A stretch of 47,542 nucleotides of DNA, taken from Gammaproteobacteria bacterium (GTDB lineage: Bacteria; Pseudomonadota; Gammaproteobacteria; Steroidobacterales; Steroidobacteraceae). The stretch spans positions 1 to 47,542 of the forward strand of contig JAHFSF010000001.1 in NCBI GenBank assembly GCA_023265875.1, read 5' to 3'. Shown piece after piece: positions 1-47,542 of the stretch. The translations under genes and the position numbers were made by a program. The notes beneath the pieces are model-generated. The model was not told the DNA's origin and made no database searches. It saw nothing but the letters and a program-made list of their open reading frames with translations. Position 1 is the first letter of the stretch; the number at the start of each line of letters is the position of its first letter.

Positions 1-58
1 CCGTGACGTTCGATGTCCTGCTCTCCGACCATGCGATCAGCGCCACCGCAAGGAGGAT

Positions 59-132
59 TGGAGCGGGTGATGGGAATCGAACCCACGTTAGCAGCTTGGG
101 AAGCTGCAGTTCTACCATTGAACTACACCCGC
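59..132 (-). tRNA. tRNA-Gly (anticodon CCC)
   Basis: The reverse complement reads GCGGGTGTAGTTCAATGGTAGAACTGCAGCTTCCCAAGCTGCTAACGTGGGTTCGATTCCCATCACCCGCTCCA. It has a 7-bp acceptor stem GCGGGTG/CACCCGC, a GGTTCGATTCC T-arm, anticodon stem GCAGC/GCTGC with loop TT-CCC-AA, and an encoded CCA. Confidence 0.9.
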
Positions 133-137
133 CGGGA

Positions 138-1181
138 TTACTTTGCGACGAGGATCTTCCTGACCCAGCCGCTGCCGCTGCCGGACTCGACCTTCAGATA
201 GCCGGCCTGCTCCTCGCCCATGTAGATCATTTCGTCGGTCTTCGCGAGTGTCGCAACCACCTTGCCGCCCTCACCCGCACTGCCCATCACCTTGACGCCG
301 GCGATCTTCGGGTAGAGCACGTCACCCTCGTTGAACACCGCCCCGGCTTTCGTCGAACCACCGGCCGCGGCTTCCTGCGCGAGCGTGCCGACATCGCGAT
401 GCAGGCTCGGGTCGTTGCGCACGACGCGGACGATGTTGTTGTAGTTGTCCGCGAAGCTCGCCGCGATGATCTTGCCTTCGTTCGTATTGCCATAGCCGCC
501 GGCTCCGCCCGCGGCGCCGCCGCCGATGACAAGGGCGCCGAGCGAAAGATCGGCTTTCTTCGAACTGCCCTCTGCCGCCGCGACCTGCACGCCCGAGCGC
601 GCATCGGCGACCAGCATGCTGGTCTGGGCTTCCTTGAACTTGAGTCCGCCGACGATCGCGCCGAGCGCGGATCCGCGTCCGCCGAACAACCCGCCGAGCG
701 CTCCGCCGACACCGCCGGCGTTGCTCTCCGAGAATACGACGGTCGGCGTCATGATGAAGTCCGCCGCGACCATCTGGCCGCCGCCGACGTTCGAGCCGCC
801 GCGCAACTCGCCGCCGCCGGCCAGCGCCCGCTCCTGCATCATGTTCTGCATGCCCTGGCCGCGCTCGACGACGATGAAGCAGTTCGACTGCTGGATCATC
901 ATCCGGATCAGGCCGACCGGCGACTGCAGGTTGTAACGGGCCAGCGCCTGCATCACGTAGTCCTGCGGCTCGACGACCGCCATGGCGCCCATCGGCTTGT
1001 CACAGCGCTCGAGATCGGCAGCGGCGCCCTGCGCCCCCTGCGTTCCGGCGGCACCCTGGACGTCCGATCCCCCTTGGCCCTTCTTGGTGTCCAGGACGCC
1101 ATGCGCGCCTGCGCCCACGACGACGCAAAAGCCACAAAGCGCCACGGCGACAGAACGCACGAGCCCCGGGTACGAATTCAT
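138..1181 (-). CDS. CsgG/HfaB-family outer-membrane lipoprotein with extra C-terminal SH3-like tail
   Basis: ORF 138..1364 trimmed to ATG at 1181, which is preceded by a GGAGG SD. N-terminal signal has Cys (VAVALCGFC). The core aligns by eye with E. coli CsgG: SPVGLIRMMIQQSNCFIVVERGQGMQNMMQERAL vs SATAMLVTALKDSRWFIPLERQGLQNLLNERKI, and AADFIMTPTVVFSESNAGGVGG vs AANIMVEGSIIGYESNVKSGGVG. Confidence 0.75.
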   Translation of the reverse strand: MNSYPGLVRSVAVALCGFCVVVGAGAHGVLDTKKGQGGSDVQGAAGTQGAQGAAADLERCDKPMGAMAVVEPQDYVMQALARYNLQSPVGLIRMMIQQSNCFIVVERGQGMQNMMQERALAGGGELRGGSNVGGGQMVAADFIMTPTVVFSESNAGGVGGALGGLFGGRGSALGAIVGGLKFKEAQTSMLVADARSGVQVAAAEGSSKKADLSLGALVIGGGAAGGAGGYGNTNEGKIIAASFADNYNNIVRVVRNDPSLHRDVGTLAQEAAAGGSTKAGAVFNEGDVLYPKIAGVKVMGSAGEGGKVVATLAKTDEMIYMGEEQAGYLKVESGSGSGWVRKILVAK

Positions 1182-1245
1182 ATCCCCTCCAATGGAAGCG
1201 CCGGCCAATATACTACCGCGTTCGCTGACGTGTACATTCAACGCC

Positions 1246-2850
1246 ATGCTCCCCACGCGTCTTGTCACGGATGTCGCAATCGCCGGAGCCGGCCTCGCCG
1301 GCATCACGGCCGCGATCGAAGCACTCAACCGTGGCCGGCGCGTGTTGCTGCTCGACCGCGACACCGAAGAAAATCTCGGCGGCCTTGCCAGGGAATCATT
1401 CGGCGGGCTGTGGTTCGCCGGATCACCGATTCAGCGCCGCTACCGGATCCGGGACAGCGTCGAACTGGGCCTGCAGGACTGGCTGGCGACAGGCGAACTC
1501 GGGCCGGACGATCACTGGCCGCGCGCCTGGGCCCGCGCCTACGTCGAGCGCTGCATGCCGGACATCTATCACTGGCTGACGGCGCTAGGCATCAAATTCA
1601 TGCCGATGCCGATGTGGATCGAGCGCGGCCTGTACCAGCCCGGCAATTCGGTCCCGCGCTTCCATGTGGTCTGGGGCACCGGTCACGTGCTCGCCACGAC
1701 CTTGTCGAACCACCTGCTGAATCATCCACGGCGCAAATTGCTTGACTTGAAATTCGGCCATCGCGTCGATGCGCTGCTGACGACCGGCGGACGGGTCGTC
1801 GGGCTGCGTGGAAGCACCGAACCGGATGGACAGCCCTTCGAGGTCGCGGCCGATGCAGTCATCATCGCCGCCGGCGGCATCAACGGCGACATCGAGCGCG
1901 TGCGCCGCCACTGGCACGCCGACTGGGGCAGCCCGCCTGCCGTCATCCTGAACGGGTCGCACCGATTCGCCGATGGGACCCTCCACGACGCGGCAGCGGC
2001 AGCCGGCGCGGTACTGACGCACCTGGACTTGCAGTGGAATTATGCGGCAGGCATCCGGCACTGGCGGCCACGCCAGCCGGATCACGGGCTTTCCCTGCTC
2101 CCGTCGAAATCCGCGCTCTGGCTGAATGCCCGCGGCGAGCGCATCGGCCCGATGCCGCTCGTGGCCGGTTTCGACACACGCGAACTGGTGGCGCAGATCT
2201 GCCGCCAGCCGGGTGGCTACAGCTGGCAATTGCTGAACCGCCGGATCGCGCTGAAGGAACTTTCGGTATCCGGCGCCGAGTTCAATCCGCCTTTCAGGAA
2301 GCGACAGCGCCTCGCCGTCGCGCGCGACCTGCTGTTCGGCAATCGCTGGCTCTACGACGAGCTGACACGCAACAGCGAGGACATCGTGCAGGCCGCTACG
2401 CTGCCCGAGCTGGTCGAGCGCATGAATGCCCTGAATGGCGAGGATGTCGTCGACCTGGCGACAGTCGAGGCGGCGGTCGCGCGCTATGACGCTGCAATCG
2501 ATCGCGGTCCGCGATTCCACAACGATGAGCAGCTGCGGCGCATCGCCTTCATGCGGCGCTGGCCCGGGGACCGCCTGCGGACCTGCGCCTTCCAGAAGAT
2601 CCTCGACCCGCGCGCGCGGCCGTTGATGGCGATCCGCGAGCACATCGTCAGCCGCAAGAGCATGGGCGGCATCCAGACCGACCTCGACTGCCGCGCCCTG
2701 GACCGCGCGGGCCAGCCGATCGCCGGATTGTTTGCAGCAGGCGAGGCGGCGGGCTTCGGCGGCGGCGGCATGCACGGCAAGCGCAGCCTCGAAGGAACCT
2801 TCCTCGGCGGCTGCCTGCTCACGGGCCGCGTCGCCGGCCGGCTGGCCTGA
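1246..2850 (+). CDS. FAD-binding dehydrogenase (fumarate reductase/succinate dehydrogenase flavoprotein-like oxidoreductase)
   Basis: ORF 982..2850 trimmed to ATG 1246 (MLPTRLVTDVAIAGAGLAGITAA dinucleotide-binding motif). C-terminal GLFAAGEAAGFGGGGMHG is typical of this flavoprotein class. Confidence 0.75.
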   Translation: MLPTRLVTDVAIAGAGLAGITAAIEALNRGRRVLLLDRDTEENLGGLARESFGGLWFAGSPIQRRYRIRDSVELGLQDWLATGELGPDDHWPRAWARAYVERCMPDIYHWLTALGIKFMPMPMWIERGLYQPGNSVPRFHVVWGTGHVLATTLSNHLLNHPRRKLLDLKFGHRVDALLTTGGRVVGLRGSTEPDGQPFEVAADAVIIAAGGINGDIERVRRHWHADWGSPPAVILNGSHRFADGTLHDAAAAAGAVLTHLDLQWNYAAGIRHWRPRQPDHGLSLLPSKSALWLNARGERIGPMPLVAGFDTRELVAQICRQPGGYSWQLLNRRIALKELSVSGAEFNPPFRKRQRLAVARDLLFGNRWLYDELTRNSEDIVQAATLPELVERMNALNGEDVVDLATVEAAVARYDAAIDRGPRFHNDEQLRRIAFMRRWPGDRLRTCAFQKILDPRARPLMAIREHIVSRKSMGGIQTDLDCRALDRAGQPIAGLFAAGEAAGFGGGGMHGKRSLEGTFLGGCLLTGRVAGRLA

Positions 2851-2873
2851 GGATCCCAGGGCCCGTCATCGGC

Positions 2874-4028
2874 CTATTTCGCGATCGCCTCGCAGCTCTC
2901 GAGATTCGCGCCGGCATCGTAGGCAAGCCCGCTCTTGGTGATGCCCGTGACGCAGAACGTCACGGTGCCGGTGGTCCTCGAGCGCGATGAATAGAAAGTG
3001 GCGAGGCCGGCAGCATCGGTCGTCCGCGATGTATCGCCGCCGGTGATCACGCCTGACCAGCTCCCGCCAACGGTGGCACCCGCGACCGCCTGGCCAAGTC
3101 CGTTGACGACCAGCACGCGGGCGATCACCTGCGTGCCGCGCGAATCCAGACTCGTTGCAATGTTCTGAACGTGCATGGAGGCTGGATCCCCCGGCGGGGG
3201 CGGCTGCGGCGCTGCGCCGACTTCGCAATTCTCGCCGGCCGTGTATCGCACCCAGTCATAGAGCGCATGCAGCGGCGTGCCCGGATAGACGAAGGTGCCG
3301 GCCCATGCGGCGGCTGTCGCATCGACCGGCCACAGGTTCATCATGATCTTGTGCAGCGAATCGCCCGCCTTTGGCGTCGGATTCGATGCCTGGTCGAATG
3401 CCTCGTGTATCAGCGTGCCGTCCACGTACCAGCGAATGCCCGTCGCAGTCCACTTGAAGGCGTAGGCATGGAATCCGCTCGCCGCATTGAGTCCAAGATC
3501 GACCAGGACTTCGTTCCTGGACGCGTAGGCATCGTCGTTGGTGTAGAAGTTGAGCTGCGCACGCGTCGTGTCGTAGCCGAGGAACTCGATATCGATCTCG
3601 TTGTGCCTGCCATTGCCGCCATTGTCGTAAGGGCCGGCAAAGGTGAAGAATGTGCTGACGACGCCGGCCCGCTCGACCGGACGGAAACCCGCCTCGTAAC
3701 AGCCGTAGCCGTAATAGCCAGTCGTCCGGTATTCACCCGAGGAGTACGGCTCGCCGAGGTACGCCTGGCTGGAAAGTCGCAGGTCCATCATGCCGTTCGC
3801 GAACGACACGTGGTCGGCGCGCCAGGCGTTGTCGAACGGAGACCCGTTCGTCCAGCCGTCGGCCTTGACCCAGCGCACGGCGTCGAAACCATCGAGATGA
3901 TCGGTGAATGAGCCCTGCGCCCTGGGTCCCGAAACGGGTCTTGCCGCAAACGCAGCCGGAGGGGCGAATGCAAGGGACAGCAGCACGATCAGCCCGGTCA
4001 CGGCCGGGTCACGCATCCTTGGCGTCAT
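2874..4028 (-). CDS. secreted glycoside hydrolase family 16 beta-glucanase with C-terminal Ig-like domain
   Basis: GH16 catalytic motif NEIDIEFLG. Signal peptide MTPRMRDPAVTGLIVLLSLAFAPPAAFA. ATG 4028 is preceded by a GGGGGGAGG SD. Confidence 0.8.
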   Translation of the reverse strand: MTPRMRDPAVTGLIVLLSLAFAPPAAFAARPVSGPRAQGSFTDHLDGFDAVRWVKADGWTNGSPFDNAWRADHVSFANGMMDLRLSSQAYLGEPYSSGEYRTTGYYGYGCYEAGFRPVERAGVVSTFFTFAGPYDNGGNGRHNEIDIEFLGYDTTRAQLNFYTNDDAYASRNEVLVDLGLNAASGFHAYAFKWTATGIRWYVDGTLIHEAFDQASNPTPKAGDSLHKIMMNLWPVDATAAAWAGTFVYPGTPLHALYDWVRYTAGENCEVGAAPQPPPPGDPASMHVQNIATSLDSRGTQVIARVLVVNGLGQAVAGATVGGSWSGVITGGDTSRTTDAAGLATFYSSRSRTTGTVTFCVTGITKSGLAYDAGANLESCEAIAK

Positions 4029-4108
4029 TTGCCTCCCCCCTCGGGATGCCCCGGCCACGGCGCAACCCGCACAGCCTAGCGAAACCGTGAACTACTTCAC
4101 ACTTTGGC

Positions 4109-4136
4109 TTGACATAAGCCGCGCCGCGCGCATAAA
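4109..4136 (+). promoter_or_regulatory. candidate sigma70 promoter TTGACA-N16-CATAAA for the alpha-hydroxyacid dehydrogenase/trmB unit
   Basis: TTGACA at 4109-4114 and CATAAA at 4131-4136, about 30 nt upstream of ATG 4165. Sequence match only. Confidence 0.4.
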
Positions 4137-4164
4137 GGCCGTCCAGGCAACAGGATCCGGCTGA

Positions 4165-5307
4165 ATGAAGCTTCGCGACGCCGTCAACATCGGGGACCTG
4201 CGGTCGATTGCGCGACGGCGCGTGCCGCACTTCGTATTCGCCTATGTGGACGGCGGCGCCGAGGACGAAGTCACGCTGCGCGGCAACTGCGAGGCCTTTG
4301 CAAGACTGAGATTCCGGCCGCGCACGCTGGTTGACGTGTCGAAGCGCGACGTCTCGACGCAGCTGCTCGGCGCGCCGTCGGCGTTGCCGATCGTCGTCGG
4401 TCCGACCGGGCTGAATGGCCTGTCCTGGCGCGATGGCGACCTGGAACTCGCGCGGGCCGCCGCCGCCGCGGGCGTGCCGTTCGCGATGTCGACCGTTTCG
4501 ATGAGCCTCGCCGAGGACATTGCGCGGCAGGCGCCTGGCCGGCTGTGGCTGCAGGCCTATGTCTTCGCCGACCGGCGCATCACCGACGCGCTGATCCGGC
4601 GCGCGCTCGATGCCGGTTTCGAGGGCCTCATGCTGACCAGCGACTTCCCGGTGGCCGGCAAGCGCGAAGGCGACCTGCGCACGGGCCTGTTGCCGACGCA
4701 GCAGTTCACGCTGGCAACCAGGCTCGACATGCTGATGCATCCGCGCTGGCTCGCGACGGTCGCGATGCGCCGGCCGCGCTTCGTCAATGTCGAGCGCGAA
4801 TTGCCGCCAGGCCAGAACGTCAACTCTTTCGTCGGCCATGGCATGTTCGATCCGTCATTCCGGTGGGCTGACCTCCGGCATTTCCGCGATCTCTGGCCGC
4901 GCAAGCTGTTGTTGAAGGGCGTGCTGCGCGCCGATGATGCCCAGCGCGCCGTCGCGGCGGGCGTGGATGGGCTGGTGCTGTCGAATCATGGCGGCAGGCA
5001 GCTCGACGGCGCGATCAGCGCCATCGAGGCGCTGCCGGAGATAAGGCGCGCCGTGGGCGATCGCCCGGCCATCCTGGTCGATGGCGGCGTGCGCCGCGGC
5101 AGCGACATCGCGAAGGCAATCGCGCTGGGCGCCGCGGGAGTGATCCTGGGCCGCGCGCCGGTTTACGGGCTCGCGGCCGGTGGTGCTGCCGGCGTGACCC
5201 GGGCAATCGAAATCCTCGCGGACGAATTCGACCGCACGCTCGCGCTGACCGGTTGCCGCGATGTCGGTGAACTGACGCCGGACCTGATCGCGCCGCCATC
5301 CGCATGA
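4165..5307 (+). CDS. FMN-dependent alpha-hydroxy acid dehydrogenase/oxidase (L-lactate dehydrogenase-like)
   Basis: Family motifs SNHGGRQLD, VDGGVRRGSDIAKAIALGA and N-terminal FAYVDGGAEDE. Confidence 0.85.
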   Translation: MKLRDAVNIGDLRSIARRRVPHFVFAYVDGGAEDEVTLRGNCEAFARLRFRPRTLVDVSKRDVSTQLLGAPSALPIVVGPTGLNGLSWRDGDLELARAAAAAGVPFAMSTVSMSLAEDIARQAPGRLWLQAYVFADRRITDALIRRALDAGFEGLMLTSDFPVAGKREGDLRTGLLPTQQFTLATRLDMLMHPRWLATVAMRRPRFVNVERELPPGQNVNSFVGHGMFDPSFRWADLRHFRDLWPRKLLLKGVLRADDAQRAVAAGVDGLVLSNHGGRQLDGAISAIEALPEIRRAVGDRPAILVDGGVRRGSDIAKAIALGAAGVILGRAPVYGLAAGGAAGVTRAIEILADEFDRTLALTGCRDVGELTPDLIAPPSA

Positions 5308-6005
5308 TCGCGGACGCTCCCGGCGGCGACGGCAGGCGGCAGCCGATCCGCAGTTACGTGCTGCGCGGCGGCCGGATCACGAACGCGCAGCGGCGTGCAC
5401 TCGATGAGTTGTTGCCGCGCCGGGGGCTGCCGTTCGCACCCGCGCTGCTCGACCTCGATGCCGTCTATGGCCGCAGCGCGCCGCGCGTGATGGAAATCGG
5501 CTTCGGCAATGGCGCGACGCTGATCGAACTCGCCGCGTCCCGGCCCGGCACGGATTTCCTCGGTGTCGAAGTCCATCCGCCCGGCATCGGGCAATTGCTG
5601 CTCGGCATCGAGGCGCGCGGCCTGGCCAATGTCCGCGTGATCGCCCACGACGCGGTCGAGGTCCTGCGGCACCAGATCCCGCCCGCATCGCTCGACGAAG
5701 TGCTGCTGTACTTTCCCGATCCCTGGCCCAAGAAGCGCCATCACAAGCGGCGCATCGTGCAGGCGGCATTCGCCGCACTCGTGGCCAGCCGCCTGAGGCC
5801 CGGCGGCACGCTGCGCCTCGCGACCGACTGGGAGCCTTATGCAGAGTGGATGCTCGAGGTGCTGAACGCCGAGCCGGCGCTGCTCAATGCCGCAGCGAAC
5901 AGGCGCTGGATCGAGCGGCCGCCCGGCCGCGGCTCAACGCGCTTCGAGGCGCGCGGGCAGCGGCTCGGTCACCGGGTCTTCGACCTGGAGTACCGGCGCC
6001 TCTGA
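5304..6005 (+). CDS. trmB: tRNA (guanine46-N7)-methyltransferase
   Basis: IRSYVLRGGRITNAQ, MEIGFGNG SAM motif and YFPDPWPKKRHHKRR signature. The ATG overlaps the upstream stop (ATGA). Confidence 0.9.
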   Translation: MIADAPGGDGRRQPIRSYVLRGGRITNAQRRALDELLPRRGLPFAPALLDLDAVYGRSAPRVMEIGFGNGATLIELAASRPGTDFLGVEVHPPGIGQLLLGIEARGLANVRVIAHDAVEVLRHQIPPASLDEVLLYFPDPWPKKRHHKRRIVQAAFAALVASRLRPGGTLRLATDWEPYAEWMLEVLNAEPALLNAAANRRWIERPPGRGSTRFEARGQRLGHRVFDLEYRRL

Positions 6006-6013
6006 AAAGGGCT

Positions 6014-6069
6014 GTAAAGGGGACGCACCCCTTTACCTTTAGCCTTTGTAAAGGCGTGCGTCCCCTTTA
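6014..6069. terminator. composite inverted repeat / likely bidirectional terminator between convergent trmB and marC
   Basis: Local hairpin GTAAAGGGG-ACGCA-CCCCTTTAC (6014-6036) is followed by T-rich CTTTAGCCTTT. In addition, a 14-nt perfect long-range inverted repeat TAAAGGGGACGCAC (6015-6028) / GTGCGTCCCCTTTA (6056-6069) encloses CCTTTAC/GTAAAGG. Confidence 0.55.
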
Positions 6070-6681
6070 GAAGGCTCCGCTCAAGCCGTCGATCATGAAC
6101 TGCACGGCGAGCGCCGCGAGCACGACGCCCGCGAGCCGGCTGACGACATGGGCTCCGGTCACGCCCATGACCCGCATGACCGCCGGCGTCAGCCGCAACA
6201 GGCCGTAGGTGATTGCGAGCACCAGCACGACGACCCCGAACAGCCCAACCGCGAGCAGCGGCTCCGGCCTTGGCGCGCCGAAGGTCAGCAGCACGATCGC
6301 GATCGCGCCGGGTCCGGCGATGAACGGGAACGCAAGCGGAAACACGGAGATGTCCGCGCGCTTCCTGCTCTCGACTTTTTCCTCGGAGGTCACGCGCGTG
6401 CCGGACTCGCGCGCAAAGACCATCTCGAGCGCGATCAGGAACAGCATCACGCCGCCCGCGATGCGGAAGGCGTCGATGCTGATGCCCATCGTGTGCAGGA
6501 ACCAGGCGCCGCCCAGCGCGAATACCAGCAGCACGACGCCGGAGACGATGACGGCCTTCGCCGCCATGCGCCGGCGGAAATCCTCGGCCCCCTCGGTCAG
6601 CGCGGCAAACAGCGGCACCAGCGTGATCGGCTCCACCACGACAAAGAACAGGACAAAGAACTTCAGCAGCTCATCGATCAT
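6067..6681 (-). CDS. MarC-family (UPF0056) integral membrane protein
   Basis: About 200-aa polytopic membrane protein. N-terminal FVVVEPITLVPLFAALT and FPLAFPFIAGPGAI motifs are typical of MarC/YhgN. Confidence 0.8.
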   Translation of the reverse strand: MIDELLKFFVLFFVVVEPITLVPLFAALTEGAEDFRRRMAAKAVIVSGVVLLVFALGGAWFLHTMGISIDAFRIAGGVMLFLIALEMVFARESGTRVTSEEKVESRKRADISVFPLAFPFIAGPGAIAIVLLTFGAPRPEPLLAVGLFGVVVLVLAITYGLLRLTPAVMRVMGVTGAHVVSRLAGVVLAALAVQFMIDGLSGAF

Positions 6682-8071
6682 CGGATTTCACCGGCGCCTT
6701 GCCTGCCGCGACCACCGCGTGCCCATCGAGGATCCCCGTGCGCATCAGCCAGACCAACAATAGCAGGCCGGGAATGCTGAGCGCCGCCGTGTAGGTGAAG
6801 AACACCGGATATCCGATGGCGTCGACGACGAATCCGGAGGTGCCTTCGAGCAGCTTGCCCGGCAGCGCGTACAGCGAGGAAAAGAGCGCGTACTGCGTCG
6901 CCGTGTAGCGCGTGCTCGTCAGGCTCGACAGGAACGCGATCAACGCCGTGCCATGCACGCCCTGGGCCAGGCTGTCGAGGCTGTTGACGAGCGCGAGCCC
7001 GATGACCGTGGGCGAGCCGGTCGTTGCGAGCAGCGAGAACCCCAGGTTCGACAGCATGACCAGGCCGCTGCCGAGAAACAGCGCGCGACGCAGCCCGAAT
7101 CTCGCAATGACGGCGCCGCCCACCACGACGCCCAGCATCGAGATCGGCAGCCCGATGGCCTTCACGATCGTCGCGATCTGGATCAGCGTGTAGCCATGAT
7201 CGATGTAGAACGGGTTCGCCATCGAGCCCATCGTGAATTCGGTCAGGCGATAGCTGCCGACCAGCAGCAGCGTCAGGATCGCGATGCGGCCGCCGTAGCG
7301 GGCGAAGAAATCCACCAGTGGACAGATCACGGCGCCGATGAATGTGGCCCCGAATTCGCGCAGCGAGCCCGGCCAGTGCGCCTTGCGCTCGAGCCAGTCG
7401 ACGACCCGCGCCTCGCGCTCCGCCGTATCGCGCGAGACATCCGCCGGCGGCTCGCGCACGAGGAGCGTCGTGACGATGCCGACGCCGGCGAGCGCCGCCA
7501 TCGTCATGTAGCTGGCCGTCCAGCCATAGCCTGCGGCAATGCTGAGTGCGCCGGCGCCGCCGGTGATCAGGGCGGCGCGATATCCGATCTGGTAAGCCGC
7601 GGCCATCGCGCCCTGCATTTCCACCGGTGCCGATTCGATGCGCCATGCGTCCACCGCGATATCCTGGGTCGCCGAGCAGAACGCGAGGAACAGGGCGCCC
7701 AGGGCGATCTGCAGCACGCCCGTGGACGGGTCGCTGGTTGCCAGGTTGACGAGTCCGAGCGCGATGCCGGCCTGCGCCACGAGCATCCAGCTGCGCCGTC
7801 GCCCGAGCCACGCGAACAGGAGCGGAATGCGGGCACGATCAACGACCGGCGACCACAGGAACTTGACCGCATAGACGAGACCGACCCACGCCAGCATGCC
7901 GATCGTCGCCCGCTCGATCCCTGCCTGGCGCAACCACGCCGACAGGGTCTGGAACACCAGGTAGAACGGCAGTCCGGCCGAGAATCCCAGGAACAGCATC
8001 GACAGCACCCGCGCCTGGCCATAGATGCGAAGCGCCTGCCACCATCCGCGCGGCCGGCCGTCCGTGGTCAC
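6671..8071 (-). CDS. ampG: AmpG-family muropeptide MFS permease
   Basis: WWQALRIYGQARVLSMLFLGFSAGLPFYLVFQTLSAWLRQAGI is a typical AmpG N-terminus. Start assigned to GTG 8071, which overlaps the xthA stop (GTGA). ORF 6671..8227 is longer, but its 5' part lies inside xthA. Confidence 0.75.
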   Translation of the reverse strand: MTTDGRPRGWWQALRIYGQARVLSMLFLGFSAGLPFYLVFQTLSAWLRQAGIERATIGMLAWVGLVYAVKFLWSPVVDRARIPLLFAWLGRRRSWMLVAQAGIALGLVNLATSDPSTGVLQIALGALFLAFCSATQDIAVDAWRIESAPVEMQGAMAAAYQIGYRAALITGGAGALSIAAGYGWTASYMTMAALAGVGIVTTLLVREPPADVSRDTAEREARVVDWLERKAHWPGSLREFGATFIGAVICPLVDFFARYGGRIAILTLLLVGSYRLTEFTMGSMANPFYIDHGYTLIQIATIVKAIGLPISMLGVVVGGAVIARFGLRRALFLGSGLVMLSNLGFSLLATTGSPTVIGLALVNSLDSLAQGVHGTALIAFLSSLTSTRYTATQYALFSSLYALPGKLLEGTSGFVVDAIGYPVFFTYTAALSIPGLLLLVWLMRTGILDGHAVVAAGKAPVKSDDR

Positions 8072-8835
8072 AGTTCGTAATCCATCGTCAACGGGGCGTG
8101 ATCGGAAAACCACGTATCCCTGTAGATCGAGGCGGCACGCGCCCTGCCTGCGAGCGAAGGACTCGTGATCTGGTAGTCGATGCGCCAGCCGACGTTCCTG
8201 GCCCGGGCCTGACCGCGATTGGACCACCAGGTGTACTGCTCCGGCCTCGGATCGACCTCGCGGAATGCATCCACCCAGCCGAACTCACCGAACACGCGGT
8301 CGAGCCAGGCCCGCTCCTCGGGCAGGAATCCGGAATTCTTCTGGTTGGCGCGCCAGTTCTTCAGGTCGATGGGCTGGTGCGCGATGTTGACGTCGCCGCA
8401 GAACACGTAATCCCGCCGGCGCCGCCCAAGGCGCCGCAGGTGCGGCAGGAAGGCTTCGAGAAAGCGCATCTTGGAGGCCTGGCGTTCCGGTCCGGACGAA
8501 CCTGACGGCAGGTACAGGGACACGACGGAAAGCCGCCCGAACTGCAGTTCGAGATAACGGCCCTCGCGATCGAATTCGCTGACACCGAAACCGCGGACCA
8601 CGCGGTCGGGCTGCCGCTTCGAGAATGCCGCGACTCCGCTGTATCCCGGCCGCTCCGCCCCGAAATAGTGGCAGTGATAACCGGCCGGACGGAATCCTGC
8701 GTCCTCGAGCTGCTGCTCCTGGGCCCGGGTCTCCTGCAGACAGACGACGTCGGCAGTCTGCGCGGGCAGCCATTCGAACAGGCCCTTGCGGGCCGCGGAG
8801 CGGATGCCGTTGCAGTTGAGCGTGATGATGCGCAT
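8068..8835 (-). CDS. xthA: exodeoxyribonuclease III
   Basis: [14 protein letters not shown]...[10 protein letters not shown] and the C-terminal SDHAPL motif. Trimmed to ATG 8835. Confidence 0.9.
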
Positions 8836-8887
8836 GCTGTTTCCGCGGCCGATGCGCCATGATACGCACTGGCACGAGGAAGGGTGC

Positions 8888-9538
8888 ATGCGGGCCCACC
8901 AGAAGGAATTCATCGAGCTGATACTGGCGCGCGAGGTCCTGCGCTTCGGGCAGTTCACGCTGAAATCCGGCCGCGTGAGCCCGTATTTTTTCAATGCCGG
9001 GCTCATCAATGACGGTGGCGCCCTTGGCAAACTCGGCGACTGCTATGCGCAGGCGATCATCGAATCAGGCACCAGGTTCGACATGCTGTTCGGACCCGCC
9101 TACAAGGGCATCCCGCTCGCGACCGCGACCGCAATCGCCCTCGCCGCCCGTCACGGCCGCGACGTACCGGTGGCGTTCAACCGCAAGGAGGCCAAGGCCC
9201 ACGGCGAGGGCGGCAGGCTGATCGGCGCACCGCTTACCGGGCGCGTGCTGATCGTCGACGACGTCATCACCGCCGGCACGGCAATCCGCGAGTCAATCGA
9301 CATCATCCGCAATGCCGGTGCGAGCCCGGCGGGGGTTGCATTGGCGCTCGACCGCCAGGAACGCGGCCAGGGTCCCTTGTCGGCGGTCCAGGAGGTTCAG
9401 ACGGCGTTCAGCATTCCGGTGATAAAAATCATCACGCTCGCCGACCTGATCGAGCACCTGGAAACCGCCGGCCGCCCGGAAGAACTGGCAAGTCTGCGGA
9501 ACTACCGGTCCAGTTACGGTGTCGACGGCGAAGCGTGA
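8888..9538 (+). CDS. pyrE: orotate phosphoribosyltransferase
   Basis: [20 protein letters not shown] and PRPP-binding [16 protein letters not shown] 8888 sits after GAGGAAGGG. Confidence 0.9.
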
Positions 9539-9596
9539 CACGAGTCAGGTTTGACCGGTTGGATACGGGCAGAATATGTCGCGAGAGGTGCCACGG

Positions 9597-10241
9597 ATGA
9601 AAGCCTGGACATTGAAGATCCTGTTGCCGGCCCTGGTGCTGGCGCTGCTGGCCGGCGCCGCCGATGCGCAGTCGGGCACCAAGAAACTGTATCGCTGGGT
9701 CGACAAGAGTGGCCAGGTCCACTATGGCGACAGCATTCCGCCGGAGTACGCCGACCAGGATCGCGAAGTGCTGAACCGCGAGGGCGTTGCCGTGGGCAGC
9801 GAGCAGGGCACGTTGACCGCCGAAGAAGCACGCGCCAGGGCCGAAGCGGACAAGGCTGCGAAAGAGGCGCAGAAACAGAAGCTGCGCGATCGCGTGCTGT
9901 TGCAGACCTACCAGTCGGTCGAAGAGATCGAGGTGTTGCGTGACCGCCGCCTCGAGCTGGTCGATTCGCAGCTCATGATCCAGGAACAGTCGCTTGCGAC
10001 CCTGCGCGCCAAGCAGGTGCAGCACATGAAACAGGCGACGCGCTACCAGCCGATCAACAAGGACCCCAAGGCCCAGCCGCTGCCGGAGGAACTGTCACTC
10101 GACCTCCACCGCTCGGCCTCCGACATCGAGACCCAGCAGAAGAATCTGGACAAGAAGAAGCAGGAACGCGAGACGATCCGCTCGACCTTCGAGGCGGATA
10201 TCAAGCGATTCAGGGAACTGAAGGCCGTCGCCCCGCACTAG
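9597..10241 (+). CDS. DUF4124 domain-containing periplasmic protein
   Basis: Signal peptide [24 protein letters not shown], then [21 protein letters not shown] (DUF4124 signature) and a coiled-coil tail. Confidence 0.7.
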
Positions 10242-10699
10242 CGCCCGGAGCTGCCGAACCCGCCCGCGCCTCGCGTCGTGGTCTCGAACTCGGCGACGAC
10301 CTCGAGTTCGACCTGCACCACCGGTACGATGACCATCTGCGCGATCCGCTCGCCCGGTCCGATCGTGAACGGGTGATCGCCGCGGTTCCAGACCGAGACC
10401 ATGATCTGCCCCTGGTAATCGGAGTCGACCAGCCCGACCAGGTTGCCGAGCACGATGCCATGCTTGTGGCCGAGGCCCGATCGCGGCAACAGCACGGCGG
10501 CAAGTCCCGGGTCTTCCAGGTGAATTGCGAAACCCGTCGGCACCAGCTGGGCCTGGCCGGGTTCAAGCACGAGCGGCGCATCGAGGCAGGCCCTCAGGTC
10601 GAGCCCGGCCGAGCCGTCCGTCGCATAGCGGGGCAGCGGGATCTCCCGACCGACGCGTGGATCGAGGACGCGGAGCAGGAGCCGCCGGGCTGCTGCCAT
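10238..10699 (-). CDS. dut: dUTP diphosphatase
   Basis: [37 protein letters not shown] and FGSSGR motifs. Confidence 0.9.
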
Positions 10700-10707
10700 G
10701 CCCGCGA

Positions 10708-11943
10708 TCAGCCGGGAACCGCGGCGGTACGACCTGCGCGCCCGGTCGCACGGCGGACCCTGGCGATGACTGCGACCAGGCGGCGCGCGAGCTCGAACTT
10801 GCCGCAGGTGGGGATCTCCTCGCGACCGCCGTCCCAGAGGACGATCAGCGAATTTTCGTCACGGTCGAATGCAAGATCGTCGCCGACGCGATTCGCGGCG
10901 ATCATGTCCGCGCCCTTCCGGGCGAGCTTGGCGCGCGCGTTTTCCTCGACATTTTCGGTCTCCGCGGCGAACCCGACGACGAATGGCCTGCCGCTCGCAA
11001 GCCCTGCGACCGAAGCGAGGATGTCCGGCGCCCGGGTCAGTTCGAGTTTCAGCCGCTCGGATGTCTTCTTGATCTTCTGCACCGCGGCCGGCGGCGCCTG
11101 ATAATCGGCGACCGCCGCAGCGCCGATGTAGATGTCGGCGCCCGGCAGCGCCGCGTGCACGGCATCGCGCATCTGCCGTGCGCTTTCCACCGCGACGAAT
11201 TCGACACCCGTCGGCGGATCGATTTCGGCCGGCCCGCTGACCAGCACCACGCTTGCCCCGGCATCGCGGGCAGCCTGGGCAATGGCATATCCCATCTTTC
11301 CGGAGCTGCGATTGCTGATGTACCGGACCGGGTCGAGGCGTTCCCGGGTCGGGCCCGCGCTGACGACAACCTTCAGTCCCTGCAATACCCGATCGGCGCC
11401 GAGCTGCGACATCAGCAACTCGGCAAGCTGTCCCGGCTCGAGCATGCGGCCGGCGCCGATCTCACCGCAGGCCTGGCTGCCCTCGTCCGGCCCGAGGACC
11501 CCGATGCCACGCTGCTTCAGCAACGCGACATTCGCGACGGTCGCCGGATTCGCCCACATCTGCCGGTTCATCGCAGGAGCGACAGTGAGCGGCGCCGTCG
11601 TCGCCAGGCAAAGCGTCGTCAGCAGGTCGTCGGCGCGTCCATGCGCCAGACGGGCGAGGAAATCCGCGGTTGCGGGCGCGACCAGCACTGCATCCGCCCA
11701 GCGGGCAAGCTCGATGTGCCCCATGGCCGCCTCGGCAGCCTCGTCCCACAGTTCCTGCCGCACCGGCCGGCCCGATACCGCCTGCAGGCTGAGCGCCGTG
11801 ATGAAGCGGCTGGCGCCCGCGGTCATGACGACCTGGACTTCGGCTCCGCGTTCCCGCAGGCGCCTGACGAGGTCCGGACTCTTGTAGGCGGCAATCCCCC
11901 CGGTCACACCGAGCAGGACCCGCAAGGAACGTGGGGTCTCCAT
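10708..11943 (-). CDS. coaBC: bifunctional phosphopantothenoylcysteine decarboxylase / phosphopantothenate-cysteine ligase
   Basis: [12 protein letters not shown] flavoprotein N-domain and [14 protein letters not shown] ligase domain. Trimmed to ATG 11943 (GAGGA SD). Confidence 0.9.
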
Positions 11944-12078
11944 GGCTTGATTATCCTCAGGGTCCGGCACCGATGCCAACGCGATCGGCTTCCGGGACCT
12001 CCCTTACTGCCAGAACCGGCGTCATTTTCGACCTGCGGCGAGCCAGGGCTCCGCCGAGACTGCTGGCGGGAGGTTCGC

Positions 12079-12753
12079 ATGCACATCAGGGACTGGCCGC
12101 TGTCCGAAAGGCCGCGCGAGAAGCTGCTGCAGATGGGTTCCGGCGCGCTGACGGAGGCGGAACTGCTCGCGATCTGGCTGCGCCACGGCACCCGCGGCAT
12201 GAATGCCCTCGAAGTCGCCCGGTCGCTGCTCACGCGCTTCGGCTCGCTGCGTAGCGTGCTGACGGCCGAGCGTCATGCACTCTGCGGCGAGCGTGGGGTC
12301 GGCCCGGCCCGCTGGGCCGAACTGCAGGCGGCGCTCGAAATCGTGCGCCGCCACCACCTGGAACGCCTGCAATGCGGGCCCGTACTGCAGAGCCCGCGGG
12401 CGGCCCGCGACTACCTGGTCGCCCGGCTGCGCGACCGCCAGCACGAGGTCTTCTGCTGCCTGTTCCTCGACAGCCGCCACCGCCTGATCAGCTGCGAGGA
12501 GCTCTTCCGCGGCACCGTGGACGGCGCCAGCGTCCACCCGCGGGAGGTGGTCAAGCAGGCGCTGGCCCGCAATGCGACCGCACTGATCCTTGCCCACAAC
12601 CATCCCTCCGGAGTCGCAGAGCCAAGCCAGGCCGATGAGGTCATCACGACCCGCCTGCGGGATGCCCTTGCGCTGGTCGAGATCCGCCTGCTCGATCACC
12701 TGATCGTCGGCGACGGGAGCTGCACTTCGCTGGCCGAGAAGGGATTGATCTGA
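12079..12753 (+). CDS. radC: RadC-family JAB-domain protein
   Basis: ERPREKLL...[17 protein letters not shown] and the JAB motif [18 protein letters not shown] 12079 follows GGGAGG. The rest of ORF 10525..12753 is an antisense read-through of coaBC. Confidence 0.85.
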
Positions 12754-12813
12754 AAGGGAAATCAGGCGAGGCCAGGCGCGCGCGCCGGCACCGCCAGTCG
12801 CCCCGTCGCGGGC

Positions 12814-12842
12814 TTGCCATCGGGGGTGCCGGCTGGTCTAAT
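12814..12842 (+). promoter_or_regulatory. candidate sigma70 promoter TTGCCA-N17-TCTAAT upstream of rpmB-rpmG
   Basis: TTGCCA at 12814-12819 and TCTAAT at 12837-12842, about 43 nt upstream of the rpmB ATG. Sequence match only. Confidence 0.4.
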
Positions 12843-12884
12843 ACGCCGCTCATTTTTCGACCGCGCTGCGTTCTGGAGTGGATC

Positions 12885-13121
12885 ATGTCCCGAGTCTGCC
12901 AGGTGACCGGCAAGCGACCCTCGACCGGCAACAAGGTCTCCCACTCCAACATCAAGAAGCGGCGCAGGTTCCTGCCGAACCTGCATACCCAGCGCTTCTG
13001 GGTCGAGAGCGAGGGCCGCTGGGTGACGCTCCGGCTGTCAACCCGTGGCCTGCGGACCATCGAGAAGAAGGGCCTCGACGCCGTGCTCGCCGAACTGCGT
13101 GCCGCCGGCACCAAGGTCTGA
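12885..13121 (+). CDS. rpmB: 50S ribosomal protein L28
   Basis: [33 protein letters not shown] is the canonical L28 sequence. Confidence 0.95.
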
Positions 13122-13131
13122 GGAAACCCAC

Positions 13132-13287
13132 ATGCGCGACAAGATCAAGCTCGTTTCCACGGCCGGGACCGGCCATTTCTACACGACCACGAAGAACAAG
13201 CGCCTGCATCCCGAGAAGATGGAGCTCAGCAAGTACGACCCGGTCGTCCGCAAGCACGTGACCTACAAAGAGTCCAAGATCAAGTAG
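13132..13287 (+). CDS. rpmG: 50S ribosomal protein L33
   Basis: [24 protein letters not shown]...[18 protein letters not shown]. Trimmed from ORF 13045..13287. Confidence 0.95.
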
Positions 13288-13388
13288 GTTTCCCGGGGTC
13301 GCTTGCATGGCCCCGCTAGGCTAAACTCCTCCCAAAATACCGCAGCCGGATACCCCGGCTCGCGCCGCTACGCATGGGAGTCCAGGAA

Positions 13389-15641
13389 ATGCTCAACGCA
13401 AAGAATGGCGGCCTGCACCTGCACGCACGCCGGAGTCTCGCTGCCGCCATCGCCATGGCATTGCCGCTGCCCGCCGCGCTGGCGCAGGGCACTGGCACGG
13501 TACTCGAGCCGGTGATGGTGACGGCCGAGCGCCGCAGCGAGAACATCCAGAGCGTTCCAATTTCGGTTTCGCCCCTCCAGGGCGAGCGCCTCGACTCTCT
13601 GTTCGAGGGTGGCGCGGACATCCAGGCTCTCGCGACGCGCGTTCCGAGCCTGTACGCCGAGTCGTCCAACGGCAGGCTCGCGCCGAGGTTCTATATCCGC
13701 GGCCTCGGCAATTCAGACTTTGACCTGGCCGCGTCACAGCCGGTGTCGGTCATCATGGACGAAGTCGTGCTGGAAAATGTCATTCTCAAGAGCTTCCCGC
13801 TGTTCGACCTCGACCGGGTCGAAGTCCTGCGCGGCCCGCAGGGAACCCTGTTCGGCCGCAACACGCCCGCGGGTGTCGTCAAGTTCGACACCAGGAAGCC
13901 GAGCCAGGAATTCGGCGGCGATCTTTCCTTGAGCTATGGCGAACTCGGCTCCAAGACCATTGAAGGCGCTGTCGGCGGTGGACTGAGCGACACCGTTTCT
14001 GTGCGCGTGTCCGCGCTCTATCACGAGCGGGCGGACTGGATCAACAACACCTTCACCGGCGAGAACGACGCGATGGGAGGCTTTAATGAATATGCCTACC
14101 GTGCCCAGCTCCTGATCGAACCATCCGACAGCTTCAGCGCGCTGCTGAACATCCATGGTCGCGACATCGACGGCACGGCGTCGATCTTCCGCGCCAACGT
14201 CCTCGGCCCCGGGAGCGACGGCTTCAATTCGAATTACCATCGCGACAGTGTTTCCTACGACGAGGGCAACAACAATCCGCAGCATGCCGAGGGCACGGGC
14301 GGGTCGCTCAAGCTCGACTTCAAGGTCGGCGGCAATGCCACCCTGACGTCAGTGACGGCGTACGAGACGACCGAGAGCCGCAGCCTCGGCGACATCGACG
14401 GCGGATTCGGCGCGGACTTCCTGAGCTTCCTGCCGCCGCCGTACGTTGGACCGTGCCCGCCGGGGTGGCAGCCCGGCGATACATGCATTCCGTTCCCGTC
14501 CCAGACGCAGGACGGGATCGATGACCTGGATCAGTTCACCCAGGAATTGCGGGTTGCATCCCAGGCGAACGACCGCCTGTTCTGGCAGGCGGGCGCCTTT
14601 TATTTCGATTCCAAGTTCTCGGTGACGACCACGCCGTTCTTCGTCGCCGCGACCACCCTGACCCATGAGAATACGGCCTGGGCCGTGTTCGGCCACGTCA
14701 GCTACGACGTGACCGACGCGCTCACCGTGACCGGCGGCGCGCGTTATACGGACGACAAGAAGGATCTCACCGTCCAGGCCTCGCCGATACCCACGGGCCC
14801 GCGACACGTCTCCGACACGGATGTCAGCGGGGACCTGAGCGCCCTGTACGAGGTCAACGACCAGTTCAACGTCTATGGGCGGGTTGCGCGCGGCTTCCGT
14901 GCGCCGACCATCCAGGGTCGTGACGTCGCCTTCTTCGGCTCGCCGTCGATCGCCAAGTCCGAAACGATCACCTCGATCGAGGCGGGCTTCAAGTCGGAAC
15001 TCGCCGGTAACCGGGTGCGACTCAACGGCTCGGTCTTCTATTACGAGATCAAGGACCAGCAGCTTTCGGCCATTGGCGGCGGTGGCAATTTTGTGCGGCT
15101 GGTGAACGCCGACAAGGGCACGGGAAAGGGATTCGATCTCGACGGTGAATTCCTCGTCACCGACAATTTCCTGGTGACGCTGGGTTTGAGCTACACGGAC
15201 ACCGAGATCAAGGACAGCTCACTGGTCGTGCCGCCCTGCGGTTCGGGGCTCTGCACGGTGCTCGATCCCCTCGACAGTGGCGGCAACGCCATCATCAATG
15301 GCAACTCCTTCACCCAGGCGCCGGAATACATCGCGACCATCACGGCGCGCTATGGCGTGCCAATGGCGAACAACAGCGAGTTCTTCTTCTCGACCGACTG
15401 GGCTTTCCAGGGGAAGACCCAGTTCTTCATCTACGAGTCGGCCGAATTCTTCAGCGACCACACTTTCGAAGGGGGCGCACGCGTCGGTTACTCGCGTGAT
15501 GGCGGGAAGTGGGAAATGGCGCTGTTCGGGCGCAACATCACCGACGAGGAAAACGTCAAGGGCGGCATCGACTTCAACAACCTGACGGGATTCGACAACG
15601 AACCCCGCATCGTTGGAGTTTCGTTAAAGACCCGCTTCTGA
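13389..15641 (+). CDS. TonB-dependent outer-membrane receptor
   Basis: Signal peptide, plug region VLEPVMVTAERRSENIQSVPISVS...VEVLRGPQGTLFGRNTPAGVV, and C-terminal beta-barrel ending ...VGVSLKTRF. Confidence 0.85.
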   Translation: MLNAKNGGLHLHARRSLAAAIAMALPLPAALAQGTGTVLEPVMVTAERRSENIQSVPISVSPLQGERLDSLFEGGADIQALATRVPSLYAESSNGRLAPRFYIRGLGNSDFDLAASQPVSVIMDEVVLENVILKSFPLFDLDRVEVLRGPQGTLFGRNTPAGVVKFDTRKPSQEFGGDLSLSYGELGSKTIEGAVGGGLSDTVSVRVSALYHERADWINNTFTGENDAMGGFNEYAYRAQLLIEPSDSFSALLNIHGRDIDGTASIFRANVLGPGSDGFNSNYHRDSVSYDEGNNNPQHAEGTGGSLKLDFKVGGNATLTSVTAYETTESRSLGDIDGGFGADFLSFLPPPYVGPCPPGWQPGDTCIPFPSQTQDGIDDLDQFTQELRVASQANDRLFWQAGAFYFDSKFSVTTTPFFVAATTLTHENTAWAVFGHVSYDVTDALTVTGGARYTDDKKDLTVQASPIPTGPRHVSDTDVSGDLSALYEVNDQFNVYGRVARGFRAPTIQGRDVAFFGSPSIAKSETITSIEAGFKSELAGNRVRLNGSVFYYEIKDQQLSAIGGGGNFVRLVNADKGTGKGFDLDGEFLVTDNFLVTLGLSYTDTEIKDSSLVVPPCGSGLCTVLDPLDSGGNAIINGNSFTQAPEYIATITARYGVPMANNSEFFFSTDWAFQGKTQFFIYESAEFFSDHTFEGGARVGYSRDGGKWEMALFGRNITDEENVKGGIDFNNLTGFDNEPRIVGVSLKTRF

Positions 15642-15657
15642 GCCCGGGCCGGCACGG

Positions 15658-16473
15658 ATGCCGGAACTGCCGGAGGTCGAGACGACGCGCCGGGGCATCG
15701 AGCCCTGGCTCGTCGGCCGGCGCATCGAGCGGCTGGTCGTGCGCGATGCGCGCCTGCGCTGGCCCATTCCGCGCTCCCTGCCCGCGCGCGTGCGCGGAGC
15801 CACGATCCGCGCGGTGGGCAGGCGCGCCAAGTACCTGCTGCTCACGACCGATGCGGGCACGTTGATCCTCCATCTCGGCATGTCCGGCAGCCTGCGCATG
15901 CACGACGCGGCGGCTCCCCCGCTCGCCCACGATCATTTCGACCTTGTGCTCGACTCCGGCCGCTGCCTGCGGTTCAACGACCCGCGACGCTTCGGCTGCC
16001 TGCAGTTCACGGCCGGCGATCCGCTCCGGCACCGATTGCTGGCCGGGCTCGCGGTCGAGCCCCTGTCGGGTGAATTCACCGGCGAAGGCCTGTGGCGCCG
16101 TGCGCGGGGCCGGCGCGCTTCGATCAAGTCCTTCGTCATGGATTCCCGCGTCGTTGCGGGCGTCGGCAATATCTATGCGAACGAGGCGCTGTTCCGGGCG
16201 GGCATCCGTCCCGGGCTCGCGGCCGGCCGCGTCAGCCGCGACCGGATGAACATTCTTGTCAAGGTGATTCGCGAGGTGCTGGCCGAGGCGATCGGTGCCG
16301 GCGGCACGACGCTGCGCGATTACGTGGATCCGGCCGGCGAGCCGGGCTACTTCCGCCAGCAGCTCTTCGTCTACGAGCGCGCGGGCCAGCCCTGCCGGAA
16401 ATGCGGCGCGACGATCCGGCAATACGCGCAGGCGCAGCGCAGTACTTACTGGTGCCCGCGCTGCCAGCGCTAG
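15658..16473 (+). CDS. mutM: formamidopyrimidine-DNA glycosylase
   Basis: MPELPEVETTRRG N-terminus and C-terminal zinc finger CRKCGATI...YWCPRCQ. Confidence 0.95.
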   Translation: MPELPEVETTRRGIEPWLVGRRIERLVVRDARLRWPIPRSLPARVRGATIRAVGRRAKYLLLTTDAGTLILHLGMSGSLRMHDAAAPPLAHDHFDLVLDSGRCLRFNDPRRFGCLQFTAGDPLRHRLLAGLAVEPLSGEFTGEGLWRRARGRRASIKSFVMDSRVVAGVGNIYANEALFRAGIRPGLAAGRVSRDRMNILVKVIREVLAEAIGAGGTTLRDYVDPAGEPGYFRQQLFVYERAGQPCRKCGATIRQYAQAQRSTYWCPRCQR

Positions 16474-16481
16474 GAAATGCC

Positions 16482-17626
<1,145 letters not shown>

Positions 17627-17722
17627 GAATCTCCGCCGATCCCGTAAACTTGCACGGCGTTGACAACCGAGCGCGATGATACGCGCCCCGTTCGCGGACA
17701 ACACTTTGCCGGAGCACCAGTC

Positions 17723-17773
17723 ATGCGGATTCGCATCGTGATCCCGAATGGCACGGTGATCCAGACTCCTTGA
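17723..17773 (+). CDS. 16-codon upstream ORF ([16 protein letters not shown]) overlapping the ftsY TTG start
   Basis: ATG 17723 lies 8 nt after GGAG (17711-17714). Its TGA (17771-17773) overlaps the only available in-frame ftsY start, TTG 17770-17772, which has no SD of its own. Confidence 0.3.
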
Positions 17774-18720
17774 ATCGCCCCGACGAAGGCACCGCGGCTG
17801 GCGGCTTCCTCGCGCGCCTGCGCGGGAAAGTCAATCGCGGCACCTCCTGGCTCGGCGAGCTGCTGTCCGGCCGCAGGATCGATGCCGAACTGCTCGAGGA
17901 ACTCGAGACCCGGCTGCTCACCGCGGACGTCGGCGTCGAAGCGACCAGGGTGATCCTGGACGAACTTCGTCGCGGCGTCGCGCGCGAGGAACTTGCGGAT
18001 GCCGGCGCGCTTGCGGGCGCATTGCGTTCCGCCCTCACCGGGATACTCGCGCCCGTCGCACAGGCGCTGATCATCGACCGGAACCGAAAGCCCTTCGTCA
18101 TCCTGGTGGTCGGCGTGAACGGCTCCGGAAAGACCACCACGATCGGCAAGCTGGCGCGGTGCCTGAAGAAGGATGGCCTGAAGGTCATGCTCGCGGCAGG
18201 CGACACGTTTCGCGCGGCGGCCGTCGAGCAACTGACGATCTGGGCCGAGCGCAACGAGGTGCCGATCATCGCGCAGGCCGCCGGGGCCGACCCGGCCGCG
18301 GTCGTGTTCGACGCAATGGAAGCGGCCAGGGCGCGCAGCATCGATGTATTGATCGCGGACACGGCTGGCCGGCTGCATACTCAGTCTCACCTGATGGACG
18401 AACTAGCGAAGATCGCCAGGGTCATGAAGCGTCTGGATCCCACGGCGCCACACGAGGTCCTGCTGGTGCTGGATGCGAGCCTTGGCCAGAACGCGATCCG
18501 CCAGGCCGAGCAGTTCCACCGGGCAGTCGGCGTCAGCGGCATCGTCGTCACCAAGCTCGACGGCACGGCGAAGGGCGGAATCGTCATCGCGATCGCGAGG
18601 CGTTTCGGCCTGCCAATCCGCTTCGTCGGCGTTGGCGAACAGCTGGCGGATTTCGGTATCTTCGACGCCGGCGCCTATGTGGATGGCCTGTTGCGGCCCG
18701 CGCCAGGGACTGCCCGGTGA
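17770..18720 (+). CDS. ftsY: signal recognition particle receptor FtsY
   Basis: [22 protein letters not shown] and [10 protein letters not shown] GTPase motifs. TTG is the only in-frame start after the upstream stop at 17777-17779. Confidence 0.85.
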
Positions 18721-19388
18721 TCCGTTTCGACCGCGTCTTCAAGCGCTATCCCAATGGCCGCGAGGCGCTCGCGGAATTATCCTTCGAACTCGCAACCGGC
18801 GAGATGAGCTTCCTGACCGGTCATTCCGGGGCCGGCAAGAGCACGGTGCTGAAGCTCATCGCCCTGCTGGAGCGGCCGACACGCGGCCAGGTCGTCATCC
18901 ACGGCTGCAACACCAGCACGCTGCGCCGGGGCGCCATTCCGGCCTTTCGGCGCCAGGTCGGGGTCGTGTTCCAGGATCACCGGCTGCTCGATGATCGCCC
19001 GGTCTACGACAATGTCGCGCTGCCGCTCGCGATTGCAGGCATGCGGCGGCGCGAGATGGACAAGCGCGTGCGGGCCGCGCTCGACCAGGTGGCCCTGCTC
19101 GGGAAGGAACGCATGTTCCCGCTGGAGCTGTCGGCCGGCGAACAACAGCGCGTCGGCATTGCACGTGCCGTCATCACGAAACCGCCGGTGCTGATCGCGG
19201 ATGAACCGACCGGAAACCTCGATCCGGACCTCGCGCTCGAGGTCATGAACCTCTTCCGGCGATTCAATTCGGTAGGCGTCACGGTCATGGTCGCGACCCA
19301 TGACGTGCACCTGCTGGACCGATTCCCCGTGCGGCGCATCCACATCGAGCAGGGCCGGCTTGCGAGCAATCCCGATGTCGCTGCCTGA
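18717..19388 (+). CDS. ftsE: cell division ABC transporter ATP-binding protein FtsE
   Basis: [14 protein letters not shown]..., Walker A GHSGAGKST, LSAGEQQR signature. GTG 18717 overlaps the ftsY stop (GTGA). Confidence 0.9.
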   Translation: MIRFDRVFKRYPNGREALAELSFELATGEMSFLTGHSGAGKSTVLKLIALLERPTRGQVVIHGCNTSTLRRGAIPAFRRQVGVVFQDHRLLDDRPVYDNVALPLAIAGMRRREMDKRVRAALDQVALLGKERMFPLELSAGEQQRVGIARAVITKPPVLIADEPTGNLDPDLALEVMNLFRRFNSVGVTVMVATHDVHLLDRFPVRRIHIEQGRLASNPDVAA

Positions 19389-20355
19389 AGAACTGAGGAC
19401 TGCACGGCCGGCCGGCCCGAGGACTTTCGGCGGCGCCGCCTCGACCTGGCTCGAGCGCCACGCGCAGACACTGGTCGGTTCGCTCGGCCGCCTGGCGCGC
19501 CAGCCGATAGCGACTGCGCTGACGATCGCGGTGATCGGGATCGCACTTGCGTTGCCGACAGCTCTTTACCTCGTCGTCGCCAACGCACGCGCCGTGACCG
19601 CGGGTCTCGGCGATACCGTACAGCTGTCCGTTTACCTGCGCCTGCCGATGACGCCCGAGGTGGCACGCAAGGTCGCGCGCGTGATCGGGGCCCGCGACGA
19701 AGTCAGCCAGGTCGTGCTGGTCAGTCCCGATGAGGGCCTGGTCGAGTTCCGGGCGCTGTCCGGCATCGGCGAAGCGCTGAATGCGCTCACCGAGAACCCC
19801 CTGCCCTGGACCGTCAAGGTCCGGCCGGCCCCCTCCCATGACTCGGCGCTGGCCGTCGAGGCGCTCGCCGCCGAATTGCGCGGGATCCCCGAGGTCGAGC
19901 TCGTCGAGGCCGACACCGCGTGGGTGCGGCGCTTGAATGCGCTCCTCGACACCCTGCGCCAGGTCGTGTTGCTGTCCGCGGCCGTGCTCGCATTCGGCGT
20001 CCTCGCCATCGTCGGCAACACGATACGGCTCGACATCAATGGCCGGCGCGCCGAGATCGAGGTCACCAAGCTGGTCGGCGGCAGCAACGCCTTCGTGCGC
20101 CGGCCCTTCCTGTATTCAGGCTTCTGGCAGGGCCTCGCCGGCGGATTGCTGGCGGTCGGACTGATCGCCGCCGGCCTCGCGGTCCTCGATGCGCCGATCG
20201 CGCGTCTGGCTGCCGCTTACGGCACGTCTTTCTCGCTCGCCGGCCTTGCAATGCGGGAATGGCTCGCGGTGGTCGGCGGCGGCGCGGGGCTGGGTCTCCT
20301 GGGCGCTTGGCTAGCGGCCGGCTATCACCTGCATCGGATCGAGCCGCGCGCCTAA
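19375..20355 (+). CDS. ftsX: cell division ABC transporter permease FtsX
   Basis: Position after ftsE, 4-TM topology, and the EIEVTKLVGGSNAFVRRPFLYSG motif. ATG 19375 overlaps the ftsE end. Confidence 0.85.
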   Translation: MSLPEELRTARPAGPRTFGGAASTWLERHAQTLVGSLGRLARQPIATALTIAVIGIALALPTALYLVVANARAVTAGLGDTVQLSVYLRLPMTPEVARKVARVIGARDEVSQVVLVSPDEGLVEFRALSGIGEALNALTENPLPWTVKVRPAPSHDSALAVEALAAELRGIPEVELVEADTAWVRRLNALLDTLRQVVLLSAAVLAFGVLAIVGNTIRLDINGRRAEIEVTKLVGGSNAFVRRPFLYSGFWQGLAGGLLAVGLIAAGLAVLDAPIARLAAAYGTSFSLAGLAMREWLAVVGGGAGLGLLGAWLAAGYHLHRIEPRA

Positions 20356-20394
20356 CGGGTTGTTTTTATTTGCTTATATTTTAGCGCCCGCGGG

Positions 20395-20422
20395 GAACCG
20401 CGGCGGCCGATTAGCACTCTAT
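20395..20422 (+). promoter_or_regulatory. candidate ECF sigmaE/AlgU-type promoter GAACCG-N17-TCTAT upstream of rpoH
   Basis: Partial match to GAACTT-N16/17-TCTGA. It lies in an unusually AT-rich spacer (TTGTTTTTATTTGCTTATATTTTAG at 20360-20384). A sigmaE-driven rpoH promoter is known in E. coli. Confidence 0.3.
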
Positions 20423-20464
20423 TGGCGCGACTGCTAGAGTATTTGGCTGGAGGTCGCAATCAAA

Positions 20465-21328
<864 letters not shown>

Positions 21329-21330
21329 GA

Positions 21331-21393
21331 GGTGCCGGAGTTACGGATTTCGGATCTGGATACCCCAAATCCGAAATCCGTAACTCCGGCACC
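21331..21393. terminator. perfect 24-bp-stem hairpin immediately after rpoH (terminator or REP-like element)
   Basis: GGTGCCGGAGTTACGGATTTCGGA (21331-21354) and its exact reverse complement TCCGAAATCCGTAACTCCGGCACC (21370-21393), with a 15-nt loop. No U-tract follows. Confidence 0.5.
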
Positions 21394-21460
21394 CTCACAT
21401 GATTGACCCCGGAACGGTGGTACGCTTATACCCCTGGAAGAACGGTTGAAGGGGAACGCG

Positions 21461-22054
21461 ATGAAGATCACCCGCAGCACCATCATGACAGCCGTGCTCG
21501 CCGCGGCGATTCTGGGTCTCGGCGGTTGCGCCAGCCAGAAGGAGCCGGCCGAACAGGCGCTGGCCAGCCTCGAGAAGACACTCGAGGGTTCCAGCGACCA
21601 ATTGCAGAAATACGTGCCGGAAAGCTACCAGCAGATCAGCGGCAAGGTCGCGGCGCTCCGCGAGAGCCTTGCCAGGGAAGACTACCGCGCCGTCGTGTCC
21701 GATGCGCCGGCGCTCGCGGATGAGCTGCGCAGGGCAGTCGCGGACAGCGCCATCAAGCACGCGCAGGCAAGGGTCGCGATGGAGGCCGAGTGGACGGACC
21801 TCGTCAAGACGATGCCTGCCCTGGTAGCCGCGGTCGACAAGAAAATCGCGGCGCAGGCCGGACGCCCGCCAAAGGGCATGGACCGCGACGCCTACAAGGC
21901 ACTGCTTGCGACCTACGACGCCGCCCGGGCTTCCTGGGGCAAGATTTCCGAGTCGGTCGACGCTGCGAACTTCGATGCAACGGTCATGGCGGCCCGCGAG
22001 GCGAAGACCGCAATAACGGGGGTCATGGATTCGCTGGGTATCAAGGCTTCCTGA
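21461..22054 (+). CDS. helical lipoprotein of unknown function (paralog 1)
   Basis: Lipobox LGLGGC. Shares QKYVPxxY, WTxL...P.LVA and PKGMD motifs with the next gene. Confidence 0.7.
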   Translation: MKITRSTIMTAVLAAAILGLGGCASQKEPAEQALASLEKTLEGSSDQLQKYVPESYQQISGKVAALRESLAREDYRAVVSDAPALADELRRAVADSAIKHAQARVAMEAEWTDLVKTMPALVAAVDKKIAAQAGRPPKGMDRDAYKALLATYDAARASWGKISESVDAANFDATVMAAREAKTAITGVMDSLGIKAS

Positions 22055-22063
22055 GGAGGTCAC

Positions 22064-22651
22064 GTGAACAAGATGATCCGCGTGGCCGCGTTGGCAGCAC
22101 TCCTGGTGATGGCCGGGGGCTGCTCGCAGAAGGATCCAGCACAGGAGGCCATCGCTGCCGCCGAAGCTGCGCTCGCCGCGGTTTATGAGGATGCCCAGAA
22201 GTACGTTCCCGACAAGTACGCCGAGGTGAAGTCGCAGCTCGAGGCGGCCCGCACGGCATTCAACGAGGAGCGGTATGCGGATGCGATCGCGGCTGTCAAG
22301 GACGTACCCGCGCGCGCCGAGGAACTCGCCAATGCCGCGCTAGAGGCCAAGCAGAAGCTGCACGAACAGCTCAGTGCAGACTGGACCCGCCTGTCCGGCA
22401 GCCTGCCAAAGCTGGTCGCGGGCATCGAAGCCAGGCTCGGCGAACTCGGCAAGATGCGCAGGCTTCCCAAGGGCATGGACAAGCAGCTGTTCGATGAGGC
22501 CAATGCGGCATTCGGCAGCTTGAAGAGCACCTGGGATGAGGCCGGCGCGTCATTTGCCGCCGGAGACCTCGAAGTGGCCGTCGTGAAGGCCGGGAATGCC
22601 GAAGCCATGGCCCAGGACCTGATGGCCCGGCTCAGCATGCAGGCCAGCTGA
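22064..22651 (+). CDS. helical lipoprotein of unknown function (paralog 2)
   Basis: Lipobox VMAGGC. GTG 22064 lies 4 nt after GGAGG (ATG 22073 is an alternative). Clear paralogy with 21461..22054. Confidence 0.7.
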   Translation: MNKMIRVAALAALLVMAGGCSQKDPAQEAIAAAEAALAAVYEDAQKYVPDKYAEVKSQLEAARTAFNEERYADAIAAVKDVPARAEELANAALEAKQKLHEQLSADWTRLSGSLPKLVAGIEARLGELGKMRRLPKGMDKQLFDEANAAFGSLKSTWDEAGASFAAGDLEVAVVKAGNAEAMAQDLMARLSMQAS

Positions 22652-22670
22652 GTCCCGGGGAAGACTGCGG

Positions 22671-23879
22671 ATGTCAACCGCTGCCGATTTCGCCGCGACT
22701 CGCAAGGGCGCACGCACCCATCTCGATGCGCTCGACCTCTATGGCGTTCGCGCCTCGCTCAGCGACGAGGAACGGATGGTCCAGGATTCCGTCGCGCGGT
22801 TCGTGGACGACCGCGTGCTGCCCGTGATCCGGAAGCATTTCGAGGAACACAGCTTCCCGCGCGATCTGGTGCCCGGCCTGGCGGAACTCGGCCTGCTCGG
22901 CAGCTCGCTCGAAGGCTACGGCTGCGCCGGCATGAACGCGGTGTCCTACGGCCTCATCTGCCAGGAACTCGAACGCGGCGATTCCGGCATACGCAGCTTT
23001 GTCTCGGTGCAGTCGAGCCTCTGCATGTACCCGATCCATGCCTACGGCAGCGACGAGCAGAAGGAAAGATTCCTGCCGCGCATGGCGACCGGTGAACTGA
23101 TCGGCTGCTTCGGGCTGACCGAGCCGCATGGCGGGTCGGATCCCGGCAACATGAAGACGCATGCGAAACGGCGCGGCCGCGACTGGGTGCTGAACGGTTC
23201 CAAGATGTGGATCACGAACGCGCCGATCGCCGACCTTGCGATCGTGTGGGCGAGGACCGACGAGGGAATCCGCGGATTCATCGTCGAGAAAGGCATGCGC
23301 GGTCTTGCCGCCCCGGAGATCGAGCGCAAGTTCTCACTGCGCGCATCGGCAACCGGCGCGCTGTACTTCGAGGATGTCGTCGTGCCGGAGGCGAACGTGC
23401 TGCCCGGCACCACGATCGGTCTCAAGGCGCCGTTGTCCTGCCTGACACAGGCGCGCTATGGCATCACCTGGGGCGTCATCGGCGCGGCCCAGGCCTGCCT
23501 GGCGCAGCTGCTGGATTACACCCAGACCCGCATCCTTTTCGGCCGGCCGCTCGCGGCGAACCAGGCGATCCAGATCCGGCTCGCGGAAATGGCGCGCGGC
23601 ATCACCGGCGCGCAGCTGCTGGCGCTGCAACTCGGCCGGCTCAAGGACCAGGGCCGGATGCACCCGACCCAGGTGTCGCTCGCCAAGTGGAACAACTGCC
23701 GCATCGCGCTCGACATCGCGCGCGATGCCAGGGACATGCTGGGCGGTTCCGGCATCAGCGCCGAGTACGTGCCGATACGGCACGCGCTCAACCTCGAAAG
23801 CGTGATCACCTACGAAGGCACCGAGACCATCCACCAGCTGACGATCGGACGCGAACTGACCGGCATCAACGCTTTCTGA
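22671..23879 (+). CDS. gcdH: glutaryl-CoA dehydrogenase-like acyl-CoA dehydrogenase
   Basis: Acyl-CoA dehydrogenase architecture: GCFGLTEPHGGSDPG, YEGTETIHQLTIGRELTG, and an N-terminus typical of GcdH. Confidence 0.8.
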   Translation: MSTAADFAATRKGARTHLDALDLYGVRASLSDEERMVQDSVARFVDDRVLPVIRKHFEEHSFPRDLVPGLAELGLLGSSLEGYGCAGMNAVSYGLICQELERGDSGIRSFVSVQSSLCMYPIHAYGSDEQKERFLPRMATGELIGCFGLTEPHGGSDPGNMKTHAKRRGRDWVLNGSKMWITNAPIADLAIVWARTDEGIRGFIVEKGMRGLAAPEIERKFSLRASATGALYFEDVVVPEANVLPGTTIGLKAPLSCLTQARYGITWGVIGAAQACLAQLLDYTQTRILFGRPLAANQAIQIRLAEMARGITGAQLLALQLGRLKDQGRMHPTQVSLAKWNNCRIALDIARDARDMLGGSGISAEYVPIRHALNLESVITYEGTETIHQLTIGRELTGINAF

Positions 23880-23991
23880 GGCGGCGGGCTGCGGCCCGTG
23901 CGGCAGTTCACAAAATCCACCGCCGGTCGCTCCTTCAGCTCCTGTTCAGCCGCGCGGGCACTAGACTGTGCCCGCAACAGAGGAGGAATCC

Positions 23992-24573
23992 ATGATGCGC
24001 CATCGCAGACTCCTGCCCGCGACGATACTGCTCGTTTCCGCAGCCATGGCCGCCCCGCTCGCCCTCGCCGATCCGCCATCGCATGCACCCGCCTGGGGCT
24101 GGCGGGCGAAGCACGATGCCCGCTATGTCGGCTACACGGGCTACCGCTGGCACGATGATTTCGGCGTTCGCGAAGGACATTGCGATCGCAATCGCGTCAG
24201 CACCGCGATCGGTGCCGTCATCGGCGGTGCCATCGGGTCCACGGTTGGCAGCGGCGACAATCGCCTGATCGCGATCCTCGCCGGTGCGACGATCGGCGCG
24301 GTCATCGGCCGCGAGATCGGGCGCGACATGGATCGCAGTGACCACGCCTGCTTCGGCCATTCGCTGGAACTGCAGGACGACGGACACCGGGTCTATTGGG
24401 ACGGCGCACGGCCGGGCATGCGCTATACGTTGACGCCCGCGGGCCGTTTCACGCGGGACGACCGTGTCTGCCGGAAGTTCACGCTGCTGCGCGACTTCGA
24501 CGGCGAGCGGATCGTCAGGCATGGCAGCGCCTGCCGCTACGGCGAAGGCGAGTGGCGCATGATCGACGGCTGA
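23992..24573 (+). CDS. glycine-zipper / 17-kDa surface-antigen family outer-membrane protein
   Basis: Signal peptide, glycine zipper AIGAVIGGAIGSTVGSG...LAGATIGAVIG, and a Cys-containing C-terminal domain. ATG follows AGGAGG. Confidence 0.7.
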   Translation: MMRHRRLLPATILLVSAAMAAPLALADPPSHAPAWGWRAKHDARYVGYTGYRWHDDFGVREGHCDRNRVSTAIGAVIGGAIGSTVGSGDNRLIAILAGATIGAVIGREIGRDMDRSDHACFGHSLELQDDGHRVYWDGARPGMRYTLTPAGRFTRDDRVCRKFTLLRDFDGERIVRHGSACRYGEGEWRMIDG

Positions 24574-24670
24574 TGGCCCGGGCAGGACGGCGGGGTCAAC
24601 ACCGCCACTTGCTCAATCCACCGGATGGTGCAGTATTCCCTGCGCCGGCTCGCGCCGGGCAGGAGACAGC

Positions 24671-26407
24671 ATGCAGAGGACCGCAGCGTGGCTTGCGCGC
24701 CATGCGCTGGAGCAGCTCGGTGTCCGCCATACCTTCGGGATTCCCGGCGTGCACAACACCGAGCTCTACGATGAGCTCGGCGCCTCCGGGTCGGTCACTC
24801 CGGTGCTGGTCGCGCACGAAGGCGGTGGCGCCTTCATGGCCGACGCGGTCAGCCGCACGGGCGCGGGACTCGGCACGCTGCTGATCGTGCCTGCCGCAGG
24901 CGTGACCCACGCAGCCAGCGGCATCGGCGAGGCATACCTCGACGGCATCCCGATGCTCGTCATCGCCGGCGGAATCCGCCGCGACACCGGCCGCGCCTAC
25001 CAGTTGCACGACATCGACCAGCATGCCCTGCTCGCGCCGATCACCAAGGGCCGCCGGCGGGTCGAGACCCATGCGGAGGTCGTGCCGGCGATCTACGACG
25101 CATGGCGCCTTGCAATGAGCGGCGAGCCGGGCCCCGTGTTCGTCGAAATTCCGGTCAACCTGCAATTGATGCCGGGCGATACGGGCGAAATCCCGCCATT
25201 CGTGCCGTTGCCACGCGCCAGCCACCGCGCCGCGCCCGCGGACATCGCGCGCGCAGCCGGGTTGCTGCACCGCGCCGACCGGCCCGGTATTTTCTGCGGC
25301 TGGGGCGCCGTCGATGCGACCGGGGAGCTGCGCCAGCTCGCCGAGACGCTCGGCGCGCCGGTTGCAACCACGCTGCAGGGCCTGTCGGCTTTTCCTGCCA
25401 CCCATCCGCTGCACGCCGGTTTCGGGCTCGGCCCCGCCGCCGTGCCGGCGTCGGAAAACGCCTTTCGCGAATGCGACTGCATGCTCGCAGTGGGCACACG
25501 GTTCGCCGAGATACCGACAGGCAGCTATGGCTACGATCCGCCGGCGAACCTGATCCATGTCGACATCAATCCCAGGGTCTTCGGCGCCAACTATCCGGCG
25601 TCCGTCGCGCTCGAGGGCGATGCCCGCACCGTGCTCGCGGCGCTAATCGAGTTGCTGGGCCCCGTGCCAGCGGGCGTCGAGCGGGCGCGGCGCGTCAGCG
25701 ACCGGATCGCCGCCGACAAGCGTGCCTACCGCGCGGAGTGGCTCGCGCATGACTCGAAAGGCCGCGTCAATCCGGCCCGATTCTTCGATGCATTGCGCGG
25801 CCGGCTGCCGGATGACGCGATTGTCGTCGCCGACGACGGCAACCACACGTTCCTGGTCGCCGAGCTGATGCCGATCATTGCCCCGCGCAGCTTCTTTTCC
25901 CCGTCCGACTTCAACTCGATGGGCTACTGCATCCCCGCGGTGATCGGCGCAAAACTCGCCCGGCCGGACCGCACGGTCGTCGGCATCGTCGGCGACGGCG
26001 CCGTGCGCATGACCGGGCTCGAGATGGCGACCGCGGTCGCGCAGCAGGCCGGCGTCGTCTGGTTCGTGTTCAACGACGGCGAACTTGCGCAGATCGCGCA
26101 GGCGCAGGAGACGCCCTACAACCGCAAGACCTGCACCGTGCTGCCGGAGCTTGATTTCGAGGGACTCGCCCGGGCCAACCGCGTGGGATTCCGCGTCATG
26201 CGCAATGACCAGGATATCGAGCGCGTCATTTCCGACGCGCTGGCCGCCGCAGCGGCCGGCCAGCCGGTGCTGGTGGACGTGCACATCGACTACACGAGGC
26301 GCACGCGCTTCACCGATGGCGTGATCCGGACCAACCTCGAGCGATTCGGGCTCGCGGACAAGGCGCGCCTCGTCGGCCGCGCGCTATGGCGGCGCGTGAC
26401 CGGCTGA
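24671..26407 (+). CDS. thiamine pyrophosphate-dependent enzyme (acetolactate synthase large-subunit-like)
   Basis: N-terminal LEQLGVRHTFGIPGVHNTELYDEL and the TPP-binding motif GDGAVRMTGLEMATAV...VFNDG. Confidence 0.8.
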   Translation: MQRTAAWLARHALEQLGVRHTFGIPGVHNTELYDELGASGSVTPVLVAHEGGGAFMADAVSRTGAGLGTLLIVPAAGVTHAASGIGEAYLDGIPMLVIAGGIRRDTGRAYQLHDIDQHALLAPITKGRRRVETHAEVVPAIYDAWRLAMSGEPGPVFVEIPVNLQLMPGDTGEIPPFVPLPRASHRAAPADIARAAGLLHRADRPGIFCGWGAVDATGELRQLAETLGAPVATTLQGLSAFPATHPLHAGFGLGPAAVPASENAFRECDCMLAVGTRFAEIPTGSYGYDPPANLIHVDINPRVFGANYPASVALEGDARTVLAALIELLGPVPAGVERARRVSDRIAADKRAYRAEWLAHDSKGRVNPARFFDALRGRLPDDAIVVADDGNHTFLVAELMPIIAPRSFFSPSDFNSMGYCIPAVIGAKLARPDRTVVGIVGDGAVRMTGLEMATAVAQQAGVVWFVFNDGELAQIAQAQETPYNRKTCTVLPELDFEGLARANRVGFRVMRNDQDIERVISDALAAAAAGQPVLVDVHIDYTRRTRFTDGVIRTNLERFGLADKARLVGRALWRRVTG

Positions 26408-26408
26408 A

Positions 26409-26993
26409 TCAGTCCGCTCCGGGGACGCAGTCGATGTCGCGCGCTTCGAACCGGGCGCACAGGCCGCGCACGGCAGCCTCGTCGAGCGGGCGCGTGCGCA
26501 GTCTCCAGGGATCCCGGGTCCCGGCGGCGGGTGGCTGGATGCGCAGTTCCATGCCCTGCAGCAGATCCGCGTGATCGCGGGCCAGCCGCGCGAGCAGCGA
26601 GCGCGCCGCCGCCTCCTTGGAAAACGCGCCGAATTGCGCCGTGAATGTGCGTGCCGCCGGTTCGGACGGGGGCGCACGGGCCAGCACGAAGTCGGACAGG
26701 CGGTCCCGTGCCGCCGCCGCGTGGCGGCCATCCGGGTAGGCACCGAGGTAACGCTGGAAGGCTTCGGGTGTGCCGAGCTGGTTTGCCCGCACCCATTCGC
26801 TCTCCTCCCGCAGTTCGCCGATCCGCGCGCGGGCCTCGGCAGCGTGCGCCCCGGCCGGAAACTGCTCGAGGTAGTGTTCATAGGCGAGCACGCTGTTCTC
26901 GCCCCTCGCTTCGCGCCAGCCGGTTTCCTGCCGGCTGCAGGCCGCGAGCAGGCAGCCGCACATGAGCCACGCGAGAATGCACTGCCCCCGCAA
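26409..26993 (-). CDS. SPOR-domain lipoprotein
   Basis: C-terminal SPOR-like FTAQFGAFSKEAAARSLLARL...WRLRTRPL. Two AYxxYLxxFPxGxHAAxARxR repeats. TTG 26993 lies 5 nt after AGGAG and gives signal MRGQCILAWLMCGCLLAAC. Confidence 0.6.
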   Translation of the reverse strand: MRGQCILAWLMCGCLLAACSRQETGWREARGENSVLAYEHYLEQFPAGAHAAEARARIGELREESEWVRANQLGTPEAFQRYLGAYPDGRHAAAARDRLSDFVLARAPPSEPAARTFTAQFGAFSKEAAARSLLARLARDHADLLQGMELRIQPPAAGTRDPWRLRTRPLDEAAVRGLCARFEARDIDCVPGAD

Positions 26994-27030
26994 GGAGACT
27001 CCTATAATCCGGCGACGCAGCGGAGAGAAA

Positions 27031-27801
27031 TTGAAGCCAGCGCCCGCCCGGCCGGATCCACCCGAGATCGTCGCACACCGCGGCGACGCGGAACACTTTC
27101 CCGAGAATTCCCTGCCGGGGCTCGAAGCCGCCTGGCGCCTTGGGCTGCGGTACGCGGAATTCGACATCCAGCTGTCGGCTGACGGCGTGCCCTACGTGAT
27201 CCACGACGCGAGCCTCGACCGCACGACCAATGCGACCGGCGACCTGCGCCTGATGATGTCCGGCCAGCTGGACGGCATCGACGCCGGGGAACCACGGCGT
27301 TTCGGCATACGGCACGCCGGCACGCGCCTGCCGCGGCTTGCCGCGGTCGTCGAGCTGATGAAGCGCTTCCCCCGCGCCCGGGCCTTCGTCGAGCTCAAGC
27401 GTGCCAGTCTCGTGCACCACGGCCGCGAACATTGCGTCGAGCGCATACTCGAGACGCTCGCGGGCGTGCTGAAGCGCTGCATGCTGATTTCCTTCGACCT
27501 CGAGGCCTGCCGCCTTGCGCGGGCGGCAAGCGGCCGGCCCATCGGCTGGGTGTTCGCGGGCGAGTTCGCCGCGGCATTGCCCCTGCTCGAGGACTTGCGG
27601 CCCGAGTTCGCATTCTGCGACTACCGCCTATTGCCGGCGAGCGGGCCGTTGCCGCATGGATCCTGGACCTGGGCGGTGTACGAAGTGACGGATGAGCGAC
27701 TTGCGCGTGCGCTGCACGCGCGCGGCGTGACACTGGTCGAGTCGATGGCGCCGGCGCGCCTGAAGGCGCAGCTTACCCGCGGCCTGGAACAGCAGGCATG
27801 A
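27031..27801 (+). CDS. glycerophosphodiester phosphodiesterase (UgpQ-like)
   Basis: EIVAHRGDAEHFPENSLPGLEAA and FDIQLSADGVPYVIHD motifs. Start is uncertain: TTG 27031 after GGAGAG, or ATG 26977. Confidence 0.7.
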   Translation: MKPAPARPDPPEIVAHRGDAEHFPENSLPGLEAAWRLGLRYAEFDIQLSADGVPYVIHDASLDRTTNATGDLRLMMSGQLDGIDAGEPRRFGIRHAGTRLPRLAAVVELMKRFPRARAFVELKRASLVHHGREHCVERILETLAGVLKRCMLISFDLEACRLARAASGRPIGWVFAGEFAAALPLLEDLRPEFAFCDYRLLPASGPLPHGSWTWAVYEVTDERLARALHARGVTLVESMAPARLKAQLTRGLEQQA

Positions 27802-29222
27802 GTGGACCCGTCTGCATCGCAATCGACCAGGGTGCTCACGCGACCCGCGCTTCCGCCTACGACGCGCGCGGTGCGGTGGATGGCGCCGCGATCGTGACGA
27901 TCGCGACCCAGCACAATGCGCTTGGTCACGTCGAGCACGACGCCGAGGAGGTCGTTGCGAGCGTCGTGACCGCGCTTGCGGAGCTTGCCCGCATTGTCCC
28001 GGCCGCGCGCTGGGCGGCGGCTGGATTTGCGGTGCAGCGTTCGAGCCTCGCATTCTGGGACTCGCGCGACGGACGGCCAGTCGCGCCGGTCATCTCCTGG
28101 CAGGACCGGCGCAACGCCGCCTGGCTCCGGGGCCTGACGCGCAAGGCGGACGAAGTGCAGCAGCTGACCGGGCTGCCGCTCTCGCCGCACTATGGCGCCA
28201 GCAAGCTGCGCTGGTGCCTCGATCACGTGCCGGAGGTGCGGGCCGCAGCAGCACAGGGCGTGCTGCGCGCAGGACCGCTCGCAAGTTATCTCTTGCACCG
28301 CCTGCTCATCGGGCGCCCGATGCTCGCGGATGCAGCCAACGCAGCGCGCACGCTGCTCTGGTCGCCGTACCTGCGCGACTGGTCCGACGAACTGCTGGCA
28401 TTGTTTGGCGTTCCGCGCGCAATCCTGCCAAAGGCGGTCGGCACCACGTGGCGGTTCGGCACGCTGGCCGCGGCTGGCGGGCAGGTGCCGGTCGGCATCT
28501 GCAGCGGCGACCAGTCGGTCGTGCCATTTGCAGCCGGACCACTCGATCCGCGCGCGGCCTACGTGAACCTCGGGACGGGCGCATTCGTGCTGCGTCCGTC
28601 GGGGTCCGCGCTGCGCGCGGCGCCGCTCCTGACCAGCGTGATTCGGGCCGACGAACAGCACTATGACTTTGCGCTCGAGGGAACGGTCAATGGCGCGGGC
28701 GCCGCGCTCGCCTGGCTCGAGCGACACCAGGGCGCCGCGGCCGACAGGATGCTGGCGCTGCTCGATGCCGCACCACTGACCGACGCTGAGGCGCCGTTCT
28801 TCCTGAACGGCGTCGCGGGGCTCGGCTCGCCGTTCTGGAAGCCGGAATTCGAGTCGCGCTTCGTCGGCGAAGGTTCGGACCTCCAGCAATGCCGCGCCGT
28901 GCTGGAGAGCGTCGCATTCCTGGTCAAGGCAAACCTCGACGAGATGGACCGTCATGTGGCCGCGCCGGGGCGGCTGGTCGCAAGCGGCGGACTCGCCGGG
29001 AATCGACTGCTGTGCCGGATGCTGGCAGAGCTGTCGCAGGTACCGGTGGACCGGTACAGCGACGGCGAAGCGACTTCACGCGGACTCGCATACCTGGTCG
29101 CCGGCGAGCCGGCGGACTTCACGACCCCGGCCATGCAGCGATTCGAGCCCGAGCCCGATCAGCGGCTGCTGGCGCGCTACCTCAAGTGGCTCGAGCTGAT
29201 GCGCGCGGCCGCCGGTCATTGA
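27798..29222 (+). CDS. FGGY-family carbohydrate kinase (glycerol-kinase-like)
   Basis: AIDQGAHATRA N-terminal actin-fold motif, NLGTGAF, and GGLAGNRLLCRMLAE. The ATG overlaps the GDPD stop (ATGA). Confidence 0.75.
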   Translation: MSGPVCIAIDQGAHATRASAYDARGAVDGAAIVTIATQHNALGHVEHDAEEVVASVVTALAELARIVPAARWAAAGFAVQRSSLAFWDSRDGRPVAPVISWQDRRNAAWLRGLTRKADEVQQLTGLPLSPHYGASKLRWCLDHVPEVRAAAAQGVLRAGPLASYLLHRLLIGRPMLADAANAARTLLWSPYLRDWSDELLALFGVPRAILPKAVGTTWRFGTLAAAGGQVPVGICSGDQSVVPFAAGPLDPRAAYVNLGTGAFVLRPSGSALRAAPLLTSVIRADEQHYDFALEGTVNGAGAALAWLERHQGAAADRMLALLDAAPLTDAEAPFFLNGVAGLGSPFWKPEFESRFVGEGSDLQQCRAVLESVAFLVKANLDEMDRHVAAPGRLVASGGLAGNRLLCRMLAELSQVPVDRYSDGEATSRGLAYLVAGEPADFTTPAMQRFEPEPDQRLLARYLKWLELMRAAAGH

Positions 29223-30215
29223 TCAGGCACGTAGCAGGTCCTCGACGATCAGGCGATCGATCCAGCTCGGCCCCCGCAGCGCGTCCATGTAACCGCAGTG
29301 GCCGCCGCGCGCAGTCAGGGTCAGTTCAAGCGACGACGGCCTGGCAATCCGCTCCAGATCGCGCGCCAGGACGATCGGGTCATCCCGCGACGTGACGATG
29401 CGTGTCGGCACCCGCAGCGCGGCGAGGACATCGCCCGTGATCGAGTAACCGCGCAGGTAACTGGCCAGGTCCGGAAAATCCGTGTAGCGCAGCACCATGC
29501 GTCCGGTCATCGACGTCATCGACGGTTCGCGCAACAGCTCGCTGAAGTCATAGGTCGATGGCCAGGCTGCCTGCTTCGCGCGTAGCGAACGGCGCCACTT
29601 GAACAGGAAGTACCGCCGGTACATTGCCGGGGCGGACTCGAGTGCCGCCAGCGTTGTCGCCGGATCTATCACCGGGCAGACGGCGACGATGCGCGCGATC
29701 CTCAGGCCCGCGCCCGGAGCCCGCGCCCCCACCCGCAGCATGAAATTGCCACCGAGCGAGAATCCCGCCAGTGACAATTGCGCAGCGGGAAAGAGCACCT
29801 GCAGCCGGCCGACCGCGCCGACGATTTCCGCAATGCGACAGGAGTGAAACAGGCCCTCGTTCAGGGCATGCGTGCCGCCGTGATCGCGCAGGTTGAGCCG
29901 CAGCACGGCAAAACCGCGCTGATGCAGCAGCTGCGCGATCGACAGGACGTAGAGCGAATCGGAACTGCCTTCCCAGCCATGCAGCAGCACCGTGAGGCGG
30001 CGCGGCTCGATGGCAGTTGCTGCGGGCGGATCCGCATACCAGCCCATCAGCCGGACACCGTCGCCACAGTCCAGGATCAACCGGCGACTGGCGGCGATGA
30101 CCTCGTGTGCGCGGCGCTCGGCAGCCGCGCGCCGGATCGGGAGGCTGGGCAGCACGGACTGCAGGTGAGCATTCGCGAGCCAGGCCGGCGGGCGGAAACT
30201 GTTCAATTCATCCAA
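29223..30215 (-). CDS. YheT/ABHD-type alpha/beta hydrolase
   Basis: FRPPAWLANAHLQSVLPSL N-terminus, HGWEGSSDSLYV, and nucleophile elbow GFSLGGN. Start is TTG 30215 (8-nt overlap with the upstream gene) or GTG 30260. Confidence 0.75.
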   Translation of the reverse strand: MDELNSFRPPAWLANAHLQSVLPSLPIRRAAAERRAHEVIAASRRLILDCGDGVRLMGWYADPPAATAIEPRRLTVLLHGWEGSSDSLYVLSIAQLLHQRGFAVLRLNLRDHGGTHALNEGLFHSCRIAEIVGAVGRLQVLFPAAQLSLAGFSLGGNFMLRVGARAPGAGLRIARIVAVCPVIDPATTLAALESAPAMYRRYFLFKWRRSLRAKQAAWPSTYDFSELLREPSMTSMTGRMVLRYTDFPDLASYLRGYSITGDVLAALRVPTRIVTSRDDPIVLARDLERIARPSSLELTLTARGGHCGYMDALRGPSWIDRLIVEDLLRA

Positions 30216-31263
30216 CGGTGATCCGTGTCGCTCCCGGCAGCGTGGCGACGAAATCCGCACCCATCAGCCGCGCCGGCGTCGTGAATCCCGGTGATACCGC
30301 GCCCATCAGCAACCGCCGGGCGATGGCGACCGCCGCGTCGGCCGTCACCGTATAGCCGTTCGGCACGCGGACCCGCGCCGTCACGATCCGGCCTGCTGCA
30401 TTCCTGGCCTCGCCCCAGACAAAGACCGCGGCCTTTTCCCGCTCGGCGGCGCTCGGGCCGGGCACACCCTTCCGGATCCGCCATTTCATGAATGCCTGCA
30501 ACGCTCGTAGTCGCAGCAGCCAGCCGAGCCGGCCGATGCGGCGCAGATTCGCAAGCGCACGCGGCGAGACCGGCACATAGACCTCGATGTTCGGGATACC
30601 GGTCGTCCGGAATGCCGTGCTGACGTCGCCCCAGGGAATTGCCGCAGCCAGTTTCACGCCGTCGCCGAAATCGATCTGGCGGGTGCGCGCGCCGAAAGCA
30701 ATGGGGCGGATCGCGCCATCCTCGCGCACGCGGCCGCCGCTGCCCAGGCTTTCGACGCTCGTGGATGCGGTGCCGCGACTCATTCTTGAACGGCCGTCGA
30801 AGCCGAGCGCGAGGTGAGTCGCATCCGGCATCGATTGCTTCAGAGTCAATGCGATGCAATCCGTCGGCACGACATCGAAGCCGACGCCCGGGCAGATGAC
30901 GATCCCGGCCTGCCTTGCGGCCGCGTCCTGGCGGAAACCCAGTTCGAAGACCTCGATCTCGCCGGTGATGTCCGTGTAGTGCGCGCGCGCCGCGCGGCAG
31001 GCATCCATCATCGCAGCCGCGGTCGCGGAAAACGGGCCCGCACAATGCAGCACGACACGACTGCCTGCGAGCGCCCTGGCAACTGCCGCGGGATCATCGA
31101 GGCCGAACACCCGCGACTCGCAGCCGAGTTCCCCGGCAAGCGCCTGCACCGGCCCGGCGGACCGCCCGGCCAGGACCGGCGCCAGGCCCCTGGCGACGGC
31201 CGTGCGCGCGATCAATTCGCCCGTATAGCCATTCGCCCCATAGACCAGCAAGCCGTCTGTCAT
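30208..31263 (-). CDS. saccharopine-dehydrogenase-like (SCCPDH / trans-acting enoyl reductase family) NAD(P)-binding protein
   Basis: LLVYGANGYTGELIAR Rossmann motif. ATG 31263 overlaps the stop of the response-regulator gene (ATGA). Confidence 0.75.
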   Translation of the reverse strand: MTDGLLVYGANGYTGELIARTAVARGLAPVLAGRSAGPVQALAGELGCESRVFGLDDPAAVARALAGSRVVLHCAGPFSATAAAMMDACRAARAHYTDITGEIEVFELGFRQDAAARQAGIVICPGVGFDVVPTDCIALTLKQSMPDATHLALGFDGRSRMSRGTASTSVESLGSGGRVREDGAIRPIAFGARTRQIDFGDGVKLAAAIPWGDVSTAFRTTGIPNIEVYVPVSPRALANLRRIGRLGWLLRLRALQAFMKWRIRKGVPGPSAAEREKAAVFVWGEARNAAGRIVTARVRVPNGYTVTADAAVAIARRLLMGAVSPGFTTPARLMGADFVATLPGATRITVG

Positions 31264-32573
31264 CGCGGGATGATGCTGATCTCGATCCGGTTGTTGGACT
31301 GGGCTGCAGCGTTCCACTGGCCCGCCGTCGCCTGCTCTATCGAAGGATATGAGGCAGTCAATCGTTCGCGCGGGCCCGGCACCAGCTCGATCTCGATCGC
31401 GCCACTCGTGCGCCGGCGCACGGAAGCCGCCAGGTTCGCGAAGTCAATCGGCTGCCTGGACACGCCGCTCTGCGTGTCATCGTACGGATTGCCGATCTGC
31501 TCGCACTGCGAGGCCGCGGTGGCGGCGGGCGCGAGCGCGTAACCCTGCTCACCGGCTTCGGACAGGCAGAAGCTCCCGAAGTAGCTCTCCACGCGGACCT
31601 TGCCTTCGATGGCCGAGCGCTCGAGTTGTGCCACCAGCGTGCGCACTGCCTCGAGCCGTATCGGTGCGACCGGTGGCTCGCCGAATGGCACCGACAGCAC
31701 CAGCGGCCGTGGCTCCTGCGCCTGGGTGGATGTGTCGACGGGTGGCCGTTCGCTGACGACACGCCACTTTTCTATGGCTTTCGTCAGCGCATCATTGGAG
31801 GCGGTGACGGCCTCGAAAGCCCGCTTTGCCTGCGCGGTTGCATCCTGCGACTGCCAGTACAGCACGGCGACAATGACCAGCGCCACGAGCGCGGACAGCG
31901 TCGCCGTGATCCAGCCCCAGGGCCGCGCCGCCGGCAGGCCGGTCGCCTGCTCCACGGCTTCTTCCGGCTCCGCCGCTGCCTTCGGCCGTAACTCGGTGAC
32001 GACCCGATGGGTGTAGGTGTCGAGCGTCGAGACCATGAATCGACGCAGCTCGAGGCTCTGCTCCTTCAACATCGCCTCGACCAGGCCGCGCAGGCGCGGA
32101 TCGACAGGCACGGCCGGAAGTCCCTCGACCGCCGCGCCCGCAGCCGCAGGCCAGCCTTCATCGATCGGTTGCAGCGCCGAAGGCTGCCCGTCGCGGCGAT
32201 CCGGCAGCAATTGCAACTGGTACAGCGCCTTGGTCACGTCGATCGGGCGGATCGACTTCGGCAGCACGCCGATCGCACCGGAGGCACGGGCTTCGCCGGC
32301 ATAGAGTTCGCCTTCCTGGGACGTGTACATCATGATCGGGATCGATGCGCGATCGGGGTTGGCCTTGATCTCGCGCACCGCCTGCAGGCCGTTCATGCCG
32401 GGCATCAGGTGATCCATGAAGATCACGTCCGGGTGGTTTCCCCGCAGGTACTCGAGGGCCGCTTCGGCCGAATCCGCTGGATCGACCTCGATCCCGTATT
32501 TCTCGAGCATCCTGCTCAGGACGACCCGCGCCGACTTGGAATCGTCCACCACCAGGGCGCGTCTGGCCGCCAT
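31260..32573 (-). CDS. membrane-anchored response regulator: REC domain - linker - single TM - about 200-aa periplasmic domain
   Basis: ATG 32573 follows GGGAGGA. REC residues are D10/D11, D54 (FMDHLMPGMNG), T84 and K106. TM is WGWITATLSALVALVIVAVLYW (about aa 219-240). The C-terminal domain ends ...AAQSNNRIEISIIPR, which is faintly OmpA-like. Confidence 0.75.
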   Translation of the reverse strand: MAARRALVVDDSKSARVVLSRMLEKYGIEVDPADSAEAALEYLRGNHPDVIFMDHLMPGMNGLQAVREIKANPDRASIPIMMYTSQEGELYAGEARASGAIGVLPKSIRPIDVTKALYQLQLLPDRRDGQPSALQPIDEGWPAAAGAAVEGLPAVPVDPRLRGLVEAMLKEQSLELRRFMVSTLDTYTHRVVTELRPKAAAEPEEAVEQATGLPAARPWGWITATLSALVALVIVAVLYWQSQDATAQAKRAFEAVTASNDALTKAIEKWRVVSERPPVDTSTQAQEPRPLVLSVPFGEPPVAPIRLEAVRTLVAQLERSAIEGKVRVESYFGSFCLSEAGEQGYALAPAATAASQCEQIGNPYDDTQSGVSRQPIDFANLAASVRRRTSGAIEIELVPGPRERLTASYPSIEQATAGQWNAAAQSNNRIEISIIPR

Positions 32574-32617
32574 CCGGATCCTCCCACCTAGACTTGCAGA
32601 GTGTAACGCAGCCCGGT

Positions 32618-33391
32618 TCAGTGTTTCAGCCGATAGCCGGTCCTGAAGATCAACGCCACCAGCGCCAGGCAGGCCAGCAGGAATACCAGCGTCATCGCAA
32701 GACTGACGGAGACGCCGACATCGGAGGTGCCGAAGAAGCTCCAGCGGAAGCCGCTGATCAGGTACACGACGGGGTTGAACAACGTCACCGTGCGCCAGGC
32801 CGGCGGCAGCATGTCGATCGAGTAGAAGGCGCCGCCAAGGAAAGTCATCGGCGTCACGACCAGCGTGGGTATCAGCTGCATCTGCTCCCAGTTCTTCGCC
32901 CAGATGCCGATGATGAAGCCGAACAGGCTGAACGTGACCGCCGTCAGGGCCATGAACGCGATCATCCAGGCCGGGTGCAGGATGCCGATCGGCACGAAGA
33001 ACGAGGCCGTCGCCAGGATGATCAAGCCGAGCAGGAATGATTTCGTCGCGGCCGCGCCCACGTAGCCGAGCACGATCTCGAATGGCGACACCGGTGCGGA
33101 CAGCAATTCGAAGATGGTGCCGGTGAACTTCGGGAAGTGAATGCCGAATGAGGCGTTCGAGATGCTCTCGGTGAACAGGGACAGCATGATGAGCCCGGGC
33201 ACGATGAAGGCGCCGTAAGGCACGCCATTGACCTCGCTCATGCGTCCGCCGATGGCCGCACCGAACACGACGACGAAGAGTGAAGTCGTGATGACGGGTG
33301 TCAGCACGCTCTGCAGCAGCGTGCGCAGGAACCGCGCCATCTCGAAGCGGTAGATCGCCCAGGTGCCATGACGATTGAAGGCGACGCTCAT
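32618..33391 (-). CDS. ABC-2 type transporter permease (divergent YadH paralog)
   Basis: 6-TM ABC-2 permease, collinear with 38779..39591 (e.g. [15 protein letters not shown] vs FIAPGLIMMSVITNS; [17 protein letters not shown] vs TPMTYLGGVFYSVSLLP). Confidence 0.8.
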
Positions 33392-34326
33392 TGCAGTGCC
33401 GTCGCACGGTCGCTGACGAGACTGACGAAGATTTCCTCCAGCGAACTCTGCTTCGTGTTCAGGTCCCTGTAATTGATCCCGAGTTGCTCCAGTTTGCGCA
33501 GCAGGGCCGGGATGCCGGTGTGCTCCTCGACCGCATCGAACGTGAATTCCAGCTCATGGCCATTCGCGTTCAGCGCCAGCGACCACTCGCCCAGTTCGGT
33601 CGGGATTGCCGCAAGGGGCTCCTGGAGGTTGAGCGTCAGCTGCCGCTTGCCGAGCTTCTTCATGAGCCGGGCCTTGTCCTCGACGAGGATCAGCTCGCCG
33701 TGATTGATGACGCCGATGCGGTCCGCCATTTCCTCCGCCTCGTCGATATAGTGCGTCGTCAGGATGATGGTGACGCCCTGGTCCCGCAGGCGACGCACCA
33801 GCCCCCACATGTCGCGGCGCAGCTCCACGTCGACTCCGGCAGTGGGCTCGTCCAGGAACAGGATCCGCGGCTCGTGGGACAGGGCCTTCGCGATCATGAC
33901 CCGGCGCTTCATGCCACCGGAGAGCGTCATCATGATGTCGTTGCGACGGTCCCAGAGGGACAGGTCGCGCAGCACCTTTTCCACGTGCCGGGGATCCGGG
34001 GCATGGCCAAAGAGCCCGCGGCTGAAGCTCGCGGCTGCCCGGACGGTTTCGAAGGCTTCGGTCACCAGTTCCTGGGGCACCAGCCCGATGCGCGACCTGG
34101 CGGCACGGTAGTCGCGCACGATGTCATGGCCGTCCACGAGCACCCGGCCCGACGTGGGCGTGACGATCCCGCAGACGATGTTGATGAGCGTCGTCTTGCC
34201 GGCACCGTTCGGCCCGAGCAAGGCGAAGATCTCGCCTTCGCGGATATCGAGGTCGATGCGCTTCAGCGCATCGCCACCGGTTGCATACCGCTTGGTCAGG
34301 CCCGCAATGGAGACGATCGCGCGCAC
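33388..34326 (-). CDS. ABC transporter ATP-binding protein (YadG paralog)
   Basis: Walker [10 protein letters not shown], signature LSGGMKRR, Walker [15 protein letters not shown] start. The stop overlaps the permease ATG (ATGA). Confidence 0.85.
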
Positions 34327-34426
34327 ACGACTATTTTACAGTCTCTTGCGGCGCCAGAGCGATCACGGCGCAGGCTCCGCGTGACGCATCTCGAGTTCGC
34401 TGCCGTGTTTCAGCACGAATCGCATG

Positions 34427-34786
34427 TCAGAGCTCGACGATGGCCCTGAATCCGCCCCAAAACATCCTTTTACCGTCGAATGGCATTGCCTTCGGGTTCA
34501 TCATCTTCGCAAGCCGCGGATCCTTCATCACCTTCGCAGTGATGCGATCCCGGTCCCGGCGCGATTTGTAGACGATGAAGGAAAACACGACCGTCTCGCC
34601 CTGCTTCAGCTTGACGGCCTGCGGGAACGACGTGACCTTGCCGGGTTTCACGTCGTCCGCGGCGCATTCGGTGAATGAAACGGCGCCATGTTCGCGCCAG
34701 ACCTTGCCAGCCTTGCGCGCCATGCGACGGTACGCCGCGACGTTTCGCTTCGGAACCGGTACCACGAAACCATCAACGTAATGCAT
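34427..34786 (-). CDS. DUF1428 domain-containing protein
   Basis: MHYVDGFVVPVPKRNVAAYRRMARKAGKVWREHGA... is characteristic of the DUF1428 family. Confidence 0.75.
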   Translation of the reverse strand: MHYVDGFVVPVPKRNVAAYRRMARKAGKVWREHGAVSFTECAADDVKPGKVTSFPQAVKLKQGETVVFSFIVYKSRRDRDRITAKVMKDPRLAKMMNPKAMPFDGKRMFWGGFRAIVEL

Positions 34787-35108
34787 TTATCTCTCCTGGA
34801 GCGTCTTGAGGACAGGGTGTTCCGCCATGAACATCTCGTCAGCGGGGCGAACTTCAAAGCTCCCCATGCGGATGCCTGGGTGCCGCGTCATAAGCCGGAT
34901 CGCCTCGTCCTTGTTTGTTGCTTCGAGTATCAGGATACCGCCCAGCTGTTCTTTCGTCTCGGCGAATGGCCCGTCGGTGACCGATGCGTTGCCGTTCATC
35001 CATCGAACCGTCGTGGCTGTCTGCACGCCCTGCAGCGCTTCGCCGCCCGCGAAGTGCCCATCCTTGCGCAGATCGACATTGTAGGTATCCGAGGCAGATG
35101 AACTTCAT
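34787..35108 (-). pseudogene. YciI-like (DGPF-domain) gene disrupted by an internal out-of-frame deletion
   Basis: ATG 35108 with AAGGAGAA SD encodes MKFICLGY and then runs out of frame. The frame of ORF 34787..35026 encodes [55 protein letters not shown]... About 23 family-conserved residues between these segments are missing. The junction is near 35084. Confidence 0.6.
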
Positions 35109-35269
35109 GGGGTTCTCCTTCGGTCCGGGACCCGTCCCGCGAAACCGTTCGACCGTTCCCAGCCTTGCGCCGGGAATCCGCAAAGCGATATTGCCACCGA
35201 CATACGTGTTGGTGCCACCCTGGCGCATGCGCAGTTGACGGCGGCAGTGTCGCGGACGTTAATGTCCGG

Positions 35270-37378
35270 GTGAGCGTGATTCCCCTGCGCAAGCTGTGCG
35301 TCGCGGTCGTCCTGATCGCAGGGGCATCCCCTGCCCTTGCTGCGGGCAAGGCGACACTCACTGCTCGCGAGGTCGAGTTCGAAGGCCTCGGCTTCCGCGA
35401 TCTCCAGCTGACCTGGTCCGCGGCGCGTGATCACGCGAACCACGTCACGGTGCACGCCGGCCGCATCGAGGGCCCGGACGCAATCGGCCCGTTATCAGGG
35501 CTCGCCATCGACTGCGCGGTACTCGAGGTCTCGGGCGACCTGTTGAACTGCAGCAAGGGCCGTCTGTCCGGCGCGCTCGGCTCGCTGGGCGGCCAGGACA
35601 CGAACTTCAGCGCGCGCACCCGGCCTGACGGCAGCCTGAAGCTGCATCTCGACGCTCTCGCATTCGCCGGCGGACGAGCCATCGTTGACCTGCGGCTGGA
35701 CGGATCCCGCTGGCGCATGAATTCCACGCTCGCGGACATCGATCTCGAAGCGCTCGCGCAGCTCGCGCGGCCATGGTTCCAGTTGCCGGACGGCTACACG
35801 GTCGCCGGTCGAGCGTCGGGCCAGGCACAGGCAAGCGGCCAGCGCGACAAGGTCGGCTCACTCGACACCGACATCGCGATTGCACGACTGGATTTTTCCG
35901 ATGCGGCCGGCACGCAGGCCGGCGAAGCGCTCGGCGGGCGGTTGCACCTGAAACTCGAAACTGAAGCCTCCGGCGAGTTCGCGACGACCGGCACCCTCGG
36001 CCTTGCGGGCGGCCAGGCTTACAGCGATCCCGTGTTCCTGGACTTCGGCGCCCATCGCATGGACATCGACTTCAGCGGCAGGCTCGCGGCGGATGCCAAG
36101 CGCTTCGATGCAAGCGGGTTCTCGCTGGTCCATGCAGGCGTCGCCAGGGTCTCCGGTTCCGCCGCGTTCGATTTCGCGGCCGAATCGCTGTTGCAGGATG
36201 CAAAGCTGCACATTGCCGGGCTCGACCTTGCAACCGCGCTCCCTGTCTACATTCAGCCATACCTCATTGCCACTTCCCTCAAGGATGTCGAGGGACAGGG
36301 CAACGTCCACGGCGATGTCGAGATCACGGCGGCCTCACCGAGCCGGATTTCGCTGATGCTCGAGCGGGTGATCCTGGACAGCCCGACCGGCTCGCTTTCC
36401 GTCAGCGGGCTCGGCGGCGACTTCAACTGGTTCGACGACGACAACTACAGCCGGCTCGCCGGCAAGATCGATGATGCCGCCTTCCATTCGCGCCTGGCCT
36501 GGGAATCGGCGAGCCTCTGGGGCATCGAGATCGGCGCCGTAGAATTGCCGTTCACGACCAGCGGCCGCCACTTCCGCTTGCTGGAGCCGGCATTCCTCCC
36601 GATCTTCGACGGCGGTCTCGCCATCGAGACCCTGCGCGTGCGCCATGCCGGCACCGGGCAGATGTACGTGCGATTCGACGCCGGCGTGCGCCCGATCAGC
36701 ATGGCGCTCCTGAGTCGAAGCCTTGGATGGCCGGAATTCTCAGGCACGCTCGCCGGCAGCATCCCGGCGCTGACGATGTCACAGGGAATCGTGACGCTCG
36801 GCGGTAATCTCGAGGCCGCCGTATTCGACGGCCGCATCGTCGCCCGTGACCTGCAGCTTCGCGATCCCCTGGGCAAGTTCCCGCGCCTGTACGCCAGCAT
36901 CGACGTGGACAACCTGGACCTGAAACTCGTAACCAGGACGTTTTCATTCGGAACGATTACGGGGCGCCTGTCCGGCCGCATCGAGGATCTCGAGACCTTC
37001 AACTGGATGCCCGAGTCTTTCGACGCGCGCTTCTACACCCCTCCAGGAGACGAGTCACCACACCGGATCAGCCAGCGTGCGGTCACCAATCTTTCGAGCA
37101 TCGGCGGTGGCAGCGGCGGCGGCGTCGCGGCGGCGTTGCAGAGCGGATTCCTGAAATTCTTCGACAATTTCCGTTATGACCGCCTTGGCCTGAATTGCCG
37201 CCTTGTCAATGACGTCTGCATGATGAGTGGCGTTGAACGCGTTGGCGGCGGCTACTACATCGTCAAGGGATCGGGGCTGCCCCGCATAAACGTCGTCGGC
37301 AGCCAGTCCCGTGTCGCCTGGACGCGGCTCGTGCGCCAGCTCGCAAATATCATGGAATCCGGGATCGTGATCGAGTGA
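35270..37378 (+). CDS. ydbH: YdbH-like AsmA-family intermembrane lipid-transport protein
   Basis: About 700-aa protein with an N-terminal anchor (SVIPLRKLCVAVVLIAGASPALA) and a long beta-rich body. It is followed by a YnbE/YdbL-like gene, as in the E. coli ydbH-ynbE-ydbL operon. GTG 35270 start is uncertain. Confidence 0.6.
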   Translation: MSVIPLRKLCVAVVLIAGASPALAAGKATLTAREVEFEGLGFRDLQLTWSAARDHANHVTVHAGRIEGPDAIGPLSGLAIDCAVLEVSGDLLNCSKGRLSGALGSLGGQDTNFSARTRPDGSLKLHLDALAFAGGRAIVDLRLDGSRWRMNSTLADIDLEALAQLARPWFQLPDGYTVAGRASGQAQASGQRDKVGSLDTDIAIARLDFSDAAGTQAGEALGGRLHLKLETEASGEFATTGTLGLAGGQAYSDPVFLDFGAHRMDIDFSGRLAADAKRFDASGFSLVHAGVARVSGSAAFDFAAESLLQDAKLHIAGLDLATALPVYIQPYLIATSLKDVEGQGNVHGDVEITAASPSRISLMLERVILDSPTGSLSVSGLGGDFNWFDDDNYSRLAGKIDDAAFHSRLAWESASLWGIEIGAVELPFTTSGRHFRLLEPAFLPIFDGGLAIETLRVRHAGTGQMYVRFDAGVRPISMALLSRSLGWPEFSGTLAGSIPALTMSQGIVTLGGNLEAAVFDGRIVARDLQLRDPLGKFPRLYASIDVDNLDLKLVTRTFSFGTITGRLSGRIEDLETFNWMPESFDARFYTPPGDESPHRISQRAVTNLSSIGGGSGGGVAAALQSGFLKFFDNFRYDRLGLNCRLVNDVCMMSGVERVGGGYYIVKGSGLPRINVVGSQSRVAWTRLVRQLANIMESGIVIE

Positions 37379-37473
37379 AGCTGCCAGGTGCGCTAGAATC
37401 CGTTCAGGAAAGGTTCAGCCGCCGGCCGCGAGGATGGCTCATGGCCGGCATCCGTGTCGAAGGAGGATTGGGC

Positions 37474-38079
37474 ATGAAGCGCTGGATAAACGCTGGTATC
37501 GCCACGGGCTGCCTGGCGCTCGCCGCCTGCGTGACGATCAATGTCTATTTCCCCGCAGCCGCGGCCGAGAAAGCGGCCGACCGGATCATCGAGGACATCT
37601 GGGGCCCGAGCGACGCGGAAAAGCCGCAGGCGAAAGAGCAATCGTCTCTCTCGGCACCTGCTGGCGGCGTGATGCTGGCCGCAGCGCAGGGTGTGCTCGA
37701 TTTCCTGATCCCGGTTGCAAGTGCCCAGGCCGATATCGACATTTCGAGCCCGGCCATCCGTGCGCTGACAGCGTCGATGAAGGGTCGTGCCCACGACCTC
37801 GAACCGTTCTTCGATTCCGGCGCGATTGGCCTCACATCGGACGGCCTCGTCGAGCTGCGCGACGCGAACTCGGTGCCGCTTGTGGACCGCAACCGCGCGC
37901 GCAAGCTGGTCAGCGATGAAAATGCCGACCGCAACGCGCTTTACCGGGAAATCGCGAACGCGAATGACCACCCCGATTGGGAGTCCGACATCCGCGGCAC
38001 ATTCGCCGATCGCTGGATCGCGAATGCGCACGCCGGTTGGTATTACAAGAAGGGCAGCGGCGACTGGGTCCGGAAGTAA
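37474..38079 (+). CDS. lipoprotein combining a YnbE-like N-terminal segment with a YdbL (DUF1318) domain
   Basis: ATG follows AGGAGG. Lipobox LALAAC (Cys19) is followed directly by VTINVYFPA (cf. YnbE ITINMNVKI). The C-terminal ENADRNALYREIANANDHP...GWYYKKGSGDWVRK matches the YdbL/DUF1318 ending ...GKWVRK. Confidence 0.6.
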   Translation: MKRWINAGIATGCLALAACVTINVYFPAAAAEKAADRIIEDIWGPSDAEKPQAKEQSSLSAPAGGVMLAAAQGVLDFLIPVASAQADIDISSPAIRALTASMKGRAHDLEPFFDSGAIGLTSDGLVELRDANSVPLVDRNRARKLVSDENADRNALYREIANANDHPDWESDIRGTFADRWIANAHAGWYYKKGSGDWVRK

Positions 38080-38087
38080 CCGGGCGC

Positions 38088-38774
38088 TCAGGCGCCGGCG
38101 CCCGGGCGCTCCGGCTCGATCAGTTTGGGCCCGTCGTTCCTTGGCGCATTGACGAGCCGGCTGACCGGCCACGCCTGCAGTGCCTCGCTCCTGAATGGCC
38201 CGAGCATCTGCGACAGCCTCGCGGCGTCCGCGTAGGCCGGGTCCAGCCAGCGGTCCCAGTCCTGTTCCGCCAGTAGCGCCGGCATCCGGTCGTGAATCCG
38301 TCGTATGGACTCAGATGCGTCCGTCGTCACGATCGTGCAGGACTCCAGCGGCGATTCAGCGGCCGGATCCTTCCAGCGCTCCCACAGTCCTGCGAATGCA
38401 ATCGGTCGCCCATCACCCATGCGGATGAACCAGGGCTGCTTGCCACCCGGTGCAACCTGCCATTCGTACCAGCCGTCGGCCAGCACCAGGCAGCGGCGGC
38501 GCTTGAAGGCATCGCGGTAGGCGGGTTTCCCGGCCAGCGTCTCGGCGCGGGCGTTGATCATGCGGCTGCCGATCGCCCGTTCTTTGGCCCAGCGCGGCAC
38601 CAGCCCCCAGTGCAGCATCGCGAATTCCCGCACGCCGCCACCGGCGATGCGCACTGCCGGCACCGGCTGGGTCGGGGCGATGTTGTAGCGGGGTGCAAGT
38701 TCCGGCATGGCGTCGAGCGCGAAAGTCCGCTTTACCGCCTCAGCCGGCGAGAAGAACGCATAACGCCCGCACAT
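38088..38774 (-). CDS. yedK: SOS-response-associated peptidase (SRAP, abasic-site crosslinking protein)
   Basis: MCGRYAFF N-terminal catalytic Cys2, NIAPTQ, and MINARAETL motifs. Confidence 0.9.
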   Translation of the reverse strand: MCGRYAFFSPAEAVKRTFALDAMPELAPRYNIAPTQPVPAVRIAGGGVREFAMLHWGLVPRWAKERAIGSRMINARAETLAGKPAYRDAFKRRRCLVLADGWYEWQVAPGGKQPWFIRMGDGRPIAFAGLWERWKDPAAESPLESCTIVTTDASESIRRIHDRMPALLAEQDWDRWLDPAYADAARLSQMLGPFRSEALQAWPVSRLVNAPRNDGPKLIEPERPGAGA

Positions 38775-38778
38775 CGCC

Positions 38779-39591
38779 CTACTCCCGGATGCCCGTGCCC
38801 CGGTTCATCAGCGTCACGACGACCGTGAACATCACGATCGCGAATGTTCCCATGATCGCGAATGCGACACCGAGGCTGACGTCGCTGGCGCCCAGGAATC
38901 CATAACGGAAGGCGTTGACCATGTACAGGATCGGGTTGGCGTAGGACATCGTCTCCGCCCAGTCCGGCAGCAGGGACACCGAATAGAACACGCCGCCCAG
39001 GTAGGTCATCGGTGTCAGCACGAAGGTCGGAAACCACGAGATCTGGTCGAAATTCTTCGCGAAGATCGCGTTGAAGAAGCCGCCCAGTGAAAAGACGACG
39101 GCGGTCAGCAGCACCGACGCGACCACCAGCAGCGGATGATGAACGGGCACGTGCGTGAAGAACAGGGACACGAGCGTGACCACCAGCCCTACCAGCAGTC
39201 CCCGCATCACGCCGCCGGAAATGTAGCCAAGCACGATCAACCAGTTCGGCAGCGGCGCGACCAGCAGCTCCTCGATGTGCTTGCCGAACTTGGCGCCGAA
39301 GAAGCTCGACACGACGTTGCCGTATGAATTGGTGATGACCGACATCATGATCAGGCCGGGCGCGATGAACTGCATGTAGTCATAGCCGCCCATCTGCCCG
39401 ATGCGGCGACCGATCAGGCTGCCGAAGATGATGAAGTACAGCGTGGCCGTCACGACCGGCGGCAACAGGGTCTGGCCCCAGATCCGGATGATGCGGCCGT
39501 ATTCGCGCCGCACGATCGTTTCAAGGCCGATCCGGTGGGCGCGCGCCAGTGAAGGCTCGCCGCTTCGCCCGAGCGTGCGTGTCGTCGCCAT
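38779..39591 (-). CDS. yadH: ABC-2 transporter permease YadH
   Basis: Near-collinear by eye with E. coli YadH (IWGQTLLPPVVTATLYFIIFGSLIG; FIAPGLIMMSVITNSYGNVVSSFFGAKFGKHIEELLVAPLP). Confidence 0.85.
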   Translation of the reverse strand: MATTRTLGRSGEPSLARAHRIGLETIVRREYGRIIRIWGQTLLPPVVTATLYFIIFGSLIGRRIGQMGGYDYMQFIAPGLIMMSVITNSYGNVVSSFFGAKFGKHIEELLVAPLPNWLIVLGYISGGVMRGLLVGLVVTLVSLFFTHVPVHHPLLVVASVLLTAVVFSLGGFFNAIFAKNFDQISWFPTFVLTPMTYLGGVFYSVSLLPDWAETMSYANPILYMVNAFRYGFLGASDVSLGVAFAIMGTFAIVMFTVVVTLMNRGTGIRE

Positions 39592-39592
39592 C

Positions 39593-40528
39593 TCAGCTCC
39601 CCCCCGCGCCGGATGCGCCCCTGCTCTCGACGAGGCGCATGAACAGCTCCTCGAGCCGATTGACCTTGTTGCGCATGCTGACCACCTCGTGGCCGCTTTC
39701 GGTCAGCTTGCCGAAGATGGCGTTCAGTCCCTGTTCCTTCGAGACGTCGATTTCCAGCGTGTGATCGTCGGTCATGCGCGTCACGTAGCCGGGCAGGGAT
39801 GGCGGGTCGCTGACCGGCTCGCGGAAGTTCAGCACGAAGGTTTCCTGGCTCAGCTTGCCGATCACCCTCGCCATCGTGTCGTTCTCGATGATGCGGCCGT
39901 CGTCGATGATCGCGATGTTGCGGCACAGGCTCTCGGCTTCCTCGAGGTAATGCGTCGTCAATATGATCGTCGTGCCCTGCCCGTTGATCTCGCGCAGGAA
40001 ACCCCACATGCTGCGCCTGATCTCGATGTCCACGCCCGCGGTCGGCTCGTCGAGGATCAGCAGTCGCGGCTCGTGCACCAGTGCGCGCGCGATCATCAGG
40101 CGGCGTTTCATGCCGCCCGACAGCGAGCGGGCAATGTGATCGCGCTTTTCCCAGAGCTGGAGCTGGCGCAGGTAGTGTTCGGCGCGCTCGAGTGCCTTTC
40201 GCCGGGGGAGCCCGTAAAAACCCGCCTGGTTCACGACGATCTTGAAAATCTTCTCGAACTGGTTGAAGTTGATTTCCTGCGGCACGACCCCGATGCATGA
40301 TTTCGCGCGCGCGAGTTCATGCTCGATGTCGTAGCCGAAAACCTGCACGCTGCCGCTGGTCTTGGTGACGAGTGACGTGATGATTCCGATCGTGGTCGTC
40401 TTGCCGGCGCCATTCGGGCCAAGCAGCGCGAAGAAACCGCCTTCGTCGACGTCGAGGTCGATCCCGCGGAGCGCCTTCACGCCATTGCGGTAGGTCTTGG
40501 TCAGGCCGCGGATCGAAAGCGCCTTCAT
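39593..40528 (-). CDS. yadG: ABC transporter ATP-binding protein YadG
   Basis: Walker [29 protein letters not shown]. Trimmed to ATG 40528 (GGAG SD). Confidence 0.85.
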   Translation of the reverse strand: MKALSIRGLTKTYRNGVKALRGIDLDVDEGGFFALLGPNGAGKTTTIGIITSLVTKTSGSVQVFGYDIEHELARAKSCIGVVPQEINFNQFEKIFKIVVNQAGFYGLPRRKALERAEHYLRQLQLWEKRDHIARSLSGGMKRRLMIARALVHEPRLLILDEPTAGVDIEIRRSMWGFLREINGQGTTIILTTHYLEEAESLCRNIAIIDDGRIIENDTMARVIGKLSQETFVLNFREPVSDPPSLPGYVTRMTDDHTLEIDVSKEQGLNAIFGKLTESGHEVVSMRNKVNRLEELFMRLVESRGASGAGGS

Positions 40529-40618
40529 GGAACTCCGGACAGGAAACGGCACGGCTTCGGGCAGGCACGAAGCCTAAACTCCGCCCTGACTGGCGGCAAC
40601 CGCCGTCGGCGTCGGCGA

Positions 40619-41308
40619 TCAGGCGGTCAGGTTACGCCGGGGTTTGCGCTGCAGTGCCTGCAGCCGGGCGCTTTCGGCGCCCTGGATCTGCAGCCCGAGT
40701 TGCTGCAGCACATTGACCGACCTGTCGTCGGGAGCGGCGGCGCAGCCCTCGAACTGCAGCCAGAATCGCGTTCGCGAGCCGAAACGCGCCGTGAGCGCGG
40801 GTGCGACGCGCCTCGCCAGGCCATCGATCGCGGCGACGGGCAGCGCGGCGAGCGCTGCGATCGTCGTCCTCGAGGTGCCGAACACGAGTTGTGCGCCCGG
40901 TGCCCGGGTCTGCGCGAGGTGCCAGGCCAGCATGATGGCGGTGCGGGAGAAGGCAACGATGCGCTCGTCCGCCGCGGATACCGCCTGCGCATCCTGTACT
41001 GCGCCGGCCGCAGCGACCTGGCTCTCCCAGTAGCTGCCATCCCCGAATCGCAGGTCGAACAGTGCGTAAGGCAGCCGTTCGCACAGCCGTTGCTGCGCCA
41101 CGGGATCGATCAGCGCGTTGACGGCCCTAGGCGGAAGCCCGTTGATCAGCCGCAAACGGCCCTCCTCGGCCAGTTCCGCGGCGAGGTCCAGGAAGGCGCG
41201 GTTGATCGAGCACAAGGCCGCACGCGTGGCAGGGTCCAGCAGTGAACGCTGGGACCAGTCCGCGAGACCGACCGGTGGCGCGAGTGCGAGCGGTTGCTGA
41301 CGGCTCAT
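40619..41308 (-). CDS. tandem FlhD-like protein (two FlhD-type helical repeats plus FlhD-like C-terminal tail)
   Basis: ATG 41308 follows GGGGAG. Residues 31-90 (LCSINRAFLDLAAEL...INGLPPRAVNALIDPVAQQRLCERLPYALFDLRFGD) and 116-180 (IVAFSRTAIMLAWHLAQ...FGTSRTTIAALAALPVAAIDGLARRVAPALTARFGS) each resemble E. coli FlhD IYDINLSYLLLAQRL...[35 protein letters not shown]. The tail VNVLQQLGLQI...RKPRR resembles DDLQQIHTGIM...RKKRA. Confidence 0.5.
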   Translation of the reverse strand: MSRQQPLALAPPVGLADWSQRSLLDPATRAALCSINRAFLDLAAELAEEGRLRLINGLPPRAVNALIDPVAQQRLCERLPYALFDLRFGDGSYWESQVAAAGAVQDAQAVSAADERIVAFSRTAIMLAWHLAQTRAPGAQLVFGTSRTTIAALAALPVAAIDGLARRVAPALTARFGSRTRFWLQFEGCAAAPDDRSVNVLQQLGLQIQGAESARLQALQRKPRRNLTA

Positions 41309-41368
41309 GGCATTTCTCCCCGATGACGTGCCATTACGCATAGGGCCGGCTCTTGGACCGGCTTCCTG

Positions 41369-41396
41369 TTTACTGGTAAAAAAATACCAGTAAGAT
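41369..41396. promoter_or_regulatory. perfect palindrome TTACTGGTA-N6-TACCAGTAA overlapping candidate divergent promoters (operator)
   Basis: Arms are at 41370-41378 and 41385-41393 with an AAAAAA spacer. On the + strand, TTTACT (41369-74)-N16-TAAGAT (41391-96) lies about 24 nt before ATG 41420. A mirror-image TTACTG-N15-TAAACA sits on the - strand. This is the most AT-rich patch in the local region. Confidence 0.5.
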
Positions 41397-41419
41397 CACG
41401 CTGCGTCAAGGCGGCAACC

Positions 41420-41998
41420 ATGCGTATCACCGACGACCGCTACACCCGGGACCGGCTGCGGCTGGACCTGGCCCTGCGCCTGATCGGGCACGAGGCGCGC
41501 ACGCGCACGATCCGCAGCTGGACCGGCCTGACCGACGACCGGATCCGCAAGCTGTACCGGTCCTACGTCGCGGACGCTGGCCGCCGGGAAGTGCGCCGCC
41601 ACCGCGGCAAGTCGCCGCGCCAGAACGCCTTCTTCATGCGCAATGCCGGCATCCGCCGCGAAGCGGCCGGACTGGCGACGCTGCTGTGCATCCTTGGACT
41701 GTTGCGACGCGAGGCCAGCGCGTCCGCGGGCGCCATGGACCAGCTGCGCTGGGGTGAAAGTTTCTGCGAGGCGTATGAGACATTTGCGAGCCTGTTCGAG
41801 CACCCGCAACTGTCTTTCGAGCATGCGTGCCAGCTGATGCGCTCGCTGGAAAAGCAGAACGAACTCTGCCTAGACGACTGCGACGGCTGCGGCAGCCTGC
41901 TGGTCGTGCTGCGATATGCGGAGAAACCGAAGGCGTGCGAGTTCTGCGCAACGACGCGGCCACCCGCGCGTCCGGGCCTGTCGGTAGGCGACTGCTAG
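41420..41998 (+). CDS. FlhC-family transcriptional regulator-like protein
   Basis: LRLDLALRLIGHEARTRTI vs FlhC DIQLAMELITLGARLQML. DDRIRKLYRSY...RHRGKSP vs RGRLIKLYKELRGSPPPKG. Zn knuckle CDGC-x15-CEFC vs FlhC CxxC-x16-CxxC. Strong GC3 coding signal. Confidence 0.65.
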   Translation: MRITDDRYTRDRLRLDLALRLIGHEARTRTIRSWTGLTDDRIRKLYRSYVADAGRREVRRHRGKSPRQNAFFMRNAGIRREAAGLATLLCILGLLRREASASAGAMDQLRWGESFCEAYETFASLFEHPQLSFEHACQLMRSLEKQNELCLDDCDGCGSLLVVLRYAEKPKACEFCATTRPPARPGLSVGDC

Positions 41999-42031
41999 AA
42001 TGACGCGTCTGCAGTCCAGGAACCGCTACCG

Positions 42032-42982
42032 ATGCGTCCGGATCCGGAGCGGCCCAATGTCTTTTCCGGGCCGCATGTCGATCGGCTGAAGTTTTCGCAA
42101 TTCGATGCGGAGACGGTTGCGCGTGCCATCGCAGAGGGTGCCGCTCGCCTGGTGCCGGTATGGCGCTCGCGCTGCCCCGTGATACGCGAGCCGTCGCCAA
42201 GCGCCCTGCTGCTGGAATTCGGCGCCGGGCCGTTTGCAGGCATCGATGCCGATGAGTTGATCCTGCTCGGCGAATTCGAGGGTCGTGCCGTATTCACGAC
42301 CGAGGTGCTCACGGATGCGCCGCCAGCGCTCGCAGGCGGCGTCGAATTTGCCGACCTGCGGCTTGCGGCGGGACTGTTGTCGCACGACGAGGCGGGATTG
42401 CTCGCCTATGCGCGCGCCATGGTCTCGTTCCGGCATCGTCATCGTTTCTGCGGCAGTTGCGGCGCGCCGACCCGCCCGCAGCGCGCTGGCCGCATGATGA
42501 CCTGCACGAATGAGGCCTGTGGCACGGAGTTCTTCCCGCGCGTGGATCCGGCGGTCATCGTGCTGGTCACGCACGGCGATCATGCTTTGCTCGGGCGCCA
42601 GCCTGGCTGGCCCGCGGGCCGTTATTCGGCCATCGCGGGATTTGTCGAGCCCGGCGAAAGCCTCGAGGATTCCGTGCGCCGTGAGGTGCTCGAGGAGACC
42701 GGCATCGAGATCGGCGCCATGAACTACCAGTCGTCGCAGCCGTGGCCATTCCCCCGCTCGCTGATGCTCGGCTTCCGCGGCGAGGCCGTTTCCACCGCGA
42801 TCCACCTCGGTGACGAGGAACTCGAGGACGCCCGCTGGTTCAGCCGGGCCGAGATCGCCGCGGGCACGCCCCTGCTGCCGTTCCGCCAGTCCATCGCATT
42901 CCGGCTGATCGAAGAATGGTATGACGCGGACGCCAGGCGCCCGCTGGCCGAGGAACACGCCGTGCACGGCCGCCGGTCCTGA
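42032..42982 (+). CDS. nudC: NAD(+) diphosphatase (NADH pyrophosphatase)
   Basis: Zinc ribbon FCGSCGAPT...CTNEACGTEFFPRVDP followed by Nudix box GFVEPGESLEDSVRREVLEETGI and the SQPWPFPRS motif. Confidence 0.9.
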   Translation: MRPDPERPNVFSGPHVDRLKFSQFDAETVARAIAEGAARLVPVWRSRCPVIREPSPSALLLEFGAGPFAGIDADELILLGEFEGRAVFTTEVLTDAPPALAGGVEFADLRLAAGLLSHDEAGLLAYARAMVSFRHRHRFCGSCGAPTRPQRAGRMMTCTNEACGTEFFPRVDPAVIVLVTHGDHALLGRQPGWPAGRYSAIAGFVEPGESLEDSVRREVLEETGIEIGAMNYQSSQPWPFPRSLMLGFRGEAVSTAIHLGDEELEDARWFSRAEIAAGTPLLPFRQSIAFRLIEEWYDADARRPLAEEHAVHGRRS

Positions 42983-42989
42983 GCCGGCG

Positions 42990-43766
42990 ATGTGCCTGGC
43001 ACTGATCGCCTACCGGGTCCATCCGCGCTTCCCGCTGGTGCTGGTCGCGAATCGCGACGAGTTTCATGCACGGCCGGCGACGCCCATGCACTGGTGGGAC
43101 GACGGCCCGCCACTGCTGGCCGGCCGCGATCTCCAGGCCGGCGGCACCTGGTGCGGTCTTGATCCGCATGGACGGCTCGCGCTCGTGACGAACTACCGCG
43201 ATCCTTCGCTGGCGAAGCCACAGGAGAATTCGCGCGGCGAGCTCGTCGCGGCATTCCTGCGCAGCCAGTCAGGCGCGCGTGATTTCGTGCATGACGCGGC
43301 GGCGCGTGCCGCCCGGTATGCGGGTTTCAGCCTGCTGGCGCTCGACGATTCCGGCCTCGGCTATGCGGTCAGTCATCCCGGGCCCGCGGCCTGGATGCTG
43401 GAACCCGGCATCTATGGACTCAGCAACCGGCGACTCGATGCTCCATGGCCAAAGCTGCTGCGCACGCGTGCGCTCTTCGAGCGCGAGATTGCCGGCGGCG
43501 ATCCGGTCCCGGCGCGCCTGCTCGAAATCCTTGCGGACCGCACGGTTGCGGATGACACCCAGCTGCCCGACACCGGCATCGGCCTCGACTGGGAACGCCT
43601 GCTGTCGTCGCCATTCATCGTTGGCCCCGGCTATGGCACCCGCTGCAGCACCGTCGTGCTGATCGACCGGGAGCGCAGGCTCAGCATCGAGGAACGGAGC
43701 TTCGCGAGCGACGGCAGCACGACCACCCGCGTCCGCATCGCATTCCAGTCCCTGCCGCGCGCTTAG
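42990..43766 (+). CDS. NRDE-family (TANGO2-like) protein
   Basis: MCLALIAY...LVLVANRDEFHARP, the eponymous NRDE motif. Trimmed to ATG 42990. Confidence 0.85.
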   Translation: MCLALIAYRVHPRFPLVLVANRDEFHARPATPMHWWDDGPPLLAGRDLQAGGTWCGLDPHGRLALVTNYRDPSLAKPQENSRGELVAAFLRSQSGARDFVHDAAARAARYAGFSLLALDDSGLGYAVSHPGPAAWMLEPGIYGLSNRRLDAPWPKLLRTRALFEREIAGGDPVPARLLEILADRTVADDTQLPDTGIGLDWERLLSSPFIVGPGYGTRCSTVVLIDRERRLSIEERSFASDGSTTTRVRIAFQSLPRA

Positions 43767-43802
43767 GCCCGCCGCCGCCGGCTGCCCGCCGGCTTGACCG
43801 CG

Positions 43803-43840
43803 TGTGCATATTTATGCACACTGCCGCGAATTTATGCACA
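43803..43840. promoter_or_regulatory. two tandem ARG-box-like operators at the argR start
   Basis: Box 1 is TGTGCATATTTATGCACA (43803-43820), i.e. TGCAT-ATTT-ATGCA, the same geometry as E. coli TGAAT-wwww-ATTCA. Box 2 is GCCGCGAATTTATGCACA (43823-43840) with a conserved right half, 20 bp out of register. TTGACC lies at 43794-43799. Confidence 0.55.
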
Positions 43841-44301
43841 CGGATTCCAGCACCGGAGGCGCCGACGCGACGCTTGCGCGCCGCGAGGCGCTCAGGCGCA
43901 TCATCAGCCGCTCGCCCGTCGGCCGGCAGGCGGATCTCGTCCACCTGCTCGGCAAGGCCGGCCATCACGCGACGCAGTCGAGCGTCAGCCGGGACCTGCG
44001 GGAACTCGGCGTTGCCAAGCGGCGCGACCGCTACATGCTGCCTGATGAATCGGCGCCGGCACTGGATGACTTTGCGGCGGTCTCCGCTTTTGTCCGCGCA
44101 ATCAGCACCGCAGGACCCTGCCTGACCGTGATCCGCACGACCGCCGGCGCAGCGCAAAGTGTCGCAATCGTGCTTGACCGGACCGGGTGGCCCGAGATTG
44201 TCGGCACGCTGTCGGGCGATGACACGATCTTTGTTGCGACCAGGGGCGCCGCGACCCAGCGCCGGCTGATCACCCGTCTCCACGAGAAATTCCGAGTCTG
44301 A
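43834..44301 (+). CDS. argR: arginine repressor
   Basis: Winged-helix LLGKAGHHATQSSVSRDLRELG and C-terminal GDDTIFVATRG. ATG 43834 lies inside ARG box 2 with no SD (possibly leaderless). ORF 43804..44301 starts at an earlier GTG. Confidence 0.8.
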   Translation: MHTDSSTGGADATLARREALRRIISRSPVGRQADLVHLLGKAGHHATQSSVSRDLRELGVAKRRDRYMLPDESAPALDDFAAVSAFVRAISTAGPCLTVIRTTAGAAQSVAIVLDRTGWPEIVGTLSGDDTIFVATRGAATQRRLITRLHEKFRV

Positions 44302-44410
44302 TGCCGACCATACCGGGACCATCGTCGGGCGCTGGTATGCGGGCTGATTCAAGGATGCTTTCCTCACCCGACGTGTTCCCGACGCGGGCCGGCTGCGAGG
44401 CGCAGCCCCA

Positions 44411-45493
44411 ATGATGAAATCGATCATCGTCGACAAGATCGCATCGGTCACGCAGGCCTGCGGACTCTCGCACGAACTGCGGATATCGACCGACATCCCC
44501 TGCGACGAAGGCGTAGTGCTCGCGGTCGAGATCCTGACCGACAAGGCGCAGTACAACACGCTCGAGCTGACCAGCGGCCGGATGGCCAAGCTCGCGCGCG
44601 GCAATGTCGTGGTCGGCGCACTCGGCCATCGCAAGGCGCTGTTCGGCTACTCCGGCCACCTGCCGGAGAGACTGGCGGCCGGCGACGTCATCCAGGTGCT
44701 GAACATCGGCGGCGTGCTCGGCATCTGTGATTCCGCGAATCCCGAGAAAGGCCGGCCCTTCGATTGCAGGGTGCTCGGTGTCGTGCTGCACTTTCCCTAC
44801 CTCGGGGAACGCATCGGCGTGCCGGCGCGGGTCGGCATGCGCAAGCTGGACCTCGCTGCGCCGCTGGCCACGTCTGGCGTGCCGGTGGTCGCGCTCGCCG
44901 GCACCTGCATGGAGGCCGGCAAGACCGCCGCCGCCTGCGCGATGATCTCCCGCATGCGCCATCGTGGCCTGACGGTGGACGCCTTCAAGGCAACCGGCGT
45001 CTCGCTGCGACGCGACATCCTGGCGATGGAGGATTCCGGCGCGCGCCGTTCGATGATCTTCACGGACTTCGGCATCGTCACGACGACGCCGAAATGCGGG
45101 CCGGCGTTGACGCGCACGATGCTGACCGCAATGGCCGCTGGCGGGCCCGACGTCATCGTGTTCGAGCTGGGCGACGGCATACTTGGCGCTTACGGCGTCG
45201 AGGCGATCCTCGAGGCGCCGGACATCCGCCAGGTCCTGACCGCCGTCGTGCTGTCGGCCAACGATCCCGTCGCCGCCTGGGGCGGCGTCAAGCTGCTGCG
45301 CGATCGCTTCGGCATCGAGCCCGCAGTCGTCACCGGGCCCTGCACCGACAACTCGGTCGGCGTGGACATCGTCCGCGAACAACTGGGCGTCCCGGCATTC
45401 AATGCGCTGACGAGCGGCGCGGCGCTGGGTGACTGCGTGATCTCTGCCACCGGCCTCGATGCCGTCGCGCATTCGAAGGAGCTCGAACAATGA
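44411..45493 (+). CDS. uncharacterised 360-aa protein: N-terminal beta-rich domain plus C-terminal P-loop-like (SIMIBI/BioD-like) domain
   Basis: Strong GC3 coding signal. Motif ALAGTCMEAGKT (about aa 161-172) is followed by FKATG, TDFG and VFELGDGILG. The stop overlaps the argC ATG (ATGA). I do not recognise the family. Confidence 0.7.
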   Translation: MMKSIIVDKIASVTQACGLSHELRISTDIPCDEGVVLAVEILTDKAQYNTLELTSGRMAKLARGNVVVGALGHRKALFGYSGHLPERLAAGDVIQVLNIGGVLGICDSANPEKGRPFDCRVLGVVLHFPYLGERIGVPARVGMRKLDLAAPLATSGVPVVALAGTCMEAGKTAAACAMISRMRHRGLTVDAFKATGVSLRRDILAMEDSGARRSMIFTDFGIVTTTPKCGPALTRTMLTAMAAGGPDVIVFELGDGILGAYGVEAILEAPDIRQVLTAVVLSANDPVAAWGGVKLLRDRFGIEPAVVTGPCTDNSVGVDIVREQLGVPAFNALTSGAALGDCVISATGLDAVAHSKELEQ

Positions 45494-46551
45494 CCGCGCG
45501 GACGCCGGCGATCATCCTCGGCGGCACCGGTTACGTTGCCGGCGAGCTGCTGCGACTCGTGCTCGGCCATCCGCGCCTCGAGCTCGCGGCGATCGCTTCG
45601 GACAGCCAGCCCGGCGAACCGGTCGCGGACGCATTTCCACACCTGGCTGCCGCCTGCGGCGACCTGCGATACCTTTCGCTCGAGCAGGCGATCGAGACGA
45701 CCATGAAGCACGAGCGGTCCGCCGTGCTCGCGGCCGCGCCGCACGGCGTCTCGCACAAGCTGCTGGATTCGCTGCTCACGCGCGCTGCGGCAGCAGGTGC
45801 CAAACCGGCGGTCGTCGATATTTCCGCCGACTTCCGCTTCGCCGATCCCGGCGAATATGCGCGTGTCTACAGGCACCCACACGGCGCGCCGTCACGCATC
45901 AGGGAGTTCAGCTGCGCGGTGCCGGAGCACCTCGATCGCGCGCCGACACCGCATGTCGCGCACCCGGGCTGCTTCAGCACAGCGACCCTGCTCGCCTCGG
46001 TGCCCCTGCTTGCGCTCGACCTGATCGAGCCGCAGATCTTCGTCTCCGCCGTGACCGGCAGCACCGGGGCCGGGCGGAACCCGATCGCCGGCACGCACCA
46101 CCCGCAGCGCCACAGCGATCTCTACGCCTACAGCGCGCTTGCCCATCGCCACGCACCTGAAATTGCGGCGCTCGCGCGCGCGGCCGCGGGTCGCGCCGGC
46201 CATTTTGCGTTCGTGCCGCATTCCGGGCCCTTTGCGCGCGGCATTCATGCGACCGTGCAGGCCAGGCTCAGCAAACACCTCGACACCGGTGCTGCGATCG
46301 CGGCGCTGCGCGGGTTCTACGCGGGCCGGCCATTCGTGCGTGTACTGGACGAGCCACCGCGACTCAAGGACGTCGTCGCCAGCAACTATGCGCACCTGTC
46401 GGCGGTTGCCGACGGCGACACGATCGTCGTGTTGTCGGTCGTGGACAACCTGGTCAAGGGTGCGGCCGGCGGCGCCCTGCAGTGGATGAACCGCCTGCTC
46501 GGCCTCGACGAGACGACCGGGCTCACGACGCCGGCGCCGGGCTGGACCTGA
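45490..46551 (+). CDS. argC: N-acetyl-gamma-glutamyl-phosphate reductase
   Basis: AIILGGTGYVAGELLRLVLGHP, catalytic-Cys motif HPGCFSTA, and VDNLVKGAAGGALQ. Confidence 0.9.
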   Translation: MTARTPAIILGGTGYVAGELLRLVLGHPRLELAAIASDSQPGEPVADAFPHLAAACGDLRYLSLEQAIETTMKHERSAVLAAAPHGVSHKLLDSLLTRAAAAGAKPAVVDISADFRFADPGEYARVYRHPHGAPSRIREFSCAVPEHLDRAPTPHVAHPGCFSTATLLASVPLLALDLIEPQIFVSAVTGSTGAGRNPIAGTHHPQRHSDLYAYSALAHRHAPEIAALARAAAGRAGHFAFVPHSGPFARGIHATVQARLSKHLDTGAAIAALRGFYAGRPFVRVLDEPPRLKDVVASNYAHLSAVADGDTIVVLSVVDNLVKGAAGGALQWMNRLLGLDETTGLTTPAPGWT

Positions 46552-46774
46552 GCGGCGCTCGCAGGATGCCTGCTCATCCCGGACACGGCCGTCCCCGGCT
46601 GCCATTTGATGCATTGCCCGCCGCTGCGGCGTAACGTCACGGTTGCCGCCGAGGTGCGGGGCGGACGGCCCGGCCGTGTGCTCGACCAGGCCCGCAAGCG
46701 TCCAGTCCTGCGGCTGGCGGTACCCTGTCGCCGGTCCGGCAGCGGCAGGCATTGATGCGAGGAGCGTTGACAAG

Positions 46775-47542
46775 ATGGTGATCCCCCACGTAGACCAGGC
46801 CGCCGCGATTGCCGCGCTGCGCGGCGCCGCGCCTTACATCCGGCTCTACAAGGGCAGGACTTTCGTGATCAAGGCCGGCGGCGCCGTATTCGGCGACGAT
46901 GCCAGCACACGCGGCCTTGTCGAGCAAATCGCGATCCTGCATCACCTCGGCATCAGGGTCGTGCTGGTACATGGCGGCGGGCCGCAACTCGACGAGATGC
47001 AGCGTTCGCTCGGAATCGAGCCGCGCATGGTACGAGGACGCCGTGTCACCGATGACAAGTCGATCGACGCGACGACGATGGTGCTCAATGGGCTGATCAA
47101 TACGCGGATCCTTGCGATCTGCCGCGAACTCGGCATCGATGCCGTGGGTCTGTCCGGGGTCGATGCGGGCCTCGTGCGCGCGGTCCGCCGCCCGCCCGTG
47201 AAAGTGGATGGCGAATCCGTGGACTACGGATACGTCGGCGATATTCTCTCGATCGATACCACCGTGTTGCGCAAGCAGCTCGATGCAGGCCTCATGCCGG
47301 TTGTCAGTCCCGTGTCAGCGGATGATTCGGGTTGCGTCCTGAACATCAACGCCGATTCGGTTGCTGCCTCGATCGGGGCCGCGCTGGGCGCGGAGAAGCT
47401 GATCATCTGCACCGGCGCCCCAGGCATCCTCGAGCGACTCGACGATCCGCACTCGCTCGTCTCCTATACCGACCTGACCGGCCTCAGGAAGCTGGAGCAG
47501 GCTGGCAGCCTCGAGGGCGGCATGTTGCCAAAAGCCGCCGCC
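46775..47542 (+). CDS. argB: acetylglutamate kinase (amino-acid kinase domain; possibly N-terminal part of a bifunctional NAGS/K), truncated by window end
   Basis: Open frame to the window end, so it is absent from the ORF track. ATG 46775 follows GAGGAG. Motifs: FVIKAGGAVF, VVLVHGGGPQ, LNINADSVAASIGAALGAEKLI. Confidence 0.8.
   Translation, partial: MVIPHVDQAAAIAALRGAAPYIRLYKGRTFVIKAGGAVFGDDASTRGLVEQIAILHHLGIRVVLVHGGGPQLDEMQRSLGIEPRMVRGRRVTDDKSIDATTMVLNGLINTRILAICRELGIDAVGLSGVDAGLVRAVRRPPVKVDGESVDYGYVGDILSIDTTVLRKQLDAGLMPVVSPVSADDSGCVLNINADSVAASIGAALGAEKLIICTGAPGILERLDDPHSLVSYTDLTGLRKLEQAGSLEGGMLPKAAA

Follow-up and report, generated by a model that had tools for sequence, protein, structure and literature searches.

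Two divergently transcribed genes in the window analysed here (the whole stretch of DNA, 47.5 kb) raise the question of whether an FlhDC-type regulator can operate outside flagellar and conjugative systems with a D subunit in which two FlhD-like domains are joined in one chain. To our knowledge, FlhDC-type regulators act as flagellar master switches or activate conjugative transfer, and their FlhD-like subunit is in every case small and dimerising. A sequence-only reading of the window had proposed an FlhC-like gene (41420..41998, forward strand, 192 aa) and a tandem FlhD-like gene (40619..41308, reverse strand, 229 aa), and both open reading frames are present at these coordinates. Homologues of the 229-aa protein begin with M(N/S)RQQPLAL, which favours the ATG at 41308 over 41341 as the start of its gene. 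Both genes are, by codon-based estimates, under purifying selection, with dN/dS values of ~0.06 for the FlhC-like gene and ~0.15 for the tandem-FlhD-like gene when the distant loci, in which start codons are misassigned, are excluded. We consider it probable that the pair constitutes a heteromeric transcription factor of the FlhDC type, in which the D subunit is a double FlhD in one chain, and that this factor autoregulates two divergent operons.

The FlhC-likeness of the 192-aa product was borne out by comparison of its predicted structure, by its family profile and by its Cys4 site. Its AlphaFold model (pLDDT 85) matched the FlhC chains 8j56_C, 8j56_F and 2avu_E in Foldseek with a probability of 1.00, TM-scores of 0.64-0.78 and E-values of 2e-6 to 1e-5. 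When the FlhC-like family profile was compared with PDB sequences, the FlhC of 8j56 was matched at 2.3e-6 and 2avu_E (residues 15-185) at 0.0048. The Cys4 zinc knuckle, C154-x2-C157-x15-C173-x2-C176 (41879..41947, forward strand), has the spacing CDGC-x15-CEFC that had been claimed for it; across 38 FlhC-like homologues (alignment A2), C173 and C176 do not vary and C154 and C157 vary hardly at all, and the profile alignment places these cysteines against the CxxC...CxxC region of FlhC in 8j56_C and 2avu_E. As modelled, the 192-aa product shares with FlhC both its fold and its zinc site. PF05280 was matched by 32/38 homologues. For the window protein itself, the Pfam FlhC match (E 7e-5) covered the C-terminal part only and reached 23.1 bits against a cut-off of 27, and the NCBIfam equivalog NF009365 scored 23.2 against a cut-off of 216. 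Judged by these curated cut-offs, which exclude an FlhC orthologue, the protein is a member of a distant FlhC subfamily.

The partner protein falls into a family that forms 548 clusters at 50% identity; the members are typically ~210 aa and nearly all 200-245 aa long and match over their full length. We compared a 78-member profile of this family half by half with the FlhD profile using hhalign. The N half aligned with FlhD residues 4-84 (probability 94.8, P 5.3e-8, score 43.7) and the C half with FlhD residues 12-105 (probability 72, P 3.3e-5, score 31.7). In the window protein, these alignments place a first FlhD-like domain at residues 26-103 (41000..41233, reverse strand) and a second, with an FlhD-like tail, at residues 119-213 (40670..40954, reverse strand). 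The tail had been claimed for the second copy, and the alignment does extend through FlhD residue 105. Among 100 column shuffles of the N half, the mean score against FlhD was 9.4 and the maximum 22.3, and the maximum for shuffles of the C half was 16.9; none of the 100 attained the observed scores (0/100), and reversed-profile controls were flat. Within the family profile, residues 53-104 of the N half aligned with residues 140-193 of the C half (P 2.3e-4). Among individual sequences, Pfam FlhD was matched by 34/78 family members, and an FlhD HMM run over family representatives matched 37 of them in the N half and 64 in the C half, with 15 matched in both. Two relatives, P0340 and P0370, are collinear with the 229-aa protein (E 1.5e-12 and 6e-14, respectively), and their C halves score above the Pfam FlhD curated cut-off.

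The 229-aa window protein searched alone had no Pfam match. The halves of a narrow-clade profile were not significant against FlhD (P 0.015 and 0.11) or against each other, and the close-clade profile A1 returned only spurious lectin-repeat matches from PDB sequences, with FlhD absent. The tandem-FlhD claim therefore rests on the deeper family alignment, and the FlhD assignment of the window protein is transitive, through the wider family. On this comparative evidence, the 229-aa protein appears to consist of two FlhD-like domains in tandem. The two FlhD-like cores seen by the sequence-only reading are thus found again at the level of the family profile, where both halves match FlhD, and the profile-profile searches that it had proposed linked both the FlhC-like and the tandem-FlhD profiles to the expected families. 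Structure prediction added less for this protein: the AlphaFold model was mediocre (pLDDT 66.6), Foldseek returned nothing for it at E <= 0.001, and FlhD chains appeared at probabilities of 0.80-0.87 and rmsd values of 1.2-2.6 A with E-values of ~4. Since these chains combine a high probability with a poor E-value, Foldseek gives weak support for this model. A relationship between the N-terminal part of FlhC and FlhD was considered and rejected, as the FlhC-like profile scored only 12-17 against the FlhD and tandem-FlhD profiles. Weak matches to DUF2857 were observed in 3/78 members of the tandem-FlhD family.

Compared with FlhD4C2 (2AVU, 8J56) of Enterobacterales and Burkholderiales flagella, the C subunit shares the fold and the Cys4 zinc site, and both systems are two-gene modules whose D partner is built of FlhD-like helical domains. 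The D protein of the window is a two-domain fusion of 229 aa, whereas FlhD is a homodimerising chain of ~105-120 aa, and the sequence scores of the window proteins lie under the curated cut-offs of the FlhC and FlhD families. SetCD, AcaCD and SgaCD (SXT/R391, IncA/C plasmids, SGI1) are likewise non-flagellar relatives of FlhDC; their D subunits are single-domain (88 aa in the IncC plasmid copy) and their genes co-directional, in contrast to the tandem D subunit and divergent genes described here. BisDC of ICEclc, an activator, is also heteromeric with a distant FlhC-like subunit, BisC, which carries DUF2857, whereas BisD is a ParB-domain protein in which an FlhD domain is undetectable (PMC7423338). 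In the present pair, the partner is tandem FlhD-like with no ParB match, neither window protein matches DUF2857, and the FlhC-like protein and its homologues match PF05280 instead. The architecture had been described as unfamiliar from the literature, and we likewise found no fused or tandem FlhD, and no FlhD/FlhC-like pair containing one, described in the searchable literature.

A survey of divergent synteny, also proposed in the sequence-only reading, was carried out on loci collected by scanning genomes with the FlhC-like alignment. The pair was divergent in 85/88 loci, mostly from Steroidobacteraceae genomes assembled from metagenomes, whereas flhDC is a co-directional operon. The two genes are an obligate divergent pair in this clade. 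Among the GTDB species-representative genomes scanned, at least 590 loci matched the C subunit. In five further contexts, the partner of the tandem-FlhD gene was again the same FlhC-like subfamily (E 1e-37 to 1e-81). All members found carry the label 'hypothetical', and the present result would therefore improve the annotation of a common group of soil and freshwater bacteria.

The pairing bears on whether the 229-aa protein might instead be a decoy or anti-activator, an FlhD look-alike that sequesters the FlhC-like protein. Regulation of FlhDC through proteins that bind to its subunits is common, and divergent transcription would permit independent dosing of the two genes, which would suit such a role. 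Against this, the loci examined contained no FlhD-like partner with a single domain, which leaves the tandem protein as the sole available D-type partner, and in the distant locus L099 the two genes lie side by side in the same direction, in the manner of flhDC. We regard the decoy reading as extremely improbable and the tandem protein as, more probably, the D subunit itself.

Some members of the family lie close to genes of mobile elements. The pair adjoins Trb/VirB type IV secretion genes in locus L097, as is the case for SetCD, AcaCD and SgaCD, and it is found near relaxase and radC genes in loci L101-L103. A tblastn search of 72,556 plasmids with the 229-aa window protein and P0340 gave no match. 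The window copy, unlike SetCD, AcaCD and SgaCD, occupies a core chromosomal locus in conserved housekeeping synteny. The non-ICE context claimed for the pair therefore holds for the window and its clade and fails for the family, which is not free of mobile elements. The relatives that adjoin type IV secretion genes suggest that the chromosomal and mobile-element copies share a common origin.

The flanking genes of the window were assigned from the Pfam families of syntenic genes in relatives. Downstream of the tandem-FlhD gene and on the same (reverse) strand lie genes for an ABC ATPase (39593-40552), an ABC-2 permease (38779-39591) and an SRAP/YedK-like protein (38088-38774), found in this arrangement in 76/86, 71/86 and 60/86 loci, respectively. 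On the other side, a nudC-like gene (NUDIX and zinc ribbon; 42032..42982, forward strand) begins 33 nt 3' of the FlhC-like gene, and nudC follows the FlhC-like gene in 81/86 loci. In relatives, the next gene follows after 17-108 nt, which makes co-transcription with the yadGH-like and yedK-like genes plausible and agrees with the proposal that the tandem-FlhD gene heads the yadG-yadH-yedK strand. Conserved housekeeping synteny does not prove co-regulation. Pfam scans of 30 further open reading frames of the window, together with the Pfam families on record for the called genes of syntenic relatives, showed no flagellar, conjugation or integrase domains and only housekeeping-type families, consistent with the earlier description of housekeeping flanks free of such genes throughout the 47 kb.

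Polar flagella of Gammaproteobacteria are normally headed by FleQ/FlrA-type regulators and not by FlhDC, which counts against the pair being a flagellar master regulator, that is, a functional FlhDC orthologue acting at a distance. We consider that role very improbable. Although the two proteins are homologous to FlhC and FlhD and several Steroidobacteraceae are motile, the motile members bear a single polar flagellum (PMC7966939), flagellar genes are absent from the window and from the flanks of relatives, and this absence also separates the pair from FlhD4C2. The occurrence of the pair in type IV secretion and radC contexts and the scores of the FlhC-like protein under the Pfam and NCBIfam FlhC cut-offs point in the same direction.

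The region between the two genes contains a dyad at 41370..41393, a candidate operator of the form TTACTGGTA-N6-TACCAGTAA that reads TTACTGGTA-AAAAAA-TACCAGTAA in the window. Its centre is A/T-rich, and its position ~51 nt upstream of the FlhC-like ATG is conserved. An exact CTGGT-N8-ACCAG site occurs once in the whole window, at this palindrome; matches with one mismatch at 9897, 15099 and 20639 were rejected, since they lack the A/T-rich centre; all three lie inside coding regions. The general form, TGG-N10-CCA, was found in the intergenic region of 59/84 loci, the other 25/84 falling outside this motif definition, compared with one site elsewhere in 1.39 Mb of flanking sequence (+/-10 kb per genome). 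In the sequences scanned, the dyad is confined to the shared control region of the pair and co-varies by lineage. FlhD4C2 sites are long inverted repeats, whereas the candidate operator here is a compact dyad of 16-24 bp inside the predicted core promoters. Sites for ArgR (ARG box), CRP, FNR and NtcA were compared by eye and rejected, because their half-sites or spacing do not agree with the dyad, whose arms moreover vary between lineages; a sigma-54 promoter reading of TGGTAC was also rejected, as the GC at -12 is absent.

A consensus scan predicted a promoter-like element for the tandem-FlhD gene at 41381..41409 (reverse strand), with a -35 of TTGACG (41409-41404), a 17 nt spacer and a TG-extended -10 of TATTTT (41386-41381). 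This prediction is a consensus match; its -35 corresponds to a CGTCAA(G/C/T)G block conserved across loci, and its predicted -10 falls inside the dyad. By eye, a candidate promoter for the FlhC-like gene was recognised at 41369..41396 (forward strand), with a -35 of TTTACT, a 16 nt spacer formed by the dyad core and a -10 of TAAGAT. It was not reported by the consensus scan, and most relatives have TTGACT at the -35. The dyad thus coincides with the predicted -10 of one gene's promoter and with the predicted spacer of the other's, without abutting a predicted -35. FlhDC binds ~30 bp upstream of the transcription start, and the SetCD-type box adjoins the -35, in class II activation (PMC4344509); a dyad placed within the predicted core promoters, and not abutting the -35 as in that arrangement, may mark repression.

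Part of the conservation of the dyad may come from the overlapping -10 elements. Either strand of it contains what can be read as a TGnTA-type -10 element, as would be expected if the dyad were not bound by the pair and were instead the site of another regulator or a by-product of extended -10 elements that overlap (TGGTA on either strand). This explanation appears quite improbable, given that the two arms vary together from one lineage to the next (TGGTA/TACCA, TGGTG/CACCA, TGGGA/TCCCA and TGGCA/TGCCA) and the 10-nt spacing is kept. A local regulator that co-evolves with its site would typically leave such a pattern, whereas a global factor or a -10 box would not. In locus L004, where the two genes are separated, the dyad is duplicated, with one copy before each gene, and no other regulator gene is consistently adjacent to the pair. 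The sequence-only reading had the divergent genes share a common palindrome, and conservation, co-variation and duplication in L004 mark this palindrome as a probable functional operator.

In the mechanism that we favour, the D subunit would be one chain with two FlhD-like domains, supplying what an FlhD homodimer supplies in FlhD4C2; it may act as the 'built-in pseudo-dimer' envisaged earlier. The FlhC-like and tandem-FlhD proteins would form a complex, probably of two copies each and equivalent to D4C2, a step that the strict gene pairing supports. The complex would then bind the dyad. Since the predicted -10 of the tandem-FlhD gene falls within the dyad, and the dyad occupies the stretch that separates the predicted -35 of the FlhC-like gene from its predicted -10, binding would feed back on both genes, and this feedback would also control the genes co-transcribed with them, namely the ABC-2 exporter and SRAP genes on one side and nudC on the other.

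A different division of roles would make the pair mainly the master regulator of a distant regulon, for a mobile element or another trait, with the local dyad serving autoregulation only and the ABC-2, SRAP and nudC genes being mere neighbours. The characterised relatives FlhDC, SetCD and AcaCD all control many distant promoters (PMC4344509), the same pair accompanies Trb/VirB, relaxase and radC genes in the loci described above, and our operator search covered +/-10 kb per genome. We nevertheless consider this division unlikely: no second operator was found in the 47.5-kb window, the flanks contained the one TGG-N10-CCA site noted above, and the linkage to the ABC-2 exporter is kept even where the D subunit is only ~33% identical (L100) and where a gene has been inserted. 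Local autoregulation of the two divergent operons remains our preferred reading. More tentatively, and with some doubt, we suggest that the pair may represent a widespread, undescribed class of two-protein transcription factors that arose among master activators of conjugation and was domesticated in Steroidobacteraceae and their relatives, where it would control the ABC-2 exporter, SRAP and nudC genes through a co-evolving TGG-N10-CCA operator.

An FlhC-like protein paired with a fused double FlhD in a soil gammaproteobacterium would be an undescribed variant of a known regulator type. If the assignment is correct, a partner that naturally carries two FlhD domains in one chain would set the D:C stoichiometry at the genetic level and offer a simpler system for studying how D subunits shape DNA recognition by FlhC. 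A strictly conserved chromosomal copy that has its own compact operator, neighbours an exporter and DNA/RNA-damage genes and has relatives adjoining type IV secretion genes would extend the FlhDC family to housekeeping regulation and would be an example of regulator exchange between mobile elements and their hosts.

The control region contains one further element, a small predicted stem-loop, GCCGG-N8-CCGGC, at 41345..41362 (reverse strand), between the operator and the tandem-FlhD start codon. An Rfam scan of 40500-42100, which includes the stem-loop, matched no family. Across 42 loci, compensatory changes occur at 4/5 pairs, pairing is kept in 88% of cells, and conservation extends to the loop.

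Both proteins of the divergent pair are established, by sequence comparison, as homologues of FlhDC-type heteromeric regulators, and we infer that they form a complex and work in the same manner. The plus-strand ORF (41420..41998) encodes a 192-aa protein with 3,319 database relatives. On its own, this protein matched the Pfam FlhC model with its 60 C-terminal residues alone (E 7e-5, 23.1 bits against a cut-off of 27), and it scored far under the cut-off of the NCBIfam FlhC equivalog. In an alignment of 38 FlhC-like proteins (identity down to 53%), the N-terminal block MRITDDRYTRDR...HEARTxTIRxWTGLTDDRIRKLY and the four cysteines were near-invariant, and PF05280 was matched by 32 members. The corresponding profile matched FlhC of Cupriavidus necator (8j56_C) at 2.3e-6 and that of E. 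coli (2avu_E) at 0.0048 over residues 15-185. An AlphaFold model of the 192-aa protein (pLDDT 85, pTM 0.80) had FlhC chains as its only significant PDB matches (E 2e-6 to 1e-5, probability 1.00, TM 0.64-0.78). On the basis of the profile, cysteine and model matches, the predicted fold and zinc site are established as FlhC-like, in agreement with the sequence-only reading, which had traced the likeness to the Cys4 knuckle. The protein is a distant FlhC, but by curated thresholds not an FlhC orthologue.

The 229-aa product of the minus-strand ORF (40619..41308) had no Pfam or NCBIfam match by itself, and its close relatives (72-89% identity) had no FlhD match among PDB sequences. An exhaustive profile search yielded a family of 548 clusters at 50% identity, which, fragments excepted, are 200-245 aa long with full-length matches; Pfam FlhD was matched by 34 of the 78 members of the family alignment (best E-value 5.5e-7). 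The two halves of the family profile were compared with an FlhD profile built from enterobacterial FlhD and the Cupriavidus, Ralstonia, Burkholderia, Caballeronia, Pseudomonas and IncC-plasmid copies. The N half aligned at 26-103 to FlhD 4-84 (probability 94.8%, P 5.3e-8, score 43.7), the C half at 119-213 to FlhD 12-105 (probability 72%, P 3.3e-5, score 31.7), and the halves to each other at 53-104 and 140-193 (probability 44.7%, P 2.3e-4, score 25.6). These scores were never reached in 100 column shuffles per comparison (mean 9.4-9.6, SD ~2, maxima 22, 17 and 17); reversed-profile controls scored 10-16, and the FlhC-like profile, as a negative control, scored just 12-17 against FlhD or either half. 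With a plain FlhD HMM, 37 family representatives were matched in the N half and 64 in the C half; 15 had matches in both. The C halves of two distant members, P0340 and P0370, exceeded the curated Pfam FlhD cut-off (33.8 and 35.2 bits), and both proteins were collinear with the window clade across almost their full length (E 1.5e-12 and 6e-14). By eye, both halves contain a core comparable to that of E. coli FlhD, G-(L/M)-x-helix-turn-helix-(F/A)RF/RW-x3-5-W. At the family level, these profile comparisons establish a predicted tandem of FlhD-like domains; the two FlhD cores claimed earlier, and the FlhD-like tail of the second, were recovered specifically with the family profile. For the window protein itself, homology to FlhD is transitive via the wider family, because the narrow clade alone gave same-register alignments short of significance (P 0.015, 0.11 and 0.13) and the structural model was mediocre (pLDDT 66.6, pTM 0.67), matching FlhD chains (5hxg_B, 1g8e_A, 2avu_B and 8j56_E) with probability 0.23-0.87 and E-values of ~4. 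Remote homology normally rests on transitivity through a family. The 229-aa chain would adopt a pseudo-dimer geometry. DUF2857, the BisC family of ICEclc, was matched by 3 of the 78 aligned members (up to 3.3e-5); BisC is reported to be FlhC-like, not FlhD-like (PMC7423338).

The two ORFs are separated by 111 nt in the window, which has a G+C content of 67%. Homologues of the 229-aa protein all start with M(N/S)RQQPLAL at the position equivalent to 41308, so that a longer form starting at 41341 is unlikely. At least 590 loci were identified when two motifs from the N-terminal part of the FlhC-like protein were used to scan GTDB species genomes; the top 80, nearly all from metagenome-assembled genomes labelled Steroidobacteraceae or unclassified Gammaproteobacteria, were retained and combined with eight from the contig index. 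The divergent arrangement, as claimed earlier, was kept at ~130-170 nt in 85 of these 88 loci, the exceptions being two loci that end at a contig edge and one parsing artefact. Against three relatives (tandem-FlhD identity 73-79%, FlhC-like identity 91-92%), the FlhC-like gene had a dN/dS of ~0.06 and the tandem-FlhD gene one of ~0.15, rough figures because dS is close to saturation. Strict pairing of the two genes and purifying selection on both are established. In two long-contig metagenome-assembled genomes (L035 and L038, ~9224-9664), the tandem-FlhD match begins at profile position 71 or 91, owing to gene truncation, a frameshift or an assembly error.

A perfect dyad, TTACTGGTA-AAAAAA-TACCAGTAA, occupies 41370-41393 between the genes and is conserved ~51 nt ahead of the ATG of the FlhC-like gene. 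Its arms vary in step across lineages (ACTGGTA...TACCAGT in the window; TTGGTGGTA...TACCACCAA, TTTTGGTGAAATTTCACCAAAA, AATTTGGGAAATTTTTCCCAAATT, TTTTGGTATAAATACGCCAAAA and ATTGGCAAATATTTGCCAAT at the homologous loci L006, L096, L087, L100 and L004, respectively), with the TGG-N10-CCA spacing and A/T-rich centre constant. Loosely defined, an intergenic dyad was present in 59 of 84 loci (13 kb in total) versus one site in the remaining 1.39 Mb, and no second exact site was found across the window. In L004, a relative of ~55% identity, the regulator genes are split by 776 bp (7225-8000) and a 63-aa ORF, and the operator is doubled, with near-identical copies, one per gene, of ATTGGCAAAT(T/A)TTTGCCAAT at 7289 and 7883; the tandem-FlhD start codon is 74 nt away from the nearer copy, much as in the window (73 nt). 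This duplication is the most telling sign, at the sequence level, that the dyad behaves as an operator. The comparison across loci establishes a private, co-evolving dyad, consistent with the single shared palindromic operator proposed previously, and the regulator proteins would bind it. With one mismatch allowed, CTGGT-N8-ACCAG occurs 4 times in the window versus 0.8 expected; the sites at 9897, 15099 and 20639 were judged to be chance occurrences, because all lie inside coding regions and lack an A/T-rich centre.

A consensus scan predicted a minus-strand tandem-FlhD promoter with its -35 (TTGACG, 41409-41404) in a conserved CGTCAA block and its TG-extended -10 (TATTTT, 41386-41381) within the dyad. 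A candidate plus-strand FlhC-like promoter, identified by eye, consists of TTTACT (TTGACT in most relatives), a 16-nt spacer formed by the dyad, and TAAGAT. The dyad is thus where the two predicted core promoters meet and overlap, and a protein bound there would influence both. The boxes of SetCD and FlhDC, by contrast, abut the -35 (PMC4344509). A stem-loop in minus-strand sense (41345-41362, GCCGG-N8-CCGGC), located between the start codon of the tandem-FlhD gene and the operator, showed compensatory changes at 4 of 5 pairs over 42 loci and a conserved CCAAGAG loop; no Rfam family matched it, and it may act as an RNA element in the leader. A second predicted minus-strand hairpin (41307-41334, AUGGCA...UGCCAU) holds the Shine-Dalgarno in its loop and the start codon in its stem; its AATGGCAC block is conserved, and its folding z-score was just -1.4.

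The tandem-FlhD gene is followed on its own strand by genes for an ABC ATPase (76 of 86 loci) and an ABC-2 permease (71) and by an SRAP/YedK-like gene (60); nudC followed the FlhC-like gene in 81. The gap to the next gene is 17-108 nt after the tandem-FlhD gene and 12-39 nt after the FlhC-like gene in relatives (66-90 nt and 33 nt in the window). Given these short gaps, each regulator gene probably heads an operon. The complex would control both flanking operons. Linkage to the exporter holds down to ~50% FlhC-like identity, despite an inserted extra gene, and in L100, whose D subunit is ~33% identical. In L004, a 164-aa ORF without a Pfam match lies between the tandem-FlhD and ABC genes. Thirty other window ORFs are ordinary (dUTPase, CoaBC, MutM, FtsY, FtsX with an adjoining sigma-70-family factor, a TonB receptor, dehydrogenases and a second ABC-2 pair), with no flagellar, conjugation or integrase domains among them; the housekeeping-only flanks described earlier are borne out, and conserved housekeeping synteny is established. 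The second ABC ATPase and permease pair (32618-34326, minus strand) lies ~5 kb from the regulator-linked pair, and L001 also has one (16483-18188). Two plus-strand ORFs, 35165-37378 (737 aa) and 44411-45493 (360 aa), had no Pfam match at E <= 1e-5; in L001 and L003, the positional counterparts of the first are ~700 aa long and lie beside DUF1318, and those of the second (360 and 366 aa) lie among arginine-biosynthesis genes.

Curated cut-offs, operon layout, subunit architecture and context place the pair outside FlhC/FlhD. A non-flagellar role is common to the pair and SetCD and AcaCD, but the latter two reside on mobile elements and their D subunits are single-domain. In BisDC, the D subunit is of the ParB type and the C subunit belongs to DUF2857 (PMC7423338). 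No account of a fused FlhD turned up in full-text literature searches, in line with the sequence-only reading, which knew of none; its observation and interpretation are supported overall by homology, pairing, selection, synteny and the dyad. Database names in both families are "hypothetical protein" throughout. A single polar flagellum is usually outside FlhDC control. Cultured members of the Steroidobacteraceae either lack motility or carry one polar flagellum (PMC7966939).

The same FlhC-like subfamily (E 1e-37 to 1e-81 with the HMM of the 38-member alignment) partners tandem-FlhD proteins in other contexts: as a divergent pair beside trbC-virB3-virB4-trbJ-trbL-virB8-virB9-trbI (L097), as divergent pairs beside radC, recA-recX and a MobA/MobL relaxase or GmrSD (L101-L103), and as a co-directional pair, D then C (L099). 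The module is therefore common to mobile-element and core-chromosome settings, and the non-ICE context claimed earlier holds for the window and its clade but not for the family as a whole. Searching 72,556 plasmids by tblastn with the window 229-aa protein and P0340 gave no match for either. The intergenic regions in these other contexts carry other dyads. In L097 (1-8636), where the distant pair adjoins a full row of Trb/VirB type IV secretion genes together with two DUF6502 genes, they are ATTGGGG-N17-CCCCAAT and GCGTGAC-N10-GTCACGC.
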